Shown: positions 1-64,000 of the stretch, piece after piece
How the letters are laid out: each line of letters begins with the position of its first letter
How positions within the stretch are numbered: the stretch's first letter is position 1
NCBI GenBank assembly: GCA_010093605.1
Contig: MU004203.1
Coordinates: 326,391-390,390, forward strand
DNA length: 64,000 nucleotides
Reading direction: 5' to 3'
Source of the DNA: Lophium mytilinum
Taxonomy: Eukaryota
Made by a program: the position numbers and the translations under genes
The notes under the pieces: model-generated
What the model was told of the DNA's origin: nothing
Databases searched by the model: none
Seen by the model: the letters and a program-made list of their open reading frames with translations, nothing else

Positions 1-2
1 AC

Positions 3-1430
3 GAGGCTTGGCATCAGGCTCTGCGACACCTCGAACAAAACCCAGCCTCGCCCGCGCTGCAGGACTATCAGTCTTCCGTTTACCCTGAATCTCGCGGAAG
101 GGCTTCGGCTTCTGACCCCGAGATCTTCAGTGTAGACGAACTGTTCAGTCCTCTACCAGAATCGTATTCTCGCATTTCTTCATCCACTCCCACGACTCCT
201 ACACCATCCGTACCAAAAGGCAAATCGAGAGCCGTGGCAAGCATTGCTCAGCCAATTGCTCGCAGATTTGCCAACGGAATACGAAAAGCGACTCGAAAGC
301 TAAGCGTCTCACCCAATCTGCCCAAGATGATGCGACCATCTCAGTATCGCTCCAGCAGCCATCACGACGTCTGGGCAAAGCGAATCGACACCACACCAGA
401 TGTATACAATCTACAAATACACAGCAATGGAATACCAGTACCACCGCCCCGATCTGCGAAGCTCTCTCAGACTCAAATCTCGACTTCATTCATCTCAAAT
501 TGCGACGACTTCAGCCTCTCCGCGACAGTTGCCAACGGCTTCGAAGACTCCAAACACGACCTCAACGACCAGTCAAATTACCAATTGACTCCTCTCTCAT
601 CACCAACGATAGACCACAACTCCGGTCATCGTCAGGCTTCCTTCAACTCTACGAATGACCACATTTCCTCGAGCTACTTCGGCCACCAGCTGAGCAATGA
701 GGCTCTTTCAGCCTTGCAAACCCCGCCCCCATCTCACAGACTCCCAATCGCCGCGTGGGGTCCCGATACAAGCGAGAACTTTGATTTCAATCTCCCAGCC
801 TCGCCGGACTTTTCTCAATCCCAGAAGCCACAAGCATGGTGGCCCTCTGGTAGCGCGCCTCAGCCTTCCTCGGCCGCTTATCACCAATCGCGAACCGAAA
901 GTTCAGGCATGGGCTTCGACAGTGTCCCCGCCTCTGGCCTTGGAATCTCCTGTGATTTGAGCGGCTTTGGTGAGCCGGCTGCCTCTGCGTCGGGCTATGG
1001 CGTCCCTGCTGCGCAGCTCTACACGTACGCGAATCCAATGCCGCCAGCGCATGCGTACATTGCGACCACGCCGTCTTCGAGATCGCCTTCGAGCTCCCCT
1101 CCGCCTCATCGTATCTCGAATCGGAGAACATCATCCAGACATCGGCAACACAGTGGTCCTCACCATCGTCGTAAATCGAGTAACTCGAGCAATTCGGCCC
1201 CACGACCTGCCTCGGTGGGATTTGTGAACTTCACCCCGGATGATAGCCGCAAGATCTTGACAGGTGTCGCCCCGAGCGGCTCGTCGAAAACAAAGGCTAG
1301 AAGAGAGAAAGAAGCAGCTGAGCGGAGGAGGAAACTTAGCCAAGCCGCTACAAGAGCGATCATGGATGCAGGAGGGGATCTGGCAGAGCTGGAGAGAGAA
1401 GGTTTGTTATGTTTAGCAGCAGAAGAGTAG
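3..1430 (+). CDS. wetA: Developmental regulator WetA (5' end lies outside the window)
   Basis: The frame is open from position 3 (EAWHQALRHLEQ...) into ORF 234..1430. The Ser/Pro-rich body ends in the ESC1/WetA-related domain VGFVNFTPDDSRKILTGVAPSGSSKTKARREKEAAERRRKLSQAA. Confidence 0.9.
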   Translation, partial: EAWHQALRHLEQNPASPALQDYQSSVYPESRGRASASDPEIFSVDELFSPLPESYSRISSSTPTTPTPSVPKGKSRAVASIAQPIARRFANGIRKATRKLSVSPNLPKMMRPSQYRSSSHHDVWAKRIDTTPDVYNLQIHSNGIPVPPPRSAKLSQTQISTSFISNCDDFSLSATVANGFEDSKHDLNDQSNYQLTPLSSPTIDHNSGHRQASFNSTNDHISSSYFGHQLSNEALSALQTPPPSHRLPIAAWGPDTSENFDFNLPASPDFSQSQKPQAWWPSGSAPQPSSAAYHQSRTESSGMGFDSVPASGLGISCDLSGFGEPAASASGYGVPAAQLYTYANPMPPAHAYIATTPSSRSPSSSPPPHRISNRRTSSRHRQHSGPHHRRKSSNSSNSAPRPASVGFVNFTPDDSRKILTGVAPSGSSKTKARREKEAAERRRKLSQAATRAIMDAGGDLAELEREGLLCLAAEE

Positions 1431-2100
1431 AAACTCTCATTGCACTGTCCCACAAGTGGAGGCGGGTTCTTCTTGTAATGATTGTAGCGTATATCACGCT
1501 TCTTCGATGTTGGTGGTTTTGGCGTTTGGGCTTTGTTTTGTGGTACAGTCTTGGTTCATTTGCCTAGGAGAGTAATGCGTACAGACAATATGAGAAGCAT
1601 ACATACTACATTATATTTTCACGAGGGGTTTAGATCTCTACCTTCTCTGTGAGGCACCAAGAACGTCTCAGTTTATTGTGAATATCTAATACTATATAAG
1701 GGTAGCCAATCGGGGTCAAGCAAGTGTGCATATCCCTTCGACTAGCTACTTCATCCACGTTTATATGATGTGACAACCGAAAACTTATCGAATAGGTCTC
1801 TTAAAGTTTGACTGGGCGGCTCTTGCATCCTCTTCCTAATGTGGTAATCCTCAGTGCACGGGCCAGCCTGGCTCGGCTCTTTCTCACTTGCCAGACAAGT
1901 TCCTTTCCCATCCTCTTCACAACAAACATCCATCGTCCAACATTGCTTTCAGCGGGAGGTTTCTGTCTCATCAAAAGCCTTTAATTGTGAGCGATTTGAG
2001 CAGGGAGATTGTATTTGCACCCGTCACTGACTTGCCAGACTCACATCATACTCTACTCGTCGAACCAGCTATCTTATCGGAAACAGTGCCGATAATCAAC

Positions 2101-3000
2101 ATGGCTGATAGTAATGTTTGCCGAACGGAACAAATTGGATTTGAAGACACTGACGAGGTTGCCGGCGAAGATTCCCAACCAGTTCCCCGCGGCCCTCCTA
2201 CCGGTTCTCTCGTTTTTCCTGGGGCTCTCCGCGACCGATTGGAACCTCTTCTTGCACAAGCACTCATAGACCCCGTTGCACACTATCAGCACTTAACACT
2301 CACGTTTGCCACTTCGCTCGACTCGTCGATTGCCTTGGCTCCTGGAACCCAAACAGCGCTCTCTGGTGGCATGACCAAAGGGATGACTCACTATCTGCGC
2401 TTCAAACATGATGCCATCGTCGTGGGTGTGGGTACTGCAGTAGCGGACGACCCGGGCTTGAACTGCCGTCTCAGAGACGCTGGTGGATATGGTGGCAAAG
2501 GGCTGCGTGGACAACCTCGCCCCATCGTTCTGGATCCGAAGTGCCGATGGCAGTTCTCTGCATCTTCAAAAGTCATGGACCTTGCCGCTCAGAAAAAGGG
2601 AAAGGCGCCCTACATCATCTGCACAAAGGAGCCTCCGGAAGACAGACGCGCTCTCCTAGAGAGCTTGGGTGGCAAGTTTATCATCCTGGACCCCTTCAGT
2701 GACGACGGAAAGCTTCCTTGGAAACAGATTCTCCATGCTTTGAGAAGAGAAGGACTTAACAGGATCATGGTAGAGGGGGGCAGAACTATCATCAATGATC
2801 TACTTGAACCACAGAACCATGAGCTTGTTGACTCCATCATTGTCACCATAGCTCCCGTGTGGCTTGGACAGGGCGGAGTAGTGGTTTCGCCTCCACAAAG
2901 GTCGGATGACAACGGGCAGCCCATAGCTGCTGTCAGGGTGTCGGACTCCAAGTGGGAAATCTTTGGGAAAGACGTTGTTTTGTTCGGGAAGCCGACATGA
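2101..3000 (+). CDS. rib7: 2,5-diamino-6-ribosylamino-4(3H)-pyrimidinone 5'-phosphate reductase (RibD C-terminal family)
   Basis: Motifs TLTFATSLDSSIA, THYLRFKHDAIVVGVGTAVADDPGLNCR, QPRPIVLD, IMVEGG and VTIAPVWLG. The first in-frame ATG is at 2101. Confidence 0.9.
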   Translation: MADSNVCRTEQIGFEDTDEVAGEDSQPVPRGPPTGSLVFPGALRDRLEPLLAQALIDPVAHYQHLTLTFATSLDSSIALAPGTQTALSGGMTKGMTHYLRFKHDAIVVGVGTAVADDPGLNCRLRDAGGYGGKGLRGQPRPIVLDPKCRWQFSASSKVMDLAAQKKGKAPYIICTKEPPEDRRALLESLGGKFIILDPFSDDGKLPWKQILHALRREGLNRIMVEGGRTIINDLLEPQNHELVDSIIVTIAPVWLGQGGVVVSPPQRSDDNGQPIAAVRVSDSKWEIFGKDVVLFGKPT

Positions 3001-3281
3001 CAGTGTTTGTGTGTTGAACAAGGTGGAAAGAGTGGTCATCTTCCCTCTAGGTATTCCAGCGATGGATGATCCGAACGGCTGTAAGGTTGAAGGGCTTCAA
3101 GTGGTACTCGCTCGGGAGCGACATGCTTTTATGCGGGAAGCATCCTCACAGTATTGATCAACTGGTGTTGCTATACTCACTTCAATGAGTGTATCACGTG
3201 ATATATGCATCTGATTAGCTTTTGGAGTTGTGATTGAATCGATGCTTGATATAACTCTTCTGACGCCTTTCCACGATCTCT

Positions 3282-3292
3282 GATGAGTCATC
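3282..3292. promoter_or_regulatory. Gcn4/CpcA (AP-1 type) bZIP consensus site
   Basis: GATGAGTCATC is a pseudo-palindromic ATGA(C/G)TCAT match about 300 bp upstream of the ubc12 ATG. Confidence 0.35.
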
Positions 3293-3586
3293 GTGATAGC
3301 CTCATTCACTAGATTAAAGTGGTGCTGCCTGGTGGCGGGGTTTCCTCGGTCATATCGCCTTTCGACGAGGCGGTCCCTCGACAAGCATTCACTCACAGCA
3401 GCAGCCTGCTCTCTCACTTCTGCCTCTCTTGCGGCTTTCCTTAACCAGCGGATCTCAGTCACTCCCACGACCAAGTCGGACCCTCACTTTTCTACGCGCA
3501 CTGCTCTTATTTTTCACGGCATCAACGCCGCAGCCCACCCCCCACCATTCCACCACCTCTGGTCCAACCCTTCACCCACCGTCAAG

Positions 3587-4362
3587 ATGCTCAAGATATG
3601 GTCTATGGTAGGTTTCGATACTCTATTCCCCCGACAGTCGGGATACGCGTTTGCAACATTCTCAGCGCACAGTCTACTCTCAGAAAGATCGCTAACCCTC
3701 TCACAGAAGCAGAAGCAGCAGCAGGATGAGTCCGCTGCCACAGGGCCGAAGAAGAAGAAGGTCACCGCTGCACAGCTGCGAGTTCAGAAAGGTATGTGCA
3801 GCCCTTGTGGAGGATAACAAGGCGACGTCATCGCAGGAACTCGACTGACAGTGGCCTTCAATAGATCTCTCAGAGCTATCACTCGGCTCGACGATGAAGA
3901 CCGACTTCCCGAATCCCGACGACATCCTTAACTTTACTTTGACGATCGAGCCGGACGAGGGCATGTACAAAGGGGGACGCTTCAACTTCAACTTTGCCAT
4001 CAACCAGAACTTCCCACACGACCCGCCAAAGGTCAAGTGCACGCAGAAGATCTACCACCCGAACATTGATCTGGAGGGCAACGTCTGCCTGAACATTCTT
4101 AGGGAAGACTGGAAGCCGGTGTTGAATCTGAACGCGGTTATTGTCGGACTACAGGTGAGCTCAATAACAGTCATGTGAATAGATGTGCAGGAAGCTGACG
4201 GGCACACAGTTTCTCTTCCTAGAACCTAATGCGTCCGACCCACTAAACAAGGAGGCTGCCGAAGACCTGAAGTCGAACCGAGAAGGCTTCAAGCGCAACG
4301 TACGGTCAGCTATGGGAGGAGGCGCCGTCAAGGGTCAGTCATATGAGCGCGTACTCAAATGA
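3587..4362 (+). CDS. ubc12: NEDD8-conjugating E2 enzyme Ubc12 (4 exons: 3587-3607, 3707-3791, 3865-4154, 4210-4362)
   Basis: N-terminal [27 protein letters not shown] extension, active-site [23 protein letters not shown] and C-terminal [17 protein letters not shown]. Canonical GT..AG introns. Confidence 0.95.
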
Positions 4363-4674
4363 GTGTGAAATAATGCAGACTGGCGGAGGTGACGAATTTC
4401 ACGAGATCATAGCGAGCATCTGCTATTCGGAGTCTTGGGTTTGGGGCGTACATACTCGGGCTAAGCCGATACTTTGGCTGGCGGCCTTGCAGCTTTACAG
4501 GGAGGGCACGTGAGCTTGGCTGAAGGGTTGGCAAATTCTAGAGCAGAGATCTGGGGTTGTCGCATAGAACGCAACGATATATCAGTCTATTTCCATTCAT
4601 ACACCCAAGCAATCTGCGCACGTGACAAGCTCAGACTCATCAGACTCATCCGGGGAGAAATCGACTTTTCCGGG

Positions 4675-4684
4675 CCGGCATCGG
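4675..4684. promoter_or_regulatory. Putative Leu3/LeuB binding site (CCG-N4-CGG) in the ilv5 promoter
   Basis: CCGGCATCGG lies about 120 bp upstream of the ilv5 ATG and about 55 bp upstream of a TATA-like ATATAAG (4741). A tandem CAGACTCAT x2 precedes it at 4632-4649. Confidence 0.45.
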
Positions 4685-4801
4685 CGGTGAGCCAGGGCTG
4701 GAGCATCTCGACTCAAATTCTCAGACACCTGAAAAATACCATATAAGCTGCCGCCCCTCCCCTCTCTACCCCAAACTCCTCACTTCACATACACATACAC
4801 A

Positions 4802-6229
4802 ATGGCTGCCCGTCAATCCAGCAGAGCTCTACGAAGCTCCGTCAAGCAATTGGCGTCTGCCCCCGCCGTCCAAAGGCGCACATTCGTCTCGGCCCTCAGT
4901 GCTGCCAGAGCTGGCTTTGCAGCTGCACCAAAGGCTGCTGTCTCCTCTCCCTTTCAACAGACCCGTGGTATCAAGACCATTGACTTTGCGGGCACCAAGG
5001 AGACCGTTTATGGTAAATTGAGCTCTATCAACCCACAAATTTCGCTAATGGATATCAACAGAGCGTGACGATTGGCCAAGGGAAAAGCTTCTTGTGAGTC
5101 ACCTGCTGACAACAGCAATTGTATAGGACTACAGTACTAACATATGAGTTCAGCAATACTTCAAGGACGACACCCTTGCCCTCATCGGCTACGGATCGCA
5201 AGGTCACGGCCAAGGTCTCAACCTCCGCGACAATGGCCTCAACGTAATCGTCGGTGTGCGGAAGAACGGCGCCTCGTGGAAGGAGGCGGAGCAGGATGGC
5301 TGGATCCCCGGCAAGAACCTGTTCGACATTGACGAGGCCATCTCCAAGGGTACCATCATCATGAACTTGCTCTCCGATGCTGCTCAGAGTGAGACATGGC
5401 CCGCCATCAAGCCTCAGTTGGTGAAGGGAAAGGTGCGTGACTTATATCTGGAGATATCGGTAAATAAACTAACTCGGAACCAGACTCTGTACTTCTCCCA
5501 CGGCTTCTCCCCCGTCTTCAAGGACCTCACCAAGGTCGACGTCCCCAAGGACATCGACGTCATCCTCTGCGCCCCCAAGGGCTCCGGCCGCACCGTGCGA
5601 ACCCTCTTCCGCGAGGGCCGTGGCATCAACTCCTCCGTCGCTGTCTACCAAGACGTGACCGGCAAGGCCGAGGAGAAGGTCGTTGCCCTCGGCGTGGCCG
5701 TCGGCTCCGGATACCTCTACAAGACCACCTTCGAGAAGGAGGTGTGGTCTGATCTGTACGGCGAACGTGGCTGCCTGATGGGCGGAATTCACGGCATGTT
5801 CCTCGCCCAGTACGAGGTTCTGCGCGAGCGGGGCCACAGCCCCAGCGAGGCGTTCAACGAGACTGTCGAGGAGGCTACCCAGAGCTTGTACCCCTTGATC
5901 GGCGCCAACGGCATGGACTACATGTACGCGGCCTGCTCGACCACCGCCAGACGTGGTGCCATTGACTGGAGCAAGCGCTTCAAGGATACCCTGAAGCCCG
6001 TCTTCAACGACCTCTACGATTCCGTCAAGGATGGATCCGAGACTGCGAGGTCTCTGGAGTACAACAGCCGTCCAGATTACCGCGAACTGTACAACAAGGA
6101 GATGGCTGAGATTGCTGACTTGGAGATCTGGAGGGCTGGAAAGGCCGTGCGGTAAGCTTCACCCCCTCGTCATTGCCTATCAACCAAACTGACATGAATA
6201 GATCTCTCCGCCCCGAGAACCAGAAGTAG
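4802..6229 (+). CDS. ilv5: Mitochondrial ketol-acid reductoisomerase (multi-exon, includes a 32-bp exon at 5062-5093)
   Basis: Arg/Ser/Ala-rich presequence, then ALIGYGSQGHGQGLNLRDNGLNVIVG, LLSDAAQ, SHGFSPVF, APKGSGRTVR, SDLYGERGCLMG and GHSPSEAFNETVEEA. The last exon reads SLRPENQK*. Confidence 0.97.
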
Positions 6230-6886
6230 ATTCCCCCTGACTAATAGCCTCATGGCGAAAACAAAACAAGGGCTACGGGAAGCAATCTGAGCAGAGCGAA
6301 GAGACTCCCTGACGACGATCACGTGGAATCTGTAGATTATCACCTTGGACGGCACTGGCGTTTTCTTCGTCCGATTCTTGCTTTGGGCGTGGATCTTTGG
6401 CTTGCTTGCGCCTTTCTGTATCTACTGGAGCGGATTGAAAAAGTGTCTTTCATGGTCAAATCAAATAAAAAAAATACCTCAACGTGGTTCTCGCCATCTA
6501 CGCTCCTTCGACGTGAAACCTTGATTGCATACCCCATATCCGTACCGCGCATTCCTAATCTTCTTCTATTTCCCCGCATCTACGTCAACCGGTTTCTCAC
6601 TTTTCTCAAAATGCTGTGCATCTCGTAGCGCACTCTTCTCCCAATTCCCACATTCTCCCAACTCGGAACCTTCATTTCCCCTTTTCATGCGCTGACTGCG
6701 CCGTCTCAAATCCTTCCTCGGGGTAGCAAGTCCCGTGAAAACTTTTTCGGGTGGTCGTCAAGAATTAAGAATTAAGCTGAGCGAATGCAAAACAAATGGG
6801 ATATAATACTATCAAAATCAAACAATACAGCCTCTACAAGCTACAAATCCACCAACTTCCCCAGCCCGTACCCATCCCCTCCCTCT

Positions 6887-7805
6887 CTACCCTCTCTTCC
6901 CCTTCCCCCTTCTCTCGCTCTCCACCCACAACTCCCTAGGCATCCTCTCCCTCCTCACCCCATCAATCCCGCCTATCCACCCAACCCCCCTCGCCGCGGC
7001 TAGCACGAGATACGTGACGCAGCCCTCCACCCCCCTCCCAATACCCCCAAACCGCGAGAGATCCAGAAAAACGGGGTAGTTATCCAACGCCCAGAAAATA
7101 CTAAACAACTCAATCATTAACCAGAACTCCGCGTACCACCCTTGCACCCTTCGTTCCGAGAACTCGAGTATCGCGCCATTCAGGTTCCAGAAGAAAACAC
7201 TTTTCGCGCCGTCCGCGGGATCGGTGCGCTCGATTACGACGACGTCTGAGGCGTCTTCAGCGTCCCCACCCGCGCGGGACCATTCGTGGCGTGCGAAGCG
7301 CGGGATGGTGATTTCGATGCCTTCTCCACTCTTTGGCGCTGTTAGGAGCGTGGCCCCACCCCCGAGGCGGAGACGGATCGAGCCGTGGAGGAGGAGGAGG
7401 AATTCGGTGTGGGTGGTGTGGTAGTGGAGACCGCTGGTCCAGGTGGAGTTGGGCTGTGTTGAGAGGGAGGGTTAGTGGGGTCGAGGGGTGTAGGAGGGGT
7501 GGGAGTTGAGAGGCGTTGAAGAAAATGTATTGGAGAAAGGGATTGGATTAGGGAGGCAGAAGGGATTGGAGAAGGGGCTGGATTGGAGAAGGGGCTGGAT
7601 TGGAGAAGGGGATTGGATTCGAGAAGGGAACTGGATTCGAGAGGAGGACTAAATTGGCGAAGGCTATGATAACTGGGCTAGAAAACGCACGTACAGGAAG
7701 GGTTATAGTAGTCTGAGTCGGGGAAGTGAGGTCGTAAACCACCGCATTTGGTAAAGGACGGGTGATGATAGGATTCAGCGATTCGGGTGGGGTGTTGGGT
7801 GGCAT
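6887..7805 (-). CDS. Cupin-fold hypothetical protein (2 exons: 7805-7695, 7453-6887)
   Basis: Splicing the GT..CAG intron 7694-7454 (branch ACTAAC) joins ...TITLP to PNSTWTSGLHYHTTHTEFLLLLHGSIRLRLGG...IPRFARHEW...ERTDPADGAKSVFFWNLNG. This gives a cupin HxH-x4-E motif 1 and a P-x4-H motif 2. Confidence 0.75.
7532..7645. repeat. Intronic 17-18 bp minisatellite (GAGAAGGGGCTGGATTG-like, about 5-6 degenerate copies)
   Basis: Tandem units gagaaggggctggattg x2, gagaaggggattggattc and gagaagggaactggattc, plus degenerate flanking copies. Confidence 0.8.
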
Positions 7806-9360
7806 TTTCTAATCCGTCCAACCCGCTTCTCTCCACCGCTCATTATCCCTGAATCTGAGCTCTCTAACAGAAGGAACTGCTTCCTTCGACCCGTTTAGGT
7901 CTCTAACGTTGAACTCGCGGACGGGTTGGGACGGAGGTTTTCGTAGAGGAGAGCTCGACAGAGGTATAGGCTGCGGATACGCGCGGGATTTCCAACCTGA
8001 GTTAAAGAATGCAAACACCTGATCAAAGAGATACCTCAAATAGAGGAAAACCTGAGTAAAGAAGTGGATGAGGTATAAGTGCGGATACGTGAGGCTCATT
8101 CCGCTTCCAAATCCAAGGCTAAACGCGATATATAATCCTTCTTTCCGCTTACAAGACTTGTGAGACTAGAGTATAAGAGAGCTTGATTACAGATCCCCAG
8201 CACTCAGCGGGCAGATTTCTAATAAGTGGTTGAAAAATACCGCAGCCTGATCTACAGAAGTGCCAAAAAATCGTCACTGTGACTTGCCGACGCTCCCGGG
8301 TGTTGAGGTTTGGCGAGGGCGGAATGGTTTCCGCGCTGGTAATGTGCCTAAGGCCCCCAACATCTTCGCGTGTCAATGTAGGAACAGTTACTCTCGGCGG
8401 TTTGATAGTTTAGAAAGAAGAGGCTCACGCGCGCGTCTAGATCTATGTCTAGTCACCTTGTTCGACGCACTTGGCTGCGTAGTCTAATTAGACCCTGCAA
8501 CCCAGATAAGCGTATTGTAGATGAGAGAGCTGGCGGTGCTTTACTAATGTGTTTTTCCTGCGTAGAAAGTCTTATACCACCTCTTTCTCAATGTAGGTAA
8601 CTAAAGCTCTTCATTCTCCTAGTCAAGGGTTCGGATCCCTCAAGCCGCATATAGAAATTAGGCGGACTATACGAGGCTGTGGGCATACGCAGGATTTAGG
8701 AACACCGTTACAGTGGACCCCTACCAATCTGTAGGCCAGGGTCAACCTTGGACAGGAGTGTAACTTCACGATCACAGCATCGTTTAGATCTAAGTTTCTT
8801 TAAGATTGTTTCTCCATTGCCCACCCACACCATACGAAATTACACATTGGTGTCAACCAGTTCACCTCTACCCGCCTCCACATTCTCACCCTCCCACCAC
8901 CTGATTCAACTTGATCAGTATCAAAAACCCTTTCTCCCATAGCACACAAAAACAACAAAACAAAATGCCCAAAAGCTCGATGCAATGACGAACAAGGAAA
9001 AAAAACACACAAGACCGTTAAGCGCTCTCGCTCAATCCCTCCCTCTCTGCTCTGCTGGCTGGCAGAAGAAGAAAAAGAAAAAAGGCATTAAAAGCTAACC
9101 CATAATACACGAGCATTATCCGTCGGTCTGTCTGTCGCCAATCACAGGTGGGAGGACTGCCTCTAAAAGTGTAAAAGTTTTGATTCTGTTGTGACACACG
9201 CTGGGGACCGTCAAGAGAGGACAAGGAGGAAACACAGCCAGCCAGCTGGATTCAAAGGATCCGCATCAAACGCCGGCAAGGTCGGAATGGCAAAAAGAAC
9301 ACACACGCACGCCGTCGCTCGCCCGCTTTTTTAGTTTCGTAAGTAGAGATGGCAGTTTCT

Positions 9361-12371
<3,011 letters not shown>

Positions 12372-13847
12372 GGTGGTGAGGTTGCTCGGTTCACGGCCGT
12401 GGCGGAAGGAGTGGGCAGGATGGGGAGGGCAGCAGCGGTGGAGAGATGGGGAGCGATGGACTGCAGTCGGGGGGGGCAGCTGATATGTAGTGGTGGTGAG
12501 AAGTTCGGGGACGGTGCAGCTGAAGAGGAGGTTCGTTGCGCTTGGACGCGAGAGGATTGGCTTGGCCTGGGGCTGGGATTAGGGCCTGTCGCGCTATGGG
12601 GTGGCCGCTGAAGCCAGTGAAACGCGGTAAGAATGCCCTCAGCCTTGTTTCGAATACAACCAGGCCTGCTCCTTTCATCACCGTCACTCGCCTCTGTCAC
12701 TGCAACCGTCCCTTGTGCCCCTCGGCGTGCCCCTTTTTGCCAGCACAAACAACAAGTTTCCCGGCGATCAACGGCTGCCCGCGAGACTCCCCACACTGCC
12801 AAAGCGCTGGCCTGCTGTGGCGTATGCAACAGCCAGCGCCGGCCCAAAAATAGCCACCGCCTTATTCAGCTCCTCTAAGCTCCATCCAGGCCTGGGCAGG
12901 CGTCGCACGGGCATGCCGTGAGCCCAAGCCAGCGCTAACTTCTTTCGCCTCCGAGTGCTGACGCTGCTCAGCCTCACATCGCTGCATTCTCTCCCCACCG
13001 CTCCCAAGCACCGCGCCCAGCCAGCTCTACCGGCACCCTGAGTCCCTTCGTCTGCTCGCTGTGTGGTAGCGAAGCTCGGTAGAGCCGTGGGTCGCCCGCC
13101 GCCCGTGGTTAACAACCCTGAGTCCCAATAGCCAAATCTCACTGCAGCCCACTTACGCCTCGCTGAGCTCGTTCCATACGGGCCTGCGAGATCTGTGCAG
13201 GTCCCTATCCTGGGACATCTATAAATCTCGCTGCTTAGGTAAACGCTGCATCTGCTTCTTTTCTTGGCGATACAGGCTTGGAGTGGCTGCTCTCTATCAG
13301 ACCTGCATTTCCTTCGACTCTCATTCCTCAGACCCCAGTTGTCTCTGCAGCGGCTGTCTCCATCCCTGGGCAGATCTGCCGGCTTGTCGACTGACGTGCC
13401 ATCAACGGCTGCGGACCGCTCGTGGTGTGCCTGTTTTCCATAGGATGAGATGTAGGTGTCGAACTTCAGAATTTCCATCAGCCTCTCTAGACCACTTCTA
13501 GCTAGTCAAACACAATTAAGCTTCTTCAATTCCAAAGTCTTCTTTCCTGCAAAACTCGACTTGTGACGTCGCCACGCACCACCTGGGCGTGTTCACAACC
13601 ACGTTGTGGCTGCTTCCTACCGCTACATATCTTGTCCAGGCAGCTCATCTCTTGTGAGATCCATTTCTACTTCTACAATGTCACATCTCAATTCCAGATT
13701 ACTGACGGGCCCTGCAGTAGCACTCCCGCAGCACCCGTTCCGAGTCACTGGCAGCCAGTCTTGGCTGCTTGCCCCCACTATCACTCACCGCCACACTGTT
13801 CCACACGTCAGCCCTATCACCTCTCTAGAACGCCTTCCAAGACATCC

Positions 13848-14933
13848 ATGGCTCCAGCGACGCCGTCGATAATGTTGCCCAAGTCCATCCACCACCGCAC
13901 CACTGCTGCCACCGCCTCAGCCACTGCCGCCTTACACCCCCCCGACACGCACTCGGATCCTTACAACGAAGAAGACACCACTACCGGCGTCCACTCATTC
14001 AATCATCCTCCGCACCCTATCCCGGAGCCGAACTATGACAGCACCACAAACTTGGTCATCGTTTGCTGCCACGCCATCTTCACCCCGGACCCCTCTCTCT
14101 CCAGCTTTCCCCTCTACTCCCCCTACAGCGAATCAAACTGGCTCCTCGCCCCCTTCCAACGCTCGAACCCCTCGTCCGGCAAGTTAGGCGAACATGAAAC
14201 CTTCCTCGCCCACCTCGCTGCCGGTCTTGACACCCTCACCACCGAAGCCTGGGGAGGCCAGAACCTCCTCGTCCTCAGCGGCGGCGCAACTAAGCAAGAC
14301 CTTACTCAGATCACTGAAGCACGATCCTATTACAACGCCGCCCTCGCAACCAGCCTAGCCGCCGGCGAACGCGGTGGTGGGTTCCCAAAACGTGCTTTCG
14401 AGGAGGGACGAATTATGCTTGAGGAGCATGCTACCGACTCCTATCAGAACTTGCTCTTCCCGATCCTGCTCTTCCGTTGTACGACCGGCAGGTATCCGGA
14501 GCAGATCCGCATAGTCACGCATGCGTTCAAGGCGAGGCGGTTCCTAGAGCTGCATGCGAGGGCGATCAGATGGCCAGCGGATCGCCTGAGAGTGCAAGGC
14601 ATCGATCCGGTGATGTCGGCGCAGGAACTCGCGGAAACAGCCGAGGGAGAGGAACGCTTTGGGTATGGGCCATGGGTTAAAGATCCGTTTGGTGTTGGAG
14701 ACGTCTTGGGGAAGAAGAGGAAGGGTAGGGGCTGGGATGAGGGGGTGATGCAAGAGATAGGCGAAGGCCTTGAGGAGAGCGTGAGAGTTCTTCTGAAGGG
14801 GCAAGATCCGGATGATGCATTCCCATGGGAGGATGTGGGGGGTGCGAAAGACGTCACGATGGATGACGGAGATTTGGTGCTTCATGATAGCGCAATGACT
14901 GCTACCAGTACGGAGGCACTGGTTAATAATTGA
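13848..14933 (+). CDS. DUF218-family conserved fungal protein (YOR238W-like)
   Basis: Motifs LVIVCCHAIF, LVLSGGATK, TEARSY, EEHATDSYQNLLF and IVTHAFKARRFLELHARAI. The first ATG, in good context, is at 13848. Confidence 0.8.
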   Translation: MAPATPSIMLPKSIHHRTTAATASATAALHPPDTHSDPYNEEDTTTGVHSFNHPPHPIPEPNYDSTTNLVIVCCHAIFTPDPSLSSFPLYSPYSESNWLLAPFQRSNPSSGKLGEHETFLAHLAAGLDTLTTEAWGGQNLLVLSGGATKQDLTQITEARSYYNAALATSLAAGERGGGFPKRAFEEGRIMLEEHATDSYQNLLFPILLFRCTTGRYPEQIRIVTHAFKARRFLELHARAIRWPADRLRVQGIDPVMSAQELAETAEGEERFGYGPWVKDPFGVGDVLGKKRKGRGWDEGVMQEIGEGLEESVRVLLKGQDPDDAFPWEDVGGAKDVTMDDGDLVLHDSAMTATSTEALVNN

Positions 14934-17900
14934 GGTGCAGGGTGTTGCCCAGCTTGGGAAATCCAGCAACATCGCCATAGAGAGTAGTGCGAAGTTTGAG
15001 CGGCTACGCAAGGAGAGTGAGCAGCTCCAGCGCCATCAGGGAGGTTTGAGGAATTATCTGAGCGTGCTAAGATGCATCGAGAGGAATAGTCCCACCTTTG
15101 TGGCCTACCGAATGTGCACACTCGCCAAGCCACTCACTTCCCGTGATCAGAGTCCATTTCGACTTCCCTAGTATAAACATACCTAGGTGGGTCTTGCCCC
15201 TTGATCCAACACAAAATCGGGACTGTAAGAGCAACCTTGGGTTCATCAAAACCTACAAACCGTCCGCGCGATGGAACAGAGAGGAGTATCAAATAAGACT
15301 TCGAGGTTATCGATGGGAGTGCTGGTGGTGCCACTTCAACATCCGCGCTCAGTGACGTTCACTATCTCTAAACCGTACTTGAAACCACCGTACGTATATC
15401 CCGCCCATCAATATTTTCCCTCTCTACTCAGCATCCCTTCCACATCTCTTTGCTCTCCAACATCACCCTTTCCTCACCTCCCATCTCCATGTGTTTAATA
15501 GCTCTGTCGTTTTGCTCCTCCCCTTCCCCCTTCCATCATGTGTTTGCCACTAGGGTTTGATGTTCCGTTAGATCACCACAATCCCCTCCTCCTCCTCCAC
15601 CATAAGAACGTGTGCAGTGTGTTGTTGCCCCAAGTCTCTCCATCCGTATCGAGCATGTCTGCTTTTTGATCCGAAACACCCCACTCCATCGCGAGGCACA
15701 CTGTGTTTTGTCGATCACTCCCCGGAGCTGGACATCAGATACGACACGATGTGCTTTTATTGCATGTCCAGCTCCTCGACCTCTGCAGTTGGAAGATTGG
15801 GGGGATTGGGGGGAGTTTATATAGGCGATATCAGGGAGGGGCCATGGCGAGCACGTGAGGGGCTCGTGCTTGCGATTGGTAAGGCGTGCAGTGCAAGGGT
15901 CAGGAATAGAATGGAGACAGAGGACGGTCATGGGGTAAGGGGCCGGTCAGTTGAGTCTCGTGACAGCAATATTCTCCTCCTGGGGCGAGGGTATAAAACA
16001 GTCAAAATCTTTCGAGGACAAGAGTGCTTCAGCGGGCGGTCGGGTTGAGCAACACAGCCACCAACTCTCCGCCATGGGTGGGAAGAGGGATTGACACGCT
16101 GGCTATGGCACTGCAATGGAGAGGGTCTGCGGAGCGGGTAGCAAACTCTGCATCTTCCCTGTAATATGGATTGTGTGGCCGATCGAGTGCGCGCCAGCAT
16201 ACAGAAACAAGTGGTAATGCTCCGCACCACCGCTCTTCTATCACGGGTCCCATCTCTTCGAAATTCGATACCTCTTCATCGTCCGCTCTAACTATTGACC
16301 CCTATCACCACCCAAATCTATGGGAACGCATCACTAAAGGCTCCCGATACCGACCACCGCCCAACCACTACCGCCACTCCCCATGCGGATCTTCAGATGC
16401 TTGTGTTGTTCTTCCCCCCCCGCCACGATCCCATTATCTTCTTCCATCTTTGCTTTGACTCCCCCACAAGCGCAACATCGTGACCGTTGATAACGATGTT
16501 TGCTATCCACCTCCCATGTCTTCATTCTCCGTGCGCGTTGCTTCTCCCCTTGTGAACACTGGTTGAGCGGATGATCCACTGCCCCAGAGCTGCACATAAG
16601 GGGACAGCTTCGCGAGTTTTGATGTCCACCTCACTTCTCCAAAATTTCCTGAGGGTCAAGAGGGGGAGGGAGAGGCGTGTTTTATAGCTGGAGATTAGGG
16701 AGGGAGGAGGTGGTCACGGGGTATACGTGACTTGTTGAGCTGTTTTTAAAGGGTAAGGGAAGGGGGGAATTGGGTTGGTAAGCTGACACGTGAAGGGCGG
16801 TAGCTGCGGGGGTTCGAGGGGTATATTAGGGGTTGAGACTGCGGGACTTTGATTTTCTTTAGTGGAGTGTGGGTTCGTTTCTTAAGAAGCTCGAGGCAAA
16901 GAATACATGGGAAGGAGTGCATGGGAAGGAGGCAGGGAGAGGCGAAAAAGTGTGCCAACTATGGAATCATGGAGATTTGGGATCAAAACCGTCCAAACAA
17001 CGCGACGATGGAGGATCGGCAGATCACCAGGAAAAATCAACATCGATGGGAGAAGGAGTGGAGCGGCGCGAAGTAGTGATATCCTCCATTACTCTTCGAT
17101 CTTGCTTCAGCTTTCTACCATTCTCGGCAGATAGAAGACGTACTTTTCTTCTTTAGATGGTTGTTAGCATGCTGATAAAATATAGAACTGCATCATCGAC
17201 TCCTTCCACTTCCTCCTCTCCATTCTCTAATTGCGCTTCTGCTTTCGCACCACCAAACTCCCACCCCTTCCGCCATTGCAGTCTCGGACCTCCGATTTTG
17301 ACAGTCCCACTTCCCCGCCCACCATCGCGGCACGGCGGACAGCGTTCTGACCTTGAACCTCCGGCCAAGAGTTGGACACCATGATTCCAGTTAGTGAATC
17401 TAAATGTTCAGCTCTCTCGCCAACTCCCTTGCGGTTGGAAAGAAAAGAGTGAAGGGAGGATTTTATACTCGGAGCCAGAAAGAAAATGGGTAGGTCACGA
17501 GGCACACGTGCTTCAATTCCTAACCGGCGTGGCATCGTTCTATTGGGTAGTAGCGTATAGAAGAGAAGCATGTGATTACGGAACGCACGAGCTCTACTTT
17601 GGAAAGGTGCACGTGCAGCTTCATTTCCACGGATCCTGGGGGTATAAAAGAGAATCTTCATACCTCGAGAACTTCAAGGAGGACTTGGGTTGTGGTGAAA
17701 ATCGGCCCGAGGAAAGGAAAAATGAGTTGGGGATGTACAAATCCGCCATGCCGCAACTGATGTGGGCGTGTGTGCGGAGGACGGATCAAACAAGCTGGTA
17801 TTCGAGTTGATGGAGAGTGGGAAGAGGATCGGCGGGCCTACGATCGATATCGGTGATACTAACCATCCCCTCTTCCTCCTTTCACTCTTCACCTCCACCC

Positions 17901-19186
17901 AGTGTCGTCTCATCGCTGCCAAGTACGTCTACTGCTCCCCACCAGCATCTCAACTCAATTTCCTTCTTTCCTGCCCCAAGATGCCCCACATCACCATCAC
18001 TCTTTCTCCCTCTTCCCCATATTCTCCAGCTCTCGTTGAGGAATTGAACACCAGACCCCACACCATGGCATGTTTCTCTGGTCAATCTTGACCAACCCCC
18101 GCAACCGCCACCATAGCTTCTGCCTCGTTGTCGTGTTTAATGGTCCAAATGCGCCTCACATCGTACTTGGCCGAGAGAGTTTTTGACCTCTGCCCTGGAG
18201 CAGGACATCAAGTTACTCCGCTATTCAATTTTGATGGCTAGCTCCCATCGAACCGCCTTGCAGCTCGAAGAATCGAAACCAGAAGGGTTCTTATAGTCGA
18301 AAAAGACACGCAGTCAGCAGCGTGCACGTGACTGTCACAACATGCTTAGCACGAGGAGGTGCTGGTCTAAAACCTTAAGTAAGCGAGTCATATATGCTCT
18401 GTAACACTCTTCTTCGGACGTCGTGCAAAAAAATAATGTGACTATGCTTCATAGGTTGGATGGGGGTTTAAGCAGTTGCAACAACGTGAAAAGAAGATAA
18501 GGTGTGGAGCGTAATTTAGAGGTAGATGTGCAAGTGTAGTAAAACAAGCGTGGTAATCAGACGTGAAGGCTTTGAAACTTGGGGCTCTGATCCTAAGCCC
18601 GAGGGCTATTGAAAACTGCAAAGAAGTGGGAAAAAGAATAAGTATGAGAAAGTGTAATTCGAGCCCGACAAACTCGGCTACCTCACAAGGCTATCATTCA
18701 TACGCCCCAGGGGCCTTCACAAGATCCAAACCCCACACAAAACACACAAGAAAAGTGCACAAAACAGGGTGTACTAGCACCTGGTATTTTTTCTAGAACT
18801 CAAGCGAAGGAAAAGAGGTGGGGGGAGGGAGTCATTCAGGGCCTCAAGAAATATCTCAAGTAGATCACCAGCCCCCATCGCATTAAATGTGTTTAATCCC
18901 AGAAAAAGAATACCCAAAAAGCCCCCCCTCCCCAACCCCCTGACCTAACACAGAACCATGAAGAGAGAGCCCCGGGGCCGCCCGCAAATGAAGGAAAAGA
19001 AGGGGGGGATATGATCGCTCAAAGTAGAAGAAAGCCACACGCTCGCTAGACCCAGCCCTTGCACACCCGGAAACACCCTGCCCAATTCGATTGCAAAACC
19101 CACAGGAAAGAAGAAGGAACATGAAAAAGGCCCTAAATTATACCGCAACCGTTACAGAGCACCTAACACACCCGCTCCGTGGCTCG

Positions 19187-21397
19187 CTACTGTTGCGGGT
19201 AGAACACCTGGCCCTGCGCTGGGACTGGGACTTGGGGATAGTAGTACCCGTCTGGACTGGGCGTCATCATCCCGCCCATACCCGGTACTGCGTAGCTCGC
19301 CGGCGCGTACCCTTCTGCTGGTTGTTGGTACATCTGCGACGGGTCGTAGTAGTACGTCATACCGTTCTGCTCGTACGCCATCATTGCTGGCGGGGGCGCA
19401 GAGGTGGGCGCGGTGGACGTAGGGGGTGGAGGGACGGGCATTACGTAGCCGGCGGCTTGAGGATTGGGGACAAACATAGGCACCATGCCTGGGGCGGCGA
19501 ACTGCGGTTGTGGACCATTGGCGGGCGGTGGGTAATAGAAGCCTGGTTGCATAGGGAACGCCTGCGGCGGGAACCCGGGCTGTTGGAACGGCTGGAAGGC
19601 TGGGGCATGGATAGCTCGTTCTGGAATGTTTGACAGAGGAGTGCCGGTAGATGCCTGACTGGGGTAAGAAAGCTGGCGTGAATGGGGATAGAACGTTGGA
19701 GGTTCGGTAGGCGCGGTAGCCCCGTTGGCCCCGTTCATGTGCGCAGGTACTTGCTGATGGAACGGTTGCTGTTCTACCTGCTGTGGGGCGTGGAACTTGA
19801 TAGATGCAGGCGACTCAATTCCGGCAACGGAAATCGTTTTCTGCGGTCGTGGTTGGTGCATGGGGATTTGACCTTGCCAGTTCTCCCGGAAGTTGGGCTT
19901 CTGCGGTAGGGGATATGTCTGCGGCGGCGGCATGTTGACAACAGGAGTCCCGCCACTTGGAGAAGTGACCGAGTGAGGTCCGGAGGGATGTTGGCCACCG
20001 GGGGGTAGGCGAACAACAGGCCTCTCCACGGGTCCTCCTGCCCTCGACATGACAGACCCAGCTGGAGATACAAGTCCGTCCCTACCCATCTCTCGCGCCA
20101 TAGACGACCTCCGGCTCATCGCCACGCTAGGCGAATATACGCTTCCTCCGTAGGCACTGGTTCGTCGGCTGGAGAAACCACCGTAGCTTCCAAATCCTCC
20201 TCTGCCACGTCCCCGACCAAACCCTTGCTGATTCGGCCGTAGCGCTCGAGGTATGAATATGAATGATCTGTCGATAGTCGGGAAAATATATCGGGGTGGG
20301 TGGTCGGGTAGAGAGATGCGGACAGGTTTGTCGCGACGGAGGGGTGGCCGGTGGTTCGGGAGCCTCGTATGTTGCTTTGCTGGGACGCCCTGGAACACGA
20401 TGGGAGCTTTCATCCCAAGAAGGGACACTCGTACGTTTAAGCTGCCTGTTTGAACGGTGGAAGAGAAGGAGCGGACCGGCGCGGCCTTCGGGGCGGGAAG
20501 TGCGGGTTTGACGAAATGTGCGGGCTGGTGGTGGTTATGCGAGGGTACGTGGGGCGGCACTGCTGTTGGCTGCATGACGGGTTGTGGCCGATGCGGTGGA
20601 GACATCTCATTGACGGTCTGATGGAGATCATGCTGCCAAGGACCATCGGTAGCCTCAGGTGGCATCGACATGCTGGGACAAGGTTAGTACTCCACTCGAC
20701 TTCCAGACGGGGCGTACGGTTCGGACGAAAGCACTTACTTGGCTGGAGAGAATGGACCTCCCACCATTCCCCGTCCCCGACCCCTTCCACGTCCAAACTG
20801 TCCTCTGAAGTTCTGGCCAGCCGCTGATCGTTGATCGTGCATGAAGAAGGCTCCCCGGTTCGGTATGAAGGCCGGATCTGAGTCTCTCTTCTTCTTGTAT
20901 TCGTCGTGCTCCCGCCGCTTGCGCTCCGCAAATGTTTCGAGCCGGTTGGCAGATGCAGAGTCCCCAGCCTGCGGGGTGTCGCCGGAAAGCCTGGTGTCGC
21001 CTCCGCCATCAAAGTCCATGCCCTCATCATCGCCTGCGGCTCCTTCTGATATTTTTAGGCCGTTCATCATAACATCCGTGTCCCGTAGTGCTGTGAAGTT
21101 GGTGTCTGATCGCGCAATCGCCGGGGAGAGACCATCGTCAGGCGGCAGGACATTGAGCGGTTTCACGTCGTTTTTGGCTCCGATGGCATTTGATTTGGCC
21201 TTTGCCGATGTCAGAGAGGGCGCCGTCTCGGCCTCGCTCAGGTCGCTGTCATCCGCATCGCCATCTGCGTCGCTGGCGATGGAAGCCTCGCTCTGTGAAT
21301 CATCGACGAGGTCTGTCGCCACCTCGCCATCCTCCTCTCCCTCCTCGTCCACCCTCCGCCTGCGGGATGTGAGTGGTCGTTTGCGTGTGCCAGGCAT
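19187..21397 (-). CDS. CASC3/Barentsz (Btz) eIF4AIII-binding domain protein (2 exons; intron 20738-20673)
   Basis: Btz-like core ETFAERKRREHDEYKKKRDSDPAFIPNRGAFFMHDQR followed by RGG motifs, and a Pro/Gln-rich C-terminus with HRPPLRRDKPVRISLP. The splice gives an in-frame join. Confidence 0.85.
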
Positions 21398-22136
21398 ATT
21401 AGTGACGTGGGAGGTAGAGAGGGAGCCCTAAAGACGCTGTTCAGAGATGCCTCTATAAGAGAAAGAGAGTATCTGGGGTATAGGCATTAGAAAGGACTGC
21501 GCTACGTAGAGGGGGGGAGAGACAACGCACCAGTTTAGGGTGAGAGGTACGAGTATAGCGCGGTAGGGGAGGTCTGGTCCCTAACACGCGCTGCAAGAAG
21601 TGAAAGGGTGGATGTTGTGGGGGTATAAGAGCGGTAGCTAGAGGTTTGAGAAAATGTGACGCCAGGCTTAAGGCTCCCCAGCAGCCGCTAACCGAAAACT
21701 GTCGCCGCGCCTGGGGAGATCCCCAGACCAACCACACTCCACCAGCACTAACCCCACAAGATATTCACTGATTCCGCCCTGCCTTAACGATTATCTCTCA
21801 AACTGTGGGAGGAGATACGCAAGGGAGAATTAAAATTGGTGCTGGCACTGGAAGACGGTACTTCGCGCAAAGTCACGGGACTACAGCTTCAAGAAGGGCA
21901 GCAAGGGTTAACTAATGAATGTAAAACTTTGTATAGGAAGCTTTGTAAGATTTCATAGTCGCTGTCTACTATCACTTCGTCTCTGCTAAGAGGTGAGGAC
22001 ATGTATCACTTTGGACACCATGCCGTGTGGTAGGTGAACAGAATGCAAGCTCAGGATATCAATCCTCATTACTTAGTACGGATATACTACACTGCATATC
22101 ATATCTACTTTCTTCCAGCCTCGTCCGTTTCTTCTA

Positions 22137-24524
22137 TCAGCTTTCCGCGCCCAACCTTGCCAGTTCATTCGTGACAAAGTCCTGGGCGCTCATCAACTCA
22201 GTCGATCCGTACACTACCCGCCTCCGGACGGCCGTTGGTGCACTTGTGCGTTTGGCCCACTCCAGTAGGTTCCCATACTCATCCATCGAGCCACCTCCAA
22301 CTGTGAAAACGATAGCTTCCGAGAAGCCCTGGCGTCTCTGTCCAAAGCTTGCCTCAATTCCACGTGCCGCGTTTCCGGTCTGGTTCCTTGCCTGGCTAGC
22401 TGGAGGCATAGTGCCGCGTGCATTCGCAGACCTGGGGTCAAAGTAGAGGTAGTTTTCGGTCTTCGATATCGCAGATGACGAGGCATTCTGCGGGTCCATA
22501 AGGGATTCGGTGATTTTCGTTAGAGTGAGGTCTTTATTCGCGGGGAGGAAGTTCTTGATGCCAGAAACCAGTCCTTCCAAATTGGCGCCGAGGCCTGCAT
22601 CCTTGAAGCGGTCTGTCACGCGACTAGAAAGACTGCTGAATCCTCGGAACAGCTCGTTGGAGTTTGACTGCGCTGATTGAGTCGGCGCCGACGAAATCAT
22701 CGTCATTCGCGTCAGCTGCCGAACAGTCTTGATATATTTCAAGGAGGTTGTGTCAGCTCCAGCCGCTTGCAGTGCTTGATCAAAGCCTTCCACATCAGTC
22801 CGGGAGACATCTTGTTCGGTACTCAGATACCTAGAACCAGGTCAGCAGTGCGTGCGAAACTGGCCATAATCTGAGCATACCAAATGATGAATAGACGCAG
22901 TTTGTCGCGCGGCTCGTTGCCCTTATCAGGGTCTTTTATTAGCTCCATTATTTGTGCCTTTGTTTGCTTGGTAATGTTCTCCTCTAGCTGGAAGAAGTTG
23001 TCCAGTTGCCGATCTAGATGGGTACGTTAGCAACATGGCAGCTCGAAGTTGGCAATTCAGATCTTACCCTTGATTCCTTTTAGCAATTGCCCTAGAATAG
23101 ACATGTGCATGTCAAGTGTAGATTTGCGCTCTCGCAATTCGGGCAGCAGGGTGATGGCAGCCTTCAGGTGCGCCGCGCTAGTGCTGGAGTCTTGTTGCAA
23201 GTCTTCTAGAGATGACGCGCCAGTTTTCCTAGTTATGTCATTGGCATCCTCTTTGTATTTAGTGAGCTCCATGTCAATGTCCTCGGCAACTTGGGGGAAA
23301 GGAACGCCAGCATTCCGGCTCCAGAAGTAGTCGTTCGAATTGAGATCGTAGGCCTTCTTTAGCGTGCCTTTGGCCGGATTGCTTTCGTCGACGGGCACTT
23401 CCATTGTGATTCGGTTCAGATGCATTTTCAGCACGTCGTACACTAAGGATTGATATGTCCACGAGTGACCTAACATGGCAACAAGATCCACTGTTCTGCA
23501 TGTCAGTAATTTGAAGCTGTTGTATCTAAAAAATGACGTACCATTTCGATCGACAATGATGAGGACTGGCCGTGTAGTAGACGTCGCTTTCTGGTCGCCT
23601 CCGGAGAACAGGTTCTGTTTTGAATCCAAGACGTGGTCCCTGAGCTTTCTGTCTAGCTTGGCCGCAATCATCTCCGCAGCACCTCCTTTCGGACACCGAA
23701 TTATGGGGATTGTGCCATGCGTTACAACCACGCTGAAGAGTCCGCTGACTATGCGTTCGATCGTGACATCCAGCTCCTCATCTGTGGTCTTTGCGCTGTT
23801 TAAGATGGAGTATGCGTCGTTGATTGAGAGCGAGAACAAATCGGGCTCGGACACGACGAAATTAAGGTATTGGTCGTATATCTGCGCGAGGTGTTCTGAT
23901 GTTCCAGAAGCAGCAGTTTGAGAGGCGAAGTCTTCAAGCAGCGGTCGTGGGATAGAGGAGAGAAAATTTATGTAGGCGGGAGAGTAGAGGTTGCGGGCAA
24001 GGTCGGAGGTTATTATTTGGAGGTTGGCAGATGTGGGCTCGACGAGGTAGATCACAGGCACATCAGGTATAGAGTGCCTTGTGGTGTTTATGGATAGATG
24101 GATCGTGACCTGCTCAAGTCAGCATACTGTCCCGTAGATTGGCTGCATAGGATTGCGAAGTACAGGCGGGTTGACTTACTCCCCAAGCTCGAAGGTCGCT
24201 CACTCGCAGCACGCTGGATATGACATCCTTGCCCATTTTGTCAAAGACCAAGACCTAGGTATTCTTAGTTCTTATTCCCACAGTCTACGAGCAGGCATCA
24301 AACCTTCCATATCGGCTCGCCCGTCTCGGACAGTATGGGGGAGTTGGGCTGTAGAAATCCTGGCGTGGAGTCATGATGCTCCGCGTTTACGGGAGACTTT
24401 TGGTTGAGGTTAAGGATGGTCTCGATTGAAGCTATGTATACAGATTAGAACTACATACTCCTGCTAGGGTATGTCTCTACTTGCCCACTTGTTTATCGCG
24501 AAGTGTCTGATGGTGAGCGGCCAT
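22137..24524 (-). CDS. sly1: Sec1/Munc18-family ER-Golgi SM protein Sly1, multi-exon
   Basis: Starts MAAHHQTLRDKQ. Contains VISSVLRVSDLR, PVIYLVEPT, IYDQYLNF, IPIIRCPKGGAAEMIA, HSWTYQSLV, YLYFDPR and EAIVFTVGGGSMDEYGNL...VVYGSTE. Confidence 0.93.
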
Positions 24525-25616
24525 GGTGGAGGGTGAGGGCTGGCGCCAGCCGGTTTGCAGGTCACCTCATGTGCAGACGGACGAGGCAGCAGAGGAGCAA
24601 GAGGACAGCTTGCACAGATAATTGTATTCGAGCTTCGTGGACACTCTACGTGGAGGTCAGTGTGGCACTTCCAATTCCACGGCCAGGCGTTCCTGCCTGC
24701 ACGGACCGATTGCGGCCTAGCGTGCTTGGCGGCGGCCTTTTCATCGCTGCCCGCCCGCCTCTTCTCCTCACTCCTGCAACACACTCACCCGTGGACACTC
24801 CTTTGACTCCATCAACCTTTCCTGACTTCTCCGTTTGCATAATCATCGCAGTGACGCCGCCGTGCAGTAGAGACGTCTGCGCGTGCGTGTGAGCCCGCTA
24901 TTTGGCTTCTCGAGGACGTCGTGAGCGGCGCTTTGGTGAGGTGGCGATTTGTGTGTTGTGCTGCTGGCCGCCGGTCGGGTTTTCGTGACGGGCAGAGTGA
25001 CGCCCTTCATCAGCCAGGGCCAGTGACACGGCCTCTACAAAGGTATCAATCAAAGGCGCATACAGCCCGGTGTGTGGCCGCTGCTGCCATCGCTCATTTA
25101 AGGGTCGTTGCTCGTGGGGCAGCGCTGGAGGCGTCCGTTGTTGCGAGGATCGCGGTCGTAGAGACAGCGACAGCTCTCCTGGCAGCCTTGGGTGACGAAG
25201 GCCTCCGACTCCGCCGCGCGCAGCACCCGGCTTTTTCTCCCCCAGCAAACAGTCGCAGGTCGCAAGGCTCGCCCGCTCCAAACCAACTCGCAGACGCAGC
25301 AGGCAACGCGCGCAGAACAAGGCAAAGGCACAGAAGGCAACCCGGAAGGACCAGGGAGCAGGGAGCACCACGCGCTTCGTCCGCAAGGGGTGCCATTAGC
25401 ATCACAAACGCAGCAAACCCACCGTTTCCGCTCTCCGGCCACGCTGCAACGGGGCTAGTGCCGGTGCCGCTTTAACCCGGCTGCATAAGCATCCCGCGGC
25501 GTCACAGTTTCTCAGGCAGCCCAATCACCAGCTGTCTCTCTCCCTAAGCGAGGTCCATCAATCGGCCCGCATTCTCGGCTTTTCCATCCCGTCTCACCAT
25601 ACACCATAAACTCATA

Positions 25617-28600
25617 ATGGCAAATCCCAATCACGTGCACGATGACACTCTCCACGTCCACAACGGACAGAACATCTACGCCGATCCAGAGTACAATCCT
25701 CTGTTCCCGGGCACCGTCAACCCGTCCTTTGACCCCAATGCCTACAACCACTACGCTGCCTCCGCCCCACCCCAGGCTTGGCAGCAACAGCCGACCATCT
25801 CACGGCCAGAATCAGCGCTGGGCGCCCCCTACGAAGCCAGCAACCAGTTCTACGGCCGCCCCTTCTCCAACAGCCCGCTGCAGTTCCAGGACCAGCCCTT
25901 TCGCCATGCGAACATCAACTCGTACTCCCAGCAGCCTGCGGTGGACCCATCCCTGGTGTCATCCTCCATGCGGCAACCCAGCTACGACCTGGGAATGAGG
26001 AACATGATGCCCACGAGCGGCTCGCCGAGCACCATTTCCCCGCAGGCACTTCAAACCACCATCAGGATCAAGCAAGAGGACCAGTCGTCGATGCTGAACA
26101 GCCACAAAGCTAGTCCCGCCGTCCAAGTATGTCCAACCCATTCAAGACGACCCACTCAAGCTAACATCTCCAGGAGCCCGCACCCAAACCATCTGCACAG
26201 TCGTATGGCTTCCAGCAGTCGGTCCCGCCAGCAAAGGTGGCTGTGCCTGTGAATCCGTCCATCGTGACGCCAAAGGGTGAATTGCAGGGTAAATTCATGG
26301 TCAAGAATCTCGACGAACTCGTAAAGGCCACAAAATCCGTCCGCTTGCACCACTTCGTGACTCTCAGTGATATTACTCTAGACTTGCCACTCAATAAAAG
26401 TAGGATCCCCAACCCAAATACTCACCACCCCCACACCACATTGCAATGACTGACCGTGTCAAAGCTACGATCCCCAACTACATGCCAAGGAAGTCCAAGC
26501 GGGAGATTAGGATCCTAGCTGCCAACGATAAGCACCTATCGAGTATGTTCTCCTTCGCCTTACACAGCCATTGTGGCACTTCAATAGCTAACATACTGGA
26601 CAGCAAAAATCACCAAGAAGTCCGGCAAGAAGTCGTCAGCCACCCTGAGGGCCCCTCGCATCCGGACTGAACTTTCAAGTGCACAGTCTCCGACAAGTCT
26701 GAAGCGGGAGTATAGTGACAGTGCTAGCGAGACAGACTCGTCTGATGATTCTGACTACTCCTCGGATGAGGAAACCCCTGAGCCCTCCCCGTTGCCAGAT
26801 TCAAGGCCCGAAGAGCCCAAAGCCGCCGTGAACTATGATGTGACCAAAGCCATCTGGCTACCTTCCAAGTCTTCTGCCAGACCTGAGCAGATTCGCACTG
26901 CTCTCGTTGATTTCTGGGAGGTGGTTCGGACGATCAGGGATCGGTGGCGCCTCGACAATGCTGCTGTCAAGCAGGCAGAGGAGAAGAAGAGGGTTAGCGA
27001 GCTCCCTATGCTGAGGAGCCGCGTTGGGAGCCAACAGGCCATGATGGAGGTAGCGCTCAAGACCGCTCTTGAGCGTGGCCATCCGGACATTGTTCACCAC
27101 CTTAGCGAGAACAAGCCTTTCCTTCTTCTTCTTTACCAGTTCATTGCGGACCGCATCACGTCCAAAGATTACGATGGCGTTATGGTTGGCGTCATTCTGG
27201 ACCTTCTGTCGCGATGTAGCACCCTGACAAATGCCAAACTCGAAGAGTCTAAGCTGTCCAAAGTCTTCACCATAATGTCTAAGCCGGGAAAAGGCAATGA
27301 TAAGACGAAAGCACAAATCAAGCAGATTCTGGCTAAAGTTGCGGCGTCGCCGGAGACTAAGGTTGCGTCCCCTGCACAGAAGTCTGGTGATACAAAGGAC
27401 AACACCAAGACCACGCAGCCAACAACACGACCCTCTGCCGAGCCTCTGGCAGGCAATAAGCGGCCGCGAACTACGGATGGTATTTCGGGTGAGCCTGCGA
27501 AGAGGGTTGCCTCAGGCCTTAACAGACCAGCTATATCTACCACCGCAAAAGCCCCAACAAATGGGCTGAAGCGCCCTGGCGACAGATCTGTAGCTCCAAC
27601 CAACGCTGCACCAAAGGCCAAGGTCAATCCCTTGGTTGCGAAACCGACAAGTCTCTTCTCCAACTTGCAGTCAGCGCCAAAGAGACCCGGTGCTCAACCT
27701 GTGACCAAGCTAGGAGCTCACGCAAAACCTGCCGCCAATGCTTTGGGCCAAAAGAAAGCTGCTACGGCACCTCCCATGCGATCCGCGGCGCCAGCATTCT
27801 CATTCGCCGAGACTATGGCCAACTTGATGAAGCCGAAGGAACCGGAAGTGGTGGTCAAGCCCGAGGAGAAACGACCGCCAGAGACACCGGAGGAAAAGGC
27901 AAAGCGGCTTCGGAAAGAATCTCGTCGACATCTGCGGGTAGCTTTTCGTCCGGATGCGACTCTTGTTAGCGTTCGATACTTCAGTCACGACCCCGAAGAA
28001 GAGGTTGGCCATGACGCTAGTATGGTCCGTGACGCCGGTGACGTTGGCGGTGAAGGTCGCATGTTCAAGCAGCATAAGGACATGGACGAGGATGATGAAG
28101 ATGACGACCTGCCTCGTGAAGAGTCGTTCCGTGACTGGATTGAGCCATCAGAGATTGACTTTAGCGTTATCGCCAACGATGAGCGCAAAAAGAATTACCC
28201 TAAATACGGTGGAGGCATGAACGAGGATTGGAAGTTCCCTGAGAAAGAGGAGAACGAACGCCGGGAGGCCAATACACTAATGGTGTTCTATGCTCAAAAG
28301 TCTGATATCCCGCCGTCGCCACGAGAGCCACCTGAGCAGGCCGAAAAGGCTCCAGCAGAAGTTGTTCAGTTTGGCCTACCACCCCAAGAAGTCCTCAACC
28401 GTGCCGCTGCTTTTGCACCTGTTCCTGTGCAGCCTCCAGTGCAAGACTTGGCTGCAATCTTCAACATGATGGCTCAACAACCTCAGCAGCAGCCAGTTGC
28501 TCCGACTTCTCAGCTCGAGAGCGTCTTCGCGCAATTTGCAGCCAAACCTGCTCCAGCACCACAACAGACCCCTCCTACCGACATCTACTCGATCCTCGGC

Positions 28601-29089
28601 GCACTTCAACAGCCACAGGCGCCGCAGCAAGTGCCACAGATGCCGCAGTATCCTTCTCCTTTCGGCGTGCAGCCACCTCCCCAGGCCGCACCTTCCCCAG
28701 ACGTGAATGCTCTACTAGCGACACTCTTTTCCACCAGTCAACCAAATGGTGCCGCTCCTCAAGCGCCTTTCAATATGCCCTACAACTTCGCAAACATGGG
28801 CCAGCAGCTTCAAGGCCAGCATCAGCAACAGTCCGCTGTCTACGAGAACGAAGAGCGTAAGCGATGGCGTGAGAACGGCGGCTACCAAGAACCTCCTCCC
28901 GCTGACCGTGGGTCTGAGCGTGAACACGGCGGCTCGTTTAAGAAGGGGAAGAACAAAAACAAGGGAGGATCTGGAGGTTTCCAGAAACCGCACAAGGTAC
29001 ACCCGTGTAGGTTCTTCCAGGAGGGCAAGTGCGCGAAGGGCGATGCGTGCACGTATATCCATGATCCGAATGATGTTAGGAAGCGGTGA
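25617..29089 (+). CDS. Large nuclear protein with an RVxF PP1-docking motif and a C-terminal CCCH zinc finger (probable PNUTS/Ppn1/Ref2-type), multi-exon
   Basis: Short 5' exons splice into long ORF 26792..29089. It contains a helical domain (LLYQF...LEESKLSKVF), RKESRRHLRVAFRPDATLVSVRYF, a Q/P-rich tract and a terminal CRFFQEGKCAKGDACTYIH. Confidence 0.8.
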
Positions 29090-30279
29090 GCTAGCAGGTC
29101 GTTTTGTTGTCGAATCTCGTCGTCCAAGATATCGCGGCGCTATGGACCCTCCATTACTTGCGATCACAGCATCGAAGATCGGCATTGTTACGACAACATC
29201 GCCATGCTTCAATGGGCACAAGGCCATCTTGTCTCTACAGCCATGGAGTCTTTTACATACACTTCTCTTCTTCCCAAGACACACTTTTCTGTTGTTATAT
29301 AGGTGGTTCCTACTACGACCCCCTGCTAATGTTTTTTTCTTTCTTTTCTTTCCCCTTCTCTTTTCCAGCATTCTACCCGGCGTCACCTCGTGCACACGGA
29401 GTCAGCACGTTTCATGCATCTGGGCGGTGTTTCCGGATCGGATCAGCGTTATGGCGCGGACTATGGGTAACAATCTACTCTCTTTCTCTGTGGTCTGTGC
29501 AGACTTCATGCACAGCAGACGGATGAATGGATGGACGGGTTCTTTTTGGAGTTTGATTCATCCTCCCCGCGAGTGTGGGCGGGATGGGTAGATACAGGGT
29601 AGCAGCGAAATCGATCCATCTAAACGTTTAAACCTCACTCTGATGACATTGCGATAATATGGGGAAGTGTAAGACAACGGTGAATGTAATATATCTAACA
29701 CGTGATCTTTTGTTCACAGCAAAAGGATCGACCAAAGCCTGATGCGGATTATCACGCAACGAGTTAGCCAGGTAGACAAACGTATGGTACAATGTAGGTA
29801 GCTTTATGGCCCCTCATCCAAAGCAATGGTACGCTAACTAGACTTAGGCTACCGGGTGCCTCACAGGCGCCCTCTTACCAGTCGAGCATTCCACCGGACG
29901 CTCCAGAAGTTCTAGAGCCGCCGTATTCTACTTTGAGCACTAGGTCCACTCCGCATGAGTTTAATAAGACCACTAAAGATCCCCTGGCCATATCTGTGGA
30001 TTTGGGCGTTGTACCACCAGCTGAAGCGTGCATACGCCACAGTTCCAGCCCTTCGCGATAAAGCTGCGATTGGCTTCAGCTGCAGCAACAACACCAAAGA
30101 CTAGCCTCCATGAGCACCGGTATAGCGAAAGCTCAGCCCAGTACCACACTTCACGCGGGCAACCTGTTAACCTTCCCAAGTATGAAAGCCGCAATGTTTC
30201 TTTTCTCACAACGACGTTCTTCCCTTGCAACCCTGTTCTACCACCACCACCCTAGAAGCCAACCCTAAAACACAGCAAA

Positions 30280-31584
30280 ATGAAAGCTCTACAAGAAGAA
30301 TTAATCTCCTTCATGTTCCTACGAGATGAGCACGGCCAGCTCGACGTCATGGCCTGCCTCGCCCTCTGGTTCGGCAAATCCAACACAACCGACATCGCCA
30401 TCAACACCCGCTTCGGTCACCACGTCGCAGCCGCCCTCGCGAGCTCCTACACCTCCTGGACCTCCACCGCACGCGGCTGTCTCGCCCTCATGATCCTCAT
30501 CGACCAATTCCCCCGAAACATCCACCGCCACACCATCTCCTCCTTCGCCGGCGACCTCATAGCCCGCTCCATCGCAACCCTCCCCTTCGACTGGCTCCGC
30601 GAACTCACACCCGAAGAATGCATCTTCGTCCCCTGCCTCATCATGACCCACCAAGAACACCTCGCCTCGCAGCGCGCCGGCGTCGCCTTCTACAACACCC
30701 TAGAACCGCACCTCCCACCCACCCTGCACATCTTCCGCACGATCTTCGAAGAGCATCTACGGATCATAGAGCTCTGCGGCACGTTCCCCCACCGCGACCA
30801 CTACTACAACCGCCCCACGACCCCGCTCGGGAAACAGCTGATGCAGAACCCGAAAATCCGCTTCGACCTGCCCCTGATCGCGGAAAACGGCTGCATGAAA
30901 TTCGGCCACGACCCGCGGAAGCCGTGGCTAGCGACCCAACGCGCTTTCGACGCGCTCGAGCGCATCGAAGCGCTCGCGAACGAGACGGGGCGGCGGGGCA
31001 GCGCGGCGCCCGCGAGCTGGCTGGATGAAGCGGAGGTGGCGGAGTGTCGGGAGACGTTTCGCGCGTTCGATAAGGACGGGAACGGGTTTTTCGATCGCAG
31101 CGAGCTGGGGACTGTGTTGGCGAGTGCGGGGCGGGTTTGTGAGGCGGAGCAGCTGCAGATGGCGATGGATCGGATTAGTGGGGTGGTGGGGACGGCGAGG
31201 GTTACGTTTGAGGAGTTCTCGGCGCTGTTTCGCGCGAAGTTGGATGTGAGTCTTGAGGCGAGGGCGCAGAGGAGGTTTAGTTTGTTTGATAAGCATAAGA
31301 GTGGGGAGATTGATCTTGCGGAGTTGAGGGCGTGTATTCAGAGTGTGGATGATTTGGTCACCGGGGCGGAGGTGGAGGAGATGTTGAGGGCGTGTGATGT
31401 GGATGGGAATGGGCAGGTTTCGCTGGAGGAGTTTGTGGCGATGATGCCGTTGATGGGGGAGGTGCCGAAGGGGAAGGTCGTGGAAGTGGTGGGGGGGGAG
31501 AGTGCGGGGGTGGTGGTTGATGTGGTGGTGGTTCAAGAGCTTGACAGTTATAGGTGGAAGGATGGAGCATACTTGAGCGTTTGA
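30280..31584 (+). CDS. DUF924 domain fused to a calmodulin-like four-EF-hand module (intronless)
   Basis: The N-half has DUF924 motifs (WFGK, LALMILIDQFPRNIHR, MTHQE, H..II...G.FPHR). The C-half has EF loops DKDGNGFFDRSE, a degenerate second loop (..VTFEEF), DKHKSGEIDLAE and DVDGNGQVSLEE. Confidence 0.88.
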   Translation: MKALQEELISFMFLRDEHGQLDVMACLALWFGKSNTTDIAINTRFGHHVAAALASSYTSWTSTARGCLALMILIDQFPRNIHRHTISSFAGDLIARSIATLPFDWLRELTPEECIFVPCLIMTHQEHLASQRAGVAFYNTLEPHLPPTLHIFRTIFEEHLRIIELCGTFPHRDHYYNRPTTPLGKQLMQNPKIRFDLPLIAENGCMKFGHDPRKPWLATQRAFDALERIEALANETGRRGSAAPASWLDEAEVAECRETFRAFDKDGNGFFDRSELGTVLASAGRVCEAEQLQMAMDRISGVVGTARVTFEEFSALFRAKLDVSLEARAQRRFSLFDKHKSGEIDLAELRACIQSVDDLVTGAEVEEMLRACDVDGNGQVSLEEFVAMMPLMGEVPKGKVVEVVGGESAGVVVDVVVVQELDSYRWKDGAYLSV

Positions 31585-32317
31585 AAAGGGTCATGTACAT
31601 ACTTTGGTCACTTTGGCGTTCGGTTGCACCAGTTGTTATGTGGCCGCCATGGACGTTGTGTGCACAAGATAAGATGCAGACGAAAGTGGTAAAACTTATG
31701 AAAAGACACGAGTATAGATTTTCTGTGCAGACATGACTTGTGGAAAATTTTGGTACAGTAAAGCCTCGGTATAGTGTTTTCGGGTTACAGTGATATACTC
31801 TGTAGAGTGATATATCTCGGCTCTGACCGTACAAATTTGTATAAGGAATAGTAATATCCTGCTTACTATGGTATCATAAGCTCCCGCGCCCAAGATCATA
31901 CTAACTATGGAGGATTTTGTATGGGCGGGTAGTCCGTGGCACCTCTAAAACCCCCTTAATCTCGCTGTTTTGGGAGCTATTGGCTTACAATTCACTTACA
32001 CGTGGCTAAAAACACAGTGATACACCCTCGGCGAACGACTCCCATCACTATACCGAGGGTTTACTGTATTCGGGGACCATCAAACTTTGATGAAACGGTG
32101 TTAGGCGTCACTGTCTATCAGCACCGTGTTGACAGTGCACATCAATGGTCGAAGCTTAGAATTAGTTCTAGTGATAATTCATAGGCCGTTTCGTAGACAT
32201 AAGAGAGTGGGTGATGGTCTTTTGACCGAGATGGCCCCTGAACCAGACATCATTCCATCAAAGCAACAAGAAACCAGCATCATATCAAACTCTCAGCACC
32301 CCGATTGACCGAGCTGG

Positions 32318-33328
32318 CTACCATTGCTGATGGTCCCAGTTGGCCCCTAGCAAGCCACGCTCTCCGAACCGAGTCCCTCCAATCTGACGCTGTCCGGTTT
32401 CGTGGACCGAGTTCCTACGGCTGGAAGCCACTGAGGCACGTCGCTCCTGAAGCAACCGCTGGCTACGTCCCGGACCGTCTGGACGCCTGTCTCCCGATGG
32501 CTCCGAGGCATCATCCTCGTCATCAGGCTCATCATACCCCTCGAAGACATAGCCAGAATCGCCATTTCCACCCCGCTGCTGCCGAGATAGCTGCTGTTGA
32601 GGTCCCTGTTGCTGGGATCGCTGCTGTTGAGGTCCTTGTGACTGGGATCGCTGTTGCTGGGACCGCTGCTGCTCCCGCTCTCGCACCATAGCACCAACGT
32701 CTGGACCCCAGAGGTCGCGGCCCTCAAGATGTCCAGAGTGGTGGCCACGCTCGTACCCGTCATCGTAACCCTCGGCTCGGCCCTCAGATCGGCCCTCGGA
32801 TCGGCCTCTCACATATCCCATCTGTTCTCCGCGTCGCAAGTAGCCTTGCGCGTACTGGACGCCCTGACGGCGACCTTGCTGGAATCCCTGCTGCTGGCCG
32901 TATTGCATGCCTTCCTGTCGGCCGTAGTGTGCGCCCTGTTGTCGGCCATACTGTAGGCCTTGCTGCAAGCCTACTTGCCTGCCATACTGGGCACCTTGGT
33001 GGCGGCCGTATTGTACGCCTTGACGCCGACCATATTGCAGGCCCTGCTGGCGGCCATACATCAAGCCTTGTTGTCGTCCATACTGGACCCCCTGGTTGCG
33101 CCCATACTGTAGGCCTTGTTGACGGCCAGCACGAAGAGCACGAGCGACTTCCTCACGATGGCTGGCGTCGTCTCGGTCTGAATCGTCCGAATCCCCGTCC
33201 CCCATCCAATAAGTAATCTCTCCCTCGTCTGAATCCCCATCCTGATCTCTGCTCCTATATCGCATGGATCGAGCACTGCTAGGCCGTCCATTCCGGACCA
33301 TGTGGTCGAAAATTAGAGCGGCCTCCAT
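32318..33328 (-). CDS. Uncharacterised Gly-X3-repeat, Q/R/Y-rich protein, paralog A
   Basis: Intronless ORF. The ATG at 33328 (ACAATGG) aligns with the start of paralog B, and a TATA lies at about 33513-33519. It has 23 + 10 consecutive GXXX units and ends GANWDHQQW*. Confidence 0.85.
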   Translation of the reverse strand: MEAALIFDHMVRNGRPSSARSMRYRSRDQDGDSDEGEITYWMGDGDSDDSDRDDASHREEVARALRAGRQQGLQYGRNQGVQYGRQQGLMYGRQQGLQYGRRQGVQYGRHQGAQYGRQVGLQQGLQYGRQQGAHYGRQEGMQYGQQQGFQQGRRQGVQYAQGYLRRGEQMGYVRGRSEGRSEGRAEGYDDGYERGHHSGHLEGRDLWGPDVGAMVREREQQRSQQQRSQSQGPQQQRSQQQGPQQQLSRQQRGGNGDSGYVFEGYDEPDDEDDASEPSGDRRPDGPGRSQRLLQERRASVASSRRNSVHETGQRQIGGTRFGERGLLGANWDHQQW

Positions 33329-33540
33329 TGTGTATACTGGGTGAAGTAAACGGAGTATCAAAGAGGTGGTTGTGAAGCTTTAGAAGCTGAAGAGAAGAGT
33401 ATGCGCTTGAGAAGATGCGGCTGTGGTGTGGAAGTGTCGAAGAGGTTGTTGTGGTGTGGTTGTATGGGAAACGTTGTTGTGGTTTGCAAAAAGCAGCGTG
33501 AGCAGCAGGTCCTTTTATATGCGTCCTGGATACATCAAAG

Positions 33541-33860
33541 ATTCACTGGTCTTAGTGCCGGTTCCCTCGAAACTGGCGCCCCTGGAGGTTTCCTCGAGAG
33601 TTGCCGGTGAGTAACGAAATTCACTGGTCTCAGTGCCGGTTCCCTCGAAACTGGCGCCCCTGGAGGTTTCCTTGAGAGTTGCCGGTAAGTAACGAAATTC
33701 ACTGGTTTCAGTGCCGGCTCCCTCGAAGCTGGCGCGCCTGGAGGCTTCCCCGAAAGTGGCCCGTAAGTAATTATATTCACTGGTTTCAGTGCCGGCTCCC
33801 TCGAAGCTGGCGCGCCTGGAGGCTTCCCCGAAAGTGGCCCGTAAGTAATGACATTCACTG
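33541..33860. repeat. 78-bp tandem repeat, 4 copies plus a partial copy
   Basis: Units start ATTCACTG at 33541, 33619, 33697, 33775 and 33853. Copies 1/2 and copies 3/4 form near-identical pairs. Confidence 0.95.
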
Positions 33861-34478
33861 ATTTGGTGGACACTAGAAACTTAGCTTCAGTGGTGCTCTG
33901 CATCATCAAGTCAAGCCAGACTACCCCAGCGAGACAAATAATTAGCGTCCAGTGTAATGTTCAGCAAGAATAAAAGGGTATGGCATGTATGCCGGATCCT
34001 GAACTATTTGATTATGGCTCCTTGGTCGGATACGCACGAAGGCAATGTCATATGACAAATATAAGAAAATTGGGCCAGTCGGGTAATATGAATGATAGTA
34101 GCTGACTAAGAACGACGAGAAGAAGAGGATTTATACTTGAAGAGTAGACATCACGGCCCCAATAGCGTTCTGTTCTGGTGAAGTCGCCCTGAAAAGTCTA
34201 GAATGGGGTGTTGGAGAATTACTCATTCAGAGGACCGAAATAGAAGGAACTAATCTAAAAGGTTTGAAACCCTCAGGCAGACCAATACTAAGCTAGCTGA
34301 GCTAGATAGCCACTTGATTAGGGTACAGCCCTATGCCGGAGCTATGTTATTAATAGCCCATGGCAGGCCAAAGAAAGCAACCAGAATCTGATTTCGGAAA
34401 TTCGTAGCGAGCCATGAACTCAAGACTACCTAAGAAGACAAAAGTCCATTCCCATCATCGCCGCGACTCCTCGAGGTC

Positions 34479-35567
34479 CTACCACTGCTGATGGTCCCAA
34501 TTGGGCCCTAGCATCCCGCGCTGTCCCAGTCGAGGTCCACCAAGTTGGCGTTGCCCACCTCCGAACCCCTGGCTAGCGTGTCCACCTCCGTAGCCCTGTT
34601 GTGATCGAGGCCGCTCAGCCACGGACATAGATTGACGACGGGCGACCGGCCGATCAGAGCCAGCGCTCATCGATGCCCGACGGTTTCGCAGGAGACGCTG
34701 ATCGCGTCCAGGTCCATCTAAACGCATCTGTCCCATGGCAGCTGAGAGCGGCTCGTCATCGTCTGGCTCCTCGTATCCCTGGAAAACGTACCCGTGGTCA
34801 ACATATCCGCCTCCGTGAACAGACTGGCGACGCTGGTGGACTGGTCGGACTTGTCGAGACGGCTGCTCTCGCTGCTGCGCCTGCTGCCGCTGAACAGCAT
34901 CAATATCTGGACCCCAATCCTCCCGACCCTGCTTATACCCGGCCCGCCGCGCTTCCTTGATCCTGTCATCTATAGTCGGAAGACCTGGCTGTCTCGGACC
35001 ATTTGGACCCCAAAGATCACGGCCCTCGCGGTGACCGGCGTGGTGTCCATCCCGGTAGCCTGCCGAACGGCCTTGAGCGAAGCCTCGATGCTGACCGTTC
35101 TGATACGCGTTCTGAGCGTGTCCAATTCCCTGTCGCCTGCCGTACTCAGCCCCTTGTTGCCGGCCATACTGGAGCCCTTGCTGTCGGCCCAACTGAACTC
35201 CTCGATTGTGGCCAAGCTGAACACCCTGGTTGCGTCCGAACTGAACGCCCTGATGCCGACCAATGTTCAGAGCCTGTGTCACTTCTCGACGGTGTCGCTC
35301 TTCGTCGTGTCCTCCGAAATAGTTGTTTTGGCGCAGATTTTGGTGATGGTGCCGATGTTGATGTTGATGGCGGTGGAAGCTCGGATGGAGATGATTGTCC
35401 CTAGGGGCGCTCCGCTGGTTGGTTGCTCCATCACTGTCTTTGAGCCAATATGTCACTTCCCCTTCCTGACCCATGCCGTCCTGGTCCCTGCTCCTGTACC
35501 GCATTGTCCGCTCACCCCGCGGTCGTCCGTTGCGGGCCATGTCCTGGTATATGAGAGCTGGTTCCAT
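34479..35567 (-). CDS. Uncharacterised Gly-X3-repeat protein, paralog B
   Basis: Intronless 362-aa ORF. It shares MEPALI..M.RNGRP, MRYRSRDQDG..EGEVTYW, GRDLWGP, GYVF.GY.EPDD, DGPGR.QRLL and LG.NWDHQQW* with paralog A. Confidence 0.87.
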   Translation of the reverse strand: MEPALIYQDMARNGRPRGERTMRYRSRDQDGMGQEGEVTYWLKDSDGATNQRSAPRDNHLHPSFHRHQHQHRHHHQNLRQNNYFGGHDEERHRREVTQALNIGRHQGVQFGRNQGVQLGHNRGVQLGRQQGLQYGRQQGAEYGRRQGIGHAQNAYQNGQHRGFAQGRSAGYRDGHHAGHREGRDLWGPNGPRQPGLPTIDDRIKEARRAGYKQGREDWGPDIDAVQRQQAQQREQPSRQVRPVHQRRQSVHGGGYVDHGYVFQGYEEPDDDEPLSAAMGQMRLDGPGRDQRLLRNRRASMSAGSDRPVARRQSMSVAERPRSQQGYGGGHASQGFGGGQRQLGGPRLGQRGMLGPNWDHQQW

Positions 35568-36639
35568 GGTGTATATACAAAGGATATGAACTAAGTATAT
35601 GCAAGAGCTGCGACTTGTAGTGGAATGAGTAGCTGTAGTGTGCTTGAGGCGGAGACAATGAGTATTTTGTAAGCGAAGAACGGGGTTGGGGGCTTCTCGG
35701 TCTGCTGAGCAGTTGTGGTGTGTTCTGTCTGATGAGGTTGTTGTGGTGTGTGAAAATCGGTGTGCATCAGAGGGACCATTTTATACTTGCTAGAAGGCCA
35801 GAAAAGAAATTGAATTGATCCCGCCGCCTCTGGCCCAGCGCTTCTGGAGCCTTCTAGTTGAGGTGCCCGTACGGAGCCGCATTGCAGGCTAGCGAACCCG
35901 GCATGCAAATGCTACGTCCAAATAGTACGAAGTCTATTCACCCGGCGGTGCCAGGCCGGACAGCGACATATCAAAAATGCTGCTCTTGAGGTTCCAGTAA
36001 GCATCATAACATAGACATGCGAGGGTATATAGCGAATCTTTTTGGCCGGCATATCTCCCATACACAAGTGACATTTCGGCAGGCCGCAGTCAGTTCATTG
36101 GTAGGCGTGTAGTCGTCGTATATAGCCTGCCGTCTCCACGGGGCCGAGTAAAGCTATGCATTGTAGCACACATGAGCTGAGGTGACCTCCGAGAATCATG
36201 CCTTAGCAGAGCACCCAAACTCAAGCCGTGTTTTCAATTCTGCGGATGTTCGTGAAGGCATTGCTGCAGCTGCGTTGTAGACATCCAATGGCCCATAGGT
36301 AGTCATAGGGCCAGCATCATATGGCAGTTTCTCTCAGAGTAAAGAAGGTACAGAACAGATCATGTGTGACCGATTAAAACTTGCTGAACGTCGATAGGGA
36401 TAGTAGGGTGCGCGCTTTCTTGTAGACCTTCGTAGAGATGATTGCTCATGGCGATACAAACAAAGTCCAAGAGTTTGCCGGTAGACAATCGCGAAAGAAG
36501 CAAGACTGAAGAGAACATTTTTTAGAACTTGCTAAATTTTTTCCAATGACGTGTCTTCGAGAAAGCCGTCCACCCGGTGTAAATCTTTGCCAATAAGATG
36601 TAATGGAGAGATTTGTCCGAGGATGAAATTAAAGTTTCA

Positions 36640-37300
36640 AACCCGAAAATGAAGACTCTCAGAGGGTCGTACTCTGTTGGGGAGATCAGCAAGTCGATGA
36701 TGTTTTCAAGCCCTTCTGGTTCTGCAATGTCGAACGGAGTCGCTGTATTTCATTGACAGACCTAAAATCCACACCATGCCGATTAACATCTTTAGCACTC
36801 CAACTTACCCTCTATTGGTAGCAAAATGAAGGGCTATGATTCCTCCAGAACCACGTCGAGTCAGATCAGTGCCGTTGTCGATGAGTAGCTGTAGGACGTC
36901 CGGATGGCCGGACGTCTCTGCCTCGTGTGCGAGGCTCAAATAAGTCTAGAGGCCGCGTTGACGTCGGCGGCAGAATCAACTCAAAACTTTGCAGCATTTA
37001 TGGATCCATAATGAGCAGCAAAATGTAGCGCCAAAGGGCCTTTCCTATTCCTCTGATTGACGTCAGCGACATGAGCGACATGAGCAATCAGGACTTTCTT
37101 GTCTTCTAACTTCTTGGACTCAATGGAATAGACGATCGGAGGAAGCCCGTCCTCGTCCTTTACACTGTCAATAATCCCCAGGTCAATAAGAGTGTAGTAT
37201 AATCCATCGATCTACAGGTCTTGGATCGTCGGCATTTGCGCAATCCGCTTAGCATCTATCGACTCTGGGGTCCTCTTCAGGACGTCACGACCTAGAAGGC
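36640..37300 (-). pseudogene. Degraded ankyrin-repeat gene
   Basis: Manual translation gives ..KDEDGLPPIVYSIE..VLIAH..ADVNQRNRKGPLALHFAAHYGSINAAKF*VDSAADVNA / LAHEAETSGHPDVLQLLIDNGTDLTRRGSGGIIALHFATNRG*VGVLKMLI / HGVDFRSVNE / ATPFDIAEPEGLENIIDLLI. That is about 5 ankyrin repeats with several stops and frameshifts. Boundaries are approximate. Confidence 0.8.
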
Positions 37301-37711
37301 ACGAGGTCCGCCTTTTGGCAGGTAAGCGTTCAATCCATCGTGATGAGATCAGACATGTGGGCGATGTGAGAGCTCGGTATGCAGGAAGAGAAAATGTATT
37401 GTATTGGTGTTCCTGGGAGGAAGCTAGCTAGGTCTGTGAGACGGAAAGACCTCCACGGAAGCTGCTGAGTAATCGGCTACACAACTGATGGGCTATTTTG
37501 ATTGAAAATACATTCAAGTTCTTTTCTCCAGTCATCCGTCACCGTCGCCGAATTCGCTATCTCGAGAGGCGGTTCTCCATCGAAACGCATATCTCTCTGT
37601 GACTAACTCGATGGATCCATCATTACGATCCCTAGCTCAACTGAGATGAAGCTGTCTGGGCTAGCCAGCTTTATATAGTGGCTTCGCTGTAACACTCCTG
37701 CTACCAACCAT

Positions 37712-38230
37712 CTACAGACACCTCTTCGCCTCCCTATACCGCCCAAACCACTGCGGCTTGGTATGTAACACAAACATGTGCCATAAAAACGCCGGCCCAA
37801 TCTGCTTTACTATACTCCACGCTATATCGGGCGCGAATCCGCTTGCCGCCCGCGGTCCGCAGATGACCCACAGTGCCGTGGCTAAGAAGCCGGCCTCTAC
37901 GCCCCCGAGCGTTAAATACGTGGTCGGGCGGCTCTCAATAGCGCCACGGCTGTTAAAAGCACCGTAAATTATAGGTAGGGTCAAGCCGACCATCATGGTG
38001 CCGTAGAAGCGGGTGGCCATCTCGGCGAGGGGCGTGATTTGGGAGGTATCGGAGGCGACCAAGGAGAGGAATTTAGCGGGATAGAGAAGGACGAGAGGGG
38101 CCATGGGAACGTTGAGGAGGGCCTCAACACCGAGGGCGACGCGTACGATGGTGCCCCGATTGGCAGGGTCGACTTCCACGGGGTCGGAAGTCAACGAGGG
38201 TTGGCGGTAGATCCCAAGGGAGGAAGCCAT
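37712..38230 (-). CDS. Small hydrophobic (about 3-4 TM) hypothetical membrane protein
   Basis: Intronless 172-aa ORF with several hydrophobic segments, an ATG preceded by CCACT and a C-terminal KPQWFGRYR. Confidence 0.7.
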   Translation of the reverse strand: MASSLGIYRQPSLTSDPVEVDPANRGTIVRVALGVEALLNVPMAPLVLLYPAKFLSLVASDTSQITPLAEMATRFYGTMMVGLTLPIIYGAFNSRGAIESRPTTYLTLGGVEAGFLATALWVICGPRAASGFAPDIAWSIVKQIGPAFLWHMFVLHTKPQWFGRYREAKRCL

Positions 38231-39314
38231 AGTGGTGGAGATACTGGAGATTCAAGGAAAGAGGCGTAGTAGATGGTGACTATTTGGTTGAGACTTGGAG
38301 TTGAGATAGATTTGGGTTGGATTTCGTCTAGATGTATTGGCCTCTTCAATTTAAAGAACAGTGGAAAAGAAAGAAAGCCGGAACAAGGGACATTCTCCTA
38401 CATGCAAGTTCCTCCGACGGGCTGTCTAACGCCCCGAGCAGCCCAGGAAGGTTTACATATAAGACCCAATACGGCCCGATTAGGAAATCGCTCCTAGGTG
38501 CATATCCTTTCATACCCACTCAAGCTCGCCAGTGTGAAGCATGTATAGAAAATAAGACTCTGATCGTGAATGAGTTGTTATACAAGAAGTCACTTGCGCG
38601 TCTGACTGCATGATCTTCAATTTAGAGATATGCAGCACATGTAGAATAGAGCTAAGGGGTATAATGAAACACAGCTAGAGGAAATTTGATTGGTCGATTA
38701 TTTGCTGTTCTAGACGTGAACAGGCCATTCTTCTGGGCCAGTGCGTGGAGTTTCACTTTCTGTGATGGTGAGCCTTCTACTAAAGCTAACCGCATATGGG
38801 TCTTGCTCAGATGGATCGGTCATCGTCGTGAACGTCAAACGTGGGCTCTTTCACTCCAAATGGTGTTTGCACTCGAGGCCCAAGGATGGGGCTTTGATCC
38901 TCCCACGACCGGGGTCGATTTGGGGGCCATTCATCGGCAAGATTTTGGCACATCGCGTATCAAGCATTCCTGTCGTACTATTCAATAGGCTAATATAACG
39001 GCTTGAGTTTCGTCAAGGTAGATGTATCCCATAACTCTTGAAGCTGCGGAAGGGCATACCATTTACAGCATGATCAATCATATCGCATTGCCACAGCTAT
39101 AGAATATAACTCTCGCAAGCTGGGACCAAAGAAGTTGGAATGAAACTTTTCATTGCTGATCGGATAAGGCAGGTAGCTGTGTAGTTTCGACCCCCAAAGT
39201 GCCCTCAATCGTCCCCTACCAAGAGGAACTTGGGATTTGGACTCATAGACAACATCAGTCCAGACAACGTGGATGGAGCCAGAAGAAATCGTAAAAGAAG
39301 AGTAGACTCCGGGA

Positions 39315-40826
39315 CTACAAAGCTGCCGCTATCTTCGACACGACTGCCTCCGTAAAGTCCCAGAGCTCTCCAGAATCATGTCCTGCAACCGCCGCTCCAG
39401 TGAAATATGTGTTACGCTGTCCCTGCTCGGCGTACAGCTGCTGATAGAAGCCGTCCTTGATATCATCAGCGGAGACCTGCATGCCGAACGGGCTGTGGCT
39501 GGCAAACGCGATGATCTGCGGGTTGTAGTCGCCCGTCGTGTTGAAGTCGCCAGAGGTATGCATAGCATGCACTTTAGCACTGATATCATCTTGGATGGCT
39601 TGACGGCTGATATCGGTAGTATTGTGGCCGTACTTGAAGTCAAAGACTCCAGTAATGTTAGTGCTTCGGAGCCAGTAAAGCCCTGGTACTTCTGGGATGT
39701 GGAATTCCGTGCCTGTGGCAGCGAAGTTGTACTCCGCGTTGGTTGGCAAGCCAGTTGAGTTGACCAGACCAGTGTAATAGTAGTGGGGGACAAACTTTCC
39801 AAGGAGACTAGTTTCTTGAGGGTCGGGGTAGAGACCGCGGAGATTGTCGATTGTGAGGGGTGCAGTAATGAGCAGAGCTTCTGCCATGATCAACTCGTGG
39901 CTAGATGAATTCTCGACATGTACGAGAATGCTAGGCTTGTTGTTGCTGCGACGATTTTGCAGGAATCCGACGGCGTGGGAGTCGAGGAGGACGTCGTCGC
40001 CAAGTTCCTGCAAGGCAAGGTCGTAGATTTGGTGCATCTGACCCTTTGCTCTCATGGTGACGTTATTTGCTGAGCGCACAACCCGGTCCAGATCGAATTC
40101 CTTGAGAACGTATAGCGCCGGCTGTCGCAAGAAGTCACTTCCGCCCTGCTGCTGCAGATAGAAGAAGTAGAGAATAGCCTCAAGCTGATACTTCTTGGCA
40201 AAGTCGAGGAACGACAGCGTGAAGTCTTCCGGGACTGGAGAATCGAGGTAGTACCCGCTGGAAAGGTTGACATACTTGGCTCGCTGCACGGCATAGTTGG
40301 CCTGCGCAGCTAGTATATCATTCAGGCTGTACCCAACCCCGCCTACCATATTCCTGCCGGTCTGGTAGTCGACGAAGAGCATATCACGGGTGTTCGGTGC
40401 CAGCCCATACTCTACCTCGATGCCGAAACGGTCCACGAAGCGCATGCTCGCGTTTGTGACATGCCATGTCTCGACACCGAGCTCTACCGTCTGTCCACTC
40501 GCTGGGTCAGTCCAAGTCTCCGTATGGCCCCCTTTGAACCCAGTTAGTTCGGTCGCCAGTGCAAATCAACGCAGACTTCACTGAGATTAGAGCAATTGCA
40601 TACCTAGAGTGCTCTTGGCTTCGATGACAGTAACGGTCTTGCCCATGTCCTTGAGCCGAACAGCCGCATAGGTACCACTGGCACCGCCTCCAATGATGCA
40701 GACGTCTGTGGTACGCCCAAACCACCCATCCGGGTTGAAGGGACCGCGAGTGTCATTGTCTGCAGCTGCCCGAACGGTCGAGACGATCAAGCCCAAGGCC
40801 AGGGAAATCAAAAGTGAGAGGCGCAT
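39315..40826 (-). CDS. Secreted FAD-dependent oxidoreductase (flavin amine oxidase-like), 2 exons
   Basis: Signal peptide [20 protein letters not shown] and Rossmann motif [29 protein letters not shown]. After the intron at about 40603-40532 it reads [10 protein letters not shown], and the C-terminus is [17 protein letters not shown]. Confidence 0.88.
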
Positions 40827-42025
40827 CTCGATGGACCTTCGAACGGCAATCACTGGAACTAGGCGTAGACAATGCAACAATGGTCCCGTTGAGGGTGGCG
40901 ATAGATGGTGGGCTGCCGTGGAGAGGGTTCGTGGGTTGTGTTGCGAAGTAGTGAAAGGGCAGGCGCGGATGAGGAGCTAGGCAGGTGGAAGGAAGGAGCA
41001 AGAGGTAGGCGCATAAGGTTCAATCTTCCTAATAGGCAACTGGGACCCAAAGTAAGAGTCGTTCTCATTCACGCTTCTTCTCACAACGCTGAGTATGCTT
41101 TAGTGGATAGTATATTCAGCCTCTAATTTGGATCGGAAACACCATTGCTGCCACACTGAAATACCTCGAACAACGCAACGGGAGACACTCAGATGGTCAA
41201 GAGGACCACAAAACTTCATGGACAAACCTAGCATTATCGGGAGACCATTATCGAAACGAACCTTGATCCTGTGCCACTAAAGTGGTGACAGTTTGGTTAC
41301 ATTCGGGACGCCCTTTCAGTTGTGCTTCTCGATCTCAGGAGATGACTGCTTGGCCTGCAGGCGCTCACCGTCGAGACATGCATTATTCCGCCTCTGCAGA
41401 TTTTCAGGTAAGCCAGGGCGTGCCGTGCACAAACCGTTCTATTGCCGTTGGAAACAAGCATCAGTGAACCACAGTTACGTGTAGTCATACTCCCGCTCAT
41501 AGAGTCATCGGCAAACCCGTAATAGTACTAGGATGTGGCAGTGCTGTTGTCTTGTTGGCCGGATTGTGAAACAGATGAGGTTGAAATAGAGGCGATGCTG
41601 GCAGTTAGGACCCATCACGTGGATAAGTGTAGCTCAAATCCTCTTGGTCATGTACGTAATGCTACTAATGAGATCAACTAAAGCTTTTCAAGATATCAAT
41701 GAGTACTCTAACCTCGTTTGCAGATGTGGTTGTTGCCAGTGCTGTCACTACCACACGTGATCGCTGATTCAGTGTTGGCCGAAGCGCCAAAAAAGTTGCA
41801 TCAACAGGCGTCAGTCTGCGGCCCTGCATATCGGAGTCATATGCTATTCCTAGGACAACATATCTCTGCAACGAGAGCACGTCACTACTACACTCACTAG
41901 ATGCATATAATTGACTACATAGCTAGGTAGACCTCCTGGCTCTGTTCGCGGCGCATTCACAGTGTATTCACAGCACATAAAAAGCACATTCACAGCGCGT
42001 TCAATTCAAGGCGCATTCACAGAGC

Positions 42026-43978
42026 ATGCTCGACAAGCTCCCCTTTGAGCTCCTCTCCCACATCCACACCTACCTCGATACCGCGCAAGCCGTTGCCCAT
42101 CTCTCAGTCACCTGTCGCCGTCTTCACACCTTTTCTGCCAAAGAAGGATGGAAGATTTTCCTCCGCACACGGTTTCCCTCGCTCTCGACACCTTCTCAGC
42201 CCAACGACTACAAGGAAGTTGCCCACGGGCTGACTACGCTCTCTCGCAATTGGGACCGCAAAGGCTTCGTCGCCCGATACCTTGAGCCGGCAGGCAGCAT
42301 TACCAGTCTTCCAACGTGGGAGCAGGTTCCACGTTGGCAGCACAAGGATGGGCAGACGATCGGGTATCAACCCTGCATAGACAGCTACGAGGAATGGACT
42401 AGCGGCGACTGGAGCTCGAGGAAGCAGGTCTTGACTTGGTGCGCTGGGACTGAGCTACTCGTTCGAGTCAAAAAAACCGGGCGTGATACACAGGGGTTCT
42501 ATGATACTGCTAGTCCAAACGATCGCAACTTCTATTTCGATCAGTACAAGCACTTGACTTCATGGTTCAGATACGGGATCCCTGGCGGGATGGAAGGGCG
42601 AGACGATATCACTTCTTTGGAAGTGATTAGGCCATATCAGAAAGCACCCGGAGCCGACCATGTAGAGAGCGTGGTTTTTGCCACAGCAAATGGTGTTCTA
42701 CAACGACTCAACATTGGGTTGGACGGAGGTCGCACCTCGAGCGTACAGTCTTATACTACGGATGGTATTATGATCCACTGCACATCGCTCTCACCATCTA
42801 CCTCGCCCATTCTGGCGACAGACTCGGGAGTGTCTGGAATTGCGTTGTATCCGATGCACCAAGAGAACCAGACCGAGTCTCTTTCCGCTTTCAGTCAAAT
42901 CGACTTACTGCCCGAAGTAGTCACTCTCAAAGGTTTCAGTATCTGGGGACTCAACTTCTTGTCAGAAAACAAGCTAGGAGTAGGCGTCGGACCATCGACT
43001 GAATCATTCCGTATCTTCGAGGTTTCTTCTGCAGGTTTAGTCAAGGAACCCATCCGAAGCTACCAGTTCGATAGGCCAGAAGATTCGCATCGCTTGGATA
43101 GTTTACCTAGAGGTCCTATAGAAGTCTCAACGTACTCGATCATCCCTCTACCGCCGTCGTCACAAGGTGGCCGTGATTCTGGTGAAGTCTTCCTCACAGG
43201 TGACACCAGTGGGACCATTCGACTCCACGACTTGCGTTCGCCCTCGTCATCTGAGTGCAGCTACTGGGACACCGCAAACGATTCCGCCATCTATTCACTC
43301 CAAACCCAAGGCCGTGAACGAATCATTGCTGGTACCGGTCGCCATACCACTGTTATGGTCTACGATTTGCGCGTCTCTGGAGGTCGATCTTACTACAATA
43401 TCGAGGTTCCACCAACAACACAGCGTCACCACAAAGCCCGCAATCCCAGAGCTACCAGACCAAAGATGGAGAAGAAGTCCGACGCCCACTACAACTGGAA
43501 CGTTTTCCTTAACCCACGCGGCGTGAATCAGTTCCGAGCCCAAAACAGCCGAAGATCTCACAATCGGTACGAACGCGACTCTCCGGTCTACACCCTGTCT
43601 CTGCCGTCGCCAAGCTCGCCTACCCTCTTTGCCGGCGTAGAAGATGCAGTAATTCAGCTTGATTTCACCGCAATTCTGGACGTGCACCCAGACCCATTCT
43701 TTGCGTCCACGTTAGAAAGGACCCAGCGTGGGGAGATAAACGTGAAAAAGAGCTGGAATCCCAGAGGCGACGTGATGAACTTCGGAATGTACGACAAGAC
43801 GGACCAGACCGCGTTCGGCATGAACCTCTGGGTGCAGGCAGGCGTAGGCCATTACCAAGGAACGGCTCCGGGGTTGGACGATAGGTGGAGAGATCCGAGT
43901 CAAGTCGACCCAACGCCTCAAAGAAGCAATAGGAGCGACAGGAGCGACACAACAAGGGACACGCGGCGTGGTGAGTAG
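42026..43978 (+). CDS. F-box protein with a WD40-like beta-propeller C-terminal region
   Basis: N-terminal F-box LDKLPFELLSHIHTYL...LSVTCRRLH, followed by WD-like segments (FLTGDTSGTIRLHDLRS, AIYSL...IIAGTGRHTTVMVYDLR). Intronless, 650 aa. Confidence 0.85.
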   Translation: MLDKLPFELLSHIHTYLDTAQAVAHLSVTCRRLHTFSAKEGWKIFLRTRFPSLSTPSQPNDYKEVAHGLTTLSRNWDRKGFVARYLEPAGSITSLPTWEQVPRWQHKDGQTIGYQPCIDSYEEWTSGDWSSRKQVLTWCAGTELLVRVKKTGRDTQGFYDTASPNDRNFYFDQYKHLTSWFRYGIPGGMEGRDDITSLEVIRPYQKAPGADHVESVVFATANGVLQRLNIGLDGGRTSSVQSYTTDGIMIHCTSLSPSTSPILATDSGVSGIALYPMHQENQTESLSAFSQIDLLPEVVTLKGFSIWGLNFLSENKLGVGVGPSTESFRIFEVSSAGLVKEPIRSYQFDRPEDSHRLDSLPRGPIEVSTYSIIPLPPSSQGGRDSGEVFLTGDTSGTIRLHDLRSPSSSECSYWDTANDSAIYSLQTQGRERIIAGTGRHTTVMVYDLRVSGGRSYYNIEVPPTTQRHHKARNPRATRPKMEKKSDAHYNWNVFLNPRGVNQFRAQNSRRSHNRYERDSPVYTLSLPSPSSPTLFAGVEDAVIQLDFTAILDVHPDPFFASTLERTQRGEINVKKSWNPRGDVMNFGMYDKTDQTAFGMNLWVQAGVGHYQGTAPGLDDRWRDPSQVDPTPQRSNRSDRSDTTRDTRRGE

Positions 43979-45083
43979 TAGAGGTTATTTCAGTCGAAGT
44001 TAGTAGGAAAGGAGTCTTAGATAGTGGAAATGTGTCTCTTCAGCCGCAGAGCGTCCTAGGCGAAAGATCACAAATACACCTAATGTATAATGAATCCCAT
44101 GAACTTACATTTGCCCCTCGTGTGTCACATTTGGCACGGCTCTACAAAAAGATCACCTTTACGCCAACATTGAAGTCAACGTACGCTGATTGTCGTGATA
44201 ATATTCTATTCGTACGATCGGGCAACCGAACAGCACCGTAGCGTCCCTTTGTACGAGGAGTACGAGGCTGTGCACGCTCATATGGTGATTTGCAGGGGCT
44301 ACTTCGTACGGACCGTACAGTACGCGTCAACCTAGCGGGCTCCAAGCCTCCTTGATATCAGGCTTCGAAACGTGCGAGTCTGATCGTCAGAGACATTGAA
44401 CGCTCGCATCTCGCATCAGACACCCCGCGTGTACTAGTCTCTTGCTGACGCCCGAAGAACAAAGCTGAGATCTGCAAAACGAAGTCTTGAAACTTATAAC
44501 TGCCAGCGGTCACAACTCTCAGTGTCTTCTTACTCTTTCATGTATCAGGTTATTATATACGTAGCTTGTCTAAGTTCTAACATCGTCCTTTCCTTATCAC
44601 AACTCGTATCATCACGCCTGCTACCAATTCTGCTATTCCCAACTCTGGAACCCCCATACCCATCCTACCCTCTTGTCCGCGCAAAATCACTGTCCGGAGG
44701 GGCCCAGCTAGCAGCCTACTAGCCCATCAAGGGACTGCCAAAATTCCGCTACATCAACCTCTAAGTCCTTCAAGAACGTGACACTTATAAGCTTAGGCAT
44801 ACCACTACCCAGGCTTCAGTCTTGTTCTCTCAACACCACTGTCAGGAGCTGCCCAGGTAGCAAGTTATTGACCCGTCCAGAGAAAGTGCAATTCCAACCG
44901 CATCAGCCATTACATCCTCTGAAGACGTCAAATCTCTAAGCTTAGGCACACAGATAGCACAGCATATAGCATTGCTCAAGCTCCCCCCTTGCCCACTCAA
45001 AACCACCATCAGGAGTACCCCAGCCAACACCCTACCAAACCATCGCGAAAGCCACCCAAAACCACACCACACCATCCCCCACC

Positions 45084-46964
45084 ATGTCCTCCCCCCAAAA
45101 ATACGACTTCATCATCATCGGCGGCGGCACCGCCGGCCTCCCCCTCAGCGCCCTCCTCTCCGCCTCCCCCCACCTCTCCATCCTCGTCCTCGAAGCCGGC
45201 GCCCACCACCCGACCTCCACCGACCCCTTAGTCGACATCCCCGGCCTCTACGGGCACTCCTTCGGCCGCCCCACCCACGACTGGAGCTTCACCACCGTCC
45301 CGCAGCAGCACCTGCACAACACGACCCACCGCTGGCCGCGCGGCAAGATGCTCGGCGGCACCAGCGGCATCAACCTCATGATGCACTCGCAGTGCTCCGC
45401 GCGCGACTTGGACAATTGGGTCGCGCTCGGCAACCCGGGCTGGTCGTACGCGGAGCTGCTGCCGTATTTCCAGCGCTCAGAGAGGTACAGCGCGCCGTCG
45501 GAGGCGCTGGGGGAGAAGCTGGGGTATGTGCCCGTGGATGCGGGGCTCCGGGGCGGCGAGGGCCCTGTGAGGGTTGGGTTCTGCGAAAGCGTGAGTACGT
45601 GGGCGCAGGGGATGTGGCCGGTGCTTGGGGAGGCGATGGGGTATCCGAGCCCGAAGGACTGTAGGGGGGGAACGAGTTTGGGGTTGTTTAATCAGCCGCT
45701 GGGGGTGGATGAGCAGGGGAGGAGGAGTTATGCGACGCGGTATTGGGAGCCGGTGCGGGAGAGGGGGAACTTGGAGGTCAGGACGGGGTCGTTGGTAGAG
45801 AGGGTTGTGTTTGGGGAGGGAAAGGGAGCGAAGGGGGTGGCGGCTACGGGGGTGCAGTATGTTTGTGAGGGGGAGAGGGTTACGGTTGAGCTTGGGGAGG
45901 GAGGGGAAGTAATTGTGTGTGCTGGGGCTGTGCAGAGTCCCCAGATTTTGGAGTTGTCAGGGCTTGGGAATAAGGAGGTGTTGGAGAGGTATGGAATTGA
46001 GATGGTTGTGGCATTACCGGGTGTGGGGGAGAATTTGAGGGATCACATTGTGGCGCCTTTTAGTTGGGTAAGTTGAGATGATCCGGATGATTTGTGACGA
46101 CTACTAACACGCTGTGGTGAATAGGAGGTCAAAGAAGGAGTGCCCACTAGCGAGGCGGCGGCAAAGCCAGAAGTGTTCGCACAGCTAATGGAGCTCTATC
46201 AGAAGACCCAGGGAGGGCCATTGGCGAATACAGTAACCACGACGGGTTTCCTCCCATACCACGGCCTAGCAACAACATTGTCGACAACCGACACTGAGGA
46301 GCACATCAAGGATATTTGCCCCACGTTGATGAGCCCTCCAGATGCTCTTGCGAAGCTCCAGCTCATAGACAAGAGTGAGGCAGCTGTGCAAGTCCTCTTC
46401 GTATCAAAAGGAGTAGACACCGCGCGAATGGACACTCCACGCACCGGATGGGGCCACAGTTTCCCAGGAGCATACGGCACAATCCTCGCTGCCACAACGA
46501 GGACTTTCTCTCGCGGCAGCATCCACATCAAGTCCGCAGACCCAACAGAGCATCCAGAGATCGATCCAGCTTATCTTTCGCATCCCTTAGACATAGATGT
46601 TCTCGCTCAAGCAATCCTTCATTTCCAAGACATGGCTAGAACGGATCCTTTGAGTGGATTCCTCAAGAAAGACGCTGACGGCGCGAATGTTCCGATACCA
46701 GGAATGACGGCTCCGAAGACGCTCGCGGAGGCGAAACAACACGTGCACAAGCACGCATTCACAGAGTACCACCCCATCGGCACATGTTCAATGCTGCCAA
46801 AAGAGAGTGGAGGTGTGGTTGATTCGAATCTGAAGGTGTATGGGACTACGAATGTGCGGGTGTGCGATGCTAGCATCTTTCCAATGCATGTCCAGGGGAA
46901 CATACAAAGCCTAGTGTACGCTGTTGCAGAGAAAACGGCTGATTTGCTCCTAGCGAAGAAGTGA
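45084..46964 (+). CDS. GMC oxidoreductase (AA3), intracellular, 2 exons (intron about 46068-46124)
   Basis: YDFIIIGGGTAG, LVLEAG, WPRGKMLGGTSGIN, EVIVCAGAVQSPQILELSG, VGENLRDH and the catalytic YHPIGTCSM...GVVDSNLKVYGTTNVRVCDASIFP. No signal peptide. Confidence 0.93.
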
Positions 46965-47134
46965 TGCTACTCACTTGGTTCAAAGTATATTAGAGAGCTT
47001 TTTAGCCTTGTTTTAGAGCAGTGTTAGAGAGAAAATCTGATGTCTCGGTCCTCCTAAGCTCTGAATTCCTGTTCGAGATTTCTGACGACCCTCTCTATTG
47101 ACCGCGGTTGCTGGACGCCGTCGATTTCTCGGAT

Positions 47135-48444
47135 TCATGTATGGACGCCGTCGATTCTTCGGATTCGTGGTGTAGGTTGGGTATCCTTCTCAGCCTCTGC
47201 CACTGCTAGGCTCAGAGTCGGTAGTAATCCTCTCTTATCGGCTTCACGTCCTGTGGCCTGCAGACAAGCCCATCTGACCCCATCGATGCCCATTCTTTCC
47301 CTGCGAAACATGACTTTTACAGAGCTACATGCAAGCACTTCTCCGAGGGCCGACACGCCTTGTATGCCTTGAGGTATGATTTCCTCCAGTATTTTCTCGC
47401 TAATCTCCCGAATCTCCGAAATTCCTTTGTATTTCAGCGACCCGTTCTCTCCCTCGACAAGTACGTGGGCAGGTAGGGTTATCGGTGGATTCACCAACTT
47501 ATCGGCTTTGGCTAAAATGATTTGATGCGGGACAGAGTTCTGGCGCATGATATCAAGGATCTGCCAGTCGGCTGGTTTGAGGCCGTGTTCAGCATCAACG
47601 AGGAGGAAAGCGCGGCGTAGTCTGGAGAGCGTGGAGGAATTAGCCCAAGGATGGCAAGTAGTAGACGTAGACTAAGCGATGAATGCCAAAGAACATTTAG
47701 AACGTACTGTTTGCGCTGGGAGAGATATTTGATGATCTCCTCGCCCCATTCCTGCCTGCTACCTTGTCCGTAGCCAGGCATATCCACGACTACTAGTCCT
47801 CCTCTTCCGACTATCCTGGGGTGCTCTTTTCCTTTCCCCTTCTGTAATATCACGCCCCCTGAGCTTGTCTGTCCAATTCCAAACGCATTCATCGACCTTG
47901 TCCGCCCCGGCTTGCTGCTCGTATTGGCCAGATGCGCATTCGGGCGGTTGAACAGAGCGTTCAGCAAGCTGCTCTTCCCGACATTGCTGCGCCCGAGGAA
48001 CGCGACTTCGGGGACATCTGACTCGGGAAATTCGCGAAATTTGTGGGTAGCGAAGAGGAAGCTTGGCTTCACGTCTCTCGTGAATACGTCCTTTGCATAG
48101 TTGAGCTGTTGCGCGTTTGGAGGAGTTGTGTCGCGGTAGTAGTTGAGATGCTGATTGAATATGGCGCTCTTGTTGGGATTCGCGTCTACACGTCGAATAG
48201 GTAATGTGCGTACGCCATCTTCTCCTGTTTGTGGGCCGATGGTGAACAGTCCCTTCCTCTCATGTTGCTTCTTCGTAACTTGGGTCTTAGGCCTTGCAGA
48301 CGTAGTTCTGGCTTGCGCGTTCGAATTGGGACCAGTGCTGAAAGGGGCCCGCGGGCTATAGTACCTGGATGGAGGTTCCCGAGAGAGCCTGCGCATGCAT
48401 CGCGTACATACATAAGGCGCTCTAGATAAACATGATGAAGCCAT
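47135..48444 (-). CDS. Mitochondrial EngB/YihA-type GTPase (Mrx8/GTPBP8-like), 2 exons
   Basis: G1 PEVAFLGRSNVGKSSLLNAL, G2 SSKPGRT, G3 VVDMPGYG and G4 AKADK. Presequence-like N-terminus MASSCLSRAPYVCTRCMRR. Confidence 0.88.
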
Positions 48445-48615
48445 TAGTAGTGAAAGGTGTTGCATCAAATAGTCAAGGCTTGTCTGCAACATTTTGGTTT
48501 AAGCTTTTTGACCTAGGCAATTTCGCCGCAACCTCCGACGACAACCCCGAGGTCCCAATTCATCACCACCCATCCATCAAGACACCCCTCAGCTGCTTCA
48601 AATCCAAACACGACA

Positions 48616-48954
48616 ATGTCATCCCCACAGTCGCCAGCTTTGCGCTCTCTATACCGCCGTATCCTCCGCGAACTGCCCTCTCAGCATGCTGCTCGGCAGA
48701 AGCTGTCCAATCCCTCCACTCTTCAGCAGACTATACGCTCCCGCTTCGCCGCATCAGCAGAGCCACCGGCATTGCCAGCCCGGATACAAGAAGCGGAGCA
48801 ATTTGTTCAATACGCGCAGGCGCAACGGATGTATTCGACACTGATCGAGCGGTACAACCCTGGCATGGGCATGGATGAGGAGGAGAGAGTGCGGCTGTCA
48901 GCGCGGAGGGTGGGGATGGACTTACCAAAGGAGTTTGGCAAGGAGAAGAAATGA
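48616..48954 (+). CDS. fmc1: LYR-motif mitochondrial ATP synthase assembly factor Fmc1
   Basis: LRSLYRRILREL (LYR motif) and the Fmc1-typical AQRMYSTLIERYNPG...EERVRLSARRVGMDLP. Confidence 0.85.
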   Translation: MSSPQSPALRSLYRRILRELPSQHAARQKLSNPSTLQQTIRSRFAASAEPPALPARIQEAEQFVQYAQAQRMYSTLIERYNPGMGMDEEERVRLSARRVGMDLPKEFGKEKK

Positions 48955-50800
48955 GGAAGTTAAAATGGAGAACTGATGGATCAGTGGCTATGTACAACAT
49001 CTGGCGTTGCGCGGGGCATATTTGGAGCGTGCATGGTGATGGTTAAGTGCGAAAGGCTATGTACAGAAGTATGAACTGTATACGGTTCAAAGTAAGTCCC
49101 TGTTTACTGAAGTATGAATATATGTACACGCGATATTAAAGCGCTCTAGGCAGTTGAGCTTCGATGCGCTTTTGTATACTACACTTCCCGGTAAATACCT
49201 CACTGCTCAATTCCAGCTCCGTTGCTAGAAGGGAAGTATCTTACCTCCAGCGAGATGGATATACTTCAGACAGTTACATAACATCCTCCAACTGATGGGC
49301 CAAGAAAGTCTCCACTCCCAGCACCAATCAAGCGCGTGAATCACGTGACATGAGCTTGCGGAGCCTCGAGCAAATGCCCCAGAGACCATTTGTGGACAAG
49401 AGTGACTTCAATCATGAGAGTTTGAGCAGCCTCAAGAAGGCGAACTCGGGTAGAGGATGATGATTTGAGTGTCTGCAAGGTATGTTTGCAATACGAGGTC
49501 GCGTGGGGGCTCAGCCTCAGCTCAAGGCCACCACATTTGGCCATGTGCAGGCGACTCAGCCTTGAGCACACACGGGCTATATTACAAGTAGGCAGTGTTC
49601 CTCTGGTACATAATTGAACTGCTGTTGCAAGTGAGGCAACTACAAAATTCATTCTGTGCATGATTTACCAAGTGAGGTACAATTCACAAAAGATATACGG
49701 TGTAGAGTGCTACCTCCTTCTACTTTATTTCTTCTAAACTCTACTTCTCCAACACTCCGATCCAAAACGAGGCTTCATTGGCTATAAAACAAAACCTGGG
49801 TAAGCTACCTTGGTATAAATTAAAACCTTGGAGCGCCCACTCTATTTTCGAAACCGAGGCCTAATTCGCTATCAATCGATGTCGCGAGCTCTTCTTCATC
49901 GAACTTCTTTAAAAAGTACTTCTCCAGCACTACAGACTCTCCTCAACACGTTAGGCCACTTAGTTTTAAAGTGTCATATAGCCCGATATAGATTGGCACC
50001 CCCAGGTTCGTCCTCTCCGTCTTTTAAAATCAATTACCTTCAAGAATACCCCAATTCTGTCCGACACACCTTGCCCAAAAGTGAGCGCTAACCTGGTGTA
50101 GTTGGATGCCTCCAGACACATCGGTACTCCATATCGGAATTGAGGACTAGTCTAGCATATATCGACGGCTTGTGCCCCAACTCGTCCATCTCTTTTACGC
50201 TTGACTACCTCCAACGCCCGTCCACTGCCTCCGGTACTTCTTCTTTCAAATGAGGACCGGTCTGGGCGCCCAGTGCTTCATCGTTTGTATCCTCCCTTCT
50301 TCCAACCCCTCCCTCCACAATCTGCCTGCCGCCTTACGCAGGGGGATCTGGTTCTTTTTAATCTTCTCTCTGAAGATCTTTCCTGTGAGTGAGAGACTTG
50401 GTATTGATCAGCTGAAATGATGTTTCCTGCTATGTTTGATTCTTGGGACCTTTCCATGAGCACGCCAAGCGGACATGTTCAAAACATTGAACATAGTTGT
50501 TGTCAAGTGGCGTGAGGGTGTCACGAGGTCTAGCACTTGGCCGTTTCCCCATCGAAACATCTTTACACCGCTCAATATCTCCTCTTAGTGGACACCAACG
50601 CAGTGCAGCACTGACCCTTCCTTGCAACAGACTTTTCACTCAACAAATTAAACCTCGTGATCAAAGAGCGCCTCTTACATCTATTTCCTCCGCGCAACAA
50701 CCAACATTCTTTACACAACAATCAACGCTCCTCTTTGGCAGTGCGTCCTCCATGAGCATCCTCCTGATCACCACCCAAGCTAATTACTATCTCCCGAAAG

Positions 50801-51493
50801 ATGGTATCGGCGTCTCCGGCCGATCCAGGCTGCCTCAGTCTCCAGCCCTCCAGTCGACTCAGCTTCCTCTCCCTGCCTCGCGAACTCCGCGACATTGTGT
50901 ATCAGCATGCCCTCCAGTCTCGCCGCTCTGCCGGCCTGAGTCGTCTATGGCTGCACCACATGCGCAGCACTTATTACCCACTCACGATCCTCCTCCTCAA
51001 CCGCCAGATCAAAGAGGAGTTCATCGCAGTGGCTGCCAAACACATTGGCATCTTCGTTCTCGACGTTGAGGAGGCCAGCACCGGATCTCTTGTCGATGGT
51101 AAAGAACATAAACTCGTCTCCTACTTCCCATTCGAAAAAAGGAAGATCAAAGGCTCAAACTCACGCAGCGGGCTGGTCGAGTTCGATCCGCTGTGGTTCA
51201 AATACGTGCCACGCCTGCGGATCTCGGCGACCATCTTCCGGGGTGAGGTGGATGATAAGAACGAACACTTGCTGAAGTACGATCGACTGAAGGTGGTAGA
51301 GGTGTTGGTGGAGCGGTACAAGCTAGGTCTGCTAGAAGAGGTAAAGGAGCTCGAAGTCCAGATTGTGGCGAGCTTCGTGGTGAAGCAGGAGTGGATTTGG
51401 AAGTGGCTGGAACCTCTGAAGGAACTGCCAATGCTCAAAAGTATCTGCGTGAGAAGGCCAGGGCCGGAGGCGTGGTGGTTCAAGGAGGTTTGA
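50801..51493 (+). CDS. Hypothetical protein with an F-box-like N-terminal motif
   Basis: Intronless 230-aa ORF containing LSFLSLPRELRDIVYQHAL ... ILLLNRQIKEE. Confidence 0.65.
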   Translation: MVSASPADPGCLSLQPSSRLSFLSLPRELRDIVYQHALQSRRSAGLSRLWLHHMRSTYYPLTILLLNRQIKEEFIAVAAKHIGIFVLDVEEASTGSLVDGKEHKLVSYFPFEKRKIKGSNSRSGLVEFDPLWFKYVPRLRISATIFRGEVDDKNEHLLKYDRLKVVEVLVERYKLGLLEEVKELEVQIVASFVVKQEWIWKWLEPLKELPMLKSICVRRPGPEAWWFKEV

Positions 51494-51853
51494 CTCAAAA
51501 GTCTGCGTAAGCTCGCTGGGCCACTGCAGACGGCGCTAAGAGACGGTATGGTCCGAGGATCGGTCATCACGAACTACCTCCACGGCGAAGCATCCACAGG
51601 GACACCAATCTTTCTGCAACTATCCCAATACGAGACGAGAGTTGCTTTGATTTACGCTGCAATTCGAATGTCGCCTCATTGAGCAACGCGGGGGCCCATT
51701 AGGAGGCCATCAGGGCCCACCAGGAGTCCATCAAGAGTCGATCGATTTCGTCACCTCCTCTTACGTGCTACATTCTCATATCTCGCTCTCCGAATTCATT
51801 CCGTGCGCGCCGCTTCATCTCGTACGTCGCCTCCACGACCCGCATCTACTGCT

Positions 51854-53679
51854 ATGGCGTCATCGGTACCTCTATCTACTCTACCGGTTACGAATGCTGC
51901 CTTATCTGCCAACGCAGCGTCGTCTGCTGTTCCTCCTGCGCCATCCTCGAGTCCAATGGCCTCGTCTGCCGCTCCAGCTGCGAGTGTATTTACTGGCGCC
52001 GCTACCCCTGGCGGGCTGGCTGCCTTACCAGCGGCCTACACGGCATCGGCCTCGAATGCAAAGCGAGCTGCCGTCCGTCTCGCGCCAGGCCAGAATCCTA
52101 TAGCCCCGTCGACTGCAGCAGCATCTTTAGCACTTCCAGTACCACCGTCACCCGTTGTTGCTGTACCTTATTCCGCTTTCAGCCCTGCCCGTCGACAGCT
52201 GATCTGCACCCTCGTCGTCTTTGTCATCGTAGCCAGCGCCCTTCCTTCCGATATGCTGCTTCCAATCCTACCGGTTCTTGAACAAAGTCTCAACGTATCT
52301 GTGGAAGGAATCAACGTCATCGTTGCCGCTGGGTTGGCCGTTTCGGTAGCTATTGTGAGTCAAGCTCTTTCTCTCGATTGTCTCAACTGAAGCCTTCTCT
52401 GACCGTCACGAAATAGCCACTTATTCGGAATGACTCAGACTACTTTGGGCGACAGTGGCGGTTCTTGTTCTGGTTGCTCTTCCACGTCGGCGCGAGCACA
52501 GTTCTTTCGGTGCTACCCAATCTCCCGGGCATTTCTTTCGCCTATATCGCCTTTCTAGTTGGGAGAGTCCTCCAAGTGCTTGCAGCCTCCGCTCTCCAGA
52601 CAATCGGTGGAGGCATCATATCAGACATCTCCCCCAAAGACGAGCTAAATCTAGGCACGCTCGCGTTCGCAATTCGGGCCATTCTTGGGCCTCTACTCGG
52701 CGGCTTCATAACGCAATATGGGCAAGGGGAGAGCGGCATCTTCGTCACCTCATGTACATCCCACCCTCCACACCCCTTCTTACCATCCCCGTCGCTCTGC
52801 TGACCCCTTACAACAGGCACCACCATCATCATCCTCTACATCCTCTCCTTCCTCTGCATCCCCGAGACCCTGCGCCCCATCGTCGGCAACGGCGCCCTCT
52901 ACTCCAGCCGCCCCCTCCTCCCCGTCCCCCTCTTCCACCACGAAACCGCCGACCCGCGCCTCTACCCGCCTCACAAGCCCTCCCAGCCCCTACACGACCT
53001 CCGTGCCGGCCTGACACCCCACAAGCTCGCCGTCATGGTCAACAACGCCCTCCTCTTCGGCACCTACTACGCCATCAACGTCACCCTGTGCCGCACCCTC
53101 ACCCACCAGTACCGCTTCACCCCAATCCAGATCGGCGCCGCCTACACCGCCAAGGGCACCGCCATGGCCGCCGGCTGGTACTGCTCGCACCTTGCCACGG
53201 CGCGGTGCCGCGCACACACACCGCTACGCAGCCCCGGCGTGAAACCAGCGCCTGGATACCGTCTGCGGACGCAGGCCGTGGGCGCGGTGCTGTTCTGCTG
53301 CAGCGCGTTGATGTATGCAGCGTTTGTGCATATGAAGTGGCATGCTGCGGGGGTGATTGCGTTTGCTGCGCTCGGTAGACATCCCCTTCTCCTAACCCTC
53401 TTTCGTGCGGAAAGATGTCATGGATGGGGCACGTGCTAATGGTTCGTAGCGGCATTCTGCGTCATCTGGTCCAACTACCAGACAAAGCGGTACCTAGGCA
53501 GTTTCGTGCCGTTCGGGAAGCCGCTGGGTGCGCTGTCGGACCTGATTGGGGCGGTTGTGGCGGCCGTGATGGTTGCCGTGACGCAGCCGCTGGTGGATAG
53601 GTTTGGCATTTTGGGGTTGTTTGGGGTGCTGATGGGGATGCACCTTGTGTGTCTGGGAGTTGTGAGAGGGACGACTTGA
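51854..53679 (+). CDS. Highly divergent DHA1-family MFS transporter (4 exons)
   Basis: The spliced product has PYSAFSPARR, LLPILPVL..SL, SDYFGR (motif A-like), GRVLQ, GGGIISDI, LGPLLGGFI, PETLRPIVGNG and QIGAAY. Introns lie at about 52355-52416, 52753-52816 and 53375-53449. Confidence 0.75.
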
Positions 53680-53999
53680 CAGAAGTGCTAAGAAGCCTTT
53701 GAGAGTTGCTGGGTAAGAATGAGCGGTAAACGGGGCCTCTTGTGGCGGTAAAAAGGGGCGAAGAGGCGAGTGAGTGGGAAAGATTTGCGAGGGAGTGTTC
53801 TTGATGAGATTTCTGGCGCCATTTCGAACGTATCTTTGTACATATATCATTCACGACAATCAGGGGTTGTAAATAATCCTTCTCAGTCACAGAATCTAGT
53901 CACGTGATGGAGCCGCACATGTGTTGTGTTCATGAATCCAATATAAAGCGTACTCGTATTAATTACTAATGACCGCTGAATGTATGCTAAACAGCCAGT

Positions 54000-55138
54000 C
54001 TACCAAAACTTCGGAAACAGCATCGGCGTAGTCTCTTTCCATTGCTGGTAGTCCTTGCGATCTCCATATCGCTTATCATACTTATTCTCGCTGAGTGGGA
54101 TTCCCGAAACCTGATATACGTCAGCAAATCAATCAACAAAGCTTGTAGAGACAGTTCCGATAAAGAAACAAGAACATACCTTCAACAAAAGAAACGACAC
54201 AAACGCAGGACTAACCGTCGCCATCCCCACCACCGTCGCCCTCCCCCCAAACGCCCCGGACAGCCCCAGCCCAACCTGCGCCGGATACCTAACCAGCAAC
54301 CCTCCGGCCGCAACCGCGATCCCCGTCCACAGCGTCATCTCCCCAAAGTAGTTCGGATGCCTGCTCTTCCCCCACAACCCCCTCGTCAAGAACTCCTCGC
54401 TATGTTTCTTGTCCTTCTTTTCCTGCACCCACTGCGACTTCTGCCGATCCGCTGCGATCTCGAACGCGAGCCCGAACACGAACAAGCCCATGCCAAGCAC
54501 ATCGGTGAGGAAAGGGGCGGCGGGCAGGACACTAAACGTATCTCCCACGTTCTTGAAGCGGTAGAGGCTAAACGCGCTACGGGGAAGCGCGTTAACCGCG
54601 ATAACGGGCATCAGACACAGCGAGACCCAAGTCGCCTGCGCCATCCAAGCGCCAAAGAACTTCGGCGGGGATTTGCGGATCTCGTCGAAGCGGGAGTCGT
54701 GGCCATCAGCCGAGATGCGCTTGAAGAGATACGTGCCAACTATAAGCATCCAGTCTCAGAACGTTCGTGTAATTGGGGAAGTGTAGGGGGGATCTTACGT
54801 CTCGTAGCCCAAATCCCCACCGCAGCGCTCAACACAGCCTGCCGCCAGAACCATAAGCTCTGCCCCGGCGCCGGCGCTTTCAGGTACTCGAGAATGCCGC
54901 CGCTGGCAGCGCCTGCGGCCCGGGCGCGGAGGTAGGGCAGGCTGAAGCTGAAGGCGGTGCAGGAGAGGTAGGTTAGGCTGCCGGAGAGGTCGTAGAAGCG
55001 CTCGGATTGCGCGGCGATGGACGGGACGGCGAAGGCGGCTTGGATGCCGTATGCTAGAGCTACTGAGGGGACGACGGTACGGAGTAGTGGGTTGCGGAAT
55101 GCGGTTAGGGCGAGGAAGCTGTTGAGTAGACCTGGCAT
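54000..55138 (-). CDS. DUF1295 (steroid 5-alpha-reductase C-terminal-like) membrane protein, 3 exons
   Basis: SERFYDLSGSLTY, WATR/GTYLFKRI..GHDSRFD, FEIAADRQK and GLWGKSRHPNYFGE. The last exon is VSGIPLSENKYDKRYG..YQQWKETTPMLFPKFW*. Confidence 0.9.
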
Positions 55139-56005
55139 TGTGATGGTAGTTGATTTATTTTAGATCGCTTGGGGAATGAAGGGGTGGGGGAAATAAAGCA
55201 CGTTGAATGGGTTTTACTAGTGTTCAAGACGCGTCTTTATATGAATAGAGCTTGCAAGCTGTTGGCAACATGACGGAGGCCGCAAACACCGAGAGACCGT
55301 TGCCTGGTCGTTGTTCGATGTTGATATTGGTGGGTCTGCATGGGGGTGGTTGATGGTCCATTCGGCTTCGAGATCGACGTCGTCATAGACAGATCGTCCC
55401 TCGTCGCTCGCCAAGACTCGTGAATACGGTACTACGCTTTTTTACATTCCAATCAATTAACAAGGGCATATTGATAGTGTCGTAGAAGCAGGTGTGCCCT
55501 GTCTATCGCTGACGGAATCAAAATACTAGGGGAACTTTTCGCATTCTGATCCCATATGAGTGTGCCCAATGTTCTGGACGCAGGTGTGTACATACATATG
55601 TTCATTTTATGACACTCTCAAGTTGTCGAGGGATGAAATTGTCCATCTCATATATAGCTTACTAGCATCTCTCCGCGACTAAATAGAACTACTATCACAG
55701 TCAAGTCAACTTAATGTGTAGACCCGACGGAAGGCTAAAACAAGACCAAAGTCCACTCAAGAACCTATCACAAAGCCACATGAACCAAATCAAGACAAAC
55801 GAACTGCCATGTATGCGCATAGACCTGCCTACCTACATCCAGGAAATGCCCACAACGCGTCCATCCAAAAACGCCTCGCATACCCCCCACGCCTCGCGAC
55901 CCATTCCCTGCAGCTCGCAGAACCCAAAAGCAATCAAAAGCGCGCATCAAGGATATTCGCCGGAAAACAACAACAATACAGGAACCCCTACTCTCACTCT
56001 CACGC

Positions 56006-59000
56006 TCATTTCCTGAACCCCGCTGCCACATCCTCCATCCGCCACTCAATCTCCACCTCACTCGAATACACTTCCTGGTTTACTCGCACCGCCCGGTTCC
56101 AGATGTCCTCATACATCTTCTCGCACTCCTTCAGTACCTTGGCGACTAAGTTACGGCTGAGGCCTGGGTCATCCGCGTCGCCGTAGTGCTTGTCGACTCG
56201 CTTCTTGAGAGCTTCAATACCGCGACGCAGTTCCTTGCCGTCGTGGGCGGAGACAAGTTTCTTGAAGAGGGGACGGGCGTGGGAGGAGCGAGCTGCGAGG
56301 CTGGTGGGGGGTGTGCCGGGAGGGATGGAGGCGAGGAGTGATTCTGTGGATTCAAGGAATTCCTGCAATGAAGTATTAGTAACGACGTTGAATAACAGAG
56401 TTGAAGTGCATGACATACCAACAGCTTCCCCATCGGCCGCCGGATTACGGCATCCACATACAGCGCCATATGCTCGTTCATCTCTTCCGCAGCCTTTTGG
56501 CGCCATTCACCAAGTACAATATCTCCCCGCTCATCGACTTCCTCGATGTAGTGGTTCATGTTCTCGATTAGGAGGATGTGATAGTTCAACGCTTCTTTGT
56601 CTTCAGGATCACCTTGGCCTTGGGTAGCCATGACAGCGGGCGATTCCTTAGCAATGACCTTTAAGCTCTCGAACATAGCCTTGTTGATCTTTCCATACGC
56701 ATCGTCGACCATAATACGGACGTCTAACCGCTCTGGATCGTCGGCTGGAGGAAGCATATTCTCGATGGCGATCGAGAAATGCGGGAAAGTTTTGATGAAC
56801 GCAATGACGCCTTTGCGCTTCTTAATCTTGACTTTGGTGTCTTCAATAGCTCGAATCTGCTCATCCACGAAGCGGGCGAAGAGTCCAGTGAGACGCTCTT
56901 GTATCTTCTGCAAAGTACGCGTAATGAAGTCCTGGTTCGTATCCTCGAGCTCGAGGAGTTTTCGGTCGATGGCACATAGAACACCAACACCCTGCAAAGG
57001 GTCTGCCTCAATGGCCCATTGCATCAGGTTCTGCATCATGTTGTGCCAGGTAGAGAACATGTCTTCCATAACCTCCGTGACGCGCTTTGCCATGGCTCGA
57101 TCAGGTTCGTAAAGCTTACGAGCAAACAGATTTGCGCCATGGCGACCTTCCGGTGGAGCTGCATTGACTGCATCTGGGAAGTCAAGATTCTCAGATGTCG
57201 TGGCATGGAAGAACTCGGTGATGAAATTCTGCTCGGTGAAGATGAGAGGTGACATCTCGTCCAATGCGCTGGAAAAGGCTTCAAAAGGATGCAATTTACC
57301 CTTCTGAGCTTTCTCTGACTTTGCTTCCTTATCACCAGATGCTGACCGAAGACCTCTGGCAAGCGTCTGGCTGCGCTTAACAGTCAATTTTCGAGCGGCA
57401 CCAGTAAGGGATTCCGTCTCCTTTTCCGGGGCCGTGAAAAGTAACTCCTGTTCGTCTCCGGTAGGTTTACGAGCCTGCTTTTGCCATGCCTTGGCGTTGT
57501 ATGTCATCTCAGTCAAATAGAGGGGACGTGCTTTAGACTGGTATATGGTGAGAAGCTCATTCCAGGAAAGATCGTCAACTTCTTTAGCAAACAGCATGAG
57601 CGGACTGTACTTCCACAAGGCGTTCCTCGCAAGATCATGGACGCCGACATCGAGTTTGGTAGATGGCTTGGAACTATCTTTCATCTGTCGGTCGATAGCG
57701 TCTTTGGTGTTCATTAGAACAGCGCCGAAGGTAACATCCATGAATGTTTTCAGGCGACCCATGAACATGGTGCTCTCGCTAATGTATCGGTCTCTTTTCT
57801 CCTGTAGGGCTCGCATGGTGGCAAGCTCACTATTGCCGAATCCGGTTGTGTTCGAGAATTTCGACTGGTCTTCCGCGGCACCGGTTCGACTCCCTTGTGC
57901 CAAAGCCGGATCAATCGTGATCATAGCCTTGTACAACAACATTAGTGATGACTCTATAGCGTCTAGGCCCTCGATTTTAGCTATTGGCGCTCCGCGTAGG
58001 GGTTCTAGTTGGTCAGTGGTGATAGAGATCGTGGTGACCAGATGATTGAGCTCGGTTTGAAGAAGTTTCTGGTTAGCTGTCTGGACTTGGAGACCCTGGC
58101 CTTGGGCTTCTATGAAGGCAATGTCATCATTGAGACTCTATAGGTGGGAATTAGTAAGATATGAGCGTGCAAAAATGGAAAAAGCTTTTCGGTGTTGAGA
58201 TAAAATGGAAGACTCACACTAAGCTCAACGTTGTATAGCGTCAGCAGGCCTTCAAGTTCGTCACACTCAGCAATCGCTCGGTCCAACATCCTCTCAACAG
58301 CATCGACGCGGTCATCTTTTTGCTCCAAGTGACCTAGCCAGCTCCCGGCTTCGACACGACCAAGTTCTCGTCGAACATCTGTTTCTAGCAATTCTATTTT
58401 CTTGGTGTGGAGTTCACTACTCCCCCAACCAAAGTCGATCAAAGTCGCCTCGAAATCGAGACCTCTGCCGTCCAGAATCCCTGGATCGATGCCAAGCTTC
58501 GACAAGTATTTGGTATCGTGATTTGACCGTCTCTTTTGCCGTCGGAGCTCAACTTCATTTTCGTTTACGGATTTCGCTTTTTCTGGACTTGGAGATCTTG
58601 ACTTCGACCGTACAACGGCTTCCGAAATCGTCTTTGGTGGACCAGCTGAGGTAGGACTTGAGACAGTAACAGACGGAACGTGATCCCCGGTATCTATCTT
58701 TGGCACCTCTCTTGACCCCCTTTCGGGTATTGGTGGTTTCTCTGGCTCCACTGGTTCCGTTGACGGCTCTAGCTCCACTTTGGGTTCCTCCTTAGCGACC
58801 GGCCGTGGCGCCTTGAACACTCCACTTATACCATCAGCTTCGTCTGATGTTTTCTGCTGGTCCTTTAAGAGGAGCTTCTCTCCAGCGCCCCCAGCGCGAG
58901 GCTTGAAGGCGTTGTAGGCGAAAGCGGCCTTGCGCAACACGTTGGCGACCTCGGTTGGAGGCTTCTTCTTGACCATTGGTCCCAATCCAGGTCTGCTTAC

Positions 59001-60854
59001 CTCCTCATTTTGAGGCGAAAGGGGCTGCACAGGTGGCGCCGGCTCTGATACAGCAACTGGAGCAGCTGGTTCCGGAGTAGCTGGCTGTGGTTCCCTTGCT
59101 CTTATCGGTATCTCTGGCACTACAGTCTCCGGGGGCGGTTGTGGGGGTTCCGGTGTTCGCACTGGTTCTGGAGCAGGAGATTGAAACGCTCCTGGCATCC
59201 TTACAGACTTGTCTTCTGCTGTACCCCTGGTGGGTGGGCGGCTTCCGAGAGGAGTTTGGAGGGGAGTTGAGAAATCCTCGACAGATTCGCTTCCCATACT
59301 GCGTTGACTTGATGGGGCCGCTGGCATCGGAGGTCTTCGTCTCTCGGGTGGCACATTCCGGGCCCGATCCTCTGGTGATGGCTCCTCATTGCGCGAAAGT
59401 ATTGAGCTACCGTTACTCTGCGCAGTTCCGGGACGGAGTCCCAGAGGAGAAGGCTCTCTTCGACCAGGGGGAGCATTCCCATTTGGTCGTCGTCTCTCAG
59501 GTGCAGAAATTCCCAATCCAGTTTGCTCAAGCGCTGGCTCTTCCATAGACCTTCCGTCGTCTGACGGAGAGGGTCGTCTCTTAGGGCTCTGTCCAGATAT
59601 GAGGCTGGGAGGCAACGTATTAATGCCGCTTTCGGGGGTAGTAGGGCGGTTTTGAGAGACTTCAGAGCGCGAAGATTGTGGTGTAAGGCGTTGCGAGGAG
59701 GCAAATGAGCCTGCCGTGGATCCGGGACCTCCACGTTGACCTGGCGGAATTGGTGGAGGTCTCATCTGTTCCCGACTTGGCGGTTGACGCATGCCCCTTT
59801 CCATTGAGGGCTGTGGTCTGGGCTGCCTCGATGGATCCCTTGCCCCGAAATACGGAGCATTCGGCTGTGGTCCATATGATGACGGATCGCGCATAGGTGG
59901 TGGTCTTCTGCCATCATCGTCCGCAGTTCCTGGACGACTACGCGGCATCGGCGGTGGACGGCCAATACCTGGTGGTCCTGAGGGTTCCGGGGAAGTGTCA
60001 GGAGGATATCCGCGGCTTGGACTACGCTGTTGTCCCGGCCTGGGAGGCGGAGGGCCTGGTCTTCCCTGTCCAGGCGGCGGTCGGGGTGATAAGGCCCCTG
60101 AAGGGCCAAGCAGCACCTCAGTTTCTCTGGCACTGAATCCAATGAGCTCTGGTACTCTTCCCTGGGTGTATTTGCGGAAAATCTTGACGAGACTGCCAAT
60201 GAAGAACTCCTTCTCTTTCGCTGTTCCAGCCTCCCAATAATATGGCTTTGCGACCGTCACAATGAACCCAATATCTTTCGCCCATTCCTTTCGCTTCGCC
60301 TCTTCTTCGTTAGTGGGAGAGGAATTGGCAAAGGTCTCCACCGCTGTAAGGTCCTCCATGTTCCAAGTCTTGCCAATCGAGAAGGATCCATTGGGATTCT
60401 CTCGAGCTTTATGCATTCGCACTCTTCCCGAGCTCTTTACCGATACAAGAATGATGCGCGGCTTTTTATTATTTGGAGGCGACTCGGGGGGTGGTGGAGA
60501 TTGAGGGTACTGTGAGTCCTCCTGGATACGAATATGCGTGATGTAGGATTCCGCGACTGTATATGATATTTAGCTTCTATCTCTAGGCGAAGATATCTCT
60601 CAAGCTGGAGCAGGCTTACGAGCACCACTAGGGTCCGTCTTGCTGAACAAGCTCTCTGTGATACGCCTCCGCTCGTCTTCAAAGCGCTCGGCGCGGGTCA
60701 TCCCCCCTGTCGGCGGAGTTCCCATCGCAGGCGCAGGAGGAGAAGTCATGGATGTTCCGGGAGGGCCAGGAGGTCTTCTGCCCTCCATACTAGGTCTCCG
60801 TCCCCCAGGTGCTCCATTGGGTCGATTGCGCGGCGGTGGATAGTTTCCGTCCAT
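56006..60854 (-). CDS. sec3: Exocyst complex component Sec3, multi-exon
   Basis: N-terminal TRAERFEDERRRITESLFSK and PH-type SFSIGKTWNMEDL...YYWEA..KEKEFF. A Pro-rich linker leads to a coiled coil (ECDELEGLLTLYNVEL, IEAQGQGLQVQTANQKLL) and a C-terminal EDKEALNYHILLIENMNHY. Confidence 0.93.
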
Positions 60855-62093
60855 GGTGTACTAGGTATGACGGCGCGACGTCACACGAGCTTACCCATAC
60901 AAACAGGCGGTACAAAGCTTGCGGTAATGCTGGGATACAAACTTAAAGCCTGTCATGTCTCTATAGGGTGTAGGTGGGTGCTGGCCATGGAGTTGAGCGG
61001 GAGTCAGTGGGTGAATGCTGTCCTTGGGTCGACCGAGACAAGCTGGTGGAATGCGACGTAGGTTCGCCAGGAAGCGCCGCACGAGCAAGGGAGCTCTAGA
61101 AGTAAAGCGGAAAGAAGAGAAGCACCTTAAGGCGATAGCAAGGTGAATATAGGCGTGGGCGGAGGCGATGGCGAGTGCCGTCTGTGAGGTCTACGGTTGA
61201 CGTTTGGGCATCGCCGACATCACGGCGCTAGGTCTGAAGCGTGTTAGCTGCTAGCCCTGGAGTCGTTCCGTGCCTCAACACCTCCACAACGTCTATCGTG
61301 ACAATATATATTCTGAATATCACAGTGTTGACGGCAGCTTCCAGCTCAGTTTCGGAGATATTTGCGATTAACCTCTTTTTCTACAAGAAAGCAGCATAGT
61401 CGACCGTCTGTGCTATCCCTTATAATTCAACTATAGACGCTAAGAGTTTCAACACCACATCTTATATCATTAACACGCTCTTTCGACATGGTAGCAGTCA
61501 CGAGCCTCGTTCTTAGGCTAACAAAGAAGTTTTTCACAAAGCTGTTCTGGCCGAGACCGGCTTATTTCGACATTACGCCTGCTCCAGAATGCACCAATTG
61601 AAACATCGCAGCATCAGAAACAGCCTTCAAGCCAAACCAAAAGATCCAATACTACTTATCCAGCGCTAAAGTTACCTATTCAACCCAAACAGTTGCTAAC
61701 CAAAATGTCCAAAACAAATACCAAGCCCAACCCTCCCAACAACCCAATCCCATGTCCCTTTAATGCCCAAACCCGTACCCGGTGTGCCCCACCACAAGCT
61801 CCACCCAACCCGTTCCTGTAACGCCTCTTCTAATACCCCCCCGAGTGCCTCACCATCTCGCCCCCCCGGTTTCTCACGTGGTTCGTCGCATTTGGGTTTT
61901 TCTGGTGTCTTGGAGGGAACAGGTCAGCCACCGCTCTCCACAACTCTCCGTTCATCCCCGGCCGTCAATCATCTAATCGGCCTCCTCAACCTCAATGTTC
62001 GTCTCTCTCTCTTTTCTCACGAACCCGAACCTCCAAGACAGAGGTGTGTTGGTATACTGGCCATTTAGGCAAATGTGGGGTAGGGAGTGGCAC

Positions 62094-63609
62094 TCACTTT
62101 TTAACGATACGCTCAATGGCGTCCATTCCCTTCTCGAGGATGTCCATAGTCGGGCCGTAGGAGATACGGACGAAATCTGTTGAAGGTTGTTAAGACTGGG
62201 GAAGGATGGTATGGTACAGTGAGCACTTACGATGGCAAGGACTATCAAACAGATCTCGCCTCTTGCTCGGGTTCAAATCGAAAAAGATACCTGGCACTAC
62301 GATGACCTTCTCCTCCAAACACGCCGAAAAGAAGTTCAGCCCATCGTTAATCGACTCCGGTAGACAGCTCAGATCCAGCCACAGATAGAACGTGCTGTTC
62401 GGCAAGAACGGGAGCTTGAACCCCATTGCCTCGAGGCGTTGAATCACATAGTCGCGCTTCATGCGGAAGTGTGTCTGCAGCGCGCGCATCTCGTGCCGCA
62501 CACGGTTCGGCTCGAGCATCTGCACGGCGGCTTCTTGGAAGGGCACGTTGGTGCCGCCGTCTAAGTAGGAACCACACGAGCCGATAGCTTTAATGAATTC
62601 CTTGGGCCCGAGAATCCACGCAACACGCCAGCCGGGAAGGCGGAACCGCTTGGTCAGCCCGTCAATGATGAGCACGTCGTCTTCGTCGACATCTTCGACG
62701 TTGTCGGCGGACGAGATGACGGTACCGTCGCAATCGGTGGTGTAGTTGTAACCCTATCGACGGTTAGTGAAAGCTTGGGTTACGAAGCTTTCGGCTACGA
62801 TTCTAGCTACTTACACAGTAAAACTCGTCCATGATCAGTGTTGCACGATCACGGCAGATGTTCTGGATCTGAGCCAATTCCGGATTGGTTATGATCTGAC
62901 CAGTCGGGTTCCTTGGATTCGAGGTCAAGATGACCGAAGTACCTCTGGCGATCTCTTCTGCGATCTTGTCAGGGTGCAGATGGTAGCCGTCTTCCCTAGA
63001 CAAAGGGATAGGAATAGGGGCGATCTACGACGAATTAGCTCTATTATAGACCTAGCTGTGCCCTCCTTCTCAACTTACGTTCTTGAATAGCGACAACATC
63101 TCATTGTACGCCGTATAATCCGGGATGAAAAATCCCAGGTACGCATTGCCCAACACCGCCGCAATCCGAATCAAACCGGCCCTACCGCCAGGCACAATGC
63201 ACACGTTCTCCCACGTATACTGGCTCTTCCGCCACTTGCGATGATGCTGGTTGTACATGTTCGCGACCGCCTCTCTCAATGGTCTGATACCCGCCGTCGG
63301 GCCATACTCGCGCCCAGTCATGGAGATATCAATAGTGTGAGGGCGTTCGAAGCACCCCTGGATGTCATCGTCAACCTCCGGGGCACCTTGGCCAAGGTTC
63401 GCCCATGCCTCTGGGTTCTCAGCGAAGCCGTGCTCGTAGGCGCGCTCGGAAGTCCAGACGACGCCGGTAGAGGCGCGGGTCGGGTCGAGGCCGGCGTGGG
63501 GCTTGTGGCCTTCGTGGGAGGAGCGAAATTGGCGATGAATCTTCGAGTTGAGTTCTGCATGTTTTCTTACTTCAGTAGGGCTCTCGGGGAGGGGGATTGT
63601 GAAGGACAT
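62094..63609 (-). CDS. PLP-dependent class I/II aminotransferase (aspartate aminotransferase-like), multi-exon
   Basis: NLGQGAPE, YGPTAGIRPLREAVA, PGGRAGL, SNPRNPTG, IMDEFY, DGLTKRFRLPGWRVAW (PLP lysine), VPGIFFD and VRISYG. The C-terminus ends either at VKK* (62094) or after a possible extra intron at about 61973. Confidence 0.9.
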
Positions 63610-64000
63610 CTTGTGTCGTAGGGATATGGCAAAAAAGGGAGCTGAGAGAAACACAAGGAAAACTACACAGAAATGAAGCTACATAAAGAAGAACCCTCGA
63701 ATTGAGGGCTGGAAAAAGGGAATTGCACTGCGGGGCACCGATCCCCAGGTACCCCAGAGGTACAGGATGCATCTGCAGTCCAGCCTCCTTAATCCCCAGC
63801 TTACAGGCGCTCCGAAAGAAGAAAATGCGATCAAATCAGTCTGAGGTGCATGCCGCAAACCCACCGCCAGCACGAGCTCCTTCTGCGACCATTGACTGGA
63901 TACATCGTGAAGCCCGAAGTGGCCCCAATCACCTCGCAGTAGCAGCATGCCGCTACAAACGCGACGCTCCGTAGCTCCAAAAGCTGCATGACGTGTGTGG

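Follow-up and report, generated by a model that had tools for sequence, protein, structure and literature searches.

The best-known sensor-responder proteins with a calmodulin-like domain and a junction of their own are the CDPKs. Calmodulin (CaM) proper stands alone as a strongly conserved protein some 150 aa long, in which two lobes of paired EF-hands carry four intact Ca2+ loops, and its classic targets are usually net basic. In the 1-8-14 class of targets, hydrophobic anchors lie at positions 1, 8 and 14 of an amphiphilic helix (PMC5698441), and in CDPKs the junction and the CaM-like domain form an intramolecular complex, as set out in parts of PMC12941087. For bacteria, the examined passages of Schaffer, Iyer, Burroughs and Aravind (2020; PMC7016017) describe cyanobacterial and proteobacterial proteins in which CaM-like domains are fused with 7TM, Tic110-like, redox and cNMP domains, and tie them to membrane signalling and redox. 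These passages mention neither a built-in target helix nor a transfer to fungi, and DUF924 is absent from the main text and from the examined part of the supplement.

Here, we describe a gene from a 64,000-nucleotide stretch of the Lophium mytilinum genome (the window) that joins a DUF924 domain to a CaM-like domain. As in a CDPK, effector, helical junction and CaM-like domain lie in one chain, the clasp on the junction being predicted. In contrast to a CDPK, the protein has no Ser/Thr kinase domain, its helix is near neutral and common to unrelated effectors, and its EF2 is dead; no kinase family was found among the 11 Pfam matches at E up to 1. Literature searches returned no paper on the DUF924-CaM fusion and no function for DUF924, PF06041, Atu0120, 2I6H or COG3803, with most subscription papers outside their coverage. 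The layout is visible in automatic annotation, where JGI uses the name 'DUF924 family/Ca2+-binding EF-hand superfamily protein'.

The gene and its DUF924 domain

The gene (30280-31584, forward strand, as are all features below) is a single open frame of 434 aa plus stop that comprises DUF924, a hairpin, a target helix, a linker, the CaM-like domain and a disordered tail. The AlphaFold model of the whole protein has a mean pLDDT of 84 and a pTM of 0.82. The lack of introns reported in the initial annotation was borne out, as a single frame begins and is arranged as in its homologues, and an RNA-type sequencing run gave no splice joint within the ORF. No run catalogued as RNA was listed, and this run was the one holder. 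Contigs from this run cover the gene with no differing letters listed, and they show spliced introns in neighbouring genes; among those listed, with 27 pieces standing outside, none bridges both halves of the gene. The N-terminal helix and hairpin, residues 1-27 (30280-30360), are conserved across the fused family, with Q5, M12, F13, R15 and C26 nearly invariant in its alignment. The tail, residues 393-434 (31456-31581), is poorly conserved and predicted to be disordered (pLDDT below 50 for residues 392-434).

The DUF924 domain occupies residues 28-191 (30361-30852) and scores 107.3 bits against Pfam PF06041, whose cut-off is 27 (E 1.3e-30), over positions 14-179 of the 180-position model, and no NCBIfam family scored above its cut-off for the protein. 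The motifs lie where they had been placed before (DQFPRN 75-80, HQE 124-126, FPHR 169-172). The all-helical fold and the DQFPRN, H-x-E and FPHR motifs are shared with Atu0120 of Agrobacterium tumefaciens (PF06041, PDB 2I6H), which was matched by VIA (Z 22.6, rmsd 1.6, 173 aligned, 31% identity), by Foldseek (E 3.7e-08) and by a further search (E 3.4e-14). The next VIA match fell to Z 8.1, and neither VIA nor Foldseek gave a clear remote fold beyond 2i6h, a result that excludes no family. Whereas Atu0120 stands alone, the Lophium branch is fused to sensor or enzyme domains and is extended by an RFDLP hairpin. Before H-x-E it has a Cys (56 of 61 rows) where stand-alone rows mostly have Tyr (13 of 16); after FPHR, the DUF924-CaM family has mostly Asp, compared to Asn in the Atu0120 type. 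Residues Cys119 to His124/Glu126 (30634-30657), where the branch-specific Cys adjoins invariant residues, may form a pocket. The RFDLP motif, present in 117 of 120 listed relatives, and its beta-hairpin occupy residues 192-212 (30853-30915).

The initial statement that DUF924 is normally stand-alone fits the canonical branch; in this one, fusions are many (our search being blind to short stand-alone forms). Fusion partners of the same branch include 1-Cys peroxiredoxin, ChaC and cysteine synthase as well as other sensor domains (cNMP-binding, SCO4226-like and N-terminal EF-hands); the search covered proteins of 284-907 aa, and one peroxiredoxin-fusion clade dominates the counts. Six matches among longer proteins (969-2765 aa) contained no DUF924, which is weak evidence. 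These further fusions strengthen the suggestion that the architecture offers a Rosetta-stone clue to DUF924 function, and the partners hint at thiol/redox chemistry. Because of the three enzyme partners and the Cys beside H124, we tentatively propose, at somewhat less than even confidence, that a cysteine- or glutathione-type metabolite, or a redox partner, is bound or processed by DUF924.

The target helix and the calmodulin-like domain

The key feature that the initial annotation overlooked is a target helix between the DUF924 and CaM halves. It spans residues 213-233 (30916-30978), is predicted to be helical and places W216, F223 and I229 at 1-8-14 spacing, followed by L232; the W1/h8/h14 pattern is kept in 64 of 64 rows. 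A profile of this helix matched 95 of 97 fused-family proteins vs a single one (E 0.0066) of 135 DUF924 proteins with a different layout, and phmmer paired the helix with the target peptide of the sensor WHaloCaMP1a. The spacing itself is common in amphipathic helices, and a DUF924 helix starting at F156 has it in 62 of 64 rows. The net charge of residues 213-233 is not strongly basic (+1 in Lophium, with means of +0.4 and −1.1 for fungal and bacterial rows, respectively).

The two-lobed CaM-like domain covers residues 246-392 (31015-31455). Residues 246-393 align with calmodulin from end to end, with 35-39% identity in structural alignments, and Pfam EF-hand families matched two to three stretches of the protein. 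Although collinear with calmodulin proper, the module is fused, has no canonical EF2 and carries a His in EF3. Our analysis agrees with the first description of all four EF-hands. The loops of EF1 (residues 264-275, 31069-31104) and EF4 (residues 373-384, 31396-31431) are canonical, as they are in 37 and 36 of 39 fungal-clade rows, respectively. The EF2 position (31168-31212) has a non-canonical loop here and family-wide, as none of the 39 fungal-clade rows and none of the 26 bacterial-clade rows is canonical. EF3 (31288-31323), canonical in 27 of 39 fungal-clade rows, is partly degenerate through a His at loop position 3; because 80 of 97 aligned rows have Asp there, this degeneracy is particular to the Lophium copy. 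In bacterial rows, EF1 and EF4 often fall short of a strict pattern (5 of 26 and 10 of 26, respectively).

The variable linker between the helix and the CaM-like domain contains RRGS at residues 238-241 (30991-31002), as first noted. RRxS is the PKA consensus, and it occurs in 14 of 39 fungal-clade rows (shuffle mean 0.73, the rows being related and thus non-independent) vs 0 of 26 bacterial rows. A PKA-type site is possible in part of the fungal clade, but bacterial rows and most fungal rows are without it. An intermediate view that RRGS is simply unconserved was revised after this clade-wise count.

In the AlphaFold model, residues 213-233 are helical and lie inside the collapsed lobes at the peptide position of CaM-peptide fusions, a closed form that was returned with no ion supplied. 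Foldseek ranked engineered Ca2+ sensors and complexes of CaM with peptides highest (9v59 with 179 columns at rmsd 2.6; 1cdl at TM 0.86), and VIA found 6xyr (Z 21.9, rmsd 2.5, 170 aligned over residues 213-391) and 6hr1 (Z 20.7, rmsd 2.4, 165 aligned over residues 211-391). The CDPK domain 3khe aligns poorly with this collapsed two-lobe form (Z 8.8, rmsd 14.9, 155 aligned). Helix included, the model superposes at rmsd 1.9-2.6 on GCaMP, WHaloCaMP1a (9v59), 6hr1, 6xyr, 1cdl and 1qtx, and its 1-8-14 anchors are those of the myosin light chain kinase or RS20 peptide on Ca2+-calmodulin (1cdl, 1qtx). In contrast to these complexes and sensors, target and sensor form one natural chain in the Lophium protein, with three usable loops and with binding predicted. 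Prediction of a complex between the helix and the CaM-like domain gave 0.55 vs 0.06 for the best control, with at least 61% contact agreement between runs and a partner pLDDT of 59 or more. Of 78 solved pairs 51 reached the mark, as did 2 of 108 mismatched ones, but at 0.60 or under it was reached by just 5 of 78 solved pairs and by all 4 passing mismatches. The complex prediction lends weak support to binding of the helix by the CaM-like domain, and the pass could stem from resemblance to CaM complexes of known structure. Since CaM-peptide complexes have been solved in large number, both structure models may merely repeat them.

In cyanobacteria, helix and CaM-like domain also occur together on three other effectors. 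They are fused to a SAM methyltransferase (WP_208339316.1), which adjoins a DUF924-CaM gene (L097) and bears the helix at its free N-terminus (the helix profile missed the methyltransferase copies), to a Cys-rich membrane protein and to NDH-2, where the Trp is lost. Among anchored rows of the membrane family, all 8 that have EF-hands carry the motif and none of the 12 that lack them does, and six rows retain the C-lobe alone with the helix still kept. PMC7016017 probably includes L177 and L179, two of these Cys-rich membrane proteins, among its fusions. The 31 CaM domains found beside the helix, from all effectors, group in a single clade (SH-aLRT 98), from which eight CaM-like outgroup rows are separate. 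As read from the alignments, the cassette starts with a 1-8-14 helix anchored by Trp, continues with a short linker of variable sequence and ends in a CaM-like domain whose EF1, EF3 and EF4 are normally intact and whose EF2 is dead; it is inherited and moved as one unit.

A proposed Ca2+ switch and its alternatives

We consider it slightly probable that the gene encodes a DUF924 effector regulated by a self-clasping Ca2+ cassette. The initial proposal of an effector with a built-in Ca2+ sensor, CDPK-like in plan, appears better supported than could then be seen, because a conserved 1-8-14 target helix separates the halves. According to the models, the lobes would close round the protein's own helix, like Ca2+-calmodulin on the myosin light chain kinase peptide or GCaMP-type sensors. 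A rise in Ca2+ would fill EF1, EF3 and EF4 and thereby close or tighten the clasp, and this compaction would alter the seat of the cassette on DUF924 and gate a conserved surface (W30, F31, D75, Q76, R79, R83, C119, H124, E126, H159, H171, R172 and R178), a contact that we infer from pTM alone. Because the helix serves unrelated effectors and sits at the free N-terminus of the methyltransferase fusion, it is more likely to act as a cap and coupling element than as a DUF924-specific pseudosubstrate. The weakest step of this mechanism is what DUF924 does.

The Lophium protein departs from its family at L215P, D339H, G55S, Y82H and Y287C, and may be weakened. It is possible, if unlikely, that the family is a working Ca2+ switch of which the Lophium copy is decaying or has a lower Ca2+ sensitivity. 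The Pro at the head of the target helix, where 63 of 64 rows have Leu, and the His in EF3 would fit such decay, as would the comparison with the Mytilinidion protein (of 41 differences, 27 depart from the residue commoner in the family and 12 approach it), an end branch of 0.09-0.15 compared to 0.01 in Mytilinidion, and several broken relatives (L010, L013, L081, L089, L093 and L095). However, the copy has an intact frame and retains nearly all invariant residues, and the RNA-type contigs on the gene have no listed differing letters. Decay would concern the Lophium copy alone and is compatible with a self-clasping cassette.

We regard as rather improbable a permanent clasp, in which the lobes would hold the helix with or without Ca2+, the ion would merely stabilise the fold or be buffered, and DUF924 would not be switched. 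The dead EF2 in 65 of 65 rows, the frequent departure of bacterial EF1 and EF4 from a strict pattern, the near-neutral helix and the closed model returned with no ion agree with it, and Ca2+ could be structural given that stand-alone Atu0120 was crystallised with three Ca2+ (PMC4427199, supplement Table S4). Retention of EF1, EF3 and EF4 in most fungal-clade rows argues against it, as do the other sensors borne by the same DUF924 branch, and the presence of the cassette on four unrelated effectors fits a regulator better than a scaffold.

Strict CDPK logic would have the apo helix autoinhibit in a DUF924 groove until the Ca2+-loaded lobes pull it out for a partner peptide, with DUF924 as a TPR-like adaptor and not a small-molecule enzyme. 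Its appeal lies in the effector-junction-CaM order of CDPKs (PMC12941087, in part), in the position of the helix directly after the domain-ending hairpin and in the likeness of the DUF924 model, beyond 2i6h, to TPR and 14-3-3-like bundles at Z 8.1 or less; yet the best TPR or 14-3-3-like matches (Z 6.8 or less, rmsd 3.3-5.7) appear to be at chance level for helical bundles, and the helix, present on three other effectors and absent from other-layout DUF924 proteins, seems to belong to the sensor and not to a groove. We hold this logic to be distinctly improbable.

Origin of the fused gene and its meaning

The DUF924-CaM layout was near-full-length in 74 of 98 database matches, the named ones being ascomycetes and cyanobacteria, and homologues, among them a Microcoleus protein (WP_333121126.1), span fungi and several bacterial groups, with 13 bacterial loci carrying the fusion. 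Separate trees of the DUF924 half and the CaM half match. The C-rich 5′ half and G-rich 3′ half described initially are real: along four-fold sites of the gene, the share of C drops from 0.69-0.90 to 0.03 while that of G climbs from 0.04 to 0.72-0.81, with the turning point at codon 179, inside DUF924. Frames of the window served as the codon control, and among the 22 long ones scanned a GMC oxidoreductase (44970-46073) has the same extreme gradient (C from 0.77 to 0.02, G from 0.03 to 0.54) and several others have a weaker one. An inference of recent fusion from the C/G switch was rejected, since this synonymous-site gradient turns inside DUF924 and recurs in the unrelated GMC oxidoreductase. 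The idea that chance recently fused a DUF924 gene with a calmodulin gene, or that the two form a chimera of the assembly, which the sharp C-to-G change and the lack of introns had brought into view, deserves virtually no credence given the same-layout homologues, the bacterial loci, the agreement of the half-trees (the check proposed earlier) and the position and recurrence of the codon switch.

The horizontal origin that had been left open finds support for an already fused gene but not for a recent joining of halves, as the fungal clade nests among bacterial rows (AU p 0.025, for a group named after seeing a tree, all trees being quick ones). Ascomycetes probably took the already fused gene from bacteria, and some lineages later gained RRxS in the linker. 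The DUF924-CaM gene is rare and accessory. The bacterial loci L001-L013 have no common neighbours beyond close Microcoleus relatives; around stand-alone DUF924 genes, Mesorhizobium synteny dominates. A search of viral contigs with P0074 gave no relative, none of the 93 plasmid records that match the DUF924 part covers 80% of the protein, and the ESM Atlas returned solely DUF924 clusters below 0.9 and no usable match for P0074.

A wider scenario, doubtful as a whole, would see the cassette as a bacterial, natural GCaMP-like plug-in Ca2+ switch that began on DUF924, was copied in cyanobacteria to a Cys-rich membrane protein, a SAM methyltransferase and NDH-2, and passed to ascomycetes, in some of which a PKA-type site arose. 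In that case DUF924 would be a regulated thiol/redox effector whose input would differ between lineages, being Ca2+, cyclic nucleotides or metals.

If a self-clasping cassette is indeed at work, a portable helix-plus-CaM unit of fungi and bacteria would represent a second natural CDPK-like design, and it would be a clear case of calmodulin-style target clasping in bacteria. It would also give a handle on DUF924, a widespread domain with one structure, because Ca2+-dependent ligand binding could be assayed and the fusion partners suggest first ligands. With its near-neutral target helix and three loops, the cassette may serve as a natural scaffold for calcium indicators.

The DUF924-CaM gene and its history

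The DUF924-CaM gene (30280-31584, plus strand) is a single frame of 434 codons, in which the DUF924 motifs and EF-hand loops lie at the positions and in the form described by the initial annotation. Pfam assigned DUF924 to residues 28-191 (107 bits against a cut-off of 27) and EF-hand families to the part C-terminal to it, where residues 246-393 align end to end with calmodulin as a calmodulin (CaM)-like domain. Because the bins spanning the ORF carry contigs of a sequencing run that we took, by guess, to be RNA, and the 12 joints with intron-type ends lie in neighbouring genes, the gene is transcribed, and no splice joint was seen within the ORF in these contigs. None of the contigs among the matches listed spans both halves, and contig depth in this run does not yield an expression ranking.

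The window is fungal DNA, with intron-bearing housekeeping genes on both sides of the DUF924-CaM gene. The upstream neighbour (26588-29089, plus strand) is spliced and transcribed, encodes a large protein with a C-terminal CCCH zinc finger and has a long 3′ end extending to 29614. A 353-aa frame at 32321-33379 (minus strand) that contains numerous short Gly/Gln/Tyr-rich repeats as well as Gln/Arg-rich tracts scores above the Pfam cut-off for Yae1_N; it falls within a stretch (32217-34019) with no contig cover in the same run. Tandem repeats of about 80-90 bases occupy approximately 33500-33960, and their minus-strand translations repeat in two frames. The genome has one other, distant DUF924 gene (G000:C5:1126143-1126802), which is stand-alone in type, probably contains an intron and sits on a long branch; it gave no real local alignment to the DUF924-CaM protein.

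Scoring of 8000 candidates resulted in 98 protein matches, the closest named one being a Mytilinidion resinicola protein (88% identity). Both halves were matched in 91 proteins and the helix between them as well in 90, 74 of which are at least 380 aa long. Named members come from the ascomycetes Mytilinidion, Microthyrium, Amniculicola, Melanomma, Cadophora, Hyaloscypha and Amylocarpus and from the cyanobacteria Microcoleus and Kamptonema. Among bacterial and archaeal species genomes, a pattern scan identified 383 relatives, and the whole fusion was present in 13 of the best 80 (seven cyanobacteria, three alphaproteobacteria, two Shewanella and one SAR324; two of the 13 loci are broken). Separate phylogenies of the two halves, as initially proposed, were built from 65 rows (the window protein, 52 of the 98 matches and 12 loci) and recovered the same main groups, disagreeing on the alphaproteobacterial rows, which fell with the fungal clade in one tree and with cyanobacteria in the other. 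Sequence comparison thus indicates an old family spanning ascomycetes and bacteria, and the suggestion of a recent fusion was not borne out. Nor does the switch from a C-rich to a G-rich half mark a seam: it is a gradient at synonymous sites whose turning point, codon 179, falls within DUF924. The same extreme third-position gradient (C from 0.77 to 0.02, G from 0.03 to 0.54) occurs in an exon of an unrelated GMC oxidoreductase (44970-46073, plus strand).

When 17 fungal-clade and 16 bacterial rows were rooted with other DUF924 branches, the fungal clade (SH-aLRT 78-88) grouped first with four alphaproteobacterial-clade rows (98-99) and next with the cyanobacterial group (99-100); the Shewanella/SAR324 group branched outside these. 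A constraint keeping the 16 bacterial rows as one group was rejected (p-AU 0.025, for a group defined after viewing a tree), and the unbroken fungal-clade loci checked gave one-frame matches without introns. With the fungal clade nested among bacterial rows, the simpler and probably the correct reading is that ascomycetes acquired the gene from bacteria; the proposed horizontal origin is thereby supported for the already fused gene. Several transfers out of eukaryotes may be the alternative. Directly downstream of the Rhodospirillales fusion gene lies an Xre antitoxin and RES-domain toxin pair (L002:8006-9100, plus strand), which was not seen beside the fusion gene at other loci.

The RRGS sequence was initially read as matching the PKA consensus. 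An RRxS/T motif occurs in the linkers of 14 of the 39 fungal-clade rows, in several subgroups (shuffle mean 0.73), and in none of the 26 bacterial rows; it lies outside the family core and may be a later fungal addition. Compared with the Mytilinidion protein over residues 1-392, the copy in the window has 41 differences, of which 27 depart from the residue commoner in the family and 12 approach it; these include Pro215 and His339, and the copy may be a weakened switch.

A putative target helix that travels with the CaM-like domain

Between the two halves, residues 213-233 form a helix, for which phmmer gave an alignment with the target peptide of WHaloCaMP1a, an engineered sensor. Helix residues W216, F223 and I229 are spaced 1-8-14, as in calmodulin targets of the myosin light chain kinase class (defined in passages of PMC5698441). 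Trp at position 1 and hydrophobic residues at 8 and 14 occur in all 64 rows that have the segment (deleted in one row); because the DUF924 helix from F156 meets the same spacing in 62 of 64 rows, spacing by itself is weak evidence. The helix profile matched 95 of 97 fused-family proteins versus 1 of 135 DUF924 proteins of other layouts (E 0.0066). The tandem DUF924 protein P0183 of Ploeotia vitrea, without EF-hands, has Trp and basic residues after each hairpin, speculatively a site for free calmodulin.

An AlphaFold model (75 sequences; pLDDT 84, pTM 0.82) was structurally closest to Ca2+ sensors and CaM-peptide complexes, and its alignments to 9v59, 6xyr and 6hr1 take in the helix (rmsd 2.4-2.6). 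Predicted as separate chains, helix and lobes scored 0.55 versus 0.06 for the best control, with contact agreement of at least 61% and partner pLDDT of at least 59. Of 78 solved pairs, 51 passed the mark, as did 2 of 108 mismatched ones, and passing scores of 0.60 or below came from 5 of the 78 solved pairs and all 4 mismatches that passed. This prediction lends weak support to helix-lobe binding. Both models may echo solved CaM complexes.

Helix and CaM-like domain move together as a portable cassette. At one locus (L097), a DUF924-helix-CaM gene (4989-6194, plus strand) lies back to back with a helix-CaM-SAM methyltransferase gene (3001-4161, minus strand) whose product starts a few residues N-terminal of the helix Trp and is identical to P0423, named in its source as an Aetokthonos hydrillicola protein (cluster of 27 sequences). 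A short remnant of a methyltransferase-type gene (L005:7126-7215) adjoins another DUF924-CaM gene. Cassette matches at E 1e-20 or better, found in 5 of 401 sampled cyanobacterial genomes, include one type II NADH dehydrogenase (NDH-2), whose copy has lost the Trp, and five proteins roughly 815 aa long whose membrane part is rich in Cys. The CaM-like domain of this NDH-2 (L181:3753-5657, minus strand) is C-terminal, recalling plant NDH-2 enzymes, which include Ca2+-regulated ones.

The Cys-rich membrane family was matched in 45 of the 401 genomes, once via the cassette only. EF-hands were present in 10 of 30 loci examined from these genomes, four with the full domain and six with the C-lobe only (L187-L192, which also carry the Trp helix). 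After 10 rows lacking the anchor were dropped, the helix motif was found in 8 of 8 anchored rows with EF-hands versus 0 of 12 without, a Fisher value of 8e-6 that overstates the association because the rows are related; by eye, the motif is also present in the two dropped rows with EF-hands. The family provides an internal control. The position-1 Trp of a target docks in the calmodulin C-lobe, which fits the retention of this lobe together with the Trp helix.

With eight CaM-like rows as outgroup, the 31 cassette CaM domains tested came out as a single clade (SH-aLRT 98), and all have a non-canonical EF2. Within this clade, the cyanobacterial DUF924 copies enclose those of the membrane and NDH-2 proteins (93), with the methyltransferase copies as sister to them all (86). 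A Microcoleus protein of about 800 aa (L168:1-1968, minus strand) has an N-terminal CaM-like domain with four more typical loops, followed by a CPYC-motif region.

A possible Ca2+ switch and a possible role of DUF924

The DUF924 domain matched Atu0120 (2i6h; Z 22.6, rmsd 1.6, 173 aligned), and structure comparison gave no other clear match. According to Table S4 in the supplement of PMC4427199, 2i6h contains three Ca2+ ions, which may reflect crystallisation. The window's domain belongs to a branch marked by WFGK, an RFDLP hairpin and a Cys preceding T-H-x-E in 56 of 61 branch rows, where 13 of 16 stand-alone rows have Tyr. EF-hands have been added to this branch at least two times, N-terminally (a diatom cluster and Hyaloraphidium) and C-terminally. 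Among 120 listed of 235 relatives of an N-terminal-EF form, 74 carry a peroxiredoxin (TPVC motif in 73; Pfam 1-Cys Prx C-terminus), 23 EF-hands, 13 a cNMP-binding domain, 13 a SCO4226-like domain, one ChaC, one cysteine synthase and eight none of the surveyed partners, counts that are not frequencies because the survey covered a length range of 284-907 aa and is dominated by one clade. A large bacterial family (P0273, P0327, P0328) consists of (cNMP-binding)-DUF924-1-Cys peroxiredoxin fusions, and a separate clade joins DUF924 to the SCO4226-like domain. ChaC-EF-DUF924, cysteine synthase-DUF924 and a form with EF-hands flanking DUF924 on both sides (P0264, P0314, P0322, P0311) come mostly from transcript-sized contigs. 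The repeated sensor fusions suggest that DUF924 is a regulated effector. Its enzyme partners point, tentatively, to cysteine, glutathione or peroxide chemistry; a peptide-binding adaptor is about as likely.

EF1, EF3 and EF4 passed a strict EF-hand pattern in 37, 27 and 36, respectively, of the 39 rows from the fungal clade and, among the 26 bacterial rows, in 5, 17 and 10; EF2 passed it in none of either. Layout, conservation and mobility of the cassette are established at the level of sequence. In the model, the lobes would wrap the protein's own helix; Ca2+ would close or tighten this clasp, and the compaction would be transmitted to DUF924. We lean somewhat towards such a Ca2+ switch acting on DUF924. 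A permanent clasp, which the near-neutral helix (net charge +1) would allow, is unlikely, and tethering could offset the low charge. A DUF924-specific pseudosubstrate role is less likely, since unrelated effectors carry the helix too and the methyltransferase fusion has it free at its N-terminus. Strict CDPK-type autoinhibition is improbable.

By analogy, the cassette would work like the CDPK activation domain described in passages of PMC12941087 and like the GCaMP core, although DUF924-CaM itself is neither a CDPK nor a calmodulin. Bacterial CaM-like fusions were listed by Schaffer et al. 2020 (PMC7016017), probably including the Cys-rich membrane family; DUF924 was not found in passages of its text and part of its supplement. 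The two-domain layout has already been named by automatic annotation, and literature searches under DUF924, PF06041, Atu0120, 2I6H and COG3803 yielded table entries only. In the literature covered by these searches, neither the built-in target helix nor the mobility of the cassette was found described. DUF924-CaM is a real, rare and conserved family, and a putative variant of the integrated calmodulin sensor-responder.

Follow-up and report, generated by a model that had tools for sequence, protein, structure and literature searches.

Two adjacent paralogous genes of Lophium mytilinum encoding putative Gly-X3 helix-pairing proteins with an invariant C-terminal tryptophan

A stretch of 64,000 nucleotides from Lophium mytilinum (assembly GCA_010093605.1, contig MU004203.1, positions 326,391 to 390,390; hereafter the window) carries two paralogues, A and B, which are almost certainly real coding genes. 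We lean towards regarding their products as lineage-restricted, soluble scaffold proteins, in which a Gly-X3 helix, predicted from structural models, would pair with another such helix and Trp-centred motifs would serve for docking. The initial annotation had described two intact same-strand frames approximately 1.15 kb apart, and this is confirmed: both lie on the minus strand with a gap of 1150 bp. Likewise, all the conserved blocks that it listed were recovered in a MAFFT alignment of A and B (alignment A1), and its counts of Gly-X3 units (23 + 10 in A, 12 + 7 in B) are exact. The features of the locus, in positions of the window, are:

32318..33328, minus strand: paralogue A, complete ORF with ATG start, 336 codons plus TAG
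33206..33328, minus strand: A, N-terminal conserved block, residues 1-41, ending TYW; predicted by AlphaFold2 as a short helix and a beta-hairpin
32852..33127, minus strand: A, first Gly-X3 block, 23 units, Gln-rich octad GRQQGLQY, residues 68-159
32702..32830, minus strand: A, second Gly-X3 block (charged, His-containing), 10 units plus cap GRDLWGP, residues 167-209; Pfam Yae1_N match at 171-203
32432..32554, minus strand: A, block GYVF.GY.EPDD ... DGPGR.QRLL..RRAS, residues 259-299; RRxS at 296 and 304
32321..32380, minus strand: A, conserved Gly/Arg tail, residues 317-336, ending NWDHQQW-COOH
33329..34478, no strand: spacer between A and B, 1150 bp, with a 78-bp tandem repeat (33541-33860)
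34479..35567, minus strand: paralogue B, complete ORF with ATG start, 362 codons plus TAG; contained end-to-end in RNA-like contig 13 of run X3
35445..35567, minus strand: B, N-terminal conserved block, residues 1-41
35307..35411, minus strand: His-rich insertion found only in B, in the variable linker, residues 53-87
35118..35261, minus strand: B, first Gly-X3 block, 12 units, residues 103-150
35004..35096, minus strand: B, second Gly-X3 block, 7 units plus cap GRDLWGP, residues 158-188
34908-34949, minus strand: B, degenerate second cap GREDWGP, residues 214-220
34671..34793, minus strand: B, block GYVF.GY.EPDD ... RRAS, residues 259-299
34482..34541, minus strand: B, conserved Gly/Arg tail, residues 343-362, ending NWDHQQW-COOH
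34228..36674, minus strand (inferred from GT..AG introns just upstream): ungapped contig of RNA-like run X3, 2447 nt, no differences

The blocks common to A and B in alignment A1 are the N-terminal 41 residues, HR.EV..AL, GRDLWGP, GYVF.GY.EPDD, DGPGR.QRLL..RRAS and the tail GG.R.G.RG.LG.NWDHQQW, the last seven residues of which (NWDHQQW) are identical in both proteins and followed by the stop. At the site of the His-rich insertion of B, the linker of A is acidic (Asp/Ser). The degenerate cap GREDWGP of B was absent from the initial annotation.

Uninterrupted Gly-X3 runs extend over 23 units (G68-G156) and 10 units (G167-G203) in A, and over 12 (G103-G147) and 7 (G158-G182) in B; the longest run obtained in 20000 shuffles per protein was 9 units for A and 7 for B. 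Nine octads of A share 68% of their residues but only 33% of their third positions, and TRF at period 24 finds only 63% matches in the DNA. To judge from these sequence comparisons, the repeat is held at the protein level and not by recent DNA slippage. Composition is similar in the two proteins (Gly 57, Gln 56, Arg 48 and Tyr 18 among the 336 residues of A), Cys is lacking in both, and Lys is absent from A and found three times in B. The highest 19-residue Kyte-Doolittle means, -0.09 (A) and -0.47 (B), reveal no hydrophobic segment and are consistent with the lack of a signal peptide noted initially.

AlphaFold2 predicts the same topology for A and B, namely a helix, a hairpin and one long helix over the Gly-X3 repeat (residues 52-131 in A, 87-186 in B). 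Mean pLDDT is low (49.1 and 47.7), with 199 of 336 residues in A and 223 of 362 in B below 50, and the two models are not independent, because each was built from a two-sequence alignment of this same pair. ESM Atlas models are poor (pLDDT 0.55 and 0.51); ESM Atlas gave no usable feature matches, and all structure neighbours fell under the bar. A complex prediction for A 1-215 with B 1-225, run without controls, scored 0.02 against a mark of 0.34 and speaks neither for nor against binding.

The core of each protein would be an alpha-helix of exceptional length in which every fourth residue is Gly, flanked by mostly disordered arms. Most likely, this helix would pack on a second Gly-X3 helix via a continuous glycine face, by analogy with Yae1-Lto1 and with the dimers of FliH, which is described as an elongated dimer with GxxxG repeats proposed to mediate helix-helix dimerization (PMC2674601). 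The partner could be either another copy of the same protein or its sister, so that an elongated dimeric scaffold would result, and the invariant Trp-centred blocks of the arms (TYW, DLWGP and NWDHQQW-COOH) would act, together with the RRxS sites, as docking and regulatory motifs. RRxS, which we take to be a kinase consensus, occurs twice in A and three times in B.

The same composition lends itself to another, rather unlikely reading, in which A and B are self-assembling low-complexity proteins whose Arg, Gly, Gln and Tyr 'stickers' drive the formation of condensates or fibrils, the ends tuning this process and the RRxS sites switching it. Richness in Gly, Gln, Arg and Tyr, the majority of residues below pLDDT 50, the poor ESM Atlas models and the presence of RRxS sites are all consistent with such behaviour. 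However, the strict period of four, with no Gly gap over 23 units and every octad selected, argues for a defined helical geometry, and self-assembly leaves the strong constraint on the extreme C-terminus unexplained. Moreover, an Arg in each octad is not what classical Q/N prion domains typically show.

The homologue search called for by the initial annotation retrieved relatives of the repeat only, and no orthologue in the collections searched. A profile of A and B, searched against 1.84 billion representative proteins, gave 439 matches at E <= 0.001, with the best non-self matches from E 7.8e-18 upward. All 149 non-self matches listed (of the 439) are confined to profile positions 25-260, i.e. 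to the repeat, and one of these 149 ends in Trp. BLASTP of the N- and C-terminal parts against the 149 listed matches detected none at E < 0.01, and the positive control, A against B, yielded 6.7e-20 and 1.1e-26. Outside the repeat, among the 1.84 billion representatives and for the matches listed, A and B are, as far as sequence comparison can tell, each other's only relatives. In a word-index search, whole B retrieved only itself among 3897 candidates; with residues 1-68 of A, none of 55 candidates reached E <= 10, B being missed despite a shared 10-residue word, and with residues 150-215 of A none of 107 candidates did, so that these two results carry no weight as evidence of absence. A metagenome scan with alignment A1 produced 184 pattern matches, none of which was confirmed by tblastn, and a degenerate DNA pattern for the MRYRSRDQDG block had no match. 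Among PDB sequences, the profile retrieved nothing and three other queries retrieved low-complexity chance matches only. When the N- and C-terminal parts were scanned separately with Pfam at E <= 10, just two faint rows at chance level were returned. Among the collections searched, the A/B pair was seen in one assembly only.

At the level of the repeat, several family models give matches. Pfam Yae1_N (PF09811) matches A with 32.6 bits, above the gathering score of 27.5, and B with 19.2 bits, below it. The proposed link to Yae1/Lto1-type repeats thus stands for the repeat itself, with B under the cutoff, and the label 'unassigned' has to be corrected because Yae1_N matches the Gly-X3 repeat; it still applies to the parts outside it, for which no relatives were retrieved among the proteins searched. 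Applied to 10 other Gly-X3 proteins, Yae1_N matches eight, six of them above cutoff, beside GAF_2 or PDDEXK_2. Since the model also matches unrelated bacterial Gly-X3 proteins, it marks a type of repeat and not Yae1/Lto1 orthology. The best non-self matches of A and B are proteins of bacteria that carry the Yae1_N repeat, combined with GAF_2, with PDDEXK_2 or with no further domain, and are similar over the repeat only; their surrounding domains are unrelated, and their charged units (EGRxxGhxxG) differ from the Gln/Tyr octads of A and B. Four NCBIfam FliH models also match, in both A and B, the first block, which is rich in Gln and Arg (best E = 5.5e-12), again at repeat level only: the best score is approximately 45 bits (45.4 versus a cutoff of 192, the cutoffs of these models being 180-293), and A and B lack FliH's C-terminal domain. 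Furthermore, the repeats of FliH/YscL are reported to average 2-10 units (PMC2674601), versus 23 in A.

The closest resemblance to a described eukaryotic system concerns Lto1, also named ORAOV1/LTO1, whose hallmarks according to Paul et al. (PMC4523923) are a deca-GX3 motif and a C-terminal Trp, and in which glycine mutants lose Yae1 binding. Lto1 and Yae1 are presented there as conserved from yeast to man and, as stated in 2015, as the only deca-GX3 proteins of eukaryotes. For Lto1 and the Yae1 domain, an AlphaFold coiled coil formed by the glycine faces has been described (PMC12810181). Like Lto1, A and B are soluble, have at least 10 uninterrupted Gly-X3 units, a repeat matching Yae1_N and an invariant C-terminal Trp, its conservation being seen between the two paralogues only; a run of at least 10 consecutive units (40 residues) is found twice in A (23 and 10) and once in B (12). 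Unlike Lto1, which has 162 amino acids in yeast (PMC12810181) versus 336 in A and 362 in B, they contain two Gly-X3 blocks totalling 33 (A) and 19 (B) units, their own N-terminal, middle and tail blocks are without relatives, and they are orphans whereas Lto1 is pan-eukaryotic. Yae1 (YAE1D1; its domain is fused to Tpt1 in fission yeasts) shares with A and B the tandem Gly-X3 units, the predicted helix and the glycines on one pairing face (PMC12810181). However, the passages of PMC4523923 that describe the two proteins name a C-terminal Trp for Lto1 and mention none for Yae1, whereas A and B both end in Trp, and the putative partners A and B are paralogues, not members of two different families as are Yae1 and Lto1.

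For these reasons, we judge it improbable that A and B are diverged, expanded co-orthologues of Lto1 acting in Rli1 maturation. Although both proteins combine a Gly-X3 block of at least 10 units with a C-terminal Trp, and A exceeds the Yae1_N cutoff, yeast Lto1 is half their size, and they have two blocks and show no relatives outside the repeat; an essential, conserved adaptor is moreover not expected to appear as an orphan, in a pair present in a single assembly.

The homology of A and B (BLASTP E = 8e-67; 156 of 401 columns identical) runs exactly from the ATG to the stop in each gene. The 297 aligned codons give a pS of 0.749 and a pN of 0.326; the N- and C-terminal blocks give 0.831 and 0.241, and the final 25 codons 0.692 and 0.104. 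At the 297 third positions, 103 nucleotides are the same, 86 differ by transitions and 108 by transversions, and GC is 0.60 in each gene; RIP was rejected as the cause of divergence, given this GC and the lack of a transition excess. Synonymous sites are saturated, the N- and C-terminal blocks are conserved and NWDHQQW is identical, and both genes have therefore been maintained as proteins. The purifying selection suggested initially is thus supported, with pN approximately one-third of pS and frames open. In our reading, A and B originated by an old tandem duplication; no similarity was found between the flanks of A and those of B, and the window holds no third copy.

Run X3 is guessed to be RNA and is not on record as such. 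Its ungapped contig covers all of B and reaches 251 nt further downstream and 1.1 kb further upstream, and minus-strand splice joints beside it are absent from the DNA run. The description of the genes as intronless is thereby upheld for B only. X3 has no cover over 31903-34038, the stretch holding A, which is not evidence for a silent A.

Against this background, it is very improbable that the two frames are non-functional, whether as duplicates in decay, as ORFs arising by chance across a DNA repeat or as a piece of a mobile element. Such an origin could account for their orphan status in all collections searched, for the low-complexity DNA repeats and for debris nearby, but not for 336- and 362-codon frames that stay open at saturated pS with pN at a third of it, for homology bounded by start and stop codons, for a GC of 0.60 with no transition bias, for the inclusion of B in an RNA-like contig or for the lack of a third copy in the window. 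Weaker still, an identity as secreted or cell-wall glycine-rich structural proteins, compatible with the high Gly content and a faint Pfam GRP match in the C-terminal part of B (E = 0.037; 15.1 bits versus a cutoff of 30), is hardly credible for proteins with no hydrophobic N-terminus or window, no Cys and a charged N-terminal block.

The neighbourhood contains ankyrin remnants, tandem repeats and a multi-copy element. No Fe-S assembly function was found among the neighbouring genes. Amyloid signalling with an adjacent NLR gene was rejected, as no NACHT or NB-ARC was detected in 17 neighbouring ORFs scanned, and so was an Argonaute-hook (GW/WG) reading, WG dipeptides numbering just one and two.

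In the scaffold reading that we favour, the invariant extreme C-terminus would be a C-terminal recognition peptide, for which the Cia1-Cia2 pocket of the cytosolic Fe-S assembly (CIA) targeting complex is the foremost candidate receptor. The C-terminal Trp of Lto1 mediates its binding to the targeting complex (PMC4523923), and the consensus of C-terminal CIA signals is given as [LIM]-[DES]-[WF]-COOH (PMC10623007). According to a preprint (10.64898/2026.04.06.716496), binding is dominated by the terminal aromatic side chain and the free carboxylate, the acidic residue at -1 is dispensable in Trp-ended peptides, and the signal of Leu1 is Gln-Asp-Trp, probed as HQDW. The docking signal proposed in the initial annotation is partly sustained by these data: the Trp is invariant and agrees with the Trp/carboxylate rule, but Q-Q-W does not fit the consensus at -2 and -1, the last position alone agreeing, and CIA binding by A and B is putative. 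As Leu1 QDW itself differs from the consensus at -2, and as -1 is reported to be dispensable, this mismatch does not exclude function. The HQQW of A and B has the same -3, -2 and terminal Trp, with a free carboxylate, as the Leu1 signal, but its -1 residue is Gln instead of Asp, and A and B have no Cys to hold a cluster. The D-[IVLM]-E-[DEN] pentapeptide is absent from both proteins, and sequence signatures alone give more than 2,400 human matches, many plainly non-Fe-S (Ren et al., PMC12910081). Docking of HQQW-COOH to the CIA complex is put forward as a tentative and rather unlikely candidate; an invariant stretch of seven terminal residues exceeds what a tripeptide signal requires, and the tail may serve another receptor.

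If docking takes place, A and B would be adaptors or decoys and not clients, because neither contains Cys. We regard with considerable doubt the extended proposal that they form a second, lineage-specific Gly-X3 adaptor or decoy system of cytosolic Fe-S assembly. Their long helices would then pair mutually or with Yae1/Lto1, and both HQQW-COOH tails would sit in the Cia1-Cia2 pocket, either bringing a client to the targeting complex or, under certain conditions, titrating this complex, and RRxS phosphorylation might be the switch.

Were this so, deca-GX3 proteins in eukaryotes would go beyond Yae1 and Lto1, and a docking tail would make A and B the first lineage-specific addition to the CIA adaptor layer, as well as a natural test of the newly proposed signal 'grammar' (Trp and carboxylate dominant, -1 free). 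If the tail does not dock, the pair would still represent a clean orphan family with protein-level selection on every repeat unit. With Gly-X3 runs much longer than those of Yae1/Lto1 and an invariant C-terminal Trp as in Lto1, A and B would offer structural studies a soluble glycine-zipper helix of unusual length.

Two complete open reading frames on the same strand, separated by a spacer of 1150 bp, form a pair of paralogous Gly-X3 (GX3) repeat genes, hereafter A and B (coordinates are window positions):

32318–33328, minus strand: paralogue A, complete open reading frame of 336 aa, stop TAG, standard code
34479–35567, minus strand: paralogue B, complete open reading frame of 362 aa, stop TAG, standard code

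Their paralogy is clear (BLASTP, E = 8e-67); the homology extends from initiator Met to stop codon in each gene, and no in-frame ATG lies upstream of the initiator Met within the open frame of A or B. All the conserved blocks named in the initial annotation were found in both proteins in their MAFFT alignment, and the Gly-X3 units number 23 + 10 in A and 12 + 7 in B, the longest run in shuffled proteins being 9 and 7, respectively (20000 shuffles each). Frames, blocks and repeat counts are thus confirmed by open reading frame analysis, BLASTP, MAFFT and repeat counting. The second block is followed by a cap motif, GRDLWGP, of which B displays a degenerate second version (GREDWGP) without counterpart in A. 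A His-rich tract, HLHPSFHRHQHQHRHHHQ..., is also unique to B (window 35307–35411, residues 53–87), A having an acidic Asp/Ser-rich linker at this place; B contains 23 His in total, and this insert may be metal-binding or pH-sensing. A third copy was not detected within the window by tblastn.

The substitution pattern bears out the earlier suggestion of purifying selection on both genes. Indeed, Nei–Gojobori counting gave pS 0.749 and pN 0.326 over the whole alignment (297 codons), 0.831 and 0.241 over the N- and C-terminal blocks, and 0.692 and 0.104 over the last 25 codons; two long open frames with a replacement rate about one-third of the synonymous one therefore indicate selection on the protein. 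Among the 297 third codon positions, 103 are identical, 86 differ by transitions and 108 by transversions, and both genes have a GC content of 0.60; the duplication is therefore old, and RIP-type transitions have not obscured it. The flanks of A and those of B share no similarity. Within the repeat, identity among nine octads of A is 68% for residues but 33% for third positions, and a period of 24 reaches only 63% matches (TRF); each unit is thus maintained by selection and not by recent slippage.

Three sequencing runs contain the stretch: two DNA runs, from which the assembly may derive, and a third run, picked because it contains this stretch, labelled with another organism and taken as RNA by guess only. 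This third run behaves like RNA. Indeed, its cover over 29500–37500 is discontinuous, reaching 22 of 30 bins at depths of 1.7–137, one DNA run being flat at approximately 159, and it contains two joints with CT..AC ends that are absent from the DNA run: 37052/37111 (58 nt skipped, shorter side 244 nt) and 36673/36809 (135 nt skipped, shorter side only 29 nt). These joints are minus-strand GT..AG introns. One contig of 2447 nt (34228–36674) matches with 0 differences and 0 gaps, spanning all of B plus 251 nt past the stop and 1.1 kb before the ATG; B is therefore present, unspliced, in the RNA-like sample, such contigs being uninformative on strand and transcript ends. The run has no cover over A, to which we give no evidential weight.

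Both introns fall in ankyrin-repeat remnants (36645–37409, minus strand; Pfam Ank_4 and Ank_2, none scoring above cutoff), whose RNA contigs continue unbroken into B; as the ankyrin frames meet stops after splicing, this region looks like a decayed gene or a non-coding leader. Between the paralogues, 213 bp upstream of the ATG of A, lies an intergenic tandem repeat (33541–33860; 78 bp, 4.1 copies, 92% matches) over which DNA-run depth is approximately doubled, and whose 26-codon period generates a spurious 123-aa open reading frame (33535–33906, minus strand). The DNA run is also deeper (585 versus 159) at approximately 31750–31890 and at 37365–37411, with loose ends in both runs; these short stretches probably belong to a multi-copy element dispersed in the genome, and no repeats of them occur within the window. 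The downstream neighbour of A is a 434-aa open reading frame (30280–31584, plus strand) in which an N-terminal DUF924 domain (E = 1.3e-30) is fused to EF-hand pairs. Farther away, a CASC3/Barentsz (Btz) domain is split across two open reading frames (19190–21427, minus strand), presumably exons of one gene.

The two proteins show an extreme preference for Arg over Lys (48 versus 0 in A, 52 versus 3 in B); a protein without Lys offers no Lys side chain for ubiquitination or acetylation. Each of the Trp residues, 4 in A and 5 in B, falls inside a conserved block, and RRxS sites, putative targets of basophilic kinases, number 2 in A and 3 in B. The highest 19-residue hydropathy means are low (−0.09 and −0.47), hence neither protein has a signal-peptide-like or membrane segment. 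From the two-sequence alignment, AlphaFold2 returned models of low mean pLDDT (49.1 and 47.7) with a common order of elements: a short helix (3–13), a β-hairpin covering MRYRSRDQDG...TYW, which is the best-modelled part (10-residue block means of approximately 75 in A and 63–64 in B), and one long GX3 helix predicted with low confidence at 52–131 in A and 87–186 in B, the remainder being predicted as unstructured.

The sole Pfam family detected was Yae1_N (PF09811), with 32.6 bits in A (residues 171–203) and 19.2 in B against a cutoff of 27.5; matches in NCBIfam were limited to FliH equivalog models, which fall on the Gln-rich first block and stay well short of their cutoffs (45.4 versus 192). 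A profile of A and B searched against 1.84 billion representatives retrieved 439 proteins at E ≤ 0.001, of which 15 reached E ≤ 1e-10 and B alone reached E ≤ 1e-30. In all 149 other matches listed (of 439), the best stretch fell within profile positions 25–260, approximately the repeat, and the N- and C-terminal parts of A and B matched none of these 149 at E < 0.01 (BLASTP; A-versus-B control, 6.7e-20 and 1.1e-26). The top profile match is a Ser/Asp-rich Gly repeat. Among ten matches inspected, eight carried EGRxxGhxxG-type units of bacterial look, one had a signal-peptide-like N-terminus, and none resembled A or B beyond the repeat. Yae1_N was found in eight of ten matches scanned with Pfam (above cutoff in six), beside GAF_2 or PDDEXK_2 domains; since other GX3 proteins match it next to unrelated domains, Yae1_N is a model of the repeat type. 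Judged from sequence, the match thus tells the kind of helix and not a Yae1 or Lto1 identity: the parallel with Yae1–Lto1 drawn initially stands for the repeat type, A being above cutoff. Two metagenome scans gave no match, and the 90% cluster of B holds one member from one contig. Within the searched collections, the family is thus an orphan. Given the age of the duplication, the family is expected in related species as well, which probably means that the lineage has been sampled poorly. A and B are soluble GX3, or 'Yae1_N-type', proteins with a predicted helix, and the two genes make up an orphan family whose terminal modules are its own.

We slightly favour a helix-pairing scaffold, by analogy with published roles of GX3 helices. 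In AlphaFold models reported for the Yae1 domain and Lto1, two helices meet along a continuous glycine face (PMC12810181), and FliH, with 2–10 GX3-type units, is described as an elongated dimer (PMC2674601). Likewise, the first blocks (92 residues in A, 48 in B) and the second blocks would form a helix-pairing rod of unusual length, and the Trp-centred invariant blocks in disordered arms would serve as docking motifs.

Self-assembly of an Arg/Gly/Gln/Tyr-rich low-complexity protein agrees with both the composition and the poor structure models, but leaves the unbroken period of four and the constrained C-terminus unexplained, and we regard it as doubtful. That A and B are true, diverged Lto1 co-orthologues is very unlikely, given their orphan status and a size double that of Lto1. 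Non-functional open reading frames are highly improbable, being contradicted by the substitution pattern and by the RNA-like contig over B, and a secreted glycine-rich wall protein, the least credible option, is contradicted by the hydropathy profile.

Of the Trp-centred blocks, the extreme C-terminus is the most constrained; it reads HQQW-COOH, a single substitution away from HQDW, a probe derived from Leu1. According to a 2026 preprint, peptides ending in Trp owe their binding energy mostly to the aromatic side chain and free carboxylate, do not require the acidic residue at −1 and function with Gln at −2, although this is 1.3 kcal/mol weaker than Leu (10.64898/2026.04.06.716496). Cys is absent from A and from B, so these proteins cannot be Fe–S clients and would instead be adaptors or decoys. 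Against docking to the cytosolic Fe–S assembly (CIA) complex, the tail fits the C-terminal consensus [LIM]-[DES]-[WF], as given in PMC10623007, at one of three positions; motif searches alone are described as over-calling (PMC12910081); the internal pentapeptide signal is absent from A and B; and seven invariant terminal residues suggest an interface larger than a tripeptide needs. Moreover, no Fe–S assembly gene occurs among the 17 neighbouring open reading frames scanned, which include Btz, Sec1, a CCCH finger, DUF924 + EF-hands, ankyrin remnants, an FAD oxidoreductase, an F-box protein, a GMC oxidoreductase and a GTPase. The putative docking is rather unlikely. The pair is of interest as an extreme predicted glycine-zipper helix, and mainly as a candidate lineage-specific extension, so far predicted, of the Fe–S adaptor layer.
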